Part shown: positions 1 through 64,000 of the stretch, in pieces | How the letters are laid out: each line of letters opens with the position of its first letter | Numbering within the stretch: position 1 is the first letter of the stretch | NCBI GenBank assembly: GCA_047601445.1 | Contig: JASGJH010000001.1 | Location: 7,104,001-7,168,000 of the forward strand | DNA: 64,000 bases | Direction of reading: 5' to 3' | From: Myxococcales bacterium | GTDB lineage: Bacteria; Myxococcota_A; Polyangia; Polyangiales; DASUME01 | Program-made: the position numbers and the translations under genes | The notes under the pieces: generated by a model | Told to the model about the DNA's origin: nothing | Seen by the model: only the letters and a program-made list of their open reading frames with translations | Databases searched by the model: none

Positions 1-37
1 GACCCTAGTTGGGGCCCCGATCGCGCCGTCGCCGCAA

Positions 38-220
38 TCAGCGTGTGCTCGAGGCGTGGCTGGGCGGAGTGTCGCAGCAACCGCTCCCGCACTGGCACAC
101 GTCGCCGCAGGGGCATTCGGGACCGCAGCCGCAGCCCTGGGCCTTGGTGCTCCCTGCGCGCTCGCGCGCCACCGACTTGGAGGCACTCCCGCAACCGCAA
201 CCGAGTTGTTCCTTCGTCAT
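38..220 (-). CDS. Small Cys-rich metallothionein-like protein (60 aa)
   Basis: 10 Cys as GCGCG, GCGCG, ECPC, VCQC, GCC; AAGGAG RBS (228-233, minus strand) 7 nt upstream of ATG. Confidence 0.7.
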   Translation of the reverse strand: MTKEQLGCGCGSASKSVARERAGSTKAQGCGCGPECPCGDVCQCGSGCCDTPPSHASSTR

Positions 221-570
221 CGTCGTTCTCCTTTTTGGCCATCCTGTGTGGCTGGCTTCGTAGGGGAAGACGGGTGCAAGGACCGCGTTCTTACAGCCGG
301 GGAGAATTTCGAGTGCTGCTCCAGGGGCCGGTGCCCGGGCTCACCCTAAGTTTTCGCGAGCAGGCTTCACCGTGACGACCGGCTGGAGGCTCTGGATCTC
401 GTGCGTTCCAGAGAGTTACCCTTGGGTAGTGGGCCGCGTGGCGGTCCGATGATGGTGCGGCCACCAACCTTTCCTGGGTGGCCGGTGTCGCTCGGTTGGC
501 CAATTGTGGCCGGTGGCGCTTTCAGCACATGTAAAGACCCGTGCTGTCAGCGACATAAGGCAGCGAATTC

Positions 571-978
571 GTGAGGATGATGGTGATGAGCTCGCTTTCT
601 TCGACCTTTCGCTCCCGGTTCGGCCTCGCTGTGCTCTTCGCGTGCCTGATCTCGTGCGCCAAGCCCTATGACGGCACCGACGGTGGCAGCGACATGTCCC
701 ACGGCGACGGGGGCGATGGCGATGGCGACGGGGATGGCGACGGGGACGGCGATGGCGATGGTGACCTGCCCCCGGGCGACGGCGATGGAGACCTGCCCCC
801 AGGCGACGGCGATGGGGACGTGACCCCGGGCGACGGAGACAGCGGCACCGTGGGCGATGGCGACGGCGATGTCAGCGGCGACGGCGGCATGTGCTCGCGC
901 GCCTGCACGTCGATCTTCAACTGCGACGTCTTCGGACCTTGCAAGCACTCCGCGTGCACCAACGGCATGTGCATGTAG
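571..978 (+). CDS. Putative lipoprotein with GDGD repeat tract and Cys-rich C-terminus
   Basis: Hydrophobic leader ending LISC, long (GD)n / LPPGDGDGD repeats, C-terminal 6-Cys module; exact start uncertain. Confidence 0.75.
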   Translation: MRMMVMSSLSSTFRSRFGLAVLFACLISCAKPYDGTDGGSDMSHGDGGDGDGDGDGDGDGDGDGDLPPGDGDGDLPPGDGDGDVTPGDGDSGTVGDGDGDVSGDGGMCSRACTSIFNCDVFGPCKHSACTNGMCM

Positions 979-1020
979 TGCTGCACGAGGCGCTCAACCG
1001 GGCCCCTCGAGCGACCGCAC

Positions 1021-1830
1021 TCAGCGCAGCGCCTTGAGCAAGGCGCGCGCTTCGACCTGCCGGTATGCACCCTGCTCGCCACGGGAGATGGGCAGAAGCG
1101 CTTCGCGCGCCCCAGCGTGATCGCCAAGGCGCAGCAGACAGAGCGCGCGGTTGTAGCGAGCTTCCACCGCAAGCGGCGCTTCGGGCCAGCGCAGATAGCG
1201 GTTCCAGGCTTCCAGCGCGGCCCCGTAGTCGCGGGCTACGAAATGCAGTCGGTGGGCCTCGCGATAAAGCGCTTCGTGCGAGGGCGGAGGTCGCGCGGCG
1301 GGCTCGCTCGCGTCGAGCGCACGCGGCGTCTCCGCACGGGGGCGATGAGCCCGGTGGGAGCGCGCGGGAACACCGCGTGCGCTGCTCGCTCGTGTAGGTA
1401 CCGTGCCGCTGGCGGACTCCTCCGCTTGCGGCGAGACGGTGGACGCGGCGGTAGGTGTGGAAGCCGAGCGAGGGGAGGGCTCGCTGGACAGATCCTGCCG
1501 CCGCGTCGTGTCGGCGCGACGCTCGGGTGCCCGCGGGGCATGTGCGGGCGCCGCCGGGTGGGACGAGAGCCAGCGTCTGAACACTGTGGGGACCCCGAAG
1601 AAGGCTGCGTAGGCCGTGGCCGAGAGCAGAAAGCCCAGTAGCAGTACCGCTGCGGCCTGACTGCTGTAGTAGCGACGCGGGAGGCGCGCGAGCGCGCTGG
1701 CCAGCCGGCGCGGGCGTGGCTGGTCGAGCTGGGCCGCGATGCGTTCGAAGGTCTGCGCGGCATCCGTGGCGTCGGCGCGCGTGGCGCGCAGCGCGAGGAT
1801 GGCTTCGTCGAGTGATGTCTGCCCATTCAT
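1021..1830 (-). CDS. Membrane-anchored anti-sigma-like protein with C-terminal TPR
   Basis: ATG overlaps ECF stop (ATGA); single TM, Pro/Ala linker, TPR-like 'ALEAWNRYL..EARYNRALCLLRLG'. Confidence 0.7.
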   Translation of the reverse strand: MNGQTSLDEAILALRATRADATDAAQTFERIAAQLDQPRPRRLASALARLPRRYYSSQAAAVLLLGFLLSATAYAAFFGVPTVFRRWLSSHPAAPAHAPRAPERRADTTRRQDLSSEPSPRSASTPTAASTVSPQAEESASGTVPTRASSARGVPARSHRAHRPRAETPRALDASEPAARPPPSHEALYREAHRLHFVARDYGAALEAWNRYLRWPEAPLAVEARYNRALCLLRLGDHAGAREALLPISRGEQGAYRQVEARALLKALR

Positions 1831-2420
1831 GGCGCACCTCCCAGGAGTTCGCCCAGCCGCTTGCGCGCATGGAACACCCGCGTGCGCACGGTGGCCGCGG
1901 GGATCTCGAGGATGCGCGCGGCCTCTTCCGAAGAGAGCTCTTCGACTTCGCACAGCACGAACGCGGCGCGTTGGGCCAGCGGCAGTACGTCGAGGGCCGC
2001 GCTCAGTCGGCGCGCGAGCTCACGGCGCCGGATTTCCTCGGGCAGGAAGCGCCCCTGGCGCTCCGTCTCTTGCGCCAGGCGCATCATCGCGCGTCGACGC
2101 CGGGTGGCGGCGCGCAGGTGACGCTGACAGCGGTGCACTGCGATGGCGCGCAGGAAGGTGAGCAGAGAGCACTCGCCGCGGTAGCGCGAGAGGTCCCGTC
2201 CGAGTTCGACGAACACATCGTGCACGAGGTCCTCTGCCGCGCTGGAGTCACCAAGCAAGCGCCAGCAGAAGTCGCGCAGGGCCACGTGGTGCTCGGTGTA
2301 CAGCTCCGCCAGGGCCGCCCGGTCTCCGCGCGCCGCGCGCGCGAGGCGCACGTCGGCACGCTGCGAGCCGTTTTCGGTCGCGAGCGAGAGGTTGAGGGTA
2401 TCGGAGATCCCGTCACGCAT
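1827..2420 (-). CDS. ECF sigma-70 factor
   Basis: Region 2 'AEDLVHDVF', region 4 'EAARILEIPAATVRTRVFHARKRL'; start overlaps the upstream stop (TGATG). Confidence 0.9.
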   Translation of the reverse strand: MRDGISDTLNLSLATENGSQRADVRLARAARGDRAALAELYTEHHVALRDFCWRLLGDSSAAEDLVHDVFVELGRDLSRYRGECSLLTFLRAIAVHRCQRHLRAATRRRRAMMRLAQETERQGRFLPEEIRRRELARRLSAALDVLPLAQRAAFVLCEVEELSSEEAARILEIPAATVRTRVFHARKRLGELLGGAP

Positions 2421-3523
2421 CAGAAGCCCATCGCATAGCCGAGTTGAATCGAGCCGCCAAAGCCGGGGCTGACGTAGTCTCTGTCGCCCGCCGGGATCTC
2501 GAACTCGCTCGGCAGGACGTCCCAGGCACCACGCAAGAGCAGTGTGCGCCGCGCGCGCAGCCGCAGACCCGCCGTGAAGCGGACGCCCACGAGCAGAGCT
2601 GCGTTGCTGCCCGAGATGCGTCCAGCGTCGGCCGGCGTGCCTGCCATGGCGAAGCCTGCCCGGGCCCCGAGCTGCAGATACCCCTGCTCGCGCCGCAACA
2701 GATCCACGTCCAGGGAGAGCGGCACGGCGAAGGTCATCAAGGTGCGCATGTGCCAATCGCTGGTGTTCGGGGTGACAAGTCCCGCGCTGCCTCCCTGGGC
2801 GCTCAACGTGAAAAAAGGGGGGCTTTTCGCATTGGCCCGTCCTGCTGAACCGTCCACGGCCAAGCCGAGCTCGATGCGCCCAAACCGCCGAGAGACCTGC
2901 AGTGTCAGCACGCCATACAGGAGCGGATGAGCGCCGCCTCCGGCCAACAGTGTCACGGCCCACGGCGCTTCGGCTTGCTCGGCGGCGAGATTGGGCAAGG
3001 CCGCAGCGGGTAGCGTCGACGGTGACGGCTTGGGTGGCGGGGCGGCTGCCGCGGGTACGGCGCTCGCTGCGGGCTCGTGTAGATCGGCCAGTAGCTGGGA
3101 CGCCTCGTCGCGTACCATGTTGGAGGCCAGCTGGGCCACCAGCTCAGGCACGGGCGTGGACGCGGTGAGGGCCGCGCTGCGCGTCATCCGCCGCCGCTCC
3201 GGCTGGTAGGTCAGCTCCAGGTCACCTCCAGCGCCAATCCCGACGCCGAGCGTGGGCGCCGCCGCCGATCCACTCTCCGCGATCGACATGCCGAGCTCGC
3301 GGGCAAGCGCCTGGCGGATGGCCGCCTGGTCCAGCGGGGCTGCAGAAGGTTCGAAGGTCACCACCAGTTGCCCGGGCAGCTCCGAGATCTCTGCGCGCGC
3401 GGTGGCGCCCCACAGGGCCGCCACGAGCCACCAACACGCGGCCAGCACCTGGAGACCGCGCGCCCAGGGCTGCACGCATCTCGAAGGTAGGCGGCGTAGA
3501 AATAGGGGGGCCTCGAGCTTCAT
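2420..3523 (-). CDS. Secreted/outer-membrane protein, first gene of ECF operon
   Basis: Signal peptide (ARA|E), Pro-rich linker, amphipathic beta-strand C-terminus ending in F. Confidence 0.65.
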   Translation of the reverse strand: MKLEAPLFLRRLPSRCVQPWARGLQVLAACWWLVAALWGATARAEISELPGQLVVTFEPSAAPLDQAAIRQALARELGMSIAESGSAAAPTLGVGIGAGGDLELTYQPERRRMTRSAALTASTPVPELVAQLASNMVRDEASQLLADLHEPAASAVPAAAAPPPKPSPSTLPAAALPNLAAEQAEAPWAVTLLAGGGAHPLLYGVLTLQVSRRFGRIELGLAVDGSAGRANAKSPPFFTLSAQGGSAGLVTPNTSDWHMRTLMTFAVPLSLDVDLLRREQGYLQLGARAGFAMAGTPADAGRISGSNAALLVGVRFTAGLRLRARRTLLLRGAWDVLPSEFEIPAGDRDYVSPGFGGSIQLGYAMGF

Positions 3524-3635
3524 CGCAAGCGTAGTCTCCGTAGCCCCCAGGGTTGTTCATTCGTCCGCCACGAAAAACGCGCTTTCACCCCGGCCGCACC
3601 AGCCCCGACCAGGCCTGCGCTAAGCTGCTGGCCCG

Positions 3636-4196
3636 ATGTCCGCCACGTTGTCCATGCTTCGCGCCGCCCTGCTCGATCCGCCGTCGAACGCCGACTTGCA
3701 GGCACCCGTGCGCACGCCCACGCGCGCCTGGCCCTGGCTCTGCGACAGCCTCGGGCACGTGAACAACGTGCGCTACCTCGACGTGGCCCAGGACGGGCGC
3801 ATCTGGTGGCTGGCTCGGATGGGACTCCTGCGCGGCGTCCTGCGCGGGCGCCTGTCGTTCCTGGTCGCGGGGATGAGCGGGCTCTATCGACGTGCCATTC
3901 CGCGCATGGAACCGTTCACCGTCGAGACCAGACTCGTCGCCTTCGATCAGCGCTTCGTGTGTTACTTGCAGACGTTTACGCTCTCGCACGCTCCGCAAGG
4001 CCAAGTTGCGGCGCGCTTCCTGTGTCGAGGCCAGCTGCGCGACGCACAGGGAGCGCTCGAACCCGCGGCCTGCATGAGACGCTTCGGCCTGGAGCTCCCC
4101 GCCTTGCCCGAGCCGCCGCCCGACGTCACCGCGTGGCTCGCCGCGCAGGACGCCGCCCTCGACGAAGTGCGCGCCCAGGATCGCCAGCGGGGCTGA
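3636..4196 (+). CDS. Acyl-CoA thioesterase (4HBT/hot-dog family)
   Basis: 'CDSLGHVNNVRYL' matches the D-x2-GHxNN-x2-Y motif. Confidence 0.85.
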   Translation: MSATLSMLRAALLDPPSNADLQAPVRTPTRAWPWLCDSLGHVNNVRYLDVAQDGRIWWLARMGLLRGVLRGRLSFLVAGMSGLYRRAIPRMEPFTVETRLVAFDQRFVCYLQTFTLSHAPQGQVAARFLCRGQLRDAQGALEPAACMRRFGLELPALPEPPPDVTAWLAAQDAALDEVRAQDRQRG

Positions 4197-4205
4197 CCTT
4201 ACCCC

Positions 4206-4221
4206 GGGCAAGAGACTTGCA
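4206..4221 (+). promoter_or_regulatory. Putative sigma54 -24/-12 promoter for GH15 gene
   Basis: GGGCAAGAGACTTGCA = GG-N10-GC with GGCA..TTGC, about 100 nt before ATG 4324. Confidence 0.5.
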
Positions 4222-4323
4222 TGAGTCCCCTGCCATGTCCTCGTTGGCCGCCGATTTGGGCCGAGAACCGCCTCACCGTGGCGAAGCGCCCCACGGCGAC
4301 TCCGTGCGCGCGGGGAGGTTCGC

Positions 4324-6117
4324 ATGAGCTTGCCGCTCGAGGACTACGCGCTGATCGGCGACTTGCATACGGCGGCCCTGGTGGGCAGAAACGGCTCCAT
4401 CGATTGGCTGTGTTTTCCGCGCTTCGACGGGGTCGCTTGCTTCGCGAAGCTGCTCGGCGACGAACACAACGGCTACTTCGTCATCGCGCCCGATGACACG
4501 AGCGCGCGCGTGAGCCGCCGCTACAGCCCGGAAACGCTGGTGCTTGAGACGGAGTTCGAGACCGACACGGGCGTGGTGCGCGTGATCGACTTCATGCCGC
4601 CGCGTACGCGCTCCCCAGACCTCGTGCGCCTCGTGGTGGGCGTGGCCGGGCGCGTGCCCATGCGACTCACCTGTGCTCCGCGCTTCGACTACGGGGAAGT
4701 GACGCCATGGATCATCAGCGCGGGCCGCGACGTTCACAAGATGGTGGCGGGCCCCCATTGCCTCGAGCTGCGTGCCCCGTATCCACTCGAGCTCCACGAC
4801 GGCGCCTTGCACGCGACCTTCGACATCTCGGCGGGCCAACGCAGCCCCTTCGTGCTCACCTGGTATCCCTCGCACCAGAACGCTCCCAAGCCCATCGAGC
4901 CCGAAAAAGAGCTCGATCACACCATCGATTTTTGGACGCAGTGGGTGAAGCGCTGCACCTATCACGGGCCCTACCGCGACGCAGTCGTGCGTTCCCTGAT
5001 CACGCTCAAGGCCATGACCTATCAGCCCACGGGAGGCGTGGTGGCCGCCGTGACCACCTCGCTGCCCGAGCAATGGCAGGGGCCTCGCAACTGGGACTAC
5101 CGCTTCTGTTGGCTGCGCGATGCGACCTTCACGCTCTACGCGCTGCTCACGGCGGGGTATGAAGACGAGGCGCGCGCCTGGCGTGACTGGCTCCTGCGCG
5201 CCGTGGCGGGGGAGCCCTCCAAGCTGCAGATCATGTACGGGCTCGCCGGCGAGCGCAGGTTGACCGAGGAGACGCTCGACTGGCTGCCCGGCTACGAAGG
5301 CGCGAAGCCCGTGCGCATCGGGAACGCTGCTCATTCCCAGTTCCAGCTCGACGTCTTCGGCGAAGTGATGGACATGCTGCACGGCGCGGCCCGCGCTGGC
5401 GTCGTGCCGGATCACGACGAGTGGGCGCTCGAGAGAGAGCTCCTGTGTGAGCTCGAAACGCGCTGGCGCGAGCCCGACGACGGAATCTGGGAGATGCGCG
5501 GAGGGCCCAGGCACTTCACTCACTCCAAGGTCATGGCCTGGGTGGCCTTCGACCGCGGTATCAAGACGGCCGAGCGCTTCGGGCTCCATGCGCCCCTCGC
5601 CGAGTGGCACGCGACGCGTCGGACCATCCACGACGACGTCTGCGCACGCGCGTACAATCCGCACAAGCAAGCGTTCACGCAGGTCTACGGGGGGCACGAA
5701 CTCGACGCGAGCTTGCTCGCGATGCCGCACCTTGGGTTCCTGCCCGCAACCGATCCACGTGTTCGCTCGACCGTCGAGGCCATCGCCAGGGAGCTCACCG
5801 TCGATGGCTTCGTGCTTCGCTACAACACCGAGCGCGTCGGCGACGGCTTACCGCCTGGCGAGGGGACCTTCCTCCTGTGCACCTTCTGGCTGGCGGACGA
5901 CCTGGCCCTGCTGGGGGAATATGGGCAGGCGACCGAGCTCTTCGAACGCTTGCTCTCCCTGCGCAACGACCTGGGCCTCCTCTCGGAGCAGTATGATCCG
6001 CGGACGCGACGCCTCCTGGGAAACTTCCCACAGGCTTTCTCGCACGTGGCCCTGGTCAATACCGCCTTCAACCTGAGCTCCATCGACGGACCGGCTCGCG
6101 ATCGATCCAAACACTGA
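4324..6117 (+). CDS. Glycoside hydrolase family 15 (glucoamylase/trehalase-like)
   Basis: 'TTSLPE', 'RNWDYRFCWLRDA', 'GIWEMRG', 'LGNFPQAFSH'; GGAGG RBS. Confidence 0.95.
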   Translation: MSLPLEDYALIGDLHTAALVGRNGSIDWLCFPRFDGVACFAKLLGDEHNGYFVIAPDDTSARVSRRYSPETLVLETEFETDTGVVRVIDFMPPRTRSPDLVRLVVGVAGRVPMRLTCAPRFDYGEVTPWIISAGRDVHKMVAGPHCLELRAPYPLELHDGALHATFDISAGQRSPFVLTWYPSHQNAPKPIEPEKELDHTIDFWTQWVKRCTYHGPYRDAVVRSLITLKAMTYQPTGGVVAAVTTSLPEQWQGPRNWDYRFCWLRDATFTLYALLTAGYEDEARAWRDWLLRAVAGEPSKLQIMYGLAGERRLTEETLDWLPGYEGAKPVRIGNAAHSQFQLDVFGEVMDMLHGAARAGVVPDHDEWALERELLCELETRWREPDDGIWEMRGGPRHFTHSKVMAWVAFDRGIKTAERFGLHAPLAEWHATRRTIHDDVCARAYNPHKQAFTQVYGGHELDASLLAMPHLGFLPATDPRVRSTVEAIARELTVDGFVLRYNTERVGDGLPPGEGTFLLCTFWLADDLALLGEYGQATELFERLLSLRNDLGLLSEQYDPRTRRLLGNFPQAFSHVALVNTAFNLSSIDGPARDRSKH

Positions 6118-6131
6118 GCTAGTCTTCTGCC

Positions 6132-7253
6132 GTGGGACATCTGGTACCAGCCCGTGTCGACGTCGCCGTGATCGGAGCAGGCGTGATCGGCCTTGCCGTG
6201 GCCCGTGAGTTCGCGCTGCGTGGTCGCGAGGTGGTGGTGCTGGAGGCCGAGCGTAGCTTCGGGCAGCACACCAGCTCGCGCAACTCCGAGGTGATCCATG
6301 CAGGGCTCTACTATCCTGGCGGCTCGCTCAAGGCTCGACTGTGCGTGCGCGGCAAGCATGCTCTGTACGCGTTCTGCGAGCGGCACGCGGTGGCGCACCG
6401 GCGGGTCGGCAAGCTGATCGTAGCCACCGCCGAGGAAGAGCTGCCCGCCCTCGAGCGCATTCGCGAACAGGCCGCGCGCAACGGTGTGTCCGATTTGGTG
6501 AGCTTGAGTGCGGCCGACGTGCGTGAGCTCGAGCCCGCACTGAGTGCACTCGGCGGGCTGTGGTCTCCCAGTACGGGCATCGTCGATAGTCACGGTGTGA
6601 TGGGGGCGCTCAAGCGCGACCTCGAGGACCACGGTGGCAGCGTGGCTTTCGGGTGCGCCATGACTTCCGGGCAGGTCTTGACCTCGGGCGGTTTCGAGCT
6701 CGCGTTCGAACGCCAGCCTCCGCTCTCGTGCAGCGTGCTCATCAACGCGGCCGGTCTGTTCGCGTCACGCGTGGCGCGCAGCATCGTCGGACTCCAGCGC
6801 GAGCAGGTGCCAGAGACCTACTACGCCAAGGGACACTACTTCACGCTGCGTGGTCCGAGTCCATTCTCGCACCTGGTGTACCCGGTGCCCGTCGCCCACG
6901 GTCTCGGCACGCACGTAACATTGGACCTCGCCGGCCGTGCTCGTTTCGGTCCCGACGTCTCGTGGCTCGCGGACGTGGACTACAGCTTCGACGAGGAGCG
7001 CGCGCGCAGTTTCTACCCTTCGATTCGACGTTACTATCCGGCACTTGCCGACGGCGCCCTCGTGCCGGCGTACACGGGCATCCGTCCCAAGCTCGGACCA
7101 GCCGGTTCCCCGGCGAGCGACTTCGTCTTGCAGGGCGCGCGCGAGCACGGCGTGTCGGGGCTCGTGAATCTCTTCGGCATCGAGTCGCCCGGGCTCACTG
7201 CGTCGCTCGCGCTGGCCGAAGAGGTGGCCGCGCTGATTCCGCCGGTCACCTAG
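6132..7253 (+). CDS. FAD-dependent oxidoreductase, L-2-hydroxyglutarate oxidase (LhgO) family
   Basis: GAGVIG Rossmann motif, 'TSSRNSEVIHAGLYY', 'GIESPGLT'. Confidence 0.9.
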   Translation: MGHLVPARVDVAVIGAGVIGLAVAREFALRGREVVVLEAERSFGQHTSSRNSEVIHAGLYYPGGSLKARLCVRGKHALYAFCERHAVAHRRVGKLIVATAEEELPALERIREQAARNGVSDLVSLSAADVRELEPALSALGGLWSPSTGIVDSHGVMGALKRDLEDHGGSVAFGCAMTSGQVLTSGGFELAFERQPPLSCSVLINAAGLFASRVARSIVGLQREQVPETYYAKGHYFTLRGPSPFSHLVYPVPVAHGLGTHVTLDLAGRARFGPDVSWLADVDYSFDEERARSFYPSIRRYYPALADGALVPAYTGIRPKLGPAGSPASDFVLQGAREHGVSGLVNLFGIESPGLTASLALAEEVAALIPPVT

Positions 7254-7259
7254 ATAGCG

Positions 7260-7646
7260 CTATTCGCGCGGCTTGTTGCGTGTGAGCTTCTCGGTGGTCC
7301 GACCGTCTGCAGTTTGCGCGTTCGTCTCGCCGCTGCGACCACTCTCGAGCAGCGCTTGCGCGAAGCCGGCCGAGGGCGGGATGGTGATGGACTGCTGCGG
7401 CTGACTCGCTGGTGCCGTCGGAGGTGTCGACGCGCGTGGCGGCGCCTCGGAGCCCACCACCTCGATCAATCCGAGTGCGATCAGGGCGCGCACGCGGCGC
7501 GCCGTCTCGTCGCGTGAACAGGGAGAAATGTCCGTCAGTTCGGCCGGCGTTAGCGCGCTATCCAGGCGCGACACCAGGAACATGTCCAGGGAGTCCAGTT
7601 GGTAGTTCTGCAGGCCCGCGACGCCTGCCCGCGTGCGCAACCTCAT
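7260..7646 (-). CDS. Hypothetical winged-helix-like protein
   Basis: 'DMFLVSRLDSALTPAELTDIS..ETARRVRALIALGLIE' looks like a wHTH; start uncertain. Confidence 0.55.
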   Translation of the reverse strand: MRLRTRAGVAGLQNYQLDSLDMFLVSRLDSALTPAELTDISPCSRDETARRVRALIALGLIEVVGSEAPPRASTPPTAPASQPQQSITIPPSAGFAQALLESGRSGETNAQTADGRTTEKLTRNKPRE

Positions 7647-7975
7647 GGCCACTGCCCTGGCTCGGAGCAGCCGCCTGACAGCGGGCATCCGCCGAGAGCT
7701 GGTCTGACCACCGCGCGCGCCACCCTGTTTTTCTGGAACGGGTCCACATGAGCTGCAATGCAGTTCACGCCCGGAATTCCGGAAAAAATGTTGTTCGCAG
7801 CGCACAAGCCCCGTGGTTTGACCCATGAGGGCTCGTATTACATGCCTCTTCGAGTCAGTGCGTGCGCGCAGCTTGCCCCGCGAGTCGCTCGTGGCTTGGC
7901 GTCGCGAACCCGTTCGCCTCGTGGACTTGCTTCGCCAAGGCGCTTGCGCCTTGGGTCGGATTCATGGCGTCGGGT

Positions 7976-8614
7976 TCAATCTTCGCGCTCACGAACGGTG
8001 TTCGAGGCGGCCGGCGAGGTCGGCTTCGTGCTCGCCGCAAGCAGCACGGTCGCCTTCGGCGCAGAGGCCTTGCTCAACTTGGACACGCTGCTGCTAGGCG
8101 CGCGTAGGCCGTAAAAGATGTTGCGCGTGTAGCCGCAGCTCACGGGTCGCATGCCGGCGGCTGGACGATCCATGGCGCCGCCCCAATGCATGGCGCCGGG
8201 GCACGGGTCCCTGAGCTTGCCCTGACTGAAGCGCTCCACCAGGGCGCGTACCTGATCCCAGCGCTGGGCGTAAGGACCTTCGATGGGACCCCATGGAAGC
8301 GAACGCAGCCATGCGGAGCGCGCGCCGAGGTCTCGACGCAGCGGGGAAGAGTAGAGCGCGATGTACTGCTGGAAGGTGGCTTCCGGATGATGCGTACGGT
8401 AGATGGGCCAGCGCTTGGCCAACACGAACGCGATCGCAACGTGGTCGGGCGCATGCCAGTCGGCTTCTCCCACCATGGCGCGAGCGAGCGTGAGTTTCGT
8501 GGGGTCGTCGAGTTCTTCACCGACATCAAGGAAGGGTCGCGCAGAGGCCTGCGCCGTGACCATCAGGGACAGTGCTGCCAGGAACAGCGAAATGAGTGTG
8601 CGTCTCATTCGCAT
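7976..8614 (-). CDS. Secreted protein, divergent SleB/CwlJ (Hydrolase_2) cell-wall hydrolase-like
   Basis: Signal peptide; 'LARAMVGEA', 'VAIAFVLAKR', 'DPCPGAMHW', 'RNIFY' echo SleB motifs. Confidence 0.55.
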   Translation of the reverse strand: MRMRRTLISLFLAALSLMVTAQASARPFLDVGEELDDPTKLTLARAMVGEADWHAPDHVAIAFVLAKRWPIYRTHHPEATFQQYIALYSSPLRRDLGARSAWLRSLPWGPIEGPYAQRWDQVRALVERFSQGKLRDPCPGAMHWGGAMDRPAAGMRPVSCGYTRNIFYGLRAPSSSVSKLSKASAPKATVLLAASTKPTSPAASNTVRERED

Positions 8615-8893
8615 CTGCTTGTGCAGATACCGGGCCGCCGAAACAAAACTCACATGGTGGAGCCGAATGGCGACGGTGCCTGGTTCGGGCGATCGTCCCC
8701 TGCAACCCGGCTGGCGGCCCGAGATTGCGCGGTTTTGAGCTCCCCTAACTCAAGACTTGGCAACACTGCTCGTCGCCCACTGCGGCACGCACTCACAGTT
8801 TACAGAACAGCGCGAAGAGCGAGGCGTTTTTCCACTTTTGAGGCGGGCCGCCACCGCCAATCGAGCCGCGTGTGTCGCGCTTACCAGGGGCGC

Positions 8894-9403
8894 TCAAGCT
8901 TCGCGGTAGGGCATGGGACCGAGGTAGTCCTTCTTCCCGACGTCGATGCCGTTGTGCCGCAAAATGGAGTAGGCCGTGGTGACGTGGAAGTAGAAGTTCG
9001 GCACCATGTGCTGAAGCGCGAACTCCTGGCCGCTGAGGGTCTTGCCGGCCCAGCGCGGCTGCGTGATGCGGCGCTCTGCGGCGCCCGCGAAGTCGCTGGG
9101 GCCCAAGGTGGCGAGATATTCGAGCGTCTTGGCGATACGCGCCTTGGCATCGGACAGCGTCTTTTCGTTGTCTTCGTGGACCGGCGGTTCCTTGCCCGTC
9201 AGGCGCGCGGCCCCGGCTTTGGCCGTGTCACAGGCGATCTGGATCTGCCTCATCAGCGCGAACTGATCGGGCGCCAGGCGCGACTGCAGCAGCACTTCGG
9301 GCTCGTATTTCTTCGATTCTGCGTGGACCTGAGCCTTGTCGAGGATGGCGCTCAGGTTGTGCAACATCTTGGTGAACTGGGTAATGGTGATGTCGTGGAG
9401 CAT
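8894..9403 (-). CDS. DUF1993 family protein
   Basis: 'RLAPDQFAL..QIQIACD', 'PNFYFHVTTAYSILRHNG..GKKDYLG'. Confidence 0.92.
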   Translation of the reverse strand: MLHDITITQFTKMLHNLSAILDKAQVHAESKKYEPEVLLQSRLAPDQFALMRQIQIACDTAKAGAARLTGKEPPVHEDNEKTLSDAKARIAKTLEYLATLGPSDFAGAAERRITQPRWAGKTLSGQEFALQHMVPNFYFHVTTAYSILRHNGIDVGKKDYLGPMPYREA

Positions 9404-9419
9404 GGGCCCAAGTCATAGA

Positions 9420-9448
9420 GGCCAGCCTTGCCTTCAGCAAGGCTGGCC
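9420..9448. terminator. 12-bp perfect hairpin downstream of MYXO-CTERM gene
   Basis: GGCCAGCCTTGC-CTTCA-GCAAGGCTGGCC; no clear U-tract. Confidence 0.45.
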
Positions 9449-9471
9449 CGTGCTCGTGCCCGCCCCCGGCC

Positions 9472-10398
9472 TTAGCGCCGCGTCTTCGCGCGGCGACGCC
9501 CGATGCGCATGGCCGCGACGCTGCCCAGCACCAGGAGGGCCGGTAGGCCGGCTCCGCCGTCGAGGCCTGCTGCCGACACGCTGCACATGTCCTTCGACTT
9601 CTTCTTGGTCTTCTGCGCACCGTCTTCAGCCGCGTCGCCAGTCTCGTCGGCCACGTCGTGCGCCGTATCGGTGACCGTATCGACGGCGGCGTGTACGTTG
9701 ATGTCGAAGTTGAACTTGGCCTTGAGATCAGCAGCACAGTCCTTCGCGTTCGCGGCATTCACGAACTGCCCGTCGCAGAAGATGGCGCCACCATCGTCTT
9801 CGCACTTGGTGTTGCAGGTGGTCACCAGCTCGGTCTCGCACTCCTGATAGGTTTGGGTCTGGCAGTCCTGCTGGCACTGCACGTTGGCCTGGGCCGTACA
9901 CGAGCCGCCGCAGGCCGTGGTGCACGATTCACCGCATTGCGCTGGCTCCATGACGTCGGGGGCGTCTTCGCACTTGCGCTCGCAGCGCGCTTCGCAGTTG
10001 TGCATGCAACAGCCCTGAACGCGCCCGGTCTCGTCGTCCGTACAGGACTTCTTGCAGTCGGCGTCGCAGAGCTCCTCGCAGCTCGGCGTGTCCATGGCTG
10101 CCTGCGCGTCGCAGTCGGTGGTGCAGCTTTGCGTGCAACCCGCTTCGCACTCGGTGCTGGCGCTGGCCGTGCACTGGTTCTCGCAGCTGGTGTAGATCTT
10201 CGCCACGCACGCGGTCACCACCTTCTCGGTGGTGCACTCGGTCTTGCATTCTTCCTTCTCGCGCCACTCACACTTCGCATCGCCGGTCAGGAAGATGTTG
10301 CCGCAGGCGGTCTCTTCTGCGCGAGCTACTTGAGGACCCGCGAGCCAGGTCAACGATCCGAGCGCAGGGACTACCAAGAACGTTCGAGCAATACGCAT
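9472..10398 (-). CDS. Cys-rich exported protein with MYXO-CTERM-type sorting signal
   Basis: Signal peptide, about 30 Cys with CxxxC periodicity, C-terminal 'CSVSAAG..ALLVLG..RRR'; GAGGAG RBS. Confidence 0.85.
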   Translation of the reverse strand: MRIARTFLVVPALGSLTWLAGPQVARAEETACGNIFLTGDAKCEWREKEECKTECTTEKVVTACVAKIYTSCENQCTASASTECEAGCTQSCTTDCDAQAAMDTPSCEELCDADCKKSCTDDETGRVQGCCMHNCEARCERKCEDAPDVMEPAQCGESCTTACGGSCTAQANVQCQQDCQTQTYQECETELVTTCNTKCEDDGGAIFCDGQFVNAANAKDCAADLKAKFNFDINVHAAVDTVTDTAHDVADETGDAAEDGAQKTKKKSKDMCSVSAAGLDGGAGLPALLVLGSVAAMRIGRRRAKTRR

Positions 10399-10446
10399 GA
10401 AGGCTCCTCGCGCGAGGTGTTAAAGGTCGCGCCTTCTCCCCCGCAC

Positions 10447-10462
10447 AGCACGTTACGTGCCC
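10447..10462 (-). promoter_or_regulatory. Putative sigma54 promoter
   Basis: Minus strand GGGCACGTAACGTGCT (GG-N10-GC), about 49 nt upstream of ATG 10398. Confidence 0.6.
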
Positions 10463-10571
10463 AGGCGGTAACGGCAGGAGTCACGCTCCAAAAATCCAGC
10501 CGACCTGCGTTTTTGCCGGGTTTTTCTGAACAGGACTGCCCCAGTCTGTGGCGTCGAACACTCGCGCAGTA

Positions 10572-10829
10572 CTAGCGGCCGACGAGCTTTCGCGAGTACT
10601 CCAGCATCGAAGGTTCGCTCTTCGCGAGACCCGGAATGGTCTCTCCGCGAAAAGGCGTCCAGTTCATGCCCCGGGCCTGCTCCTCGTTGTTGGCGATCAC
10701 GTTGGCCTCGCGCTGCGTGCAGCCGCCGTCGATCACGCAAATGGCCACGCGCTCCAGATAGGACGCTGGAACCCACCCAATTTCGTCATAGCTGCCTTCC
10801 CAGTTCTCGTCCGGCCCCCGCCTGCGCAT
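10572..10829 (-). CDS. Small hypothetical protein (85 aa)
   Basis: Protein-like composition; 'YLERVAICVIDGGCTQREA' motif; fills an intergenic gap. Confidence 0.45.
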   Translation of the reverse strand: MRRRGPDENWEGSYDEIGWVPASYLERVAICVIDGGCTQREANVIANNEEQARGMNWTPFRGETIPGLAKSEPSMLEYSRKLVGR

Positions 10830-11001
10830 CGCACGGATCTGGATCGCCCGCGCTCGCCAGCAACGCGGGCTGTGCGCGCAATCACGAGCCCGAGTTGACA
10901 GCACCCGCATGCAGCAAGCGCAGGCAATTCATGACTTCACGTGGACCGGCCCAAGCCCGAGTCGCACGTAGATCGCACATCGAAGCCGGCTGCGATCGCG
11001 C

Positions 11002-12120
11002 TCAAGCTCCGCGATGCTGCAGCTTGCCTCGGATCCACTCGGCCGGCACGGGCCTGTGATGCGGCGCCATCGGGGGCCTGGGCGGCCTTTGCTTGGCGCG
11101 GCGGCGCTCGAGCACATCTTGCAGTACCACCTGAATCGCGGCCGCCGTGGGCAACGAAAGCAGCGCGCCGAAGATGCCCGCCAGCCCCGTGCCGATCAGC
11201 ATCACGATGATGATCAAGAGCGGGTTCATCTGAATGGTCTTGCGCTGCACCACCGGCTGCAGCAGGTGATTCTCGCACTGCTGGTAGAGCAGGAAGACGC
11301 CCAGCGCGATGAAGCCGGCCTTGGCGCCCACCGTGAGGAAGGTGGTGCCCACCACCAGCGTGCCACCCAGGATCGCTCCGATGAACGGCACCACGCCCAG
11401 CAAGATCATGGTGAAACCGAGCGGCAGGAAGTAAGGCACCCCCAGTACCGCCAGCGTGGTGCCCGCCACGAACCCACCGAGGCACGCGATCATCAAGGTG
11501 CCGATCACGTAGCGGCCCACCGCGAGCCGAATCTTCCCCGCCAACATCACGTAGCGCTCGCGCTCGCCTGGCGGGATCCACTCCAGCGCGGCGCCGAAGA
11601 GTGGGCGACCCGCCACCAGCATGAACACGGTGAGCACGACGGTGGTGATCATGCCGAACACGCCGCTGAAAACGCCCTGCACCATCTTGAGCAAGGGCGG
11701 GGCGGCGGCGCGGGCGTAGTTACTCCACTCCGAGCCGATGGGATCGAGCACGTGGAGCTTGGCGTTGGCCCACTTGAACGAGGGGTTCTCGCGGACCTGG
11801 TCGATGAGCCCGGGCGCGGACTCGATCAAGTTGTGTCCCTGGTGCACGAGCACAGGAACCACCGTGGAGAACAGCACCGCGATGAAGCCCACCAGCGTCA
11901 GGACGATGGCGCCGACGGCGATTCCGCGCTTGAAGCCGTGGCGCTCCAAAAAGAGCACGGCCGGATCCAGCGCCAGCGCGAACAACAGCGCGATCAGCAT
12001 CCAGGCCACGATTTCTCGGGTCTGATAGAGCGTGAACAGGATGCCGGCGATGGCGAGGATGTTGAGTCCTACGGTCCAGACCAACTTGCCGATGCCGTCT
12101 TGCTTCACGCGCACTGCCAC
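11002..12120 (-). CDS. AI-2E family transporter
   Basis: Multi-TM; 'VPFIGA', 'QQCENHLLQP', 'GIFGALLSLP'. Confidence 0.92.
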   Translation of the reverse strand: MAVRVKQDGIGKLVWTVGLNILAIAGILFTLYQTREIVAWMLIALLFALALDPAVLFLERHGFKRGIAVGAIVLTLVGFIAVLFSTVVPVLVHQGHNLIESAPGLIDQVRENPSFKWANAKLHVLDPIGSEWSNYARAAAPPLLKMVQGVFSGVFGMITTVVLTVFMLVAGRPLFGAALEWIPPGERERYVMLAGKIRLAVGRYVIGTLMIACLGGFVAGTTLAVLGVPYFLPLGFTMILLGVVPFIGAILGGTLVVGTTFLTVGAKAGFIALGVFLLYQQCENHLLQPVVQRKTIQMNPLLIIIVMLIGTGLAGIFGALLSLPTAAAIQVVLQDVLERRRAKQRPPRPPMAPHHRPVPAEWIRGKLQHRGA

Positions 12121-12174
12121 GGGCAGCAGGTAAGCGCAGCCCGCGGGCCTGAAAGTAAGCGACGCTCCGGGCCG

Positions 12175-14244
12175 CTACCCTACCGAGCGTTCCCGTTCGC
12201 GCTCTATGCCCACGGCCACCACGCAGTCACGCCCGCGGCCCTTGGCCAGGTACAGGCCTTCGTCCGCTTCGGCGATCAGCGCCTCGCAGGTGGTGGTTCC
12301 GTAGCCTGGATAGGCAGCCACGCCGAAGGACGCCGTGACGGCGCCCAGCGCGCGCCCCTGGACCTCCACGTACACGGAGGACAGCCCGCGCCGCAGCTTC
12401 TCGGCGCGCTCCAGGGCCGCGTCCGGCGTGAGCTCCGGCATGATCAGGGCGAACTCTTCTCCGCCGTAGCGACACACGATGTCTTCGCGCCGCACGCTGC
12501 TGGCCAGGTAGCGCGCCACCTGCCGCAGTACGTCGTCGCCGGCTGCGTGGCCGTGGGTGTCGTTGATGCGCTTGAAGAAGTCGATGTCCACCATGAGCAC
12601 GGAGAGCGGCGCGCCCTTGCGGGTGGCCCGCGAGAGCTCGCGCGAGAACATGTCGTCGAGGTAGCGGCGGTTGAAGAGCCCGGTCAGTGGGTCGCGCACG
12701 GCCTGGTTCTGCAGATGCTCGCGCAGTTTGAGATTCGTCAACGCCAGGCCGACCTGTTCGGTGAATGCATGCAGGAAGTGCCGCCGGTCGCCCTCTTCCA
12801 CGAGTCCGTTCAGCTGCAACAGCCCGAGCACCTCGCCCTGCGCCACGATCGGGATGCAGGTGCGGGGAGCGTCGGTTTCCAGTGTGTGCCGGCAGGCCGG
12901 TGATCCGTGCACGCCGCCGATGTAGCTGCGCAGCGTGCGCAGACCGCAGCAATCGCCTGGCGGAAAGCTATTGCGCGCCTGGGTCTCGCCCCATTGCCCC
13001 GCGTTCTCGATGCGACTTTGGACCGGATCGAACAGTCCGAGCTCCCCGCCCACGCCGAACAGGCGCCGGGCGAACTCGCCGATCACGCGGCAAGTCTCCT
13101 CGCGCCCCTGGGCAGCATGCAGCTGGGCGGCCAGCTCGGCCATCGCGACCAGGCCGGCGGTCTGGCTCTCGAGTCGCGCGATGATCTCGCCGCGCTCCGT
13201 GTTTTGCGCCGCCACCCGAGCTTCGTTCTGCTTGCGCTCGGTGATATCGCGGGAGATGGCGATGATGCCCGCCACCTCGCCCTCCGCGTTGCGGTAGGGC
13301 CCCTTGGTGGAGAGGAAGGTCCACTGGCGCTCGTCGTCGATGCGTACGTTCTGCTCGAACGTCTTCACCTGCGCGTTCCTCATGATCTCGCGGTCGGCTG
13401 CCATGATGCCGAGGCCGGTCTCATTGGGGATCAGCTCGCCGTCGGTGCGACCCAGGATCTCGGACTCGCGGCGGCGGAAGTTCTTGATCACCGCGGGGTT
13501 CACCAGCAAGTAGCGCCCGTCCATGTCCTTCACCGCGACCGCGTCGCTGGTGCCGTCGAGCACGCCCTTCACGATCGCATTGGAGCGCTGCAGGTCCGTC
13601 TGGGACTTGATGCGGTGTCGGTTCTCCACCACCAGGGAGAAGTAGAAGAAGGCGAGCAGGCCCATGCTCAAGAGACCCCCGTAGAGGATCAATCCCTGGG
13701 TCAGCTCGGCCCCAAGCGCGGCGCGTTGGTCGCGCTGATCGAGCAGCACCAGCTCTCGCTCGCGCAGCACGTCGAAGTTGGCGGTGATCAGCTTGCTCAG
13801 CTCGGTGCCGCGCAGCTGGCGCGTGCGCTGCTCGTTGCGCGTGGCGGAATCGAGGTACTCCCACTCCGGCAGTTCGATGCCGTCGAAGATGACGTCCACC
13901 CGTTGCTTCACCAGCGGGCGTAGCTTGGTGATCGCCTTCTGCTGGTCGCGGTTGTCACGTGTCAGGTTCTGAATCGTGTCGAGTCCCACGAAGGTCGCGC
14001 GGATCTGCTGGTTCATCCGGTCGAAGTCGGCGCGGTCGTGGGACAGCCGGAACGTGCGGCGCAGCGACTCCGCGGCGAGGATCGACGCTTGCGCGCGTTC
14101 GATGTGCTCGATCACGGTATGCGTGTGGTGCCGCCACTGCAGCGCGTCGCGGGTGCGTCGCAGACTGCCAAAGGTCACGGCCGCCACGGTGGCCAACGCG
14201 ATGAGTGCGGCTGGAAAGCCAAACCTACGGATGTTGCGGATCAT
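12175..14244 (-). CDS. Membrane diguanylate cyclase (CHASE3-PAS-GAF-GGDEF)
   Basis: 'DPLTGLFNRR', 'DIDFFKRINDTHGH', intact GGEEF with RxxD I-site; CHASE3-like sensor between two TMs. Confidence 0.92.
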   Translation of the reverse strand: MIRNIRRFGFPAALIALATVAAVTFGSLRRTRDALQWRHHTHTVIEHIERAQASILAAESLRRTFRLSHDRADFDRMNQQIRATFVGLDTIQNLTRDNRDQQKAITKLRPLVKQRVDVIFDGIELPEWEYLDSATRNEQRTRQLRGTELSKLITANFDVLRERELVLLDQRDQRAALGAELTQGLILYGGLLSMGLLAFFYFSLVVENRHRIKSQTDLQRSNAIVKGVLDGTSDAVAVKDMDGRYLLVNPAVIKNFRRRESEILGRTDGELIPNETGLGIMAADREIMRNAQVKTFEQNVRIDDERQWTFLSTKGPYRNAEGEVAGIIAISRDITERKQNEARVAAQNTERGEIIARLESQTAGLVAMAELAAQLHAAQGREETCRVIGEFARRLFGVGGELGLFDPVQSRIENAGQWGETQARNSFPPGDCCGLRTLRSYIGGVHGSPACRHTLETDAPRTCIPIVAQGEVLGLLQLNGLVEEGDRRHFLHAFTEQVGLALTNLKLREHLQNQAVRDPLTGLFNRRYLDDMFSRELSRATRKGAPLSVLMVDIDFFKRINDTHGHAAGDDVLRQVARYLASSVRREDIVCRYGGEEFALIMPELTPDAALERAEKLRRGLSSVYVEVQGRALGAVTASFGVAAYPGYGTTTCEALIAEADEGLYLAKGRGRDCVVAVGIERERERSVG

Positions 14245-14404
14245 CCCCAACACCAAGGGTAAGGCGCTTGCGTGCTGGCTGACTAGTGAAGGTTCGTCGA
14301 GCCATACCAGCTCGCACATGTAAGCGGATCGGCGGTCGTTCGAGTGTGCTGTCGTTGTGGCGGGATGCCCCCGAAAATTGAAAGCGGTCTCGCCGTTAGA
14401 GGCC

Positions 14405-15130
14405 CTAAATCTCCACCACCAGCCTGGGCTCGAAGTCAGCGTTCTCCTCGCGCCGGGCGTAGCCATAGGGATTGCACAGCACGCGCGTACTCTCGAACGT
14501 CATGTCCACGGACCCGTGCGTGTGTCCGTGACACCACAGGGCCGGGCGCCGCTGGCGCATCACGTGCTCCATGTCGCTCACGAAGAAGCAGTTGAGCGGG
14601 TGGTCCTGGTACTCCGGGACCACGCAGGCATAGCTCGGCAGGTGATGCGTGATCACCACATCGCCTGGGCCTACTTGCGTCTCGAGGAACTCGCGGGCGC
14701 GCGCGTGCTCGCGGTAGACCCAGCTCCGGTAGTCGGCGATCACGCGAAAGTCATTGAGGTACTGCGCCAAGCGCTGGGTGTCGTCCGTCTCGCGATACCA
14801 GAGCGGCGCACCGTGGAAGCGTCGGCCCTCGATCTCCACTGTCTCGCAGTCGAGGAAGGACACATTGCCCAGGCGTTCGCAGGCCTGGCGGGTGTGGGCC
14901 AGCACCGACTCACGATTCGAGGTGTAGAACTCGTGGTTGCCATGCACGTAGAGCACGCGGGGGTAGCGCTCGCTGAACTGCGTGAGCGCGGGCTCGATGC
15001 CTCCGGCCACCGCGATGTCACCGGCCAGGATCAGTACGTCGACGTCGGGCTCGTAGCAGACCTCGACCAGGCCGCGCCCTGCGTCTCGCTGGAACTCGAA
15101 GTGCAGGTCCGAAAGCAGCTGGATGCGCAC
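14405..15130 (-). CDS. Calcineurin-like metallophosphoesterase
   Basis: SDLH, LAGD, GNHE, THH, HGHTH motifs. Confidence 0.92.
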   Translation of the reverse strand: MRIQLLSDLHFEFQRDAGRGLVEVCYEPDVDVLILAGDIAVAGGIEPALTQFSERYPRVLYVHGNHEFYTSNRESVLAHTRQACERLGNVSFLDCETVEIEGRRFHGAPLWYRETDDTQRLAQYLNDFRVIADYRSWVYREHARAREFLETQVGPGDVVITHHLPSYACVVPEYQDHPLNCFFVSDMEHVMRQRRPALWCHGHTHGSVDMTFESTRVLCNPYGYARREENADFEPRLVVEI

Positions 15131-15231
15131 GACGCCACCTCGTGCCCAGCATGCCACAGTCGATGGACGCTGGCGCCCCGAGGCAAGCTGCTCGCCCGGG
15201 CCCTGACGATCCCCTAAGCTGCGCCTCCCAG

Positions 15232-15696
15232 ATGAGCAGCCCGCTGTATCTCCTCGCCACACTCGAGCAATTCGTCGGCAGCGAACTCGGTCTCACCGAC
15301 TTCATGACGATTTCGCAAGAGCGCATTCAGGCCTTCGCCGACTGCACGGAGGATCGGCAGTGGATCCACGTGGACGTCGAGCGAGCCACCCAGGAGGGGC
15401 CCTTCGGCGCGCCGATTGCCCACGGTTTGCTCACGCTCTCGCTGCTGCCGCACTTCACCTCGCAGGTGCAGGTGGTGCCGAGGGACGTGAAGGTGGTGCT
15501 CAACTACGGCTACGGCCGGGTGCGCTTCGTGTCGCCCGTACGCAGCGGGGCGCGCATCCGCGACCGCATCAAGCTCGGCTCGGTGGCGCGCAAGGAAGCT
15601 GGGCGCGTGCTGATCAGCGTGGAACACACGGTAGAAATCGAGCAGCAGGAGAAACCCGCCTTGGTGGCCGAGTCGCTCCTGATGCTGTTGCCCTAG
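15232..15696 (+). CDS. MaoC family dehydratase
   Basis: 'FADCTEDRQWIHVD..PFGAPIAHGLLTLSL', 'NYGYGRVRF'. Confidence 0.92.
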   Translation: MSSPLYLLATLEQFVGSELGLTDFMTISQERIQAFADCTEDRQWIHVDVERATQEGPFGAPIAHGLLTLSLLPHFTSQVQVVPRDVKVVLNYGYGRVRFVSPVRSGARIRDRIKLGSVARKEAGRVLISVEHTVEIEQQEKPALVAESLLMLLP

Positions 15697-15725
15697 GAGA
15701 CAGCTGACCTCGTCAGCCGTCTGCT

Positions 15726-15788
15726 CCCGTGCCCGTGCCCGGCTTTCTCTCTCTGGGGGGGCAGAGGAGAATCGGGCGCGGGCACGGG
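15726..15788. repeat. Inverted CGTGCC-hexamer repeat at convergent gene junction
   Basis: CCCGTGCCCGTGCCCG ... CGGGCGCGGGCACGGG. Confidence 0.6.
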
Positions 15789-15816
15789 CGCGCCGGCAAT
15801 GCCGGCTGGCAACGGG

Positions 15817-15847
15817 AGCAAGGAGCCGACTCTGTCGGCTCCTTGCT
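15817..15847. terminator. 14-bp perfect hairpin between convergent genes
   Basis: AGCAAGGAGCCGAC-TCT-GTCGGCTCCTTGCT, abutting the sigma factor stop codon. Confidence 0.6.
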
Positions 15848-16424
15848 AGTGCTGCAGCACTTGGACGCTCACACCGACGCCCTTGAGGTGCTGCTCGAGC
15901 TTGGTGCGTGCACGATGCAAGATCACGCGCAGGTGGCCACGGGTGATCTGCATGTGCTCGGCGGCCTCGTCACGGTCCCAGTCGTCCACGTCGCACAGCA
16001 TGATGGCGGTGCGCTCCTGCTCCCGCAGCTCCGAAAGCCCCGTGGTCACGTAGGACGCCGCCTCCCGAAGGTCGAGCTCGTCCAGCTGGTCGTGGTCTTC
16101 CATGACCGGCTCGCCGAACAAAGGTTCGACACGGCTCTGAGCGTGGTAACGGTCGAAGATGCGCCGCCGCAGGATACCCGTGAGCCAGGTCCGCAAGCTC
16201 GAGCGTCCCTCGAAGGTGTGCGCGCTCTTGAGGGCGCTCACCCACGTCTCCTGGACCGCGTCCTCGGCGTCCTCGAGCCGAAACAGCGCGCGCTGCGCGA
16301 ACGCCAGGAGGGCCGGCGTGTGCAGGGCGATGATCTCGGAGGTAATGAGGAGGCCGGGTACGGCTTGCGACCCCTCCAAGGCAGGGGCCAGGCTCGGGAT
16401 CTGCGGGTCGACTTGCATGGTCAT
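15846..16424 (-). CDS. ECF sigma-70 factor
   Basis: 'DAEDAVQETW..FEGRSSLRTWLTGILRRRIFD', 'LRVILHRAR'. Confidence 0.9.
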   Translation of the reverse strand: MTMQVDPQIPSLAPALEGSQAVPGLLITSEIIALHTPALLAFAQRALFRLEDAEDAVQETWVSALKSAHTFEGRSSLRTWLTGILRRRIFDRYHAQSRVEPLFGEPVMEDHDQLDELDLREAASYVTTGLSELREQERTAIMLCDVDDWDRDEAAEHMQITRGHLRVILHRARTKLEQHLKGVGVSVQVLQH

Positions 16425-16602
16425 GGGGAGCCACCTAAATCCGCTCGATTGATTTGCTTAGCTTCTAAGATAATATTCTTTATACGTCAACATTGCGTTG
16501 AGAGTATGGTCCGTTCGTGAAATAGTGTTGAGCGCGGATGTTTCCCAAATTGTCTCGTGAATTTGACTGGTTAGTACGGAGGCTGTGGTGTCGGAACGAC
16601 GT

Positions 16603-17712
16603 ATGACCGAGGAGGAGCTCGCGACCCAGATCAAGGTTGGCGAGAACGTCGGGCGCGAAATGGCGACCCGATCTCTTCAGTTTCAGGAGGCCATTGCCGC
16701 CCGCCTGGGAATCACCCTGAGCGACCACCGGTGTCTCGAGCTGGTCGACCGTTTCTCCCAGGAGGGGCCCGTCACGGCCGGCAAGCTCTCGGAGCTCACG
16801 GGCCTCACCACCGGCGCCATCACCGGCGTCGTCGATCGCTTGGAGCGCGCAGGCTACGTGCGCCGCGAGAAGGGCGCCGAAGACCGCCGGCAAGTGAACA
16901 TCAAGCAAGTGCCGGAGCGCGCGGAGGCCATCGACGAGCTGTTCCAGCCGCTACATGAGTCTTTCAAGGAGCTGTGCGCCGAGCACTCGGTGAAGGAGCT
17001 CGAGATCGTGTGGGCCTTCATGCGGCGTAGCGCCGAGATGTATCGCCAGGGCACGGAGTTGCTACGCGGCCAGGAGGGCCTGGGCGACGCCGCACCGCAG
17101 GGCTTCGAAGAACTCTCGGCCGCGCTAGGGTTGACCCGCGAAGGGCGCTTCGAGCTCACTCGCGGGGCGTCGAACTTCACGCTCGGCGCCATGCGCAACA
17201 CCTTGCTCTATCGGGCCCGCTTCGAGGGCCCCGCGCCGCGCGTGCGCGCCGAGAGCGGTCAGGTGTTCCTGGAGTACAACCACTCGGCGCTGCGCATGTT
17301 CAGCCTGCGCAAGCACACGCTGCAGGTGGACCTCAACGACAAGATCCCCTGGGAGATGGTGTTTCGTGGCGGCGCCAGCAAGGTGGTCGCGAACATGCAG
17401 GAGCTGCGTCTCAAGAGCTTCGAGCTGCGCGGTGGCGCGAGCCAGGTGACCCTCCAGCTGCCCACGCCCTCGGGCACCGTGCCGGTGCGCATCACGGGCG
17501 GCTCGAGTCAGCTCAAGTTGCTCCGCCCCAAGAACACACCCATGAAGGTCCTGGTCTCGGGCGGCGTCAGCAACCTCAGCATCGACAAGCTCGAGCTCGG
17601 GGCCGTGGGAGGCACCACGCGCTGGGAATCGCCTGACTACGATGCCGCAAGCGATCGCTACGAGGTGCAGATCACCGGCGGCGCGAGCCATCTCTCGCTG
17701 CTGCAGGAGTGA
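16603..17712 (+). CDS. MarR family regulator fused to C-terminal beta-repeat domain
   Basis: MarR 'TAGKLSELTGLTTGAITGVVDRLERAGYV..DRR'; C-terminal recurring 'xxGGAS' repeats. Confidence 0.85.
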   Translation: MTEEELATQIKVGENVGREMATRSLQFQEAIAARLGITLSDHRCLELVDRFSQEGPVTAGKLSELTGLTTGAITGVVDRLERAGYVRREKGAEDRRQVNIKQVPERAEAIDELFQPLHESFKELCAEHSVKELEIVWAFMRRSAEMYRQGTELLRGQEGLGDAAPQGFEELSAALGLTREGRFELTRGASNFTLGAMRNTLLYRARFEGPAPRVRAESGQVFLEYNHSALRMFSLRKHTLQVDLNDKIPWEMVFRGGASKVVANMQELRLKSFELRGGASQVTLQLPTPSGTVPVRITGGSSQLKLLRPKNTPMKVLVSGGVSNLSIDKLELGAVGGTTRWESPDYDAASDRYEVQITGGASHLSLLQE

Positions 17713-18215
17713 ACGTGGTCAACAAAGCTCGGCTCAAGACCTACGCCCTGCAGGGCCTCTTGTTCATCGGGCTGCTCTACGCGGTGCACCTGTACAAGAC
17801 CCGCAACCACACGGGCGAAACCGCTCCGATGGTGCTGGGCCACCTGCTCGACGGCGGCTCGGCGCAGCTCGGCGGACAGCACGAGGGGCCCGTGCTCCTG
17901 CATTTCTGGGCCACTTGGTGCGGGGTGTGCTCCCTGGAGGAAGGCTCCATCGAAGCGCTGTCACGCGACGTCCGCGTGATCTCCGTGGCCTCACGCTCGG
18001 GCTCCGACCAGGACGTTCGCAAGCACATGCGGTCGCGTGGTCTCACCTTTCCGGTGATCAATGATCCGAGCGGTGCCATCGCTCGCGCCTACGGCGTGCG
18101 GGAGTACCCGAGCAGCTTCTTCGTGACCCGCCAGGGAAGCGTGGCCACGAGCGAGGTTGGCTACACCACGAGCTTGGGGCTGCGCCTGCGGCTCTGGTAC
18201 GCCGGCTTCTGGTGA
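17709..18215 (+). CDS. Membrane-anchored thioredoxin-like redoxin (TlpA/ScsD-like)
   Basis: 'FWATWCGVC', N-terminal TM; GTGA overlap with the MarR gene. Confidence 0.88.
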   Translation: MNVVNKARLKTYALQGLLFIGLLYAVHLYKTRNHTGETAPMVLGHLLDGGSAQLGGQHEGPVLLHFWATWCGVCSLEEGSIEALSRDVRVISVASRSGSDQDVRKHMRSRGLTFPVINDPSGAIARAYGVREYPSSFFVTRQGSVATSEVGYTTSLGLRLRLWYAGFW

Positions 18216-18364
18216 CGCGCAGCGCGTGACCCGTGCGTGAGGGGCGTGCGCTCTGCCGCGCCTGCGCGTCGGGTCCAGGCGGATTTTCTCTTGAGCTTCG
18301 AGGACACCGGGACCGGGGAGCAGCGCCTGGCTCAACGGTGCCGGCTCGGGCTAATCTCGCGGCC

Positions 18365-19435
18365 ATGGAAGGCAGGACCATTCGGCGTGCGCTCTGGATC
18401 GGTTGCGTGATCGCCGGCTGTCACGCGGACGATCTCCGCGGGGGCGGGCTGGCCGAGCAGCAGCCCGAGGGCGAATCCATGGACGCCTCGCGGAACGAAG
18501 CGACGCCCTCGGACGCGGGGGACGATGTGGATGGTGACGGCGATGCCGAGGTCTCCAGGCTCGATGCGGCCGTGCCGGACGCCGATACCGGGGCTCCGGG
18601 ACTCGACGCGGCCCAGCTGGACGCTGACACCGATCCTCTGCGTGACGCGGGTGCGGACGGAGCCACGCCCGTGGCGGACGGAGCCACGCCCACGGCTGAC
18701 GCTGGACCGCGCGACGCTGGACCGCGCGACGCGGGAACTGGAGATGCAGGAGCGGATGGCGCCACGCCTGGTGCCGACGCCGGAACGCACGACGCGAGCA
18801 CGGGAGACGCCGCAGTCGGTTGCGTCGTGGGGAGTGTCCCGGGGCCGGTCGATGTGGTGTTGGCTCTCGATACCTCGGGCAGCATGGCAACCCAGGCCTG
18901 TCAGTTCACGAAGGGCAGCGCGGACTTCGAGGACTCCCTTCCGACCAACGTGCACGTGACGGCGCTCTACTCCTTGACGACATCCTCGGCGCTCGGACCA
19001 CTGATACCGTTGCTCTGCGGAACGAGCGATCCCATGGCCGACGCCGCGCTCGCCAAAGACACTCAGCGCTATCTGCACGTGGATACCCTGGTCGATAGCA
19101 ACGACTTCTTTCAGGTCGCCCTCACGCACTACGACGACTTCAAGGCTCACCTGCGTCCTGGTGCGCCCACCCATTTCGTGGTGGTCACGGACGACAACAT
19201 CAAGGGCATGACCGCCGCGAGCTTCAAGCAGCAAATGGAGGCCAAGCTCGGGCACGCCTTCACCTATCACGCGCTCGCCAGCGGCAACTCGTGTGGCACC
19301 GCACCCAGCACCGAGCACTACGCGTTGGCCGACCTCACGGGAGGCCAGAAGGTCGTGACCTGCGAAGCCGGCTTCAGCTACGGGGCTGGCTTCGAACCGG
19401 TCCGCGCGGCCATCGAAGCGAGCGCCTGCCACTAG
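18365..19435 (+). CDS. Lipoprotein with DAG-repeat linker and vWA domain
   Basis: Lipobox IAGC, Asp-Ala-Gly repeats, MIDAS 'DTSGSM', 'VVVTDD'. Confidence 0.85.
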   Translation: MEGRTIRRALWIGCVIAGCHADDLRGGGLAEQQPEGESMDASRNEATPSDAGDDVDGDGDAEVSRLDAAVPDADTGAPGLDAAQLDADTDPLRDAGADGATPVADGATPTADAGPRDAGPRDAGTGDAGADGATPGADAGTHDASTGDAAVGCVVGSVPGPVDVVLALDTSGSMATQACQFTKGSADFEDSLPTNVHVTALYSLTTSSALGPLIPLLCGTSDPMADAALAKDTQRYLHVDTLVDSNDFFQVALTHYDDFKAHLRPGAPTHFVVVTDDNIKGMTAASFKQQMEAKLGHAFTYHALASGNSCGTAPSTEHYALADLTGGQKVVTCEAGFSYGAGFEPVRAAIEASACH

Positions 19436-19623
19436 TCCGTGGCGCAAGGGCAAGGGAAGCGGCCCGGTGCACGCGAGCTGGCGGCAGCCGAGCTCCACCT
19501 TGCGTGAGGATGCTTGCTCCGGCCCGGGGTGAAGGCCGGGCATCCGTGGAGCGAATGCTCGAGCAAGGCTGCAAACTAGCTCCCAGTCGTCTGCGTAGTC
19601 TCACCGCGGTTCCGAAGGCGCAG

Positions 19624-22455
19624 CTAGGTCTTGGGTCGCAACGAGCGCGCTCCGTTCAGCTCCAGCATGAGCCTCACGAGGGCGCCCAGGTCCACGGGCT
19701 TCACCAGATGCCGGTCGAAGCCCGCCTCGCGCGCCCTGTTTAGCGAGCGCTCGTCGCCGTAGCCGGTGAGCGCCACGAGCTTGAGGCCAGGTGCCTTGGG
19801 GTGTGCGCGGACTCGGCGCGCGAGCTCGTAGCCGTCCATCTGCGGGAGGCCGATGTCGAGCAGGGCCAGGTCTGGGACGAACTCCTCGAGCTTCGCGAGC
19901 GCAGCGTGGCCGTCGTGGGCGATTTCCACGCGGTGGCCGAGGTGAGAGAGGGCCGCTGCCAGCGTGCTGGCTGCATCGTTGTTGTCGTCGACGATCAAGA
20001 TCTGGTGTTGCTTCTCGGAATGCGGTGGCGCCGAGGAGGTTCGCACCGCCTGTGCGCTTTGATCGGCAGCCAGCGGCAGCATGACGATGAACGTGCTGCC
20101 CTTGCCTTGCCCCGCGCTCTGCGCCTCCACGCTGCCTCCATGCAGCGTCACCAGCGACCTCACGATGGCCAGCCCGAGTCCGAGCCCACCGTCGGCTCGG
20201 TCCAGGTTCTGCTGCTCCTGGACGAACAGATCGAAGACGAAGGGCATGATCTCCGCGCGCAGCCCCACGCCGTTGTCGCGCACCCACACATGGGCCTGTC
20301 CGTCGACGACCTTGCCCCCGATCTCGATGTCGCCCCCCGCCGGGGTGTACTTGGCGGCGTTGTTCAGCAAGTTGGCGAACACCTGACGTAGCCGCGTGGA
20401 ATCGCCCTCCACCTGCAGCGTCCCCGAGAAGGCGAACGTCAGGCGGTGATCGCGTTGTTCGATCAGTGGCATCGCGGACTCGATGGCGGTGGACATGCAG
20501 CTCATGAGGTCCACGCGCTCCCGCTCGAGCGAGATCTTGCCGCGGGTGATCCGCGACACATCGAGCAAGTCGTCCACCAGACGCATCATGTGGCGCACGT
20601 GACGCTCGATCACGCCGCGCTCCTTCTCGTTGGCGGTCGGGTTGCGCAGCTTCATCAACTGGACCGCGGTCAAGATGGGCGCCAGAGGGTTGCGTAGCTC
20701 GTGGCCGAGCAGTGCGAGGAAGGCGTCCTTGGCGCGGCTCGCCGCCTCGGCTCGCCGCCGTGCCTCGACGATGGCGGTCACCTCCACCCCGAACGAGACG
20801 ACCGAGTCGACGGCGCCGTTCATGTCGTGCATGGGCTGGTAGGTGAGGTTGAAGAAACGCTGCACCGGGTTGCCCTCGGCGTCCTCGAACACCAAGGGCG
20901 CCTCTTCGCGGTTCTCGCTTTGGCCGGTCCGGTAAACCTGCTCCAGGAGGTCGATGTAGCCTTGTTGTACGAGCATCGGCAGCTGCCGAGCGCCCTTTCC
21001 CAGCAGGTTGTCCACGCCGAATAGTTCGCGATAGGCCGGGTTGGTCAGCGTGTACACGAGGTCGGGGCCGCTGCGGACACTGATCGCGGCCGGCGCCGCC
21101 AGCAGCACCTTCTGAAGCCGCTCGCGCTCCGCTTTCAAGGCCTGCTCGGTGCGGCGTTGCTCCGTGATGTCGAGCACGAGCACCGCCACGCCTCGGATGT
21201 TCCCTGCGTCGTCGCGGTCCGGCACATAGTGCGGCTGCAGGCGGTGCACGCTTCCGTCGGCCGTTTTGAAGTCACGCTCGTAGCACGACGCCTCGCCGGC
21301 GAGCGCCCGCTCCAGGTACGGACGCGCCCGCGCGAAGGTTCGTTCGCCCTGCAGCTCACGCATGTGCTTGCCGATGACCGTGGTCGGATCCACGCCAAAC
21401 CAACGCTGGTAGGCGCGATTGACGAAGCGATACCGCAGGTCGGTGTCCACGTAGCCGACCATGGCGGGGATGATGTCGGTGATCACACGTAGGTGGCGCT
21501 CCTGGTCGGCCAGGCGCTCCGTGAGCGAATCCGCGCGCGCCCGCGTCTCGATCTGCTCGCTGATATCCTCCTGCACGCAGAGCCAGTGTGGACGCCCGCC
21601 GCGCTGCAGCGCGAGCAGCTGGACCTGCGTGTGGAAGCGCGAGCCGTCTTTGCGCACGTTGCGCCACTGACCGCTCCAGACCCCACGAGCGCGCAGCTCC
21701 TCCGTCACGTGGGGCACGCGCCAGTCGTCTTCGGGGGCGCTCTTCGCGCGCGACGGCAGGCCGAGCATCTCGCCGCGCTCGTAGCCGAACATGAGCTCTT
21801 CGGCGGGGTTGGCGTAGATGATGGTTCCCTGATCGTCGGCCACGCTGACGCCCTTGCTCATGTGCTCGAGCAGCATGGCTTGCTCGCGCAGGGCCTCTTC
21901 CGCTGCGCGTTGAGTCGACATGTCGAAGACCACGCCCCGGACCCAGAGTGGGACCCCCTCCATGTCCCGGATGACGTAGCCACGCGCTGCGAGCCAGCGG
22001 ATGCTGCCGTCCGGTCGCACGCAGCGATAGTCCTGACATACCAGGTCGGCGTCTCCGGCGAGCGCAGCACGCAGGTTGCTGACGGCGCTCGTGCGGTCCT
22101 CCGGATGGACCATGGCGAGCCAGCTCTCGTAGCTGGGCTCGACCGTGCCCTCGGAGATCCCGAAGATCCGTTGGATGGTCGATGACCAAGTGCCCTCGTT
22201 CGTGCGCACGTTCCACTCCCACGTGCCCACGTTGGAGTGCTCGAGCGTATCGATGAGGCGTGCCTCGTTCTCGCGCTCCGCGCGCAGCTGTCGCTCACGC
22301 AAGGTCAGCGCGGCGCGCAACTCGGCGATCTCGGAGTACGCTCTCGAGAGCTCGTCCGCCAGTGCGACTGGTTCCGCTGCGAGATCGGGCAAGCCCGGCG
22401 ATTGTCGCGTGGCCACTGCACCCCCACAACGCAAATAGCACAAGGCATTGCGCAA
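19624..22455 (-). CDS. Hybrid sensor histidine kinase (multi-PAS, HisKA, HATPase, REC)
   Basis: 'LGHELRNPLAP', N/G boxes 'NLLNNAAKYT', 'GGLGLGL', receiver 'LLDIGLPQMDG'. Confidence 0.95.
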   Translation of the reverse strand: MRNALCYLRCGGAVATRQSPGLPDLAAEPVALADELSRAYSEIAELRAALTLRERQLRAERENEARLIDTLEHSNVGTWEWNVRTNEGTWSSTIQRIFGISEGTVEPSYESWLAMVHPEDRTSAVSNLRAALAGDADLVCQDYRCVRPDGSIRWLAARGYVIRDMEGVPLWVRGVVFDMSTQRAAEEALREQAMLLEHMSKGVSVADDQGTIIYANPAEELMFGYERGEMLGLPSRAKSAPEDDWRVPHVTEELRARGVWSGQWRNVRKDGSRFHTQVQLLALQRGGRPHWLCVQEDISEQIETRARADSLTERLADQERHLRVITDIIPAMVGYVDTDLRYRFVNRAYQRWFGVDPTTVIGKHMRELQGERTFARARPYLERALAGEASCYERDFKTADGSVHRLQPHYVPDRDDAGNIRGVAVLVLDITEQRRTEQALKAERERLQKVLLAAPAAISVRSGPDLVYTLTNPAYRELFGVDNLLGKGARQLPMLVQQGYIDLLEQVYRTGQSENREEAPLVFEDAEGNPVQRFFNLTYQPMHDMNGAVDSVVSFGVEVTAIVEARRRAEAASRAKDAFLALLGHELRNPLAPILTAVQLMKLRNPTANEKERGVIERHVRHMMRLVDDLLDVSRITRGKISLERERVDLMSCMSTAIESAMPLIEQRDHRLTFAFSGTLQVEGDSTRLRQVFANLLNNAAKYTPAGGDIEIGGKVVDGQAHVWVRDNGVGLRAEIMPFVFDLFVQEQQNLDRADGGLGLGLAIVRSLVTLHGGSVEAQSAGQGKGSTFIVMLPLAADQSAQAVRTSSAPPHSEKQHQILIVDDNNDAASTLAAALSHLGHRVEIAHDGHAALAKLEEFVPDLALLDIGLPQMDGYELARRVRAHPKAPGLKLVALTGYGDERSLNRAREAGFDRHLVKPVDLGALVRLMLELNGARSLRPKT

Positions 22456-22614
22456 AACGCATTTCGTGCGCGCGTCGTCCTGGCCTGGGAGTGTCGGACA
22501 CTCCTTCTAAGTTGAGGGCTGCTCGAGGCGCGCGTTCGATGCCCCGAAAGCGGCTCAAAGATCCCACGTTTTTGGCCGAAAACCGGCGGTCGTGAGCTTC
22601 GTGTCCGCGCGCCC

Positions 22615-23532
22615 TCAGCGCGCTTGCGGCGGCTCGCTGGGCGAGTTCTCGCGACCTCGTCCGAAGACTCGAGAGCCCGGGGGGACCGATCGAATGATCC
22701 AGGCACTGCCGCCGATGACGCTGCCGGCTCCGATCACCGTGTCGCCGCCCAGGATGGTCGCGCCCGCGTAGATCGTGACATCGTCCTCCACGGTGGGGTG
22801 ACGCTTGATGCCGCCCGCTTCCTCTCGCACCGGGACGCTCAGGGCTCCGAGCGTCACGCCCTGGTAGAGCTTCACGTCGTTGCCGATCACGGAGGTCTCG
22901 CCGATCACCACGCCGCTCCCATGGTCGACGAAGAAGCGCTCGCCGATCTTGGCGCCCGGGTGGATGTCGATGCCGGTGCGCGCGTGGGCTCCTTCGCTGA
23001 TGATGCGCGGGATCATGGGCACGCCGGCCTGGTGGAAGAAGTGCGCCATGCGATACGACGTGATGGCCTGGATCGAGGGATAGCTGAACACCACCTCCTC
23101 GATGCTGCGGGCTGCCGGGTCGCCCGCGAAGGCGGCCTGCACGTCGAGGTTCAGCTTGCGGCGCAGATCGGGCAGGGCCTCGAACAGGGAGAGCACCACG
23201 GACTCTCCATCGGCGAGCGACGGCGGGGACTCCTGACGCCCGAGGCGCCGCTCGTACTGAAGAGCGCGCTCGATGTGATCCACCAGCAACTGATAGGCCG
23301 CGTACATGTGCTCCGAGACGCCGTGTCGGAGATTGTCGCGGTTGAGCGAGCGCTTGCTATAGAAGCCCATGAAGATGGTGTGCTCGAGGTGAAAGATGGC
23401 CTCCAGTACGGCGCGCTTGTTGGGCAGCGCCGCGCTCTCGAGGTTGTCGATCACCATGCCCTGGTCGTAGCTCTCGACGACCTTGGCGATGGCTGCTTCT
23501 AGCTCCCGATAGCGCTGTGGTTCGGATTGCAT
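22615..23532 (-). CDS. cysE: Serine O-acetyltransferase (CysE/EpsC type)
   Basis: 'GDPAA', 'TGIDIHPGAKIG..DHG.GVVIGET', 'KRHPT'. Confidence 0.9.
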   Translation of the reverse strand: MQSEPQRYRELEAAIAKVVESYDQGMVIDNLESAALPNKRAVLEAIFHLEHTIFMGFYSKRSLNRDNLRHGVSEHMYAAYQLLVDHIERALQYERRLGRQESPPSLADGESVVLSLFEALPDLRRKLNLDVQAAFAGDPAARSIEEVVFSYPSIQAITSYRMAHFFHQAGVPMIPRIISEGAHARTGIDIHPGAKIGERFFVDHGSGVVIGETSVIGNDVKLYQGVTLGALSVPVREEAGGIKRHPTVEDDVTIYAGATILGGDTVIGAGSVIGGSAWIIRSVPPGSRVFGRGRENSPSEPPQAR

Positions 23533-23665
23533 CGTCCACCAACGTAGCGCATCCGGGACACGGTGCTCGCACCCCTTCGGGCCGTCGAAGGTGGGGCCGG
23601 ATCCACTGCTTTTCCGGGCCTGGTCGGCCATTGAAAGTCGCGACGGGATTTGGAAAGCTTCGTCC

Positions 23666-24334
23666 ATGAAGCTCTTCGGATATTGGCGCAGCAGCGCCAC
23701 CTGGCGGGTACGCATCGCGCTGCACTACAAGCAGCTGCCCTTCGGAATCGTGCCCGTGCACCTCCTGCGCGGTGGCGGCGAGCAGCACTCCGAGGCGTTC
23801 CGTGCGCTCAACCCCATGCAGCACGTACCGGTGTTGGAGCTCGAGCACGCTGGCACCATGCGTCACGTCTCCGAGTCCTTGGCCATCATCGAACTGCTCG
23901 ACGAGCTCTATCCGACTCCGGCGCTCCTGCCGCAGGACCCGCTCGAGAGGGCGCGCGCGCGCCAGCTCGCGCTGCTCGTGGCGTCAGGAATTCAGCCTCT
24001 GCTGAACACCAAGATCCAGGCCCACTTGAAGCACCAACTGCACGTGGACGAGATGGCGTGGACGCGCCACTGGCTTGCGTCTGGATTGGCTGCGCTCGAG
24101 GCGTCCCTCGCCGCGCAGCCGGGGCGCTTTGCGGTGGGTGATGGCGTCAGCGTGGCCGACCTCTGTTTGGTGCCCCAGGTCTTCGGCGCGCGACGTTTTG
24201 GGGTCCCACTCGAGGCGTATCCGAATGTCCTACGCGTCGAGCGGGAGTGCCGCGACCTGGCCGCCTTTCAGAAGGCACTGCCGGAGCATCAACCGGACTT
24301 CGAGCCCGATAAGGGCACCGGCGCGCCCAAGTAG
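23666..24334 (+). CDS. maiA: Maleylacetoacetate isomerase (GST zeta)
   Basis: 'YWRSSATWRVRIAL', 'SGIQPL', 'ADLCLVPQ', 'QPD'. Confidence 0.9.
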   Translation: MKLFGYWRSSATWRVRIALHYKQLPFGIVPVHLLRGGGEQHSEAFRALNPMQHVPVLELEHAGTMRHVSESLAIIELLDELYPTPALLPQDPLERARARQLALLVASGIQPLLNTKIQAHLKHQLHVDEMAWTRHWLASGLAALEASLAAQPGRFAVGDGVSVADLCLVPQVFGARRFGVPLEAYPNVLRVERECRDLAAFQKALPEHQPDFEPDKGTGAPK

Positions 24335-24343
24335 GCAAGCCGG

Positions 24344-24359
24344 AGGCACACCGCTTGCA
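24344..24359 (+). promoter_or_regulatory. Putative sigma54 promoter
   Basis: AGGCAC-ACCGC-TTGCA, about 70 nt upstream of ATG 24431. Confidence 0.6.
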
Positions 24360-24430
24360 CGGTAGCTTGCGTTGAAGATGCGCGTGGAGTCGCGAAGCTC
24401 GCGTGTAATTTTTCAAGGCGGGAGAATGCC

Positions 24431-25009
24431 ATGCAGAATGCGGATATTGCGCTGCTTGCGCTGATAGGACTCACCTTCGTGGGTGTGCTGTTGGCTGTGG
24501 TGATTTCGCACGTCGCTGCCCGGCGTCGTGCCCGGCAGCCGAGGCCGAAGCTCGGTCCCGAGTACGCTCGCGTCGTCGCTCAATACAACCGTGAGGCGGG
24601 TGCGCGCCGCGCGCTCTTGGCCCGCGAGAGGCGCGTGAAGAAGCTGAACATTCACTTGCTTTCGCCCGACCAGTGCGAGCGCTTCGGCTCGGCCTGGCGC
24701 GCGGTTCAGCGCCGCTTTGCCCAGGATCCGCGGGGCGCGGTGGTGGAGGCCAACGGCCTGGTCAAGGACGTGATGCGAATGCGCGGGTACCCCATAGGGG
24801 ACTTCAAGCAACGCCTTGCGGACCTCCCTATCGAGCACGCCAGCGTCCTCAATCACTATCGTTCGGTGCGCATCCTCGCCCTGGCCAACGCCATTGGGAA
24901 GGCGGGCGCCGAGGACCTGCGGGACGCCATGCAGCACTATCAGGCTCTGTTCGCAGACCTCCTGCAGACACAGGGGCCGCAACCGGAGCTGAGCGTGGTC
25001 CGCACCTGA
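24431..25009 (+). CDS. Conserved hypothetical protein with N-terminal TM anchor
   Basis: GGGAG RBS; TM then helical 'VQRRFAQDP..AV.EA..RGYP..EDLR.AM..Y.ALF' domain. Confidence 0.75.
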   Translation: MQNADIALLALIGLTFVGVLLAVVISHVAARRRARQPRPKLGPEYARVVAQYNREAGARRALLARERRVKKLNIHLLSPDQCERFGSAWRAVQRRFAQDPRGAVVEANGLVKDVMRMRGYPIGDFKQRLADLPIEHASVLNHYRSVRILALANAIGKAGAEDLRDAMQHYQALFADLLQTQGPQPELSVVRT

Positions 25010-25066
25010 GGCGCGTGTGGCAAAGCGCACCAAGCCCGTGGCACGCTGGTCCGACGGTCGGTCGCG

Positions 25067-25699
25067 TCAGTGCTTGCCGGTGACGCGTGCACGCAAACGG
25101 GAGAGCGTCTTGTAGGGCATCTCCTTGGCGATGCGATCGGCGAGCCAGCGCGGGATGCTGCCGCCCACGTCGGCCATGACCTGATAGGTAACGCGCGTAC
25201 GGTTGGGGGCCAGTGTCTCCAGCTTGTAGAAGCCGGACAGGTGCGGCATGCGCACCGTCTTGTGAGGCAGCGGGAAGCGCTTGGGATCCGTGTCATGGAA
25301 GGTCAGCGTGAGTAGCTTGCCATCTGCGCTCGGCGTGAAGATCGTGTCCAGTACCACGTCGCGGTCCCAGACTGGCCATGGGGCTCCCGTGCGGTTGTAG
25401 ACGATGGCGTGATCCGGACTCATGCGCTCGATCATCTTGGCGTCGACGCAGTTTTGCATCCACTGCGGGTGCTTGGAGACTTGCTCGATGACGGTGCGAA
25501 TGTCGGCCGCGGACGCGTCCATGACCGTCTGTCCGCGGAAGCCCGGCAAATCCTGGCCAGGTCGCTCCATTTTCCAAGTGCGGATCCCATCGTCGTTGTC
25601 GATCTGGGTCCACGGTCCTTCGGGGTCCGCTGCCAAGCCCAGCGTCGAGGCCGATGCGAGCAGCAGTACACTCAATGCGAAGACCAGACGTCGCTTCAT
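25067..25699 (-). CDS. Secreted START-domain lipid-binding protein
   Basis: Signal peptide; 'PWPVWDRDVV', 'DVGGSIPRWL'. Confidence 0.85.
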   Translation of the reverse strand: MKRRLVFALSVLLLASASTLGLAADPEGPWTQIDNDDGIRTWKMERPGQDLPGFRGQTVMDASAADIRTVIEQVSKHPQWMQNCVDAKMIERMSPDHAIVYNRTGAPWPVWDRDVVLDTIFTPSADGKLLTLTFHDTDPKRFPLPHKTVRMPHLSGFYKLETLAPNRTRVTYQVMADVGGSIPRWLADRIAKEMPYKTLSRLRARVTGKH

Positions 25700-25795
25700 G
25701 TGGGCAATCTGTGCCCGATTTGGGGCCTGCTCAAGCGAAAGCCGTCGCAAGCCCGAGCGATTTCGTGCGCGGGACGCAGAAAGGCCGCCTGGGAG

Positions 25796-26061
25796 CGGCC
25801 ATCGGCCATCGGCCATCGGCCATCAGCCATCGGCCATCGGCCATCAGCCATCGGCCATCAGCCATAAGCGGTCGGCCAGCAGCGGTCGGCCATCAGCCAT
25901 CGGCCATCAGCCATCAGCCATAAGCGGTCGGCCAGCAGCGGTCGGCCATCAGCCATCGGCCATAAGCGGTCGGCCAGCAGTGGTCGGCCATCGGCGGTCT
26001 GCCATAAGCGGTCGGCCATCGGCGGTCGGCCATAAGCGGTCGGCCATAAGCGGTCGGCCAC
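25796..26061. repeat. Intergenic tandem heptamer array (38 units)
   Basis: Unbroken 7-nt phase of CGGCCAT/CAGCCAT/AAGCGGT/CGGCCAG/CAGCGGT units. Confidence 0.95.
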
Positions 26062-26073
26062 CAGCTTGCATTC

Positions 26074-26910
26074 TCATGGCAAGACCGCCACCGCCCGCAG
26101 CGGCCCTCCGGAACCGTCCCGAATGTACATCGGCAACGCGATCACAAGGGCTCCGCGCGCCGGCAGCTTGGCGAGTTCAGTCAGGTTCTCGAAGGCCGGG
26201 ATGTCCGCACCCATCAGGATGCGGTGCGCCCAGAATTCGTGCGACGGGCCGTGGTCGATGCTCGCGGTATCGATGCCAACGGCCGCCACGTTGCGCGCCA
26301 CGAGCGCGCGCGCAGCCTCCGCAGAGATGCCTGGAAAGTGGAGGTTGGAGGCGTCGCCCGGCACATCGCTGCCGAGGTAGGCGAGCTTGTTGGGCCAGTG
26401 CGTGGACCAGTCGCTGCGAATCAACACAATGGTGCCCCGGGCGATGCTGCCGTGGGCGCGCTCGAAGGCTTCGATGTCCGCGACGTTCAGCAGGGTGTCG
26501 CGGTCCTGACGGGCTCGTTCGGAGATGTCGATCACCACCGCAGGTGCCATGAGCCGGCTGAGCGGCACGCGATCCGTGGTGGCTTTGCCCTCCGCAAAGT
26601 GAATGGGGGCGTCGAGGTGGGTGCCACCATGCTCGGGGGCAGCGAAGGAGTTGGATGCGTAAAAGTAGCCGCCTTCGGTGGGGCCATGATGGAGCGTCTT
26701 CAGCTGAAAGCCCACGCTCTCCGTGGGCCAGTACACGGTATCTCCGTCGAAGGGATGGCCGAGGTCGAGCAGCTTCTCGGGCGCGAACGTCGCGAGTTGG
26801 GGGGGCTTTGCAGCGGGGGCGCGCGCTGCGCAGCCGAGTCCGAGCGAGACGAGCAACAGCGAGATGGTGAACACCGCACCTGAGCCTGCCATGGATACCT
26901 CGTGCTCCAT
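26074..26910 (-). CDS. Cyclase family (kynurenine formamidase-like) protein, probable lipoprotein
   Basis: 'HGGTHLDAPIHF', 'GIDTASID', 'ENL', 'GSGGPLRA'; lipobox GLGC. Confidence 0.9.
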   Translation of the reverse strand: MEHEVSMAGSGAVFTISLLLVSLGLGCAARAPAAKPPQLATFAPEKLLDLGHPFDGDTVYWPTESVGFQLKTLHHGPTEGGYFYASNSFAAPEHGGTHLDAPIHFAEGKATTDRVPLSRLMAPAVVIDISERARQDRDTLLNVADIEAFERAHGSIARGTIVLIRSDWSTHWPNKLAYLGSDVPGDASNLHFPGISAEAARALVARNVAAVGIDTASIDHGPSHEFWAHRILMGADIPAFENLTELAKLPARGALVIALPMYIRDGSGGPLRAVAVLP

Positions 26911-26979
26911 CGGTACCAGGCGTGCCAGCGTTCGTCCATGAGACTCGCGGCGCGCGGTGATTCACCCAGCGCGCCGCGG

Positions 26980-27663
26980 TCAACGCAGCGCGCAGCGCTC
27001 CAGCCAGGCATTCAGCCGTGGCAGCGCTCGAATCTCGGAGGCCCAGGCGCTCGTCCGCACGAATTCGTCGAGCTGTGCTGCTACAGCGATATCCGCGATG
27101 GACATGGAGGGCCCGGCAAGCCAGCTATCGCGCGCGAGGCGGCCGTCGAGCGCATTCAAGTGCTGTCGGAGGTTGTCGAGCACCGTCTCGCGCGGGTAGC
27201 GTCCCAGGCCTTGGGCGACCACCTTGTCTCGAAAGCCCGCGAGGCCGCGGCGATACAGGGTGCGCTCCACGACGTTGCGGTCGCCGCAGGCAATGGCCGC
27301 CGACTTGTCGAGCGCTTCGTCGTCGAACAGCCGGGCGTAGAGCTCGTAGAAGTAGAGCGACTCGTCGGCCCAGTCCTCGAGCAGGTGGGCGAGGCTCGCG
27401 TCCACATCGGCGGGGAATAGCGGGGGTTCGGGGTGCGTGCGGTCCAGGAAGCGCACGATGGCGGAGCTGTCCACGATGCGGGTGCCGTTGTAATCGAGCA
27501 CGGGCAGCTTGCCGCTGCTGCTGAGCCCGCGCGCCTTCAACGCGCGCACACCGCCGTAGTCTTCGATGCGGTAGGGCAGGCGCTTGAGGGCGAGCACCTT
27601 GCGGACCTTGCCGCAGAAGGGAGAAATGGACCACTCATGCAACACGATTTCTGGCTGGCTCAT
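26980..27663 (-). CDS. Glutathione S-transferase family protein
   Basis: 'SPFCGKVR', 'GKLPVL..DSSAI', 'SIADIA'. Confidence 0.9.
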   Translation of the reverse strand: MSQPEIVLHEWSISPFCGKVRKVLALKRLPYRIEDYGGVRALKARGLSSSGKLPVLDYNGTRIVDSSAIVRFLDRTHPEPPLFPADVDASLAHLLEDWADESLYFYELYARLFDDEALDKSAAIACGDRNVVERTLYRRGLAGFRDKVVAQGLGRYPRETVLDNLRQHLNALDGRLARDSWLAGPSMSIADIAVAAQLDEFVRTSAWASEIRALPRLNAWLERCALR

Positions 27664-27667
27664 CGGT

Positions 27668-28435
27668 TCACCAAGTTTCGGCGTGGGGGCGCAGGTCGAG
27701 CTCGAACGTAAAGCCCGAGCGGGGTTGATTGACGAGGGAAAGAACCGCCGACGCCACGGCGTCGGGCTGAATGAAGAACGAGTCGGCCTTCTTGGCGAAC
27801 AGGGCGCGGGTCCAGCGCGAGTCGATCACTCCGTCGATCACGACGTAGGCCACGTGGATTCCGAGTGGGGAGAGCTCGCGCGCCATCGATTGCACCATGT
27901 TCCGTTGGCCCGCCTTGGCGGCGGCGAAGGGTAATGCGTGGGCCGCGCCTCGCGTGGAAGCCGTGGCGCCGATCACCACGATACTGCCTGTACCGCGCGC
28001 GCGCATGCCGGGCACCACGCGTTGCACCGCCGAGAGACAACCTGCCACGTTCTCGCGATAGCAGCGCTCCAGCGTGGCCGGGCTGGTACTGCCCACGCCA
28101 CCCGGCACGTAGTTGCCCGCGTTGTAGATGAGCACGTCGGGATCACCCAGTTCGCGCGCGCTCTCGTCGATCGCGGCCTCCAGGGATACGGAGTCGGTCA
28201 CGTCGCAGGGAAAGGCGGTCGCACGCGGAATCGACGCGGCCAACTCGCGCAAGCGCTCCGGATTGCGCGCCAGCACGCCCACACGATAGCCCTGGGCCGA
28301 AAAGCACCTGCCCAGGGCACTCCCGTTGCCCGCGCCGGCGCCGACCACCAAGCAAACTGGTTCCTGCACTTGGAATGGGGAGGGCCCGCGAGGGGACTCT
28401 CCGAGAGTCGTCGTGTCTTGCATACTGCCCAGCAT
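27668..28435 (-). CDS. SDR family oxidoreductase
   Basis: GAGAGNG, 'YNAG', 'FAAAK', 'IDGVID'. Confidence 0.9.
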   Translation of the reverse strand: MLGSMQDTTTLGESPRGPSPFQVQEPVCLVVGAGAGNGSALGRCFSAQGYRVGVLARNPERLRELAASIPRATAFPCDVTDSVSLEAAIDESARELGDPDVLIYNAGNYVPGGVGSTSPATLERCYRENVAGCLSAVQRVVPGMRARGTGSIVVIGATASTRGAAHALPFAAAKAGQRNMVQSMARELSPLGIHVAYVVIDGVIDSRWTRALFAKKADSFFIQPDAVASAVLSLVNQPRSGFTFELDLRPHAETW

Positions 28436-28502
28436 GCGGCGGCGTGCGCGCGAGACAAACGATGATTCTTCACCGATGAGTTAGCGGTGCTAATCTCTTG
28501 AG

Positions 28503-30222
28503 ATGGATGACGCGCGAAGCAGAAGCAGCGTGCTCGCGCCCCTGCATGCGCTCTCCGTGCTGGTGGTGGACGCCCAGGCCAGTGGGGCCACCCCTGCCCA
28601 TGGGGACCTACTCGAACTTGGCTGGAGCGTGTGCACTCCCCAGGCGCCACCCGCGGTCCCGGTCTCGCGCTGGGTCGTGCCGCGCACCACGCGACGCGTC
28701 TCCGGACCGGTGCGGGAATTGACGGGCTGGAGCGAGGCTTGTCTGGCAGAAGCCGTCTCGGAGCAGGCATTGTTCGAGGAATTCGACGCCACCGTGCGGG
28801 CCCTCGCGGAGCAAGGCGGCCTGCCGCTGGGCGTCCCGACCGTGATCCACTTTGCGCGCTTCGAGCTGCCCTTCCTGCGCGATCTCTATCAGCGGCTCGC
28901 CCCGGAACGGGGCTTCCCGCTCCAGATCGTGTGCACCCACCAGATCTCCGAGCGTCTCTTCCCGGACCTGCCGCGACGTAACATCCGCGCGCTCGCGGGC
29001 TTCCTGGGCCACTCGCCGGGCCTCTTGCGTCGAGCCGCTGGACACGTGGAGGCCAGCGCGTTCATCTGGTGCTCGCTGGCGTCCCGTCTCGCGGACCAAG
29101 GCATCCACGACTGGCACGAGCTTTCGCAGTGGTTGACCCAGCCCGCGGCGCGTACCCGCAGCGCGCGCCGCAGCTACCCGCTCCCGGTAGAGCGTCGCCG
29201 GGCGTTGCCCGACAAGCCCGGGGTGTACCGCTTCTTGCGCCCGAACGGCGACGTGATCTACGTAGGCAAGGCCACCAGCCTCAAGAAGCGCATCGCGGGC
29301 CATTTCCGCAGCGGAGGCAAGGCCACCGAGCGCGCGCTCGAGCTCCTCACCCAGGTCCACGACATCGACTTCACGGAGACTCCCAGCGTGCTCGAGGCGG
29401 CTCTGCTCGAGACCGACCAAATCAAGGCCCTCGATCCGCCCTACAATCTGCAGCTCAAGCTGGAAGACCGGCGCGCTTGGTTCGTCGATCGCAGGCGCGA
29501 TAGCGCCGCGTCGACACCCGACGGCGAGCACACGATTGGCCCGCTGCCCTCGCGCCGTGCCCTCCAGGCGCTGCCAGCCATGGTCACCCTGGCGGGGGGC
29601 GCGCAGATCACGCCGCAGTTGCAGGCGCGCGTGCTCTCGGTGCCGACACCCTGGTTGCCCGAGCCGGCCCTGTTCGCGGAGGGCTTCGCGGCCTTCGAGC
29701 GCGAGCTGCTGCGCGCGGTGGCGGGCCCGCCGCTCACGCGGGTGCTCCAGGCATCGCGCGCGCTGTGGCTCACACGCCGCTATGCCGAGCTCGAGTCGGA
29801 CAGCGACGAGGAGACCGATGAGCTCTGGGATCTGGCCCGCGTGCGCCGACGTTTGGAGCGCGGGCTCGTGCATTCGGGGTTGCTGGAGCGCCGTGCGCGC
29901 TGGTTGTGTCTACTCTCCGAGTGCGATCTCGCCTTTCGCGAGCGCGGCATGCCGCAGCCGCGGGCCCTCAGCATGCGAGCAGGGGAGATCACCTCACTCG
30001 GCGAGCTCTCGAGCCTGGTCGATTCTCGCGGGCCTGCCTCCTCATGGGTTGGGACCGCGTGCACGGCGTCAGGGGTGCTTCGACGCGACCCGCTACGACC
30101 GCCTGAGAGTGCTCGCCACCGAGCTCGCGCGGGTCCAGAGCGAACAAGGCGAGCTAGCCCTGCGTTTGGGGCGCCACGTGCTCAGTGGGGACCCATTGAC
30201 CCGGCTCATGCGGTTGGTTTGA
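28503..30222 (+). CDS. DnaQ-like exonuclease-fold / GIY-YIG (UvrC N-terminal type) fusion, apparent +1 frameshift near 30018
   Basis: 'PGVYRFL..IYVGKATSLKKR..E..PPYN'; in-frame stop is 30329, but the protein-like C-terminus reads in the +1 frame to 30222. Confidence 0.75.
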
Positions 30223-30325
30223 CCGAGCGCGCTGACAACTACCGCAAGCAGCGAGCGGGCACGAGCACGGGCTCGCCGGCAAGATTGCCCGCTGGCACGG
30301 CGGCAGGCGGACGGGGCAGCGCCTG

Positions 30326-30799
30326 CTAGGCCGGCGTGATCCGCTGATACTTGGCCGCCTGGCCGCAGCGCTCGCCGGCGGCGTCCAACAGGTTCCACAT
30401 CGTGACCTCTTCGATCCAGAAGCGTCGACCGGACTTGGCGATTCGCAGCCCACGGTAGCCCTCGGCGTAGCCGTGGATTCTCACTTGCTGCACGAAGTGC
30501 TCGCGCTCCTCGCGTCGGTCGGGCTCCGCTGACAGCCGCGACGGGAGCCCCAGGAACTCCGCGGCCGAGTACTCGAAGCAGCGCAGCACGGTTTGGTTGG
30601 CGTAGGTGAAGCGCGGGTCGGCTTCCGCGCTGTGCGCGAGCAGGCAGAAGGGCGCCTCGGCGTAGAGCCAGTGGGCCAGGCTCGGAAGGTCGTCGTCCTT
30701 CACGCCCGCGACACGCTCGACCAAAGGTCGTCCCAGCAGGCGCCGGTGCGAGTCGAGGATGATGCGGACATGGGCGAGGTCGTAGGGCAGGGCAGTCAC
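30326..30799 (-). CDS. Stand-alone MEKHLA domain protein
   Basis: 'APFCLLAH..DPRFTYAN', 'PSRLSAE', 'GRRFWIE..WNL..GQAA'. Confidence 0.9.
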   Translation of the reverse strand: MTALPYDLAHVRIILDSHRRLLGRPLVERVAGVKDDDLPSLAHWLYAEAPFCLLAHSAEADPRFTYANQTVLRCFEYSAAEFLGLPSRLSAEPDRREEREHFVQQVRIHGYAEGYRGLRIAKSGRRFWIEEVTMWNLLDAAGERCGQAAKYQRITPA

Positions 30800-30834
30800 G
30801 GCGAGGATCCTTCGGTGCTAGGCTGGTTCCTACC

Positions 30835-31611
30835 ATGTTCGATTGGTGGCGAGAGCGTAAGCGCGAGCAAATCCTGGCCGAGCCCTTCCCTGAGCCGCAA
30901 CGCGCAGTGCTCGAGCGCAACGTGGCCCACTACCGACGACTCGATGCCGACGAGCAGCAGCGTTTGCGAGATCTAGTGCAGGTCTTCGTGGCCGAGAAGC
31001 ACTGGGAGGGGTGTGGTGGGCTCGAGCTCAGCGAGGACATGAAGTTCACCATCGCGGCCCAGGCGTGCATATTGATCCTGGAGCTTCCCCACCGGCTGTA
31101 CGAGAACGTCGAGTCCATCTTCGTGTACCCGAGCGCAGTGCTGAGGCCCGAGCAAGAGCAGGGCGTGTTCACGCGCTCGCGCAACTTGGTCGCGAGCGGC
31201 CCCATTGCCCTCCTCGGAGAGGCGCACGTGCGAGGTCCCGTGGTCTTGGCGTGGGACCGCGTGCTGCGCGACGGACAACACGAGCGCGACGGTCATAACC
31301 TCGTCTACCACGAGTTCGCGCACAAGCTGGACATGCTCGATGGTACGCCGGACGGCACGCCGCCGCTGGTCTCGCGCGACCAGCGTGAGCAATGGCACGA
31401 GGTCTGCGAGCGCGTGTTCTTGGATTTGCGGCGACGCACCCAGCGCGGCGAGCCCACCTTCATCGACCAGTACGGGTCCACCAACGAGGCGGAGTTCTTC
31501 GCCGTGATCACCGAGCAGTTTTTCGAGCAGCCGCGCGCCCTGCGCAAGGCTGAGCCCGAGCTCTACCAGGTGCTGAGCGCGTTCTATCGGCAGGACCCGG
31601 CCGCGCGCTGA
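30835..31611 (+). CDS. MtfA family zinc peptidase (M90)
   Basis: 'IAAQAC', 'NLVYHEFAHKLD', 'EFFAVITEQFFEQP'. Confidence 0.92.
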   Translation: MFDWWRERKREQILAEPFPEPQRAVLERNVAHYRRLDADEQQRLRDLVQVFVAEKHWEGCGGLELSEDMKFTIAAQACILILELPHRLYENVESIFVYPSAVLRPEQEQGVFTRSRNLVASGPIALLGEAHVRGPVVLAWDRVLRDGQHERDGHNLVYHEFAHKLDMLDGTPDGTPPLVSRDQREQWHEVCERVFLDLRRRTQRGEPTFIDQYGSTNEAEFFAVITEQFFEQPRALRKAEPELYQVLSAFYRQDPAAR

Positions 31612-32039
31612 GGCGTGCGAGCGGAAGCTCAAGCCCCGGCGCCTTGGGTCGCAGACAAAGTGAGCTGTGAAGCTTCCCAGCGCCCATGAACGATTTCTCT
31701 CGCTGATAAATTACTCAGACGAGGCAGAGCGTGGGCAAAGTCTGCGTGCGATCCGCAGCGTGAGGACCCTCCGAGAGATTGGACTCCAAACCCGCTGCGT
31801 AAGGTTTGTTCAAGTGAAACGGCGAAAAAAACCGGCGAAGTTGAAGCCTTGCCCAAGCTGCTGTGCCGTGAAATTTTCGCCCTTGGAGGGCTTGCCATCC
31901 GGGGCCTTGGGGTGTTCTTCCCAAGCCTTATTCGAGGCTATCGCACTCCACCTCTCAGGCGCTCTCAGCCTGGGCTGTTCTCCTTCCAAAATGCCGATGG
32001 CTCAGCCAGTGGGCGCTATCATGGCGCCCGGTAAGAGTC

Positions 32040-33137
32040 ATGACTTGGTTGAACAGTCTCCTGGATACGGCCGGATTCCCCGCGCGGTGGCACTGCGGCA
32101 ACTGGACACCCCTGCACGGTTGGCTTCACGTGTCGGCCGACTTGCTGGTGTTCGGCGCCTACGCCGCGATCCCGGTGGCGCTCGTGTACTTCATCCGCAA
32201 GCGCAGCGACGTTCCGTTCTTGCCCATCTTGTGGCTGTTCGCCGCGTTCATTCTGGCCTGCGGCTTCGGACATCTGGTCGACGCCACCATCTTTTGGGCA
32301 CCGCGTTACCGGCTCCTGACGGGCTCGAAGCTCATCACGGCCCTGGTCTCCTGGACCACCGTCATCGCGCTCGTACGCGTGTTGCCCAAGGCGCTGGCCC
32401 TGCACGCAGACCTGGATCGACGCGTGCAAGATCGTACCGCCGAGCTCTCCGCCATGCTCGTGGAGCGCGAGGTGCTGCTGCGTGAAGTCCACCACCGCGT
32501 GAAGAACAACCTGCAAATGATCCTGAGTCTGATCAACCTCCAGCGTCGTCGAGTCTCCGATGGAGCGGGCGAAGAGGCTCTCGGCTTGTGCGCCTCGCGC
32601 GTGCTCGCCATCGCCCAAGTGCACGAGCTCCTCTACGAGACCAAGAATGCCTCGCGCATCCCACTGGCGGCCTACGTGCGGGGGCTGGTGAGCGGCCTCG
32701 ACGGGGGCGTCGGACTCCTGCCCAAGGTGAACATCGAGACCGACGTGGACGATGTGATGGTGTCCGTGGAGAGCGGTGTGCCCTGTGGGCTCATCCTCAA
32801 TGAACTTCTGGCCAACGCCATCAAGCATGCCTTTCCCGGCGAGCGCCGGGGGACCATTAGCGTCTCCGTGCGCCGCTCGGCACCGGGTGAGCTCACCCTT
32901 CAGGTGCGCGACGACGGCGTCGGCCTGCCACCGGACTTCGACACTAGGCCCGGCAATTCTCTTGGGCTCAGCATCGTGCGCCGGTTGGCCAGCCAGTTGA
33001 AGGGCGAGCTCACTATCTCGCGCGAGCAGGGCACCACGTTTCGGGTCTCGTTCCCCGCGCAAGACCTGGTGCTGCGCGGTGAGGGGAGCGCGCCCCCTGT
33101 ATCCACGAACGTTCGACTGGAGGCCGCACTGCCATGA
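32040..33137 (+). CDS. Sensor histidine kinase (HisKA_2 type) with ETR1-like ethylene-binding TM domain
   Basis: 3-TM N-terminus 'ADLLVFGAYAAIP..FILACGFGHL..KLITALVS'; 'EVHHRVKNNLQ', 'NAIKHAF', 'DDGVG', 'SLGL'. Confidence 0.9.
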   Translation: MTWLNSLLDTAGFPARWHCGNWTPLHGWLHVSADLLVFGAYAAIPVALVYFIRKRSDVPFLPILWLFAAFILACGFGHLVDATIFWAPRYRLLTGSKLITALVSWTTVIALVRVLPKALALHADLDRRVQDRTAELSAMLVEREVLLREVHHRVKNNLQMILSLINLQRRRVSDGAGEEALGLCASRVLAIAQVHELLYETKNASRIPLAAYVRGLVSGLDGGVGLLPKVNIETDVDDVMVSVESGVPCGLILNELLANAIKHAFPGERRGTISVSVRRSAPGELTLQVRDDGVGLPPDFDTRPGNSLGLSIVRRLASQLKGELTISREQGTTFRVSFPAQDLVLRGEGSAPPVSTNVRLEAALP

Positions 33138-33778
33138 ATAGCGAGTTGTCACGCTTCGAGGAAAGTCCAGGCCGCGTCATGATCGTCGAGGACGATCGTC
33201 TGGTCGCCCTCGATCTGGAGACCATGTTGGAGGGCTTCGGTTTCAAGCTGTGCCCGACGGCCCACTCGGCCGAGGACGCGCTGGACATCGCCCACCGTCA
33301 TCAGCCCGACCTGGTGCTGATGGACATTCGCCTGGAAGGCGAGATGGACGGGATCACCGCGGCTTCCGTGCTGAGCGAGAAGCTGGGCATCCAGGTGGTC
33401 TACTTGACCGCCCACTCGGATCTCTCCACCGTGAACCGCGCCAAGGAGACGCATCCTTACGGGTATCTGCTGAAGCCCGTGCGCGCCCTCGACCTGCGCT
33501 GCTGTCTGGAGGTAGCCCTGCACAAGGCGCGGCACTCGCCGCACTCGTCCGGCAGCGAGTCCAAGACGGTCTCGTCGACCCTGCTCAACGGGCTCAGCGC
33601 CCGCGAAGTCGAGGTGCTCGGGCTGATCGCGCGCGGCCACACCAGCAAGGACATCGCCCAGGTCCTCAACATCGCCAAGCCCACCGTGGACACCTACCGC
33701 AGCCGCCTGGCCGACAAGCTCGGCGTGCGCAGTCGCAGCGAACTGGTGGCCATCGCGGGCCGAGCCGGCCTCTTGTAG
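33134..33778 (+). CDS. Response regulator (REC + LuxR HTH)
   Basis: 'IVEDD', 'LVLMDI', 'LLKP'; 'LSAREVEVL..TSKDIA..TVDTYRSRL'; ATGA overlap with the kinase. Confidence 0.93.
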   Translation: MNSELSRFEESPGRVMIVEDDRLVALDLETMLEGFGFKLCPTAHSAEDALDIAHRHQPDLVLMDIRLEGEMDGITAASVLSEKLGIQVVYLTAHSDLSTVNRAKETHPYGYLLKPVRALDLRCCLEVALHKARHSPHSSGSESKTVSSTLLNGLSAREVEVLGLIARGHTSKDIAQVLNIAKPTVDTYRSRLADKLGVRSRSELVAIAGRAGLL

Positions 33779-33940
33779 AGCACCCCCTAGTACTCCGAAA
33801 ACGCCCTGAAACGTTGGCGATTTCGCCGGAAAACGGGCGGACAGCACATTTTTGTCCGCTTTTCCGACGCGATTGTCGAGACCGGGTCCTTCGGCGTTGG
33901 AACGACTCACGAATTCCTCGAATCGACCGGGCCTCCAGGG

Positions 33941-33955
33941 TGGCATGCGGCGTGC
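33941..33955 (+). promoter_or_regulatory. Putative sigma54 promoter
   Basis: TGGCATGCGGCGTGC (GG-N10-GC); inverted repeat GCGGACA-N9-TGTCCGC at 33837-33859 upstream. Confidence 0.55.
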
Positions 33956-34004
33956 GATGAGCGGCTTCAGACATCCGTCGCCACCCTTCGCCATCAGGTC
34001 CACC

Positions 34005-34202
34005 ATGCCTCCGTTCACGTCGATCGATGCGGCCTCCTTCCTCGGCTACGCGACCTTCGCCTGGGCCCTCTTCGTCAGCGCGGCCCTGCTTTCGCCGCCC
34101 GTCGCCGACGAGCCACGACCGGCCTCGGCCCGCACGCGCACCCTGGCCAAGCTGGCCCGCAGACGCAGCAGCTTGGCTCCGCGCGAACCGCGCCACGACT
34201 GA
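34005..34202 (+). CDS. Small membrane protein (65 aa), tentative
   Basis: One TM-like segment with basic tail; sigma54-like promoter 50 nt upstream. Confidence 0.4.
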   Translation: MPPFTSIDAASFLGYATFAWALFVSAALLSPPVADEPRPASARTRTLAKLARRRSSLAPREPRHD

Positions 34203-34338
34203 AGACCGCGAACCACCGCACTGGTCACGCAGGCGGATGAGCGCTTACCTCGGTCACTTGTAATTACTTGTCTCGCTTCCATAGCGAGCGTGCGATCGGT
34301 GCCCACTCAAAGGGCGATCCATGCCGAAGGAGGCACCC

Positions 34339-35073
34339 ATGAATGCCAAGCATTTCACGGCGCTTGCCCTGTGTTCCGGGCTCTTGGCCTGCAACAGCGG
34401 GAAGCAGCTGGAGCGAGCCGAGGAGACGCAAGCGGAGCACGCCCAGAGCGCGGCGGAGAAGCAAGCCGAGCTCGACAGCAAGCAACGAGACCAGCAGCAG
34501 AGGTTGTCGCGCGATATCGCAGAAGAGAACAAAGACCTCAAGAACGAGGAGATCAAGACCGAGGACCAGATGGCGAACACGGCCGAGCGGGCGGCCAACA
34601 AGCTCAACGCCGAGCAAGCCGAATACAACGAAGATCGCGTGAAGGTCGGCACCGACCAGGCGATGAAGCGCGAGGATCTCAACGAAGAGCAGCAAGAGCA
34701 GCGCGCCAAGCTCGACAAGAAGCTCGCCGACCAGCGCAGCGAGGACGCCGAGCGCGTTCAGAAGGCCGAGGCCAAGGTCCAGGAGCGGCGCAACGAGATC
34801 GCCAAGGATTCGCGCGAGCAACTCACGGACCTCGATCAGCGCACCGTGAGTGTGCGCAACAAGGTCGCCGATGCCGCGGACGCCGAGACGCGCGACAAGG
34901 CGAACAAGGAGCTGGCGGCCGTGCCGGCCCAGCGCGATGCCATCGAGCGAGACATCGAAGCCCTCGACACCATCAAGGCCGAGAACCTGAGCCGCGCCCG
35001 GTCGCAGCTCAAAGATCGTCTGTCGAACCTGGACGACACGCTCGACCGCGCCGAGAACGACCTGGTGCGCTGA
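34339..35073 (+). CDS. Coiled-coil hydrophilic lipoprotein
   Basis: AAGGAGG RBS, lipobox LLAC, E/K/Q/D/A-rich helical sequence. Confidence 0.85.
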   Translation: MNAKHFTALALCSGLLACNSGKQLERAEETQAEHAQSAAEKQAELDSKQRDQQQRLSRDIAEENKDLKNEEIKTEDQMANTAERAANKLNAEQAEYNEDRVKVGTDQAMKREDLNEEQQEQRAKLDKKLADQRSEDAERVQKAEAKVQERRNEIAKDSREQLTDLDQRTVSVRNKVADAADAETRDKANKELAAVPAQRDAIERDIEALDTIKAENLSRARSQLKDRLSNLDDTLDRAENDLVR

Positions 35074-35208
35074 CGAAGGTGCCGAGCGCGCGGCGCGAGA
35101 GCGAGCCCCGGCATCGCCTCCTCGGCCCATTTCGTGTTCGGGCCTCGAAACGCTGTGCCGTCACTGCGCCGGTTCGTGAGCGAAGCGGACCCGCGCTGAG
35201 GCGAGACC

Positions 35209-35281
35209 GCGGGAAGGTCGCGTGAGCTCCCCGCGATAAGCCGCGACGGCGGGGAAGTCGCATGGCCCCCCTGTGATAAGC
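35209..35281. repeat. Two tandem (40-nt period) copies of a palindromic intergenic element
   Basis: GCGGGAAGGTCGCGTGAGCTCCCCGC-GATAAGC plus a degenerate copy; 24/26 identical to the reverse complement of 61382-61407. Confidence 0.7.
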
Positions 35282-35283
35282 GT

Positions 35284-35718
35284 CTAGCTGAGGCGCTTCT
35301 TGAGCGCGCTGATCGCATCGTGGGTCCGCTTCTGCTCGGGTAGCAGCCGCGTCTCCACGAGCTGACGCGCTTCGATGTCCAGGTCCTTCATGTCCCGTCG
35401 GTAGTCGTCTCGCCCGTGGTCTTCGCCCTCCTCGAGCACGGCGATGGCGGTCTTCTCTCCGAGTGCCGTCGCCGTTCCTTCCACAGCCATGGCAAATTGC
35501 CCCCACAGCCCCGACGTCTGTGCCGGCGTGCCGCCACGAGGCCTGATCTCATCCGACAGCTCGGAGACGCGCGTGGAGTGGGATTGCTCGCACGCCTGCA
35601 GGATGGCCTGGTGTGACGGAAGCTTCTTGATCGCCTGCCGATACGCCTCGACCGCCGACAGCTCACCGCGCAGGAACGAGTTCAAGTGGTTCACGGTGTC
35701 GATATTCGTGGCTGCCAT
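35284..35718 (-). CDS. Ferritin-like four-helix bundle protein (DUF2383/PA2169 type)
   Basis: AGGAGG RBS; 'LNSFLRGELSAVEAYRQA', 'LEEGEDHG..DY'. Confidence 0.88.
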   Translation of the reverse strand: MAATNIDTVNHLNSFLRGELSAVEAYRQAIKKLPSHQAILQACEQSHSTRVSELSDEIRPRGGTPAQTSGLWGQFAMAVEGTATALGEKTAIAVLEEGEDHGRDDYRRDMKDLDIEARQLVETRLLPEQKRTHDAISALKKRLS

Positions 35719-35756
35719 GGTTCCTCCTGGGGTTTGGAACAGGTTCACCACAGCTC

Positions 35757-35772
35757 GCATCAACTGGGCCAA
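35757..35772 (-). promoter_or_regulatory. Putative sigma54 promoter
   Basis: Minus strand TTGGCCCAGTTGATGC, about 39 nt upstream of ATG 35718. Confidence 0.55.
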
Positions 35773-36154
35773 GGTCGCAGCCGCGCCCATCCCGCGTCGC
35801 ACGCGACTTGGCCGTCTCTCGAGGGCTGCGAGGGAGGTGCGGCGCAGGTCGTGTCAGCCGCTTGCGTACGTGTGCGCCAAACGTCTCCCGCCGCCGCCAG
35901 AACGCGAGACCGTCAGATCTTCCAGACTCTCTCCGCGCTGACTCGCCGTCGTGCAGAGTTGGTTTCGATTGCTTCGTGTTTGCAACGCGGCGCTGCTCGA
36001 ACGCCCGTTGTGGTCACTGGCGGCGGAGTTTTACTCTTGTTTTGCTATGCGAATCGTCGCCGCGATTACACGCGCGAGGGGGGTCGATGGCCGCGCGTAG
36101 TGCCTGCGAGGTTGCATCTTGCAATGCGCGAATGAGGCTGATTGAATTTACAGC

Positions 36155-36586
36155 ATGAGCTTCCCCCGTCGCATGGGGCCAGCCCTCGCGCTGGCCACAC
36201 TGATCTCGTTTACCCACGTCGCGTCTTCGCACGCCGACGACATCACCAGCGGCAGCAGTGCACCCGCCGCAGAACTCACCATCAGTGCACCTGCCACCAT
36301 CGATGCCAACTGGTACACCGGCGGTACGCTGCACAAGGCGACCGCTCGCGAGTGGCTCCAGGGCAGCACGCAAAATCAGCTGGCCACCGCCTCTGATTGG
36401 GTGCTTACGTCCAAGGACCAGAAAGCCAAGGTTGACGCCGCAGCAGGCAACATGAGCCTGGTGCTGCCTTCGGCCGACAAACTTCGTCAGTGCATCAACG
36501 CGGCGCTACGACGCCACTCGGACCTGTACTCGAGCATGCCAGCGTCCGACATCGCCATGACCTGCATGATCACGCTCAAGATCTGA
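36155..36586 (+). CDS. Secreted hypothetical protein
   Basis: Signal peptide (SHA|D); 'WYTGGTLHKAT..EW' domain with 2 Cys. Confidence 0.7.
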   Translation: MSFPRRMGPALALATLISFTHVASSHADDITSGSSAPAAELTISAPATIDANWYTGGTLHKATAREWLQGSTQNQLATASDWVLTSKDQKAKVDAAAGNMSLVLPSADKLRQCINAALRRHSDLYSSMPASDIAMTCMITLKI

Positions 36587-36628
36587 TACCTCGCTCCTGA
36601 ATCGGGTGGCGGGGGCCTCCGAACGAAA

Positions 36629-37129
36629 TCACTTCTTCGCGCTACGTGCGACCTGGGCGGCCGTCTTGAGCCAGCCGCGCACGGCAGCCAGCGGTAGCTC
36701 CTCGAGCGACGTCAGCTTGAGGTGGCGGCCTGTTTTTCCTTCGCCCGTGAGGCGCTGCTCCGGGTCGGCGTAGGTTCCGGGCGGACCGGATAGAATCAGG
36801 TTTACATGGGCCTTGTGCGCGCCGAGCGCGCACACCGTGGCGCCGCCAATCGAGTAGAAGGGCATGCCCCACTTGAGCGAAGACTCGGCCTCGGGCGCAG
36901 CTTTGTCGACCAGCTCACGCAGTTTTTCCAGGATGGCGCGCAGCGGGGGCGGCTGCTTGGCGAAGAAGGCGTCGATGGGTGCGCCGAAGTCTGCCCGCGC
37001 CATGGGGCGCGCGCGCTTGGTTTTGGCGGGGGATTGGGCCTTGGCGGCGGGACGCTTGACGCTCGACGTCTTGCTCGGCCGCTTGGCGGGGGCTTTTTTC
37101 GCCGTGGTTTTCGCGGGGCTGCCCTTCAC
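36629..37129 (-). CDS. DUF1801 (YdhG-like) protein with Lys/Ala/Pro-rich N-terminal tail
   Basis: 'LRELV..AAPEAESSLKWGMPFY', 'LTGEGKTGRHLK'. Confidence 0.85.
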   Translation of the reverse strand: MKGSPAKTTAKKAPAKRPSKTSSVKRPAAKAQSPAKTKRARPMARADFGAPIDAFFAKQPPPLRAILEKLRELVDKAAPEAESSLKWGMPFYSIGGATVCALGAHKAHVNLILSGPPGTYADPEQRLTGEGKTGRHLKLTSLEELPLAAVRGWLKTAAQVARSAKK

Positions 37130-37393
37130 GGGCCAAGCCTGGCACGCGGCGATGGCGGCGCGCCACCGATTGGCACCATGGTTGGACCACCGCTGTTTTG
37201 CCCCGACCTGAGGACAAAGGTCGTTCCGCGGCGATGGGCTCTTTCCGAGCTCGGATGATCGGAGGGGATACGGAGTTGGCCGATTCGATTACACCAGCGC
37301 CCGCCCCCAACTCGGAGTAGCCCGAAAAACTAGGGTTGTCAGGCCCTTACAAGCGGTGCAAACCTGGCCATTCGTGTCTCAAGGGGGGGGTGC

Positions 37394-38797
37394 ATGAAGG
37401 CAGTCGAGCCGAGCGATCAGTTGTTTTTGTTCATCGAGCGCAGGCAACAGCCGATGCACGTGGGGGGCTTGCAGCTCTTCTCCCTGCCTGAGGGAGCGGG
37501 GCCCAAGTTCGTGCTCGACCTCGTGGAGCAACTGCGCGCCTTCCGTCATCCGTCGCCGCCCTTCAACAAGCGCTTGGTGTCGCGCTTCGGAGCTTCCTTC
37601 TGGGAAGAAGACACCGAGCTCGATCTGGACCTGCACTTGCGTCACGGCGCCCTGCCGCAGCCGGGCCGCGTGCGTGAGCTTCTGAGCTTGGTCTCCGCGG
37701 AGCACTCCATCTTGCTCGATCGCGAGCGCCCGCTCTGGGAGACGCACCTCATCGAGGGCCTCTCGCAGGGGCGCTTCGCCATGTACACCAAGGTCCACCA
37801 CGGCTTGATGGACGGCATCTCCGTGATGCGTCTCGGCATGCAAGCGCTCTCGCACGACCCGAACGAGCGCAATATGCCGCCCTTCTGGGCCCTCCCGCGC
37901 AAGCGCCGCATCCGCGACGCCGAAGCCAACGTCGGCTTCTACACGGACACCACAGCGCGCTACCTTGGGGCCACGCCGGCCGTGCTGCGCGAAGCCTTCA
38001 ACGTTTTCGTGCGCGCGCAGCGCAACCCGGACAGCGTGGGCTTGTATGCCGCGCCCCACTGCAAGCTGAGCGAGAAGATCACGGGCTCGCGCCGCGTGGC
38101 ATGTCAGTCCTATTCACTCACGCGGGTGAAGGCCATCGCCAAAGTGTTCGGCGCCACCGTGAACGACGTGGTGCTCGGGGTGTGCAGCAGCGCGCTGCGC
38201 GGCTACCTGATGAACCAGAACGCCCTGCCCGATAAGCCCCTGATCGCCATGGTGCCCATGTCCATCCGCAAGGACGACAGCGCCGGTGGCAATCAGTTCG
38301 CCGTCATCCTGACCAACCTCGGCACGCACCTGAGCGACCCGGTCGAGCGTCTGCGCGTGATCAAGAACTCGGTGGACGAAGCCAAGACGCGCTACGCCCA
38401 GATGAACAACGAGGAGAGCTCCACGTTCAGCGCAATGGCGCTGGCTCCCGTGCTCTACAACCTGTTCACCGGCCTCAGGCCCAAGTGGATGTCGTTCAAC
38501 GTGGTGATCTCCAACGTGCCTGGCCCCGAGAAGCCCCTCTATATGAACGGCGCGCGCCTCGAGGGCATGTATCCGGTGTCCATCGTGCACGACCACAACG
38601 CGCTGAACATCACCTTCACCAGCTATCGCGACCAGCTCGAGTTCGGCGTGGTCGGCTGCCGGCGCACGTTGCCCTCGATGCAGCGATTGCTGGACCACAT
38701 CGAGCGCGCCATCACCGAGTTCGAGCGCGCGGCCGGGCTCGGCGGCAAGTCGACGCCGGTCGAGAACGCCACCAAGTGGTCATTCCTCGACGCCTAG
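37394..38797 (+). CDS. Wax ester synthase / diacylglycerol acyltransferase (WS/DGAT)
   Basis: 'PMHVGG', 'LDRERPLWE', catalytic 'HHGLMDG', 'ISNVPGP'. Confidence 0.95.
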   Translation: MKAVEPSDQLFLFIERRQQPMHVGGLQLFSLPEGAGPKFVLDLVEQLRAFRHPSPPFNKRLVSRFGASFWEEDTELDLDLHLRHGALPQPGRVRELLSLVSAEHSILLDRERPLWETHLIEGLSQGRFAMYTKVHHGLMDGISVMRLGMQALSHDPNERNMPPFWALPRKRRIRDAEANVGFYTDTTARYLGATPAVLREAFNVFVRAQRNPDSVGLYAAPHCKLSEKITGSRRVACQSYSLTRVKAIAKVFGATVNDVVLGVCSSALRGYLMNQNALPDKPLIAMVPMSIRKDDSAGGNQFAVILTNLGTHLSDPVERLRVIKNSVDEAKTRYAQMNNEESSTFSAMALAPVLYNLFTGLRPKWMSFNVVISNVPGPEKPLYMNGARLEGMYPVSIVHDHNALNITFTSYRDQLEFGVVGCRRTLPSMQRLLDHIERAITEFERAAGLGGKSTPVENATKWSFLDA

Positions 38798-38920
38798 GCG
38801 TGGCTTTGCCGCCGTGCGCGTGCACGTGCACGTGCTCGAACATGGAAGCCCGGCTTTGCTTCGCCGTGGCGCTGACGAGCACGAGCACGCGGTGAAACGG
38901 GGAGTGCTACTCCCGCATGA

Positions 38921-39325
38921 CTAAACCTCGCGCAGCCATGCCATGGCGTCGGCCACATTGGGAAAGCCCTTGATCAACGTGTTGGACGCGAGGCTTACGG
39001 TCGCGATGGCGAAGGCGATCGACTTCAGCTCGTGGGCGACTGCGATGCGGTGCAGACGAGCGTGGTAGTCGCGGAAGAAGTCGATGTGTGCCAGCGGGAA
39101 CTTGGGGCTGTAGCTGTGAAGCTCCATTGCCTCGAACAGCAGCGAGACCGGCCCGCTCTCGGCATCGATCAAGCGACTCAAGCTCGACAGATATGCAGTG
39201 TCATCCGCGGATAGATTGCCGACGCATTTGATCTCGACCATGCCGGGCGCGATCAAACGTGCTTGCGCTCGAGCGAGTGACTGACTTGCTTTGATCCCGG
39301 GCAACATGCCCGAGATGATACGCAA
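38921..39325 (-). CDS. Hypothetical protein, possibly STAS/SEC14 (SpoIIAA-like)
   Basis: Alpha/beta pattern ending 'IKGF..ADAMAWL'. Confidence 0.5.
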   Translation of the reverse strand: MRIISGMLPGIKASQSLARAQARLIAPGMVEIKCVGNLSADDTAYLSSLSRLIDAESGPVSLLFEAMELHSYSPKFPLAHIDFFRDYHARLHRIAVAHELKSIAFAIATVSLASNTLIKGFPNVADAMAWLREV

Positions 39326-39425
39326 GACTCGCGCGCTGCCGAAAGGTCACAACTCGGTGAATCCGTGATGGGAAGGGCAAGCAACGCTTCGTGGTGATTT
39401 TGTCAGCACGCGCGAGCAGGTTGGG

Positions 39426-40205
39426 TCACGGATCTTGAAAGCCTTCGCGTCGATAGGTGAGCACGAGCGTATCGCGGTGCGGCTTGTCGACGCTCTCGCC
39501 ATCGGGCTGGATGGGCGTGGTCTCGTGGATCACGCGCTCGTCATCCAAAATCAGTACGGACCACGGCTCGCTCAGCGTGAAGCGCAAACCCTCGGGGCGG
39601 TGCGCGTCGAAAACCCGCGTCTCGCCGCCGCGGATATGGCTGCGAGCGATGAGGAACAGCGCCACGAAGTCCACGCCGTCGCGGTGGGCACCCTCGGGGG
39701 TGGGGCGGCCGATGCCATCGTCCGTGCCGATGCGGAACTGGTGAGCCTCGACGTACCAGCGTTGCCCTCGCTCCGCGTCGTCGCGCGAAGTCGCGACAGC
39801 GGGCTTGAGACGCGTGAAGAGCGCGCCCAGGCCGAGCAAGAGACGGCCGAAGGCGGGCGCCTCCTCGAGCGCGGGCTCGATGGGCGAAAACCAGCGACGC
39901 ATGCCCCCATGCAGCGCGTTGTACTGCGGAGGCTGAAAGTGTGCGCGATGCGTGACCCGTTCGCAGCGCTCGGCATGCACCACGTACGAGGCGTGTCGAC
40001 GACGTCGGTAGTGACCGCCGTCTTTCAGGTAGGGGTCCGTCGGCAGCTCATCCCACTCGCGGGCGAGCGCGCCGAGCACCTGCGTGTCCGCGGCGGCCAG
40101 CGCGTGCGTGAAGAGGCTATCGGCGACGGCGTAGCCCTGCCGACGCAAGGTGGCGGGCAGGGCATCGGGGGCGGTGAGTGGCGGGGCGAACTCGGGCAAC
40201 GACAT
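39426..40205 (-). CDS. 2OG-Fe(II) dioxygenase family protein (BsmA-like)
   Basis: 'YRRRR', 'EAHQFRI', 'PEGAHRDG', 'HETTPI', 'RDTLVLT'. Confidence 0.88.
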   Translation of the reverse strand: MSLPEFAPPLTAPDALPATLRRQGYAVADSLFTHALAAADTQVLGALAREWDELPTDPYLKDGGHYRRRRHASYVVHAERCERVTHRAHFQPPQYNALHGGMRRWFSPIEPALEEAPAFGRLLLGLGALFTRLKPAVATSRDDAERGQRWYVEAHQFRIGTDDGIGRPTPEGAHRDGVDFVALFLIARSHIRGGETRVFDAHRPEGLRFTLSEPWSVLILDDERVIHETTPIQPDGESVDKPHRDTLVLTYRREGFQDP

Positions 40206-40220
40206 GGGAACTACTCGAGT

Positions 40221-40934
40221 TTACGATTCTCGCTTGTACTTGAGCTCGAGGTAGCGCTGCTGGGTGGCGAGCGCGCGCAGGTCCTGCTCGGACAACTGGG
40301 CCTCGAGCTGGGCCATTTGTTCGTCGATGGTAGCCAGGCCATCGATCACGTGGCGATCCGGGCTCTGACCACCGTGGCTCGGACGTGCGCGCAGGGCACG
40401 GGGGACCTTCTGGTAGCCCTCCACCAGCTCGGGCAGCTCCTCGGCGATCAACCTGCGCAACTCGAAGGCCTTGGGAGACTGCGGATCGAGCTTCTCGACC
40501 TGGGGCTGCAGCGTCTCCAGGCGCGCCAGGATGTTGCTGAGGCTGTTCTGGGCCGGCGCCGGTAAAGCCCAGCGCTGCTCCTCGAGCCAGGCCTCGGTGC
40601 GGGCAGGCAGCTCCTTCATGTCTCCGCTGGGCAGGACCCGCGGCGCCGGCTTGGAACGCAACCCGAAGTAGAGGATAGTGGTCCACGTCGCGAGCAAGAT
40701 GAGGGGCAGCGCGATTAGCCCTTCCACGCCGCGCGGGCCGAACAGCATGTGCGTGCTGATCATGCCTACCACGATCACGAAGGTGGACAGGGCGATCAGT
40801 CCGAGTAGCGTGACGAAGCGCTTGAGCAAGCGGCGGGCGCGCTTCTGCCTGCGTCGGGAGCGCTGCTGCGCCTCCTCGGAGAGCTGACGCACCAGGGCAG
40901 TGGCCGTTTCTACGATGCGCTCGATGCTCGACAT
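40221..40934 (-). CDS. Two-TM helical partner of TelA (XpaC/KlaA-like position)
   Basis: 1 nt downstream of telA; 2 TM then 'LPELVEGY..L...QQRYLELKY'. Confidence 0.7.
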   Translation of the reverse strand: MSSIERIVETATALVRQLSEEAQQRSRRRQKRARRLLKRFVTLLGLIALSTFVIVVGMISTHMLFGPRGVEGLIALPLILLATWTTILYFGLRSKPAPRVLPSGDMKELPARTEAWLEEQRWALPAPAQNSLSNILARLETLQPQVEKLDPQSPKAFELRRLIAEELPELVEGYQKVPRALRARPSHGGQSPDRHVIDGLATIDEQMAQLEAQLSEQDLRALATQQRYLELKYKRES

Positions 40935-40935
40935 G

Positions 40936-42117
40936 TCACTCGGTCAGCCGAAAGGGCTCGGCCTGCTCTCCTTGTGCCTGGGCGGCGCCCTCGGCGCGCG
41001 CGATGTAGCCGCGGGATTTTTCGACCTCGGTGCTCAGGGCCTCTACCGTGGTCTTCATGGAGCCGAGTGCCTTGACCTTGAAGGTGTCGATGGCGTCCAT
41101 GGTCTGGTAGATGTTCTGGAATGCCTTCTGCAACGTCTCGATGGGGATGGTGGAAGCCGCCGCTTGCTCGTGAATGGCGCGCGACTGGTTTTGCAGCATC
41201 GCGCTGGTGGATTCGATGATGTTCGCGGTGGTGGAGTTGAGGGCCGTGATTTGGTTGAGCACCAGTTTTTGGCTCGTAAGCGCCTGGGCCACCGTCACGG
41301 CGGTGCTGAGCGCAGCCACGGTGGTGGTGGACGCGCGGTCGACGCCCTTGATCAGCTCCACATTGTTCTTCTTGACCAGGTCGAGCGCGAGGTAGCCCTG
41401 CACGGAGACCGCCATCTGGGTCAACAGGTCGTTCAAGCGCTGACGCACGTAAAAGAGCGCGCCCTCTCGCAGGGCTTTGGCCTTGTTCGCGTCGGCGTAG
41501 TCGAGCTCGTTGGCCTTGGCCTCGAGGCGTGCGTCGAGCTCCTTGCCGATGTGGATCATCTGCTCGAGGCGACCCATGGCCGCCCATAGCGACTGGCGCT
41601 CCACGTCGATGGCCGCGTTGTCTTTGAGCAGCTCGTCCTTGCCGCTCGAGAGGCGCGTGAGGATGGTGGCGATATGGGACTGGGCCGACTTGTAGCTGTC
41701 GAAGTAGTCGCGCATCTTGTTGCCGAACGGCAGCACGCCGAACAGCTTCTTGGGCGTGAGCAGGTTGCCCTGCTTGCCGGGATCGAGGTCCTCCACCGTT
41801 CGTCGCAGCTCCGCCAGATCCGCGCCCACCTTGCCTTCGGAGCCCATGGCCTTGATCGGCCGCTCGAGAAAGCGGTTCGAGTGATTGGAGGCGTCAACGA
41901 TCTCACGGCGGCCCATATTCGTGAGCTGCTCGACCTTTTTGCCGAATTCGGGGCTGTTGGCGTCGAGCGCCACCAGCTCACCGATGAAGGCGTCGGCCTT
42001 GGTTGCGAGTTGAGACTTCTGCCCATCGTTCAGGGGTACGAGACCCGTAGCTTTGCTCGGCGCGACAACTGGAACGGCCTCCGGGGGCGTCAGGACGAGT
42101 TCACCTTCGCTTGCCAT
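40936..42117 (-). CDS. Toxic anion resistance protein, TelA family
   Basis: GAGGAG RBS; 'KKLFGVLPFG', 'ELLKDNAAI', 'NNVELIKGVDRA', 'LQKAFQNIY'. Confidence 0.9.
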   Translation of the reverse strand: MASEGELVLTPPEAVPVVAPSKATGLVPLNDGQKSQLATKADAFIGELVALDANSPEFGKKVEQLTNMGRREIVDASNHSNRFLERPIKAMGSEGKVGADLAELRRTVEDLDPGKQGNLLTPKKLFGVLPFGNKMRDYFDSYKSAQSHIATILTRLSSGKDELLKDNAAIDVERQSLWAAMGRLEQMIHIGKELDARLEAKANELDYADANKAKALREGALFYVRQRLNDLLTQMAVSVQGYLALDLVKKNNVELIKGVDRASTTTVAALSTAVTVAQALTSQKLVLNQITALNSTTANIIESTSAMLQNQSRAIHEQAAASTIPIETLQKAFQNIYQTMDAIDTFKVKALGSMKTTVEALSTEVEKSRGYIARAEGAAQAQGEQAEPFRLTE

Positions 42118-42321
42118 CGCTCTCCTCTTGGGGATGTATCGAGTGTTAGCTTGAGAATGGGGGGGAATTGAGCAGGAATCAACCCGGGCGCGGGACGACG
42201 CCAGGACCATGGAGCGCTGCTCCTCGGAGGCCGGCCCGCTCCGAGCAGCATAACCACGGGGGAGTGCGCGCACCGGCGCGATTGCGTGAAGAAACGTGAA
42301 GAAAAATCGGGGTTGGAGCGT

Positions 42322-44205
42322 TTAGGCCAGCCGCTTGCTCAGCATCGCCAACACCACCAGCAGGTTCCAGCCCGCGTGCAGCAAGAAGCTCGCGGTGAGG
42401 TCGGAGGTCTTGCGGCGCGCGCGCCCGGCGAACAGTCCGATGCAAAACAAGGTCGGCCACATGAACCACTGGTCGTGGCACAGCGCGAAGACGGCGGCCT
42501 GACAGCGGTTGGCCCAGCGCCAGGGCAGGTAGCCGGAGAGCGCGTCGCTGAGCACGTAGCGGAATAGCAGCTCCTCCGCGAGTGGCGCGAAGATCACCGC
42601 CACCATGATCACCGGGAAGGGGCCGTAGTGGAGCAACAGGGCGCTCAGCATGGTCTGTGTGGTGACAGGGGCCACGGCGGTGCGGTCGGGGATCATCTCG
42701 ATGCCCAGCAAGTTGACGAGCAGCGCGTTGCCGGCGGCAATCAAGAGCAGGACGCCTATCGAGCTGGTGACCGCGCGCGCCACGCTGGGTCGTCGGTCGT
42801 CGCCCTGCGTCGCCGCGCGGCCCCAGGCGAAGGCCTGCTTGAGCGCGGGTAGGCGCAGATAGCCCAAGATCGCGAGCAGGCTCGCGCCCATGCTCAGCAC
42901 CAGCAGGCGCGCCTGCACGGTGTCGTCGAGCGGGACGGGTTCGTGGGAGAAAGGATGCTCCTGAAACCAGCTCTCGAGATTCTCGGCGGCCACCAGGTAG
43001 CCAGAAAAGACCTGCGTAGCGAGCACGATGCCGAACAGCCTGGCGGCTTGCCACAGGGTGATGCCACTCTCCGAGCGGTAGTCGTGGCCCTGTTCGCGCA
43101 GGATGAGCCCCACGTAGTGCACCGGCAGCAGGAGCACGAAGGGCACGCATGCGATGCCTGCGATCACGCCGAGCAGCGCCAACAGGCCCCACGCATCGCG
43201 CGGATTCCAGGGGGCGGCGGGGTGTGCGTAGAACAGGCGCAGGCGTTGGCGCAGGAGCGGGTCGTTGTCGAAGCCGCGGTCGCGCAGCGTCTCGTAGGCC
43301 GCGAGCGCCTGGGCCTGGTTACCGCGCGCGAGCTCGAGCTCGAAGTGGCGTCGACGGGCCTCGCCCGCGTGAAAGCCGTGTTCTAGGCTGCGATAGACGG
43401 CGCGGGCGCGGGCTATCTCTCCCAGTCCCTCCAGGATGCGCGCGTGCAAGAGCTCGTCGGCTTCGCCCGGCATGTACGCTTCGAGCAGCTGGAGCGCGCG
43501 CTCCGCCGGGACGAAGGCGTGCAGCTCCGTGAGCAGGCGCGCCTTGGCGAGCAGCGCGTGGGGCGGATCGGTCCGCTCGAGTCCACGCTCCAGCCACGAT
43601 ACGGCCTCGCCGCGGTTCCCGTGTGTCTTGGCCGCGCGCGCGATGATCAAGCCGACGTCGAGCTGAGGATCGGTGTTCCAGGCGGAGAGCGCCACCTGGG
43701 CCGCCTGATCGTGCTCACCTTGCTGATCGAGCTGCTCCGCCAGCATGAGGCGCATGCGCGCCCCTTCCGGGCTGCTCGCGAGCACCTCACCTTCGCCGAG
43801 CGCCATGTGGATCAGCGCCGCACGCTCGACTCCGTAGTGTTGCTCGGCGCGGAACAACCAGGCCTGCGGTGCGTGCGGGAAGCGCACGCGCAGGTCGACG
43901 TCGCACGCACCGAGCAGGCTGTAAGCGCCGAGCGTGTCGGCCGCGTCGGCATCGCCCGCGGCGGCCAAAAAGCGACAGCGCTCCACGGCTAGCACTGGAT
44001 CGTCGGGCGTGCGCTCCGCGCGTTCGTCGTAGCGTGAAAGCAAGCGCTGAAAGCTCTCTTTCTCGGCGTCACCCAGCGCTGCGACGTGCGCTACGTGGCT
44101 GCCAGGCGCTTCGGGTGCGGGGAGCTCCTGGGCCAGGGCGCAGGTTGCCGCAGCGGACAGCATGCCCACGGCAAACACAAGCGCACGTGCGAGCGACCCC
44201 ACCAT
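42322..44205 (-). CDS. TPR-like exported domain fused to CPBP (CAAX protease-like) intramembrane protease
   Basis: Signal peptide, helical repeats; 'EELLFR', 'FALCH', 'HAGWN'. Confidence 0.85.
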   Translation of the reverse strand: MVGSLARALVFAVGMLSAAATCALAQELPAPEAPGSHVAHVAALGDAEKESFQRLLSRYDERAERTPDDPVLAVERCRFLAAAGDADAADTLGAYSLLGACDVDLRVRFPHAPQAWLFRAEQHYGVERAALIHMALGEGEVLASSPEGARMRLMLAEQLDQQGEHDQAAQVALSAWNTDPQLDVGLIIARAAKTHGNRGEAVSWLERGLERTDPPHALLAKARLLTELHAFVPAERALQLLEAYMPGEADELLHARILEGLGEIARARAVYRSLEHGFHAGEARRRHFELELARGNQAQALAAYETLRDRGFDNDPLLRQRLRLFYAHPAAPWNPRDAWGLLALLGVIAGIACVPFVLLLPVHYVGLILREQGHDYRSESGITLWQAARLFGIVLATQVFSGYLVAAENLESWFQEHPFSHEPVPLDDTVQARLLVLSMGASLLAILGYLRLPALKQAFAWGRAATQGDDRRPSVARAVTSSIGVLLLIAAGNALLVNLLGIEMIPDRTAVAPVTTQTMLSALLLHYGPFPVIMVAVIFAPLAEELLFRYVLSDALSGYLPWRWANRCQAAVFALCHDQWFMWPTLFCIGLFAGRARRKTSDLTASFLLHAGWNLLVVLAMLSKRLA

Positions 44206-44256
44206 GAGACGCTACCACACAAATCGCGTGCCAAACTCGACGCGCCCGAGACGCGT

Positions 44257-44868
44257 TCAGCGCGCCGCTGCGCCTGCTTTCGCGCCCGCCACTACCATTT
44301 CGGTGAGCGCGCGCAGGAAGTGCTCGTCGGCTTCGCCACCCGCGTGCACGACGCGCGAGACCAAGGGCGCCACGCACAGCTCGGCCAACAATCCCGCGTC
44401 ACTCCCCGCGGGGATCTCGCCGCGTGCGATCGCGCGCTCGAAGATCACCCGGCGCAGAGCGGTGTTCTCGCTGCGCATGCGCCGCACCAGGGCGTCCACC
44501 TCGGGATGCGCGCGCTCGGCTTGGATGATGCGCGTGAGTCCGCGCCCCGCGGGACTCGAGAGACTCTCTACGAGTGCGTGCAACAGGGTCTCGAGATCTC
44601 CGTGCAGGCTGCCGGTGTTGGGGACTTCGATGCGGTGGCTGTTCTCGAGCAGCACGGCGTGCACGAGCTCTGGCTTGCTGGGCCAGCGCCGATAGATGGT
44701 GGTCTTGTTGACGCCGGAGGCGAGCGCCACGTCCTCGATGCGCAGGGCCGCGTAGCCCACCAGACCGAGCTGCTCGGCCGTGGCCTTGAGCACCGCGTCG
44801 ACAACCCGGGCGCTGCGTCCCTGCACGCGCAGGCCTTCGGTTCGGCGGGTAATGGGGGGCTGAGACAT
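44257..44868 (-). CDS. TetR/AcrR family regulator
   Basis: 'IEDVALASGVNKTTIYRRWPSK', 'PNTGSLHGDL'. Confidence 0.93.
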   Translation of the reverse strand: MSQPPITRRTEGLRVQGRSARVVDAVLKATAEQLGLVGYAALRIEDVALASGVNKTTIYRRWPSKPELVHAVLLENSHRIEVPNTGSLHGDLETLLHALVESLSSPAGRGLTRIIQAERAHPEVDALVRRMRSENTALRRVIFERAIARGEIPAGSDAGLLAELCVAPLVSRVVHAGGEADEHFLRALTEMVVAGAKAGAAAR

Positions 44869-44936
44869 GGACTGCACCGTCCGTTCTACTCGAGAAATGT
44901 CCCTGGATCCGAGCGTTTGCGGACCCGTTTCCGATT

Positions 44937-44997
44937 TTATGGCAACCGTTGGTTGCCTTTGCAAGGAGCGAAGTTATTATGGCAACTGATTGTTGCG
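44937..44997. promoter_or_regulatory. Two palindromic operator sites (TTATGGCAAC-N5-GTTGC)
   Basis: 44937-44957 and 44977-44997, 40 nt apart, between divergent tetR and emrA-like genes. Confidence 0.7.
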
Positions 44998-45012
44998 ATA
45001 GGAGAACGTCTT

Positions 45013-46311
45013 ATGCCCCCGACCGCCGTGTCTGGCGCCATCTCGGAACGCGCGCCTGCTGACCTGCCGTTGACTCGAAGTGCCGATGCGGCCCACGCCG
45101 ACGGTCCGAGTGCAGACCTCTCGCGCGCTGCCGCCAAGACCTTCCTGCGTCAGCACAAGCGTGGGGTGCTTTGCTCGAGTGTGCTCGCGGTGTTGCTCGG
45201 GCTCGGTCTGCTCTTCTTCGCGAGGCGCGGGCTCGAGACCACGGACAACGCGCAAGTGGATGCGGACGTAGTCGCGGTGCCGGCCCGCATCGCGGGCACC
45301 GTCGAGAAGGTGAGCTTCATGGAGAACCAGCGGGTGCGCGCCGGCGACGTGCTGGCGGAGCTCGATGCGCGCGAGGCCCGCGCCAAGCTCGCCCAGGCCG
45401 AGGCCAACCTCGACTCGGCGGTCGCTGCCGCAGCGGCTGCTCACGCCGACGCTGCGGTGGGCACCAGCAACGCCGTGGAAGGGCGCGCGCTCGCCAAGGC
45501 CAGCGTGCAGACCATCGCGCTGGGCACCCAGAGTTCCGAAGACGGCATCCGCGAGGGCACCGCTCAGGTTCAGGCCGCCGAAGCCAAGCTGGCGCAGGCG
45601 CAGATCGACGCCGACCGCGCGCGGCAGCTCTACTCGCTGGGCGCCTTCACCAAGGTGCAGCGCGATGACGCGGACACAGCGCTCTCGCTGGCCAACACCA
45701 GCCTCGACGCAAGCCGAGCCCGCCTGGCGGGGCTACGTAGCGCACTCAGTCAGTCGCGCAGCAAGGTGGCGGAGGCTTCGGCGAACCTGCGTCGCTCCGA
45801 CAACGTGCAGGCGCTGGTTCAGCAAGCCGAGGCGCGCGCCAAGGCTGCCGATGCCAACGTCGAGATCGCGAGGGCGGCCCGCGACTTGGCGGCGCTCGAC
45901 CTCTCCTACACCCAGGTCGTGGCTCCCCATGACGGTGTCGTCTCCAAGAAGGCCATCAACCCGGGGCAAAGCGTGGCCAAGGGCCAGGCCATCGTGCAGC
46001 TGGTGCCCGACGAGCGCTGGGTGACCGCCAACTTCAAGGAAACTCAGCTCGAGCACATGCGCGTGGGACAGTCGGTGCGCTTCGAGGTGGACGCCTATCC
46101 CGGCGTGGAGATCGAGGGCGACGTCGAGAGCCTGTCGGGTGCCACCGGCTCGCGTTTCACGCTGCTGCCTCCGGACAACGCCACCGGCAACTACACCAAG
46201 GTGGTGCAACGCGTGCCCGTGCGCATCCGCGTGCACGAGCTTCCCCACGGCGTCGCGCTGCGCCCCGGCATGAGCGTGGAGCTCACCGTCAACACACGCA
46301 GCCAAGGATGA
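45013..46311 (+). CDS. HlyD/EmrA family efflux adaptor
   Basis: 'TDNAQV', 'ANFKETQL', 'LLPPDNATGNYTKVVQRVPVRI'. Confidence 0.93.
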   Translation: MPPTAVSGAISERAPADLPLTRSADAAHADGPSADLSRAAAKTFLRQHKRGVLCSSVLAVLLGLGLLFFARRGLETTDNAQVDADVVAVPARIAGTVEKVSFMENQRVRAGDVLAELDAREARAKLAQAEANLDSAVAAAAAAHADAAVGTSNAVEGRALAKASVQTIALGTQSSEDGIREGTAQVQAAEAKLAQAQIDADRARQLYSLGAFTKVQRDDADTALSLANTSLDASRARLAGLRSALSQSRSKVAEASANLRRSDNVQALVQQAEARAKAADANVEIARAARDLAALDLSYTQVVAPHDGVVSKKAINPGQSVAKGQAIVQLVPDERWVTANFKETQLEHMRVGQSVRFEVDAYPGVEIEGDVESLSGATGSRFTLLPPDNATGNYTKVVQRVPVRIRVHELPHGVALRPGMSVELTVNTRSQG

Positions 46312-46317
46312 AGTGCC

Positions 46318-47904
46318 GTGTCCCAGGCGATGACATTCGACGACGTGCAAGCCTCTGCGCAGGTCCAGCGGCCCGTGCGCAAGTGGTGGGTCGCCCTGGC
46401 GGTGGCGCTGGGCGCGCTGCTCGAGGTGGTCGACACCTCGATCGTCAACGTGGCGTTGAACGACATCCAGACCACGGTGGGCGCCACGCTCTCCGAGGCT
46501 AGCTGGATCGTCTCGAGCTACGCGGTGGCCAACGTAATCGTGCTGCCGATGACCGCCTGGCTGGGCGCGCGCTTCGGCAAGAAGCGCTACTTCGTGTTCT
46601 CGCTGATCGGCTTCACGCTGGCCTCGGTGCTGTGCGGGTTGGCCACGAGCTTGCCCATGCTGATCATCGCGCGCGTGCTTCAGGGGTTGATGGGCGGAGG
46701 CCTGTTGGCCAAGGCGCAGGCCTTTTTGTTCGAGACCTTCCCCAAGGAAGAGCAGGCCCTGGCGCAGGGCTTCTTCGGCGCGGTGGTGATCGCAGGCCCC
46801 GCCATCGGGCCCACGCTGGGCGGCTTCATCGTCACCAACTACGACTGGCGCTGGATCTTCCTGGTCAACGTGCCGGTAGGCATTGCGGCCGTGTTCCTGT
46901 GCCTGGCTGCGCTGCCCGAGGATACTGGCAAGGCCGACGCTTCGCGCATCGACTGGCTGGCGATCGCCCTGCTCGCCACCGGACTCGGCAGCTTGCAGAC
47001 GGTGCTGGAAGAGGGCAACAGCGACGATTGGTTCGACTCGCATTTGATCACCTTCCTGGCTTGCACGGCGGTCTTCGGGTTGGTGGCCTTCGTGTGGCGC
47101 GAGTTGACCAGCGACAAGCCGATCGTGAACCTGCGCGTGCTGCGGCATCGCTCCCTGTGGGCAGGCAGTCTGCTCTCCGTGGTGGTGGGCATGGCGCTCT
47201 ACGGCGCGCTCTTCGCGATCCCGATCTTCGCGCAGACCATCATGAACTACACGCCCGAGCAGACCGGCTGGCTGCTGTTCCCGGGCGCCTTGGTGGCGGC
47301 GTTTTCGATGCCGCTCGTGGCGCGCTTGCTCGGCAAGTTCGACGCGCGCATGGTGCTCGCCGGCGGCGGTCTGGTGCTGATCTCGGCCTTGTTCTCGTTC
47401 ACGAACCTGAGCCCACAGACCGGATCGTCCGACTTGTTCTGGCCGTTGATCGTGCGCTCGGTGGGCACGACCATGATGTTCTTGCCGCTCAACCTGGCCA
47501 CCATGGGACCCATTCCCAAGCAGGAGGTGGGTGAGGCGGCGGCTTTCTTCAACCTGACGCGTCAGCTCGGAGGCAGCATCGGGGTGGCGCTGCTGACGAC
47601 ACTGCTCACCAATCGCCAGGCGTTCCATCGAGCCGTGCTGGTGGAGAAGCTCGTGCCGAGCGATCCGGGCGTGCTCGCGCGCCTCGACACACTCACCCAG
47701 ATGTTCGTATCCAAGGGGGCGGACCTCGCCCAGGCGCAGCAGCGCGCGCTCTCGATGCTCGATGGCACGGTGAACCAGCAAGCGGCGGTGATGTCGTTCG
47801 GAGACACGTTCTGGGCCGTCGGGATGTTGGTGCTGTTGTGCCTGCCGCTGGTGCTCCTCCTGGGCAAGGCCAATCGCGGCGCCCCGATGGACGCCGGGCA
47901 CTAG
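46318..47904 (+). CDS. DHA2/EmrB family MFS efflux permease
   Basis: 'DTSIVNVAL', 'GPAIGPTLGG', 'WIFLVNVPVG', 'RQLGGSIG'. Confidence 0.93.
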   Translation: MSQAMTFDDVQASAQVQRPVRKWWVALAVALGALLEVVDTSIVNVALNDIQTTVGATLSEASWIVSSYAVANVIVLPMTAWLGARFGKKRYFVFSLIGFTLASVLCGLATSLPMLIIARVLQGLMGGGLLAKAQAFLFETFPKEEQALAQGFFGAVVIAGPAIGPTLGGFIVTNYDWRWIFLVNVPVGIAAVFLCLAALPEDTGKADASRIDWLAIALLATGLGSLQTVLEEGNSDDWFDSHLITFLACTAVFGLVAFVWRELTSDKPIVNLRVLRHRSLWAGSLLSVVVGMALYGALFAIPIFAQTIMNYTPEQTGWLLFPGALVAAFSMPLVARLLGKFDARMVLAGGGLVLISALFSFTNLSPQTGSSDLFWPLIVRSVGTTMMFLPLNLATMGPIPKQEVGEAAAFFNLTRQLGGSIGVALLTTLLTNRQAFHRAVLVEKLVPSDPGVLARLDTLTQMFVSKGADLAQAQQRALSMLDGTVNQQAAVMSFGDTFWAVGMLVLLCLPLVLLLGKANRGAPMDAGH

Positions 47905-47932
47905 CATCGCGCTGACTGAGTCAGCGCAATGT

Positions 47933-49351
47933 TCAGCGCTTGTCGCCAGGTTCGAGCAGCAAGCTGTGATGCATGATGCAGTCGGAGAGCGGGCTCGAGA
48001 CGGGGCTCACTGAGAGCACCACTCGGCTCTTGGTGCGCGCCAGAATCGCGGCGTCGGAGCCCTTGAGCGTGCTGCCTGCCACGTCTGCCTTGCTGTCGCT
48101 GAGGTCGAGCGCGATCTGTCCCTTGATCTCGCCCGCCGTGAGCATCACTTCCGAGTGCTCGACGATGACGCCTGCGGAGACCTTGGCGGCGTCGAGGCGC
48201 GCTTCGCTGTTGCGGATGATGACCTGGCCGGCGGTCACGTGGTCGAGCCAGGCGTGGTGGCAGTTTTCGAGTAACACACTGTCGAAGCTGCCGCGGATCA
48301 CCATGTAACTTCGATCCCGACAGATGACCTCGGTGCCACGCGCAGCAGGCTTTCCGGGTCGCTCGGGCTTGCTCCAGGGGCGCGTGAAGAAACCGTCGAC
48401 GCTGGCCACGAACTCCGCAGGCTGATCGCGCATCATCACGTGTCCGGCGTCGGGGAGGTACTCCAGGCGCGCGGTGTCGATGCGCTCGCTGAGCAGCTTC
48501 CCGATGCGCGGTGGCACCACCTTGTCGAGCTTGCCCTCGAGGATCAGGGTCGGCCTGTGCTCGCGCTCGATCGCCAGGCCGAAGTTGTAGTCGAGCAGGG
48601 CCGTAGCGAGCAGCACGGATGGGCTGCGTCCGATGAGCCCCGAGTCGGCCAGGGCGGCCGAGGATGGTGTGGCGAGGCGCAGCATGTGGACGATGAAGTC
48701 GCCGACCGACTGGATGGCGTGCCCGATCCGTGGCGTGTCCTCGCGGATGTCCTCGAGCTGTGCCGCGAGCTGCGCATGGAGCAGCACCTCGGGTCGCAAA
48801 ATGCCGATCGGCGCTGCGAGCACCAGGCGACGCACCTGCTCGGGACGCTTGCTGGCGAAGAGCAGGGCCAACAGGGCTCCACTCGAGTGCCCGAGCACGT
48901 CGACGCGCTCGAGGCCACAGGCATGGATCACCGCTCCCATGGCGGCCAACATGCGGTCGGGGCCCAAGTCTTCGCTGTGGTAGCTCGAGCGGCCGAAGCC
49001 GGGCAGATCGAGCGCGATGATGCGACGTCGATAGCTCAGGCCCGCGAGCGCCGGGAAGAAGTCTTCGATGCCCACCGGGCCGATGCCGTGAAAGATCAGG
49101 AGCGGCGGCTCCTCTGAGGTCGACGGGCCCGCCTCGAGCACGTAGAGCAGTGATCCATCCTTGGGGTCCGGCACCCAGGAAGCGCGCGCATTCTTGAGCC
49201 GAGGTAGGGACGCAGGGAGAGGTGCGTCACCTTTGCAGGTCGTCGCGGCCTGCGCGGAGGCCGTCAACGGGTGCGGCGCGCCGATGTGTTGGCCGCGCTC
49301 GCAGGCGGCAAAGCAGAGCAGGACCAAACACCATGCAAAGCGAACCAGCAC
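47933..49351 (-). CDS. Alpha/beta hydrolase lipoprotein with C-terminal beta-helix-like domain
   Basis: Lipobox FAAC; 'DLPGFGRS', 'GHSSG', 'AGH'; repetitive beta C-terminus. Confidence 0.85.
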   Translation of the reverse strand: MLVRFAWCLVLLCFAACERGQHIGAPHPLTASAQAATTCKGDAPLPASLPRLKNARASWVPDPKDGSLLYVLEAGPSTSEEPPLLIFHGIGPVGIEDFFPALAGLSYRRRIIALDLPGFGRSSYHSEDLGPDRMLAAMGAVIHACGLERVDVLGHSSGALLALLFASKRPEQVRRLVLAAPIGILRPEVLLHAQLAAQLEDIREDTPRIGHAIQSVGDFIVHMLRLATPSSAALADSGLIGRSPSVLLATALLDYNFGLAIEREHRPTLILEGKLDKVVPPRIGKLLSERIDTARLEYLPDAGHVMMRDQPAEFVASVDGFFTRPWSKPERPGKPAARGTEVICRDRSYMVIRGSFDSVLLENCHHAWLDHVTAGQVIIRNSEARLDAAKVSAGVIVEHSEVMLTAGEIKGQIALDLSDSKADVAGSTLKGSDAAILARTKSRVVLSVSPVSSPLSDCIMHHSLLLEPGDKR

Positions 49352-49432
49352 TCATTCACATCTAGCATCCCGCGAGACTTGTGGACGTTTCCGAGCGCAC
49401 TCCCGGGCACAAGGATTGCCTTTGAGGGCAGC

Positions 49433-50752
49433 GTGGCTCCTTTTTCCGCTCGCGCGCCCGAGGGTGCGCTTCGACCCGTCGATTGCACGCGTTTGCTCGA
49501 GCGATACCGTGGCGTGCGCGCTGCGACCGAGCGCATTTGCGCCTCACTATCCCCCGAGGACCAGACGCTGCAGTCCATGCCCGATTGCAGCCCCACCAAG
49601 TGGCATCGTGCTCACACGACCTGGTTCTTCGAGACTTTCGTGCTTGCGCCGCGCGGGATTCCCGCTTTCTCCGAGCGCTGGGGCTTTCTCTTCAATAGCT
49701 ACTACGAGACCCTGGGGCCCCGGCACACGCGCGCCAAACGGGGACTCTTGTCGCGCCCGTCTGCCGACGAGATCGGCCAATATCGACGCGCCGTCGACGC
49801 GCACGTCTGTAGGCTTCTGCTCGAGCTTGACTCCGCGGAGGCAAGTCGCATCGCGCCCCTGATCGAGCTGGGTCTGAACCACGAGGAGCAGCATCAGGAG
49901 CTGATGCTCACCGACATCCTGAATGCCTTCGCGGAGCACCCGTTCCGACCCGCCTACCGTGAGCACGCCGCCGCGACCGCAGCCGTGCAGGGAGCGTCCG
50001 AACAGCGCTTCGTCCGCTACGGGGGTGGCCTGTGCGAACTCGGCGCCGCGCGGGACAAGACGTTCCGCTTCGACAACGAGGAGCCCCGTCATCGCGTCTG
50101 GCTGGAGCCCTTCGAGCTCGCAGAGCGATTGGTCACGGTGGGTGAGTGGAAGGCGTTCAAGGCCGAAGGCGGCTACGAGACGCCGTCGCTTTGGCTGTCG
50201 GAGGGCTTCGACTGGGTGCGAGCCCATGCCGTCGACGCCCCGTTGTACTTCGAGCGGACGCGCGATCAGGAATGGCAGACCTTCGGCTTCGAGGGGCCGC
50301 GCGCTCTCTCCGACGCCGATCCCCTGGTGCACGTGAGCTACTACGAGGCCGACGCCATCGCGCACTTCTTGGGGGCGCGGCTGCCCACGGAGGCGGAGTG
50401 GGAATTCGCGGCACAAGGTGTGGAGGTCGCCGGGAATTTCCTCGAGTCCGGGCTGTTGCGCGCGCTCCCGCCGGCGGCAAGTACCAGTGCCGAGCGGCCA
50501 CGCCAAATGTTCGGCGATGCCTGGGAGTGGACCTCCTCGAGCTACTCGCCCTATCCAGGGTACTCCCCGAGTGCGGGTGCGCTCGGCGAGTACAACGGGA
50601 AGTTCATGGTGAATCAGCAGGTGCTGCGGGGAGGTTCGAGCCTCACGCCGCGTGCGCACATGCGGGCCACCTATCGCAACTTTTGGCCGGCCCATACGCG
50701 CTTCCAAATGACGGGAGTACGTCTGGCCAGGTCGCTCTGCCCAAGCGTTTGA
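49433..50752 (+). CDS. egtB: Ergothioneine sulfoxide synthase
   Basis: 'QSMPDCSPTKWHRAHTTWFFE', 'HEEQHQE', 'GEYNGKFM', FGE-sulfatase domain; start uncertain. Confidence 0.92.
   Translation: MAPFSARAPEGALRPVDCTRLLERYRGVRAATERICASLSPEDQTLQSMPDCSPTKWHRAHTTWFFETFVLAPRGIPAFSERWGFLFNSYYETLGPRHTRAKRGLLSRPSADEIGQYRRAVDAHVCRLLLELDSAEASRIAPLIELGLNHEEQHQELMLTDILNAFAEHPFRPAYREHAAATAAVQGASEQRFVRYGGGLCELGAARDKTFRFDNEEPRHRVWLEPFELAERLVTVGEWKAFKAEGGYETPSLWLSEGFDWVRAHAVDAPLYFERTRDQEWQTFGFEGPRALSDADPLVHVSYYEADAIAHFLGARLPTEAEWEFAAQGVEVAGNFLESGLLRALPPAASTSAERPRQMFGDAWEWTSSSYSPYPGYSPSAGALGEYNGKFMVNQQVLRGGSSLTPRAHMRATYRNFWPAHTRFQMTGVRLARSLCPSV
49445..49475 (-). repeat. REP-like palindrome, copy 1
   Basis: 29/31 identical to the reverse complement of 54781-54811. 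Confidence 0.7.
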
Positions 50753-50784
50753 TCTCGTTCGCGCCGTTGTCCAGGAGGAGTCGG

Positions 50785-51747
50785 GTGTTCAACAACAATT
50801 TCAACGGAGCTCTCGCCACGGCCGTGCAGGAAGGCCTGTCGGGGCCGAGCAAGTCCTTGCCCGCCTTCATGCTCTACGACGAGCGCGGCTCGACCCTGTT
50901 CGAAGAGATCACGCGGCTACCCGAGTACTATCTCACGCGCGCCGAGCGCTCCATCTTCGTTCAACACGCGCGCGCCATCGCCGCGCGAGCCTGCGCACTG
51001 GTGACCCGGCCCCTGCAAGTCCTGGAACTCGGCGCGGGCACCGCCAAGAAGAGCCAGATCCTGCTGCACGCCATGGTGGAGGCCCAGGGGCAGACCATCT
51101 ACGTGCCGGCCGACGTGGCCCCCGATCCCCTGTTCGAAGCCTCGAGGCGCCTGCAACGCGACGAGCCCTTGCTCACGGTGCGCCCCCTGGTCACCACGCA
51201 CGAGGAGGTGCTCGACGTGGCGAGCGCCCTGTCAGAGCCCCTGTTCGTGTGGTTCTTGGGGAGCTCGATCGGGAACTACAGCGACGTCGAGGCCACGCGC
51301 CTGCTGTCGCACGTGCGCGCCGCGCTGGGTGAGCAGGGCGTGCTCCTCTTGGGGGCGGACATCAAGAAGAGCGCAGAGGTGTTGGTTCCGGCCTACGACG
51401 ACAAACGCGGCGTGACCGCTCAGTTCAACAAGAACGTGCTCCTGCGCATCAACCGCGAGCTCGGCGGTCACTTCGATCTCGACGCGTTTCGCCACGTGGC
51501 GCTGTGGAACGAGCGGGGGTCGCGGATGGAGATGCACCTCGAGAGCACGCGCAAGCAGGACGTGATGATCGATGCGTTAGGCCTGCAGGTCTCGTTCGAG
51601 GTGGGCGAGCGCATTCACACCGAGTCGAGCCACAAGTACGACCGTGAGCAGCTCGATGCGTTGTTCGGGCGGGCCGGCCTGAAGCGTGTCCACACCTTCC
51701 TCGACGCAGGGCAGCGCTTCGCCGTGCACCTGGCGCGCCCGAGCTAG
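50785..51747 (+). CDS. egtD: L-histidine N-alpha-methyltransferase
   Basis: AGGAGG RBS; 'LFEEITRLPEYYLTR', 'ELGAG', 'FLGSSIGN', 'IHTESSHKY'. Confidence 0.93.
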   Translation: MFNNNFNGALATAVQEGLSGPSKSLPAFMLYDERGSTLFEEITRLPEYYLTRAERSIFVQHARAIAARACALVTRPLQVLELGAGTAKKSQILLHAMVEAQGQTIYVPADVAPDPLFEASRRLQRDEPLLTVRPLVTTHEEVLDVASALSEPLFVWFLGSSIGNYSDVEATRLLSHVRAALGEQGVLLLGADIKKSAEVLVPAYDDKRGVTAQFNKNVLLRINRELGGHFDLDAFRHVALWNERGSRMEMHLESTRKQDVMIDALGLQVSFEVGERIHTESSHKYDREQLDALFGRAGLKRVHTFLDAGQRFAVHLARPS

Positions 51748-51755
51748 CGCGCATC

Positions 51756-53342
51756 TCAGCCCGTGCTGGTGGCCAAGAAGGGCAGCATGTTGCTGGCGTC
51801 GTTGCGCAGGCGGTCGGGCCAGCTGAGGGTGCTCGAGTCCGGGTTCTGCACATTGTCGAGGTATTGCGTGCCGTAGCCGCGTAGCCCGTCACGCTCGTAT
51901 TCGCTCGGGGGAACGCCCATCGCCTGGAGGGCCGTGGCCAGCCACTGATTGTAGAGCAGGCCCGGCCGGGCCTCACCGTGGTAGGAGCCCCACTCGGGGT
52001 GCGCGATACTCGTGTTCTCGCGGTTGCGATAGTCCGCGTAGAGGCCGGTGCGCAGGGCTCCACTGGCCGAGCCTAGCGTGATGACCGGCAGCGACAGGCT
52101 GTTGTGGGTGTCGGGGCCGGACTCCATGGTCCAGGCCATCAAGGTATTGTCGAGGTAGGTGCTGCCCTCGTCTTCCTCCACGTCGAGGCGCTGCGCGAGA
52201 TCCAGAAAGCAACGGTCGAACACCGTGCGGTTGGCGTCCACCAAAGCAGCCTGGGGGCCCGGCAGCGCGTATTGATGGGCGATGTCCTGGTGCCAATCTC
52301 CGCTGTACTCCGCCCATGGCTCGTAGGCGTTGATCACCGCGATGCGCGAGGTCCCGCACATGAAGGCCACCGCGATGATCTCGTTGTAGAGCTGGTGGTA
52401 GCGGATGGTGTCGCTCAAGCTGGTGGCCACGGCGTGGTCGCTGGCCTCTTCGGTGGGCGGGACCACCACGTCGCTGCACTGGGAGACCGCGCTCGAGGCC
52501 ACGGTCAAGGTGCGCTGCAGCTCGCTCAGTCGCCCGATGTGCTCGTCGAGCCGGCGTTTGTCGCTCGCCGAGAGGCGTACACCCTCGCCCCAATTGCCGT
52601 TGCGCAGGCGATTGTAGCTCTCGAGCACACGGTCCACGACGGGGACGCGCTTCACCTCGTCGGAGCTGGCCCTGGGCGCGATGAACACGCTCTTGAAGAG
52701 GTTGAGCGAGCTCTCCGCGGTCGGGATAGCCACCACGTCGCCAGTCTTGTTCCTGGGATCCGAGTAGCTCCAGGAGACTTGTCCCGTCATGCCCACGTGG
52801 ATGGAACGAGTGCGGTTGGTGGAGAGGTCCGCGTAGAACGAGGGAGACCAGGCCATCACTTGGTCGATGGTGGGAATGTAGCCGCCTTGCTTGGCGCGCT
52901 CGGCGGTGTTGCTCACGGTGTTGTCGTTGCGAGCGAAGTTCCCCAGATGGGCGCCCGTTTGGTGGCTGACCTCGAAGGGGATATCGAAGCCGAGCAGCAC
53001 GTTCATCTTCTTGGTCAGGCCGTCGGTGAGGAGGGCCGAGGAGGCCGTGAGCACCGGCGAGAGCGAGGAGCTGCCGTCTTGGCTCGCCAGCTTGAGGTCG
53101 CCTCGTCGAATCAGGTGGTCGCTGTAGAGGTTCTGGGTTTCGGTGAGCACTGCGTCGCTCGGATAGAGACTGTCGTAGTGGAGGCCGCCGTGGGGCGTGA
53201 CGAGGGAGACGAAGCGGGGCTTGCGAGGGGTGGCCTGGGCCTTGGTGCCACGAGGCTCGAGTGAACTCAGAAATGGTATCGCCAGTGCGAACCCGCCGGT
53301 CCCGATCAGAAATTGACGACGACCTCGCATGAACACAGTCAT
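51756..53342 (-). CDS. DUF1552 family Tat-exported protein
   Basis: Twin-arginine 'RRQFL..G..LAIPFLSSL', 'TIDQ', 'LSASDKRRLDEH', 'TYLDNTL'. Confidence 0.85.
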   Translation of the reverse strand: MTVFMRGRRQFLIGTGGFALAIPFLSSLEPRGTKAQATPRKPRFVSLVTPHGGLHYDSLYPSDAVLTETQNLYSDHLIRRGDLKLASQDGSSSLSPVLTASSALLTDGLTKKMNVLLGFDIPFEVSHQTGAHLGNFARNDNTVSNTAERAKQGGYIPTIDQVMAWSPSFYADLSTNRTRSIHVGMTGQVSWSYSDPRNKTGDVVAIPTAESSLNLFKSVFIAPRASSDEVKRVPVVDRVLESYNRLRNGNWGEGVRLSASDKRRLDEHIGRLSELQRTLTVASSAVSQCSDVVVPPTEEASDHAVATSLSDTIRYHQLYNEIIAVAFMCGTSRIAVINAYEPWAEYSGDWHQDIAHQYALPGPQAALVDANRTVFDRCFLDLAQRLDVEEDEGSTYLDNTLMAWTMESGPDTHNSLSLPVITLGSASGALRTGLYADYRNRENTSIAHPEWGSYHGEARPGLLYNQWLATALQAMGVPPSEYERDGLRGYGTQYLDNVQNPDSSTLSWPDRLRNDASNMLPFLATSTG

Positions 53343-53493
53343 GGAATCTCCCGGCTTGGGAACGTCCCGGTGGTGACGGCGTGCTGACGGCGCGTTCGCA
53401 TGGGAGTGCGCGCTGCCGTCCGTCATTTTTACCACGAGCCAAATGCGGCGGTTTAGTGCCGGTCTACCTGCCGCTCGCGCGGGCTCTCTTGCG

Positions 53494-53910
53494 TCATCGC
53501 TCTGGTACGTCGCAGCGAATCCACTCGAGGATGGTCTCGCGCTCACTGGTGGGCATCTCGATCCCGGCGTCGGGCGGCGGCATGGTGCACTTGGACATCT
53601 GCTCGCGTAGCAGATCGTACCAATCGGCCACGTGCGAGTAGTCCACCAGCGGCCACTGCTCGCCGCGACCGTCGTGACAGGAGCCACAGCGCCGCGCGAT
53701 GATTTGCTTCACGTCGCGGTCGTAGGTTGGCGCAGGGCTCGGGCAGCTCGTGGGTAGCACGACATCGCAGACCAGCGGCAGCTCGTTCCCGCCGCCGTCG
53801 GGTGCGTCAGGTTGTCGCGGACCGCCCGAGTCGCTGCAAGCGGCGAAGCCCGAGAGGGAGGCGATCAACAGTCGAGAGAGCGCACGAATAGGCCAAGAAC
53901 GAAAGCGCAT
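53494..53910 (-). CDS. Small c-type cytochrome lipoprotein
   Basis: Lipobox FAAC; 'PTYDRDVKQII..CGSCH', 'MPP', 'ILEWI'. Confidence 0.85.
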   Translation of the reverse strand: MRFRSWPIRALSRLLIASLSGFAACSDSGGPRQPDAPDGGGNELPLVCDVVLPTSCPSPAPTYDRDVKQIIARRCGSCHDGRGEQWPLVDYSHVADWYDLLREQMSKCTMPPPDAGIEMPTSERETILEWIRCDVPER

Positions 53911-53961
53911 GGGCCCGAATCTACTCCGTGATCCAGGTCGACGTAAATTGACGCTCCCCCT

Positions 53962-54023
53962 GCGACAATTGGTCGCGCGTCCCGCGGCCATAGCGGGGCC
54001 CGATTGCCGCGACAAATGACCGC
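53962..54023. promoter_or_regulatory. Two GCGAC-N5-G(T/C)CGC-type boxes (RegA/RegR-like)
   Basis: GCGACAATTGGTCGC (53962-53976) and GCGACAAATGACCGC (54009-54023) in a divergent promoter. Confidence 0.5.
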
Positions 54024-54080
54024 ATTTGAAATCGCCTTCGATGTGCTTGTCTCTGCGCAGCTGATTCAAGGAGTGTTGGC

Positions 54081-54770
54081 ATGTCTCTTCGACTTTCTTC
54101 GGTCATGGCGGGTGCGGCGGTGTTGTTGAGCAGCGCGGGGGCATACGCGCATATCTCCATCCCCGGGCCGGCCTATGCTGGCACCTCCCAGGTGCTCACC
54201 TTCAACGTCGGGCACGGTTGTGAGGGCTCCGACACGGTGAAGGTCGAGATCCAGATTCCGCCCGAAGTCACCACCGTACGTGGCCTGCCCAGCTTCTTCG
54301 GCTTCGCCGACGTCAAGACCAACGAGGCCGGCGTGGTGACCTCGGTGGTCTTCACCAAGGACCTGATCCGCAACCAGGACGACCAGTTCTACGAGCTGAA
54401 GATCCGCATCAAGGTGCCCGAGACGCCCTTCGAGACGCTCTACTTTCCCACCATCCAGTACTGCCGCGCGGCCGACGGCAGCGAGCCCGCGCCTGCCCGC
54501 TGGACGCTGACTCCGGCCAACCCCACCGAAGAGGGCGCGGAAGAGTCGCCCCACGCGGTGATCTTGCCAGTGCGCAAGCCCGGCTGGACCAAGCTTACGG
54601 TGGCCAAGGAGATCACCGATCTCACCATCTTCGACGACGCGCTGATCGTCTGGGCCGGCAACAGCGCCTACAGCTCCAACGACACCACCAAGGCACAGAT
54701 CGCCATGGAGGCCGGAGTTACGCCGCTCACCAAGATCGACGCCAACACCGAGATCTGGATCAAGTACTGA
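54081..54770 (+). CDS. YcnI/DUF1775 family exported copper-binding protein
   Basis: AAGGAG RBS; signal peptide cleavage exposing His (AYA|H), 'GHGCE', 'LYFPTIQYC'. Confidence 0.85.
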   Translation: MSLRLSSVMAGAAVLLSSAGAYAHISIPGPAYAGTSQVLTFNVGHGCEGSDTVKVEIQIPPEVTTVRGLPSFFGFADVKTNEAGVVTSVVFTKDLIRNQDDQFYELKIRIKVPETPFETLYFPTIQYCRAADGSEPAPARWTLTPANPTEEGAEESPHAVILPVRKPGWTKLTVAKEITDLTIFDDALIVWAGNSAYSSNDTTKAQIAMEAGVTPLTKIDANTEIWIKY

Positions 54771-54780
54771 GTCGCAGCGT

Positions 54781-54811
54781 GTCGGAGCGCGCCCTCGGGC
54801 GCGCGAGCGGA
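54781..54811 (+). repeat. REP-like palindrome, copy 2
   Basis: GTCGGA-GCGCGCCC-TC-GGGCGCGC-GAGCGGA. Confidence 0.7.
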
Positions 54812-54826
54812 GAGAGGAGTCGATCC

Positions 54827-55060
54827 ATGTCCCACCAATCTCGCGAGCGCTTGGCCGCTCGATGGCTTTCGCGTCTTTTCTTGTGCGGCGTGTTGTGCAG
54901 CGTCGCGGCCTGCGGTGACGAGAAGGACAAACACCACGATGTCGTGGATGCCGGGCCCGATGCCGGTGGCGATGCTGGCGTGCAGAAGTCCGCGTTGCCA
55001 CGCCCAGCGCTGGAGCGTCCGCCGAGCAGTTTGCCTGCCGATCTGCGTCCGCCGCGCTGA
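54827..55060 (+). CDS. Small lipoprotein (77 aa)
   Basis: GAGGAG RBS, lipobox VAAC, Pro-rich tail 'LERPP..LPADLRPPR'. Confidence 0.7.
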   Translation: MSHQSRERLAARWLSRLFLCGVLCSVAACGDEKDKHHDVVDAGPDAGGDAGVQKSALPRPALERPPSSLPADLRPPR

Positions 55061-55320
55061 GCTCACGCGGCGTCGTTGGCGGCCAGCGCGCAGCGCCGTC
55101 GGCGGTGCTCGTCCTCGGCGCCACATGCGTTGCCGCGACTGACTTGACGTGAGTGTCGCGCTTCTACATGTTCGATACGAGTTTCCATCTCCCCGGAGCT
55201 CGTGCGTCGTGACGGTCAAGAACGCATCGGGCTTGGCCAATGCGAGCCTGCGCGCGATTGCCCAGCATCCGAGCTGCTTGCTGCCGCGCGTGCGAGCGCG
55301 CGAGAAGGGATGCTCGGGAG

Positions 55321-56718
55321 ATGGGACACGTTCGATGGCAAAATGCGCTGACGCGCGCGACGCGCGGGCTCGTTCCGTTCGCGCTGGGGATGACGCTGGC
55401 GTGCAGTGATGCGCCGGCCGTGAACCACACCCATGATCGACAACCTGTCGACGAGGGCGACGGCGACGACGAGGGGGATGGAGATCAGGGCGACGGCGAC
55501 GTCTCTGCGCCCGACGACGACGGCCCTTCGCCATCACTCGATGCGGGCAATGAAGATGGAGATGGCCCCGCGGACGCGACGATTCCAGCCGACGCAGCGA
55601 TACCGGGTCCCAAGACGCTGCAGGGATGCGAGGGCGAGAGCTTGTACGAAGTCCCGGCTGATACGACCGTCACGGGTCCGTGGCCCGTGGGCGTGAAGAC
55701 CGTGAAGTTGCCGCTGAGCCAGGCACCCAATCAACTCACGGTGGAGATTTGGTATCCCGCCCAGCGTGGCAGTGAGGGCAACAAGCCGCGCAAGCAGTAC
55801 GACATGCGCGAATTCCTCAAGGCGAGTCAGCGCGCCAAGGTGCCGGACGCCGATGCCACCTCGGACGTGTTGCTCTGCCGTTGCAGCGAGGGGCTGCCGC
55901 TCGACGATGCGCACGGGCCCTATCCCGTGGTGTTCTACATCCACGGCACGGCCGCCATGCGCATCGCATCGCTTTCGCAGATGACCCACTGGGCAAGCCG
56001 CGGCTTCGTGGTGGTGGCGGCCGATCATCCAGGCATGTACCTCGCCGACATGCTCTACGCTGCGCCGCTCGTGAACCCGCAGTGCTGGCAAGACAGCCGC
56101 GATCCGCAGGACGTTCCGCGCGATATCGATCTGATGCTGAAGGCGCTGAAGGAGGTCCAGGGCGAGCTCGCGTTCTTGTCCGGGCACATCGATCTCGAGC
56201 GCGTGGGCATGACGGGACACAGCCAGGGCGCTGGCATCGCGGCCGACATGGGCGTCAAACCGGGTGTGCGTATCTCGATTCCGCTGGCCGGCCGCAAGCC
56301 GGTGGTGAAGGGACCTGACCTGGCGTCAGTGTTGTATTTCGGAGGCGAGATCGATTCGTTGGTCACCGCGGACGCGCAGCGCCAGGGCTACCAGGACTCG
56401 CCGTCACCCAAGCGCCAGGTGTTGGTGGCCAATGCGGAGCACCTGTTCGTGACGGACCTGTGCGGGGGCAAGAACAAGGACGGGCTCGACGCCATGCAGG
56501 TGGCCGAAAAGTACGGCGTGTGCGGCATCGGCGCGGCAGGCCTGCTCTGGAAGTGCAGCCCCGACTACATCCCGCAGGCCAAGGGCACCGAGATCACCAA
56601 CTACACGACCACGGCCGCGCTCGAGGAGACGCTGCATTGCTGGGATCGCAAGGATGCGTTCAAGAAGCTCGAGGGGCGCTACAGCGAGGTCAGCGAGTTC
56701 AACGAGGACCTCGAGTGA
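55321..56718 (+). CDS. Alpha/beta hydrolase lipoprotein (PAF-AH/chlorophyllase-like)
   Basis: Lipobox TLAC, acidic GDGD linker, 'VEIWYPA', 'ASRGFVVVAADH', 'GHSQG'. Confidence 0.85.
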   Translation: MGHVRWQNALTRATRGLVPFALGMTLACSDAPAVNHTHDRQPVDEGDGDDEGDGDQGDGDVSAPDDDGPSPSLDAGNEDGDGPADATIPADAAIPGPKTLQGCEGESLYEVPADTTVTGPWPVGVKTVKLPLSQAPNQLTVEIWYPAQRGSEGNKPRKQYDMREFLKASQRAKVPDADATSDVLLCRCSEGLPLDDAHGPYPVVFYIHGTAAMRIASLSQMTHWASRGFVVVAADHPGMYLADMLYAAPLVNPQCWQDSRDPQDVPRDIDLMLKALKEVQGELAFLSGHIDLERVGMTGHSQGAGIAADMGVKPGVRISIPLAGRKPVVKGPDLASVLYFGGEIDSLVTADAQRQGYQDSPSPKRQVLVANAEHLFVTDLCGGKNKDGLDAMQVAEKYGVCGIGAAGLLWKCSPDYIPQAKGTEITNYTTTAALEETLHCWDRKDAFKKLEGRYSEVSEFNEDLE

Positions 56719-56732
56719 TGGCCCGAGCCTGA

Positions 56733-57737
56733 TCACTCGAAGACGTAGGTGATGGTCTTGGGCCGACCGTCCCGCATGACCGAGAGCGAGACCGTCTTCT
56801 GCTCGCGCAACAGCGCATAGGCTCCGAGCATGCCATCGGGCGTGGAGAGGTTGACGCCGTTCAGAGTGCGCAGCACGTCGCCATCTCGCATGCCCAGCTT
56901 GTGCAGCGTGGACGTGGCAGCGACGCCCGCCAACTTGACCCCGGCATTGCGCTCACCACCGCCTCCGACCTGCGGTTGGAACTTGGTACCGCGCACCACG
57001 CCGGCGGCGTCCGCCATGCCGCGCGTGATGATGTCGCGGGTGACGCGGTAGCGGTCGGGGCCGAGCTCGGTGATGCCCGCAGCCAGCTCGGCTTCGTTGA
57101 ACAGGGGCGCCTTCTTGCTCCGTTTGGCAGGTTCGGCTGCTGGCGCCGGCGTGGCGACGGCCACGGCCGGAGGTGGCGTAGTGGTGAGGTAGAGCGGCAG
57201 GCGGCAGGCCGCCGCGCCCGCATCGCGCACATAGGCGTGGGTGGGGGCGAGCAACAGCAGCTTCACGCCGTCTACGTCGGTGCCCATTAGGACTTGCTTG
57301 GCGGGGGTGGCGCCCTTGCGGATCACGGCGAAGGAGCGTGCGGGATCCTCGTGCATGATGATGGCCATCAGGCGCAGGTCGTTCTTGCAGTCGGTGAGCG
57401 GCGTTTGCACCGGCTCGCTCGAGCCCTGTTCCTCGCCCTCATCGACCGCCGGATCCATCTCCAGGGGGCGGTCGAGCCAGGGCACGCTGCCGACCGTGGA
57501 GTCGAAGATGTTGCGGCTCAGGACGGAGCGGCTGATCTCCTCCGTGCTCAGGCGCGGCGCGGACGTTGCGACGGACGCCTGCTTGCTCTTCTTGGGGGCC
57601 GCATCGTCCGGCTGAAGCGGAGTGGCGTCGAGATAAGCCAGGCCCTGGGTCACGAAGACGCCGGATACCAGCACTGAGCCCACCGAAGACAACAGTGGGA
57701 CCGGCTTGACCTTGGCGAGCTTAGTGGGCCACTTCAT
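56733..57737 (-). CDS. Type II secretion GspC-like protein with PDZ domain
   Basis: N-terminal TM, 'SRNIFDS', C-terminal PDZ 'LGMRDGDVLRTLNG'. Confidence 0.8.
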   Translation of the reverse strand: MKWPTKLAKVKPVPLLSSVGSVLVSGVFVTQGLAYLDATPLQPDDAAPKKSKQASVATSAPRLSTEEISRSVLSRNIFDSTVGSVPWLDRPLEMDPAVDEGEEQGSSEPVQTPLTDCKNDLRLMAIIMHEDPARSFAVIRKGATPAKQVLMGTDVDGVKLLLLAPTHAYVRDAGAAACRLPLYLTTTPPPAVAVATPAPAAEPAKRSKKAPLFNEAELAAGITELGPDRYRVTRDIITRGMADAAGVVRGTKFQPQVGGGGERNAGVKLAGVAATSTLHKLGMRDGDVLRTLNGVNLSTPDGMLGAYALLREQKTVSLSVMRDGRPKTITYVFE

Positions 57738-57799
57738 CGACCGACCTCGACTCTAGCAGCCCGGTACGACAGCGCACTCGAGGCATCTTTCGCGCGCGA

Positions 57800-58609
57800 T
57801 CATGTACACGACCACACTGTGATCCCTGCGACCAAGGCGGCGATCGACGTGGCCGCCAGGTTCACTACGTCGTTGTTGAACCAGCGGAAACCGCGCACAT
57901 GGCGCGTGGGGCGCCCGCAACGATGGGTCGAGCCCTCGGCATCGCGGGCGCAGGTATCGCAGTGAAAGCCACTCTGCAGGCTCGCTCCCAGCACGCTGTC
58001 GACCAGGGACCCCAGCACGCCGCCCAGGCTGCCCAGGCCCACCAACCAAGCGACCGAGACGCCGAAGGCCTGTGCGTTCAGCGCGGCCACACCGCCGATC
58101 ACGGCGCCTCCCAAGAAGGTGGCGAGCAGGCCCAACGGTGAGACAGCGCCCGAGGTGCCCCGCGGGACGCGCCGCAGCTGCAGCAGCGAGATGGGTTCGG
58201 CGCGGGACAACACGCCGAGCTCGGTGGCCCAGGTGTCTCCGTTGGCGGTCGCCAGTGCCGCCACGAAGCCCGCCGCAAAAGCGGGGTGAGGTTGGAGCGC
58301 CATGCCCAGCGCGCACAGGGCCGCAGCACCGCCGTTGGAGAGCGCCTGCAGCGCGTCGCGGGTATCGCCTTTCTCGAACTCGAGCTTGATGGTGGCCTTG
58401 CGGGCTTTGCCGACCTTGGCGAGCAAGGTCGAGGTCACGAAGAAGGTCACGAGGGCCGAGAACCAGCCGCCCCCGCCGCCCACGTAGATGCTGGTACCGA
58501 TGCCGAGCGCCGCGACGGCGCCGCTCTTCGAGAGCGACCCACGGCGCAGGGCAAACCCCCCGATGAGTGCGCTGCAACAGAGCCCGAGCGCGAGTCGAGT
58601 CAGCAGCAT
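57800..58609 (-). CDS. DUF92 (TMEM19) family membrane protein
   Basis: 'QALSNG', 'DTWATELG', 'GTSGAVS', 'DSVLGA', 'NDVVN'. Confidence 0.92.
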   Translation of the reverse strand: MLLTRLALGLCCSALIGGFALRRGSLSKSGAVAALGIGTSIYVGGGGGWFSALVTFFVTSTLLAKVGKARKATIKLEFEKGDTRDALQALSNGGAAALCALGMALQPHPAFAAGFVAALATANGDTWATELGVLSRAEPISLLQLRRVPRGTSGAVSPLGLLATFLGGAVIGGVAALNAQAFGVSVAWLVGLGSLGGVLGSLVDSVLGASLQSGFHCDTCARDAEGSTHRCGRPTRHVRGFRWFNNDVVNLAATSIAALVAGITVWSCT

Positions 58610-58637
58610 GACCGGCGCCTCGTGATCGACGAGAGGG

Positions 58638-60581
58638 TCACGTGGGGTCCTCCCAAAAGGCGCGTACCTCGCTGAGCGAGTAGCAGCGGCTGGCCTCGGG
58701 TAGGCTCTTCAAGAACACGCGTCCGTAGCCCTTGCTGGAGAGCCGGCGATCCAGCACCGCCACGATGCCGCGATCACTCTGGGTGCGGATCAAGCGCCCG
58801 AAACCCTGCTTGAGCGAGAGCGCAGCCTGCGGCACCAGATAGCCCATGAACGCGTTCTCACCGCGCTCTTCCATCAACTTGCAGCGCGCCTCCACCAGGG
58901 GATCGGTGGGAACGTCGAATGGGAGCTTGTCGATCACCACGAGCCGCAGCGCCGAGCCGGGGACGTCCACGCCCTCCCAGAAGCTGGCGCTCGCGAACAG
59001 CACCGCATCGCCCTGTGCCTTGAAGGTGTCGAGCAGCTCGGTCTTGGGCGCCATGCCCTGCACCAGGGGAGGGCGGTGCAGCTTGGGCGCGCAGGCCGCG
59101 TGCAGCTCGCGCATCATGCGCAGCGACGTGCACAGCACGAAGGCGCCGCCGCCGGTGAGCTCGATCAAGTCGAGGATCTCCTTGGTGGCCGCCTCCAAGA
59201 AGCGTGGGTCGCGCGGCTCGGGGATCTCGCGTGGGATGTAGAGCGCGGCTTGCATGCCGTAGTCGAAGGGGGAGGGCAGGCTGAGCTCGTCGACCTCGAA
59301 GTCGATGCCGATGCGGCGCTTGACGAAGCTGAAGTCGCCCGCGGTACTCAGCGTGGCGCTCGTGAGCACGGCCGCGCCGCCGCGCTCGAAGATGCGCTCA
59401 CGCAAGAGCTCGCCCACCTCGACCGGACTCGCTCCCACCGACGTACTGCGCCCGCGCGTCTCGGCCCATGTCACGTGGCGCTGCTTGCCCTCGAAGATCA
59501 CGTTGAGGTCGTCGCGCGCGCGCCGCGTGCGCCGGGCTACCTGGGCCACTGCCTCGCTCGCAGGAGCCGAGAGTTTGGCGTCGGTCTCCAGGGCTTCGAG
59601 CGCGGCATCCAGGCCGAAGACGTGCTCGCGCGCGTTGGCTGCCAGGCTCTGCACCGAGAGGGTCCTGCGACCCGCTTCGTTCTCGCGGCCGCGTGGGAGG
59701 CTGCTGAAGAACTGGCTCGCCGCGGTGAGCACCGCACGTCCCAGGGGTTCCTTGGACTCGAACAGTTTGGCGGCGCGAAAGGCGCGCTCGGCGTCGCGCA
59801 CCAGGGTCTCGATGCGGGCCGTACTCAAGCGCACGCCGAAGAACTCCGTGACCACGTCTTCGATCTGGTGCGCCTCGTCGAAGATCACCGCGTCGTAGTC
59901 CGGGATGGCGCCGCCGCCCTGCGGTGCGTCGCGTAGTGCGAGGTCGGCGAAGAACAGGTGGTGATTGACCACGATGATCTGCGCCTCCTCCGCGGCCCTT
60001 CGCATCTTGGTGACGAAGCAGCGATCGAAGTGGCCGCAGCGCTGTCCGATTCGCGTTTCGGAGCTGCTGTGTACCTGGCCCCAGATGGGCGCGTCTTCGG
60101 GCACGGAGTTGAAGTCGGAGCGCTCGCCGCTGTGGCTGCCGGCGCGAAACTCGCGCAACAGCGGCAGATGTTTGGCGAACTGCGGCAGGTCGGCCTCGGG
60201 GCTGTGGACGAACTCCTCGTAACGACGCAGGCACAGGTAGTTGTTGAGCCCCTTCATCAGGGCCGCGTTCACGGGGATTCCCAGGTAACTCTCGAGCAAG
60301 GGCAGATCCCGCTGCATGATCTGGTCCTGCAAGGTCTTGGTGCCCGTGGAGATCACCACGCGCTTGCCCGACAACAGCGCGGGTACGAGGTAGGCCAGCG
60401 TCTTCCCGGTGCCCGTGCCCGCTTCGACCAGGGCGATGCCCCCTTCGCTGAGCGCGTGCTCCACGGTTTCCGCCATCTCGAGCTGCTGCGGACGGTGCTC
60501 GTAGCCCTCGATGGCTCGCGCCAAAGGACCGTTGGGGCCGAGCAAATCCACTGCACGCATCGCCGCGCGGTCTAGCACCAA
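58638..60581 (-). CDS. DinG/YoaA family ATP-dependent DNA helicase
   Basis: 'EAGTGTGKT', 'DEAH', 'SFWEGVDV', 'QGFGRLIR', Cys residues at Fe-S region. Confidence 0.95.
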   Translation of the reverse strand: MVLDRAAMRAVDLLGPNGPLARAIEGYEHRPQQLEMAETVEHALSEGGIALVEAGTGTGKTLAYLVPALLSGKRVVISTGTKTLQDQIMQRDLPLLESYLGIPVNAALMKGLNNYLCLRRYEEFVHSPEADLPQFAKHLPLLREFRAGSHSGERSDFNSVPEDAPIWGQVHSSSETRIGQRCGHFDRCFVTKMRRAAEEAQIIVVNHHLFFADLALRDAPQGGGAIPDYDAVIFDEAHQIEDVVTEFFGVRLSTARIETLVRDAERAFRAAKLFESKEPLGRAVLTAASQFFSSLPRGRENEAGRRTLSVQSLAANAREHVFGLDAALEALETDAKLSAPASEAVAQVARRTRRARDDLNVIFEGKQRHVTWAETRGRSTSVGASPVEVGELLRERIFERGGAAVLTSATLSTAGDFSFVKRRIGIDFEVDELSLPSPFDYGMQAALYIPREIPEPRDPRFLEAATKEILDLIELTGGGAFVLCTSLRMMRELHAACAPKLHRPPLVQGMAPKTELLDTFKAQGDAVLFASASFWEGVDVPGSALRLVVIDKLPFDVPTDPLVEARCKLMEERGENAFMGYLVPQAALSLKQGFGRLIRTQSDRGIVAVLDRRLSSKGYGRVFLKSLPEASRCYSLSEVRAFWEDPT

Positions 60582-60677
60582 ATGGCGGGCTCTGCGGGCC
60601 CCCAGCGGGGCGCCTCAGCGCACGCGTCGGCAGGCCCGGGCCCTGCGTGGGCAGGGCGCCTGTGGTAGGCCCAGCAC

Positions 60678-61376
60678 GTGCTTCCGTTGCGCGACATCAA
60701 CCCCACACGGCGCGCCCCCGTCGTGACCTACCTCTTGATCGCCGCGAACCTCGGAGTGTTCATCTACGAGTTCCTGGTGCTCACGCCGGCGCAAGGCGAG
60801 CGCTTCGTGCTGCAGCATGCCGTGGTGCCCGACTATCTGTTCTCGGGCTACGGACCTAGCCTGTCCACGGTGTTCACCAGCATGTTCATGCACGGCGGCA
60901 TCGGACATCTCGCGTCGAACATGTGGTTTTTGCACGTCTTCGGGGACAACGTCGAAGACATCCTCGGCCACGGGCGCTACCTCTTCTTCTACCTGCTGAC
61001 GGGGGTGATCTCGGCGGTGGCCCACGGCCTCATCGATCCCTCGAGTCACGTCCCCCTGGTGGGCGCTTCGGGCGCCATCTCAGGCGTGCTCGGTGCCTAC
61101 ATCGTGATGTTTCCGCGCGCGCGTGTGGTGACCTTGGTGATCCTCTTCTTGTTCGAGGTTCCGGCCTTCTTCTTCATCTTGTTCTGGTTCGCGATCCAGG
61201 TGTTCTCGGGCTTCGGCGCGCTGGCTGCGCCGACCCAGGCCGGCGTGGCCTTCTTCGCCCACGTCGGAGGCTTCTTGGCTGGCGTCTCCTACGTGGTCAT
61301 CACGGGCGCGCGCAACCGACAGCCGGCACCCTACCTGGGCCCCCGGCTCTCGACTCGGGCCTTGAAGCGGCGTTAA
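60678..61376 (+). CDS. Rhomboid family intramembrane serine protease
   Basis: 'SMFMHGG..HLASNM', 'GASGAISG', 'AHVGG'. Confidence 0.93.
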   Translation: MLPLRDINPTRRAPVVTYLLIAANLGVFIYEFLVLTPAQGERFVLQHAVVPDYLFSGYGPSLSTVFTSMFMHGGIGHLASNMWFLHVFGDNVEDILGHGRYLFFYLLTGVISAVAHGLIDPSSHVPLVGASGAISGVLGAYIVMFPRARVVTLVILFLFEVPAFFFILFWFAIQVFSGFGALAAPTQAGVAFFAHVGGFLAGVSYVVITGARNRQPAPYLGPRLSTRALKRR

Positions 61377-61381
61377 ACAGT

Positions 61382-61407
61382 GCGGGGAGGTCACGCGACC
61401 TCCCCGC
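61382..61407. repeat. 11-bp perfect hairpin / dispersed element at convergent junction
   Basis: GCGGGGAGGTC-ACGC-GACCTCCCCGC. Confidence 0.7.
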
Positions 61408-61446
61408 CAAGCTTCGCTGCGCTCGCGAAGAGCGCCTCGCGCTAGC

Positions 61447-63339
61447 TCAACCGAATGGGTTGTCAGGGACTTCTGGCTTGGGCTCGGGCTTGGGCTCGGC
61501 CTTGGGCGGTTCGGGCTTGGGCTCGTCGACCTTGGGCGCGGGGGCGGGCTCGGGCTTGGGCTCCTCGGCCTTGGGGGCCGGGGCGGGCTCGGGCTTGGGC
61601 TCCTCGGGCTTGGCTTCCGCCGGCGCCGGCGCTTCACCAGCAGGCGCAGCTTCGGGCTTGGGCTTGGCCACCGCGGCGGGCTTGGGCTTGGCGGGAGCCG
61701 GAGCCACCGGCTTCGGAGCCACGGGCGCTGCTGGAGTCGGCGCGACCACGGGCTTCTCCGGCACGGCCTCGAGCGTGAGCTGGACCGAGCCGCGCATGGC
61801 GTCTTCGGTCTGCGTGAATGCGTCGAGCGCGACCGTGGCGTCGGCGTTTTGGTAGCCGGCTAGCTTGGCGCTCGCCTTGAGGGCGGTCTTGGGCGGAACG
61901 GGGAAGCTGAGGTCCACCGGCGACACGCCGCGCTTGCCACCAGCGATGACCGTGGCGCCCGGAGGCGTGGTCTCCACATGCAGCACGAAGGGCAGCACCT
62001 TGAGCGCGAAGCGCACCGTCTTCGCGGCCTCGGGCGTGAGCTCCTGCGAAGCGGTCGCGTAGGTGGCCAGGCCCGCGCTGATGGTCACGGGCTTGCCCTT
62101 CTCGAGGTCCAGCACCACCGGCGCGACTCCCTTGGCCACGCCCCCCACCGAAACCTCGGCGCCGGGCGGTTGGGTGGAGACGCGAATGGCCACGGTTTCG
62201 ACGGGAGCCGCGGGCTCCGCAACGACCTCGGGTGCGGGCTCAGGCGTGGGCTCCGCGGGTGCCGGCGTGGGCTCGGCGGGCGGCGGTTCGGGCGCGGGGG
62301 CCGGCTGCGCCGCGGGTTCGGCGGCCTTGGGGGGCTCGACCGCACTGGCCGGGGTCTCCGTGTTGGCCTCGGGACCTCCGCGCATGGCCACGAATGCCGC
62401 CACGCCGAGCACGGCGGCGATGGCGAGGATGGGCAGCAGCGGGCTCCTCTTCTCGGTCCCGGGCGGCGGCGGAGGCAGCGACGACTCCACGCGCATGACC
62501 GGCGAAGGCAGCGGCGCGGCCGGAGCGACTGGCGGCAACGCCACCTTGGCGGGCGGGGGCAGCGAAGGCTTCTTCGCGTCTGCCGTGGGGCTGGGGTCTT
62601 CGGGCGCCTTCACCTCGCCGGCAGCCGGTCGGTCCGACCTGCGCGCGGGCGGCACGCTCAGACCCGGGTCGATGATCATCGAGGGCAATGCCTCGGCGCT
62701 CTTGCGCTGCTGCTGCTCGGCTTCCGCCACGCGCTGCGCTTCGATCTGCTTGGTGCGTACGCGCGCTTCTTCGGCCTTCTGCTCGGCCTCGCGCGCGGCT
62801 GCCTCGTCGCTCACTTCGGAGAACGCGGCGGCCAAGAATTCAGCGGCCTGGCGCACCGCCGTGCGGTCTTCGGGCGGCGGCAATTCTGCGGGGCCTGCGT
62901 CGGGGAAGAAGCCTCCGCCATCGCTCGAAGCTGCGCCCGGAGGCGGCGTCACGCTGTCGACGCTGACGTTCTCGCGCCCTTCTTCGTAGGCACCTGCGGA
63001 CCCTTCGGAGGCGGCGATGATGCGATCCACCATCACGCGGCTCTCGTTGTCCATCTTGATGAACTTGATGCCCATGCCGGCCGGGCGATCGGGTCCCGCG
63101 CGGTCTTCGCTGCGCGTCCACACCACGCGTCCCACGCCCTTGATCAGCTGCGACTCGTCCTTGAGCTGGAACTGGAACTTCAGCAGCGTGCCCACGGGCA
63201 TGGGCTGGCTCGACTTGATGAAGATGCCGCCTCGCGAGACATCCTTGCAATAGTGCTCGATGAACTCGTCCACCGTCGCACTCTTGAAGCGGACCTTCAG
63301 GGAAACTGGAGCGCGCTTGTCTTTGCGCGTGTCGGACAT
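61447..63339 (-). CDS. TIGR02266-type PilZ membrane protein with PEGA domains and Pro-rich tail
   Basis: 'RKDKR', 'DVSRGGIFI', 'GRVVW..GMGIKF', TM, 'STQPPGAEV', EPKPEPAPAPK repeats. Confidence 0.88.
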   Translation of the reverse strand: MSDTRKDKRAPVSLKVRFKSATVDEFIEHYCKDVSRGGIFIKSSQPMPVGTLLKFQFQLKDESQLIKGVGRVVWTRSEDRAGPDRPAGMGIKFIKMDNESRVMVDRIIAASEGSAGAYEEGRENVSVDSVTPPPGAASSDGGGFFPDAGPAELPPPEDRTAVRQAAEFLAAAFSEVSDEAAAREAEQKAEEARVRTKQIEAQRVAEAEQQQRKSAEALPSMIIDPGLSVPPARRSDRPAAGEVKAPEDPSPTADAKKPSLPPPAKVALPPVAPAAPLPSPVMRVESSLPPPPPGTEKRSPLLPILAIAAVLGVAAFVAMRGGPEANTETPASAVEPPKAAEPAAQPAPAPEPPPAEPTPAPAEPTPEPAPEVVAEPAAPVETVAIRVSTQPPGAEVSVGGVAKGVAPVVLDLEKGKPVTISAGLATYATASQELTPEAAKTVRFALKVLPFVLHVETTPPGATVIAGGKRGVSPVDLSFPVPPKTALKASAKLAGYQNADATVALDAFTQTEDAMRGSVQLTLEAVPEKPVVAPTPAAPVAPKPVAPAPAKPKPAAVAKPKPEAAPAGEAPAPAEAKPEEPKPEPAPAPKAEEPKPEPAPAPKVDEPKPEPPKAEPKPEPKPEVPDNPFG

Positions 63340-63426
63340 TCGGGATCCTCCGAAACCGCTGGGCGAGCGTCGTCCACCGCCAAGCCCACGTATCGTAACG
63401 GATCTTTTTGAATCAAAACCAGAATC

Positions 63427-63999
63427 TCATGGATCGATGGGGGGGAAGGCCCGGAGAGTCCGCGCTAGCCCATGCTCGGACACGAGCTCGACGCGTACCG
63501 TGGCCCGGACGGGGGCGGTCCCCACGTGCTCGCCAATCACGAAACCACGGGTGCCCCGCGCATCCGAGTGCGTAATTGCCGCGTCGCACGCGAGGAAACC
63601 GTGGCGTCGCAGCGATTCGACGTAACCCAGCAGAAAGCTCGAGCGCCCCTCGAGCGGCGCTCGTGGGCTCTCGAAGGCGAGACTCGCACGGGCCGTTTGC
63701 CGCATCCGCGCACACCCTCCCACTGCACTCACGGCCAGGCACGCGATCTCGTCGGCGGGCAGATCGGGCGCGAGTTCGGTGCACAGACCCCCCTGCGCTG
63801 GTGTGAGCTCGAGCCAGCCGGGGTTCGCGCGCGCAGGGGGACCTCCGAGCTGATCGAGCACCCGGGCGTAGCTCGGCGCGAGCTCGGGCCACACCTCGAG
63901 CAGGGGGGCCAGCGCGAAGCTGCGATGGACGAGCTCGGCGTGCGGCACCTGCAGTCGCGGCGTGTGCACCGGCCCCTCCGACCAGTGCAAAATGTCGAT
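63427..63999 (-). CDS. folK: HPPK (FolK) C-terminal part plus extra C-terminal domain; 5' end outside window
   Basis: 'IDILHW..LQVPHAELVHRSFALAPLLEV' matches the FolK DLDIL/LxxPH/RxFVLxPL motifs. Confidence 0.8.
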   Translation of the reverse strand: MDILHWSEGPVHTPRLQVPHAELVHRSFALAPLLEVWPELAPSYARVLDQLGGPPARANPGWLELTPAQGGLCTELAPDLPADEIACLAVSAVGGCARMRQTARASLAFESPRAPLEGRSSFLLGYVESLRRHGFLACDAAITHSDARGTRGFVIGEHVGTAPVRATVRVELVSEHGLARTLRAFPPIDP

Positions 64000-64000
64000 A

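What the first reader, a model, noticed from the sequence alone, without database searches (positions are those of the whole stretch)
32040..33778. Compact ethylene-receptor-like two-component system in a myxobacterium
Seen: the kinase N-terminus aligns by eye, without gaps (offset +9), to the first two TM helices of the Arabidopsis ETR1 ethylene-binding domain. D34, Y41, I44, P45, I71, C74 and H78 correspond to ETR1 D25, Y32, I35, P36, I62, C65 and H69, and TM3 keeps the K-x2-T-x3-S-x2-T...P pattern. The domain connects directly to a HisKA_2-type kinase with no GAF or PAS domain, and the gene is translationally coupled (ATGA) to a REC-LuxR regulator. Established: those seven residues are required for Cu(I)-dependent ethylene binding, and functional bacterial homologues are known in Synechocystis and Azospirillum. 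Inference: this is a minimal ethylene (or other Cu-ligand gas) sensor with its own transcription factor. I am not aware of one characterised in Myxococcota. It could let a soil predator sense plant or microbial ethylene.
Basis: partly seen in the sequence, partly recalled or inferred. Interest (0 to 1): 0.85.

Follow-up and report, generated by a model that had tools for sequence, protein, structure and literature searches.

The report
Second-branch ethylene-type receptor in myxobacterium
An uncultured myxobacterium carries a membrane sensor kinase with the copper-site residues of plant ethylene receptors, next to a DNA-binding regulator gene. It likely senses ethylene or a similar gas, and it belongs to a separate branch of this receptor family for which I found no binding test.

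Summary
Observation confirmed. 32040-33137 encodes ETR1_N (Pfam E 1e-33), HisKA_2 and HATPase, overlapping (ATGA) a REC-LuxR gene. It aligns without internal gaps to the proven receptor AzoEtr1 and keeps D34, Y41, I44, P45, I71, C74, H78 and K97. The genome falls in Polyangiales. The two genes look like a cognate pair: this is the only HisKA_2 kinase found in the genome, and the pair recurs in metagenomic orthologues.

It is less unusual than claimed. The domain occurs in 39 of 301 genomes of the order and twice in this genome. PAS/GAF-free forms are common (53 of the 120 best hits). The scan noted this domain before on other DNA (62 findings), once with a NarL-type regulator.

It occurs in Planctomycetota, Polyangiales, Verrucomicrobiota and Bacteroidota, apart from AzoEtr1 and all 31 cyanobacterial domains typed. 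This orthologue group has Ala at the ETR1 F33 and S34 positions, changes that lower binding in ETR1.

Best reading: a Cu(I) ethylene-type receptor driving a LuxR regulator (0.62). Ligand, target genes, habitat and predation are untested.

The parts
32040..33137 (+). Sensor histidine kinase, 365 aa: ETR1_N (RW branch), helical linker, HisKA_2, HATPase_c
   Evidence: full-length orthologues start at the equivalent Met
32079..32129 (+). N-terminal motif P14-A-R16-W17-H-C19-G20-x-W22...H26-G27-x-x-H30 that marks the RW branch (PHGxC in the AzoEtr1 type); predicted periplasmic side
   Evidence: topology inferred from ETR1
32115..32402 (+). Ethylene-binding-type three-helix membrane domain (residues 26-121) with D34, Y41, I44, P45, I71, C74, H78, K97
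   Evidence: Pfam E 1.2e-33; AzoEtr1 alignment; three hydrophobic peaks; AF2 helices 24-54, 61-83, 90-146, pLDDT 95
32484..32696 (+). HisKA_2 phosphoacceptor domain; H152 of the HR motif is the predicted phospho-His
   Evidence: matches the blue-light kinase of PDB 4R39, E 2e-23; H152/R153 in 22 of 22 orthologues
32790..33062 (+). HATPase_c domain (N259, D291, G293, G309)
33134..33778 (+). Response regulator, 214 aa, REC plus LuxR/GerE HTH; start overlaps the kinase stop (ATGA, 33134-33137)
   Evidence: same overlap in L134
33176..33499 (+). REC domain with E19-D20-D21, D64 (predicted phosphoacceptor), T92, K114
   Evidence: D64/T92/K114 in 35 of 35 orthologues
33593..33757 (+). LuxR-type DNA-binding domain
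   Evidence: Pfam GerE E 1e-17; 97% identical in L134
31985..32035 (+). Non-coding block conserved with L134 (TCCAAAAT.CCGATGGCTC, then a TAT(C/G)AT hexamer at 32017-32022); candidate promoter of the pair
   Evidence: two-sequence alignment only; the sigma-70 consensus scan found no site

Best explanation
The two genes encode a membrane kinase with an ethylene-receptor-type domain and an overlapping REC-LuxR regulator, which likely form a copper-dependent ethylene-sensing two-component system. Shown by sequence: the domain, its residues, the intact kinase and receiver motifs, and the gene coupling. Inferred from ETR1, AzoEtr1 and SynEtr1: the kinase dimerises in the inner membrane, C74 and H78 hold Cu(I), D34 polarises H78 and bridges to K97, and ethylene binds the copper from within the membrane. 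Predicted: helix 3 runs on as one helix (residues 90-146) into the HisKA_2 domain, so ligand binding would shift the kinase state directly, without PAS or GAF. H152 would pass phosphate to D64, and the LuxR domain would switch transcription. By analogy the receptor is likely active in air and turned off by ethylene. Ala42/Ala43 at the F33/S34 positions suggest weaker or faster-releasing binding than ETR1. Target genes are not identified.
For: ETR1_N E 1.2e-33. All seven binding positions plus K97, T100, S104 and P116 are identical to AzoEtr1, which binds 14C-ethylene and needs D35 and C75 for function (PMC11819568). The seven residues and K97 are kept in 22 of 22 close orthologues. All seven are kept in 115 of 116 RW-type domains of the first alignment (nearest database hits plus loci) and in 22 of 23 RW domains from the phylum survey, against 70 of 95 of the AzoEtr1 type. 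G77 at the T68 position is probably tolerated, since ETR1 T68A still bound ethylene (PMC10266040). Cognate pair: only HisKA_2 match in the genome; same order and overlap in L134 at 81% and 83% identity; 11 of the 21 closest kinase orthologues share an identical longest-contig length with a regulator orthologue, two on contigs of 1,977 and 2,571 bp that barely hold both genes (indirect); pairwise identities of the 12 pairs covary (rho 0.52, permutation p 0.004, kin not independent); 42 of 79 unrelated HisKA_2 loci carry a REC at least 40% identical to this one, while the best other REC that tblastn returned in this genome is 36% (no control set of other kinase loci).
Against: No binding or phosphotransfer data exist for this protein, and I found no test of any RW-branch member. 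The branch is separated from AzoEtr1 by a long, fully supported branch. A42 and A43 correspond to ETR1 F33A (about 15% binding) and S34A (about 55%) (PMC11971883); a small residue at 42 occurs in 0 of 95 AzoEtr1-type domains and in 20 of 22 orthologues as Ala. W105 and V108 replace V/L/I and A in helix 3, and the end of helix 2 differs. The sign of the response is borrowed from other receptors and is itself only predicted in Azospirillum.
Confidence: 0.62

Rival explanations
1. The Cu(I) site is kept but the RW-branch pocket is tuned to another copper ligand (a larger olefin, alkyne, CO, isocyanide or volatile sulfur compound), so that this receptor and the AzoEtr1-type paralogue in the same genome read different small molecules.
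For: Branch-specific residues in and around the bundle: R16, W17, G20, G27, A40, F85 in 23 of 23; W105 18 of 23; V108 17 of 23; F/W38 21 of 23. A42-A43 and G77 would enlarge the cavity in this orthologue group (inferred). The genome keeps one receptor of each branch with different kinase classes.
Against: All residues known to be needed for ethylene binding are retained, more strictly than in the AzoEtr1-type group. Several copies per genome are common in cyanobacteria within one branch, so two copies need not mean two ligands.
Confidence: 0.22
2. The kinase reports copper loading or redox state rather than a gas: C74/H78 and an outer C19/H26/H30/D81 cluster would bind Cu or form a disulfide and set kinase activity.
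For: C19 23 of 23, H30 21 of 23, D/E81 23 of 23 and H26 17 of 23 in the RW branch. H26 appears where the AzoEtr1 type has H16 (95 of 95 H16, 0 with H26), which suggests a preserved outer metal site. H26, H30 and D34 lie four residues apart on helix 1.
Against: The similar H16/C19/H30 set is present in AzoEtr1, a proven ethylene receptor. The single N-terminal Cys has been proposed to link the dimer (PMC6682694). None of the neighbouring genes scanned is a copper-handling gene.
Confidence: 0.1
3. The receptor signals, but not mainly through the adjacent LuxR regulator (cross-talk to another receiver, or a kinase-independent output as in plants).
For: Plant receptors signal largely without His-kinase activity, and phosphotransfer in Azospirillum is predicted, not shown. 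No operator for the regulator was found.
Against: Translational coupling, intact catalytic residues in both proteins, co-occurrence in orthologues, and the single HisKA_2 kinase of the genome.
Confidence: 0.06

Closest known systems
AzoEtr1 / AzoRR-etr1 of Azospirillum brasilense Sp7 (PMC11819568)
   Same: N-terminal three-helix ethylene-binding domain with the same seven residues and Lys (42% identity); C-terminal His kinase; regulator gene overlapping the kinase stop.
   Different: AzoEtr1 has a PAS domain and a classical HisKA, its regulator is a lone receiver of 135 aa, and its domain is of the PHGxC branch. Here: RW branch, no PAS, HisKA_2, REC-LuxR.
SynEtr1/UirS (Slr1212) with UirR (Slr1213) of Synechocystis PCC 6803 (PMC6682694, PMC3546692)
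   Same: Ethylene-binding domain on a His kinase that phosphorylates an adjacent DNA-binding response regulator.
   Different: SynEtr1 also has a light-sensing cyanobacteriochrome GAF domain and UirR is AraC-type. The SynEtr1 sequence was not fetched; all 31 cyanobacterial domains typed here are PH-type.
Arabidopsis ETR1 ethylene-binding domain (Pfam PF25487; PMC10266040, PMC6586836)
   Same: Cys/His Cu(I) pair, Asp-His-Lys network, and the helix 3 T, S and P positions.
   Different: ETR1 has GAF and receiver domains and two N-terminal Cys, and signals mainly without phosphotransfer. This protein has Ala at F33/S34 and Gly at T68, and a helix 2-3 segment three residues shorter.
HWE/HisKA_2 sensor kinases such as the blue-light kinase of PDB 4R39/4R3A and PhyK
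   Same: Kinase core (E 2e-23 to 4R39; NF051872 E 3e-35 but far below its cut-off of 750 bits).
   Different: Different input domain; the partner is REC-LuxR, not PhyR.

Membership tests
Ethylene receptors (ETR1-type binding domain) | Match to the ETR1_N domain family | tested here: met
   115.7 bits against a cut-off of 27; Atlas best hits ETR1_N at 0.94
Ethylene receptors (ETR1-type binding domain) | Three N-terminal membrane helices | tested here: met
   hydropathy peaks near 42, 70 and 106; AF2 helices, pLDDT 95
Ethylene receptors (ETR1-type binding domain) | Seven residues required for binding (D25, Y32, I35, P36, I62, C65, H69) | tested here: met
   identical to AzoEtr1 at all seven, mapping from PMC11819568; ETR1 itself not aligned; Y32 label recalled
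Ethylene receptors (ETR1-type binding domain) | Helix 3 signalling residues K91, T94, S98, P110 | tested here: met
   K97, T100, S104, P116
Ethylene receptors (ETR1-type binding domain) | Residues that support full binding (F33, S34) | tested here: not met
   A42, A43; ETR1 F33A about 15% and S34A about 55% binding, both still responsive in plants
Ethylene receptors (ETR1-type binding domain) | Saturable Cu(I)-dependent ethylene binding | not testable with these tools
   needs a binding assay
Ethylene receptors (ETR1-type binding domain) | Homodimer | not tested
   the complex-prediction queue was full, no job ran
HisKA_2 two-component system | H-box His (HR motif) with N, G1 and G2 boxes | tested here: met
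   H152-R153, N259, D291, G293, G309 conserved
HisKA_2 two-component system | Cognate receiver with acidic pocket, phospho-Asp, Thr and Lys, genetically linked | tested here: met
   E19-D20-D21, D64, T92, K114; overlap and co-occurrence
HisKA_2 two-component system | Phosphotransfer from kinase to regulator | not testable with these tools
   needs an in vitro assay
AzoEtr1-type (PHGxC) branch of bacterial receptors | PHxxC motif and grouping with AzoEtr1 | tested here: not met
   PARWHC motif; the RW group is one side of a branch with 100/99 support even without residues 1-30

The most novel reading that the evidence does not exclude
The RW branch is a second class of copper gas receptors, spread through Planctomycetota, Polyangiales, Verrucomicrobiota and Bacteroidota, with a rebuilt outer face (His moved from position 16 to 26, invariant Arg-Trp) and a repacked helix 3, that detects a ligand other than ethylene. 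This myxobacterium would then tell two gases apart with one receptor of each class, and this kinase-LuxR pair would be the smallest complete circuit for finding the ligand.
Probability: 0.22. Interest if true: 0.78.

Novelty: new variant of a known kind. Interest (0 to 1): 0.45.

Why it matters
Receptor-mediated ethylene binding has been shown in only a few microbes (Synechocystis, Rhizophagus and Azospirillum according to PMC11819568), and in Azospirillum the output pathway is unknown. This pair has a single input domain, an apparently insulated kinase class and its own DNA-binding regulator, so it is a simple system for testing how ligand binding controls kinase activity and a possible ethylene biosensor part. 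It also stands for a branch that made up 11 of 18 typed Planctomycetota domains and 9 of 31 typed Polyangiales domains and for which I found no test. One binding assay would show whether ethylene sensing extends to that branch or whether the fold has a second ligand.

Tried and rejected
1. Solved structures: no ethylene-binding-domain match by sequence or by Foldseek (0 at E<=0.001); uninformative.
2. Operator for the regulator: TGTAAT-N14/15-CATAGC occurs exactly twice in the genome, both next to the pair (34259 + and 36070 -; 0.04 expected genome-wide under independence), and once in L134. A congener (G007, 94% complete) keeps it with one mismatch before the same lipoprotein gene, in the syntenic locus that lacks the kinase and regulator. 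Neither the domain nor the regulator was found elsewhere in G007. I therefore rejected it as evidence for a target; four further lipoprotein homologue loci with a readable upstream region lack it.
3. The genome-contig scan keyed on kinase motifs and returned generic HisKA_2 loci; these were reused as a REC comparison set.
4. Viral contigs: no relative with this single query.
5. Sequencing runs: none was listed; no evidence on expression or habitat.
6. ACC deaminase: one match at 80 bits against a cut-off of 392, not called. Ethylene-forming enzymes were not searched.
7. Rfam: none in 30000-36000. No sigma-70 consensus site. GC of the genes (about 65%) matches the genome (66%), so there is no sign of recent foreign origin.
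8. Homodimer prediction: the queue was full, no job ran, no verdict. Cluster-member names could not be queried.
9. Wang 2006 and Lacey and Binder 2016 are not held; their species lists may already name myxobacterial or RW-type proteins.
10. The first tree was biased to nearest hits and held one mis-cut row (P0100); it was replaced by the survey-based trees.

Full report
Observation. The window holds two overlapping genes on the + strand: a 365-aa kinase (32040-33137) and a 214-aa regulator (33134-33778), joined by ATGA. Pfam gives ETR1_N at residues 26-121 (E 1.2e-33), HisKA_2 at 149-219 and HATPase_c at 251-341, with no PAS or GAF; the regulator is REC plus LuxR/GerE. ETR1 could not be fetched, so I used AzoEtr1, recovered from plasmid ABSP7_p1 as a 525-aa ORF. 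PMC11819568 maps ETR1 D25, C65, H69 and K91 to its D35, C75, H79 and K98 and states that it has all seven binding residues and binds ethylene. The alignment is gap-free after residue 2, 42% identical, and keeps D34, Y41, I44, P45, I71, C74, H78, K97, T100, S104, T107 and P116. AlphaFold2 on 101 sequences gives helices 24-54, 61-83 and 90-146 at pLDDT 95, so helix 3 is predicted to run on towards the kinase.

Host. Four MYXO-CTERM matches pass the cut-off, with none in 14 controls. The 16S gene is 84-85% identical to a named Polyangiaceae genome and 80% to a Nitrospirota one. That Polyangiaceae genome's order sample contains the same matches as this genome's order sample, so the order is Polyangiales. 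Habitat and lifestyle are unknown.

Is it a cognate pair? This is the only HisKA_2 match in the 9.5-Mb genome. H152-R153 is present in 22 of 22 close kinase orthologues, and D64, T92 and K114 in 35 of 35 regulator orthologues. Metagenome contig L134 has the order M90 peptidase, kinase (81%), regulator (83%), lipoprotein, with the same overlap; it was the only one of 10 loci from that scan with the pair. Of the 21 closest kinase orthologues (P0002-P0021, P0024), 11 share an identical longest-contig length with a regulator orthologue; four of the other ten lie on contigs under 1.5 kb. This is indirect. Identities across the 12 pairs covary (rho 0.52, p 0.004). Three of these pairs have a PAS domain in the kinase, so the PAS-free form is not fixed. 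The pair is patchy: the regulator was not found at E<=1e-40 in 400 other genomes of the order, including 9 congeners (only 7 candidates scored per genome), and congener G007 has the same locus without M90, kinase and regulator.

How common is the domain? It has 7,276 relatives at E<=0.001 and 601 at E<=1e-30 among 1.84 billion representatives. PF25487 matches 39 of 301 genomes of the order (own genome and the unpublished G122 included), 16 of 121 Planctomycetota, 18 of 51 Cyanobacteriota, 8 of 151 Verrucomicrobiota, 23 of 301 Pseudomonadota and 8 of 151 Bacteroidota. By my count of the Pfam column, 53 of the 120 best hits are kinases without an annotated PAS or GAF (19 HisKA_2, 16 HisKA, 18 HisKA plus receiver). 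The genome has a second receptor, ETR1_N-HisKA-HATPase, at C1:1429599-1430804. The 'minimal' layout is therefore ordinary.

Two branches. The domains split into a PHxxC type (AzoEtr1, the paralogue) and a PxRWxCG type (this protein). Typed domains (RW / PH / other): own order 9/21/1 (31 of 46 matches), Planctomycetota 11/5/2 (18 of 19), Verrucomicrobiota 2/6/2 (10 of 10), Bacteroidota 1/7/1 (9 of 9), Pseudomonadota 0/22/2 (24 of 24), Cyanobacteriota 0/31/0 (31 of 52). In the own order and in cyanobacteria the untyped matches tend to be the weaker ones and could include RW members. The 23 RW domains form one side of a branch with SH-aLRT 100 (43 of 95 PH rows sampled, 8 'other' rows left out). 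With residues 1-30 removed, support is 96 with the 'other' rows included, five of which fall inside, and 100/99 in a careful run with 33 PH rows (bootstrap not fully settled). The trees are unrooted. All seven binding residues are kept in 22 of 23 RW and 70 of 95 PH domains. RW marks are R16, W17, G20, G27, A40 and F85 (23 of 23), H26 (17 of 23, against 0 of 95), W105 and V108; H16 is present in 95 of 95 PH domains by definition and in no RW domain.

Pocket differences. This orthologue group has A42 (20 of 22), A43 and G77 (22 of 22) at ETR1 F33, S34 and T68. ETR1 F33A and S34A keep about 15% and 55% of binding but still respond in plants (PMC11971883), and T68A still binds (PMC10266040). No PH domain has a small residue at position 42 (0 of 95). 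V108 stands at ETR1 A102, the etr1-2 site (recalled). These changes do not remove the copper site, but they leave affinity and ligand open.

Mechanism. Best reading (0.62): Cu(I) on C74/H78, with D34 linking H78 and K97 as modelled for ETR1. Ethylene binding moves helix 3 and changes H152 autophosphorylation and transfer to D64. It is likely an inverse agonist, as proposed for the other receptors. Rivals: another copper ligand (0.22), a copper or redox sensor (0.10), output not through this regulator (0.06). No target is identified; a striking TGTAAT-N14/15-CATAGC element flanking the pair persists in a congener in which the pair was not found.

Novelty. Bacterial ethylene receptors with an adjacent regulator are known (AzoEtr1; SynEtr1 with the AraC-type UirR). 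Searches for myxobacterial or planctomycete receptors found nothing relevant: 'myxobacteri' with 'ethylene binding' gave 0 papers, 'planctomyc' gave 1 unrelated listing, and searches listed none; the library covers only openly licensed PMC papers and bioRxiv. Earlier notes of this scan hold 62 findings with the words ethylene receptor/ETR1/kinase, one with a FixJ/NarL-type regulator, none returned for Myxococcota or this branch. Verdict: a real, intact system; a new variant of a known kind; interest 0.45.

Papers seen. PMC11819568: abstract, Introduction, two Results sections, first part of the Discussion, list of supplements, and the S1 legend (sequences are a picture). PMC10266040: parts 1, 2, 4 and 5 of 8, and one supplement searched for four taxon names (0 hits). 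PMC11971883, PMC6682694, PMC6586836, PMC3546692, PMC6324907: passages only. Wang 2006 and Lacey and Binder 2016: not held; their results are taken second-hand, and their species tables may bear on the novelty claim.

Noticed in passing
G000:C1:1429599-1430804 (L001:1423-2628, +): Second ethylene-receptor-like kinase in the same genome, PHGHC type, ETR1_N-HisKA-HATPase with all seven residues and no overlapping regulator; an amino-acid-permease-like gene lies divergently upstream, and a kinase and a REC-REC-GGDEF-like gene lie nearby (read by eye).
   Followed up: partly
window 34259-34285 (+) and 36044-36070 (-); L134:6153; G007:C186:25696-25722: TGTAAT-N14/15-CATAGC occurs exactly twice in the genome, upstream of the coiled-coil lipoprotein gene (34321) and of the only DUF2383 gene (35284-35718, -). 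It is conserved before the lipoprotein in two relatives and looks like a rare promoter or operator for an unidentified factor.
   Followed up: partly
window 30835-33778 and 35284-35802: M90 peptidase, kinase and regulator, and separately DUF2383, are absent from the otherwise syntenic locus of congener G007 (MEKHLA, lipoprotein, orf36155, WS/DGAT), so the block was gained or lost as a unit.
   Followed up: partly
window 37394-38797: A wax ester/triacylglycerol synthase gene lies 3.6 kb downstream in this genome and in L134; ethylene raises storage polymer (PHB) in Azospirillum, but the gene is also there in G007 without the pair, so a link is unsupported.
   Followed up: partly
window 28503-30329: Protein that looks like an exonuclease (by eye) fused to GIY-YIG (Pfam); similarity in frame appears to fade near residue 510, and an overlapping ORF 29536-30222 suggests a possible frameshift.
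   Followed up: no
L230 = G1012:C1:328756-332043: A Bacteroidota genome has two tandem ETR1_N genes 800 bp apart, the first in a short 225-aa frame (RW type), the second divergent.
   Followed up: no
ESM Atlas result: Two clusters of short proteins (146 aa ETR1_N; 102 aa, no family) have phages as the commonest recorded taxon, hinting at stand-alone phage copies; one viral scan with this query found none.
   Followed up: partly
window 34005-34202 (+): A 65-codon hydrophobic ORF between regulator and lipoprotein, no Pfam match, absent from L134; may be spurious.
   Followed up: partly
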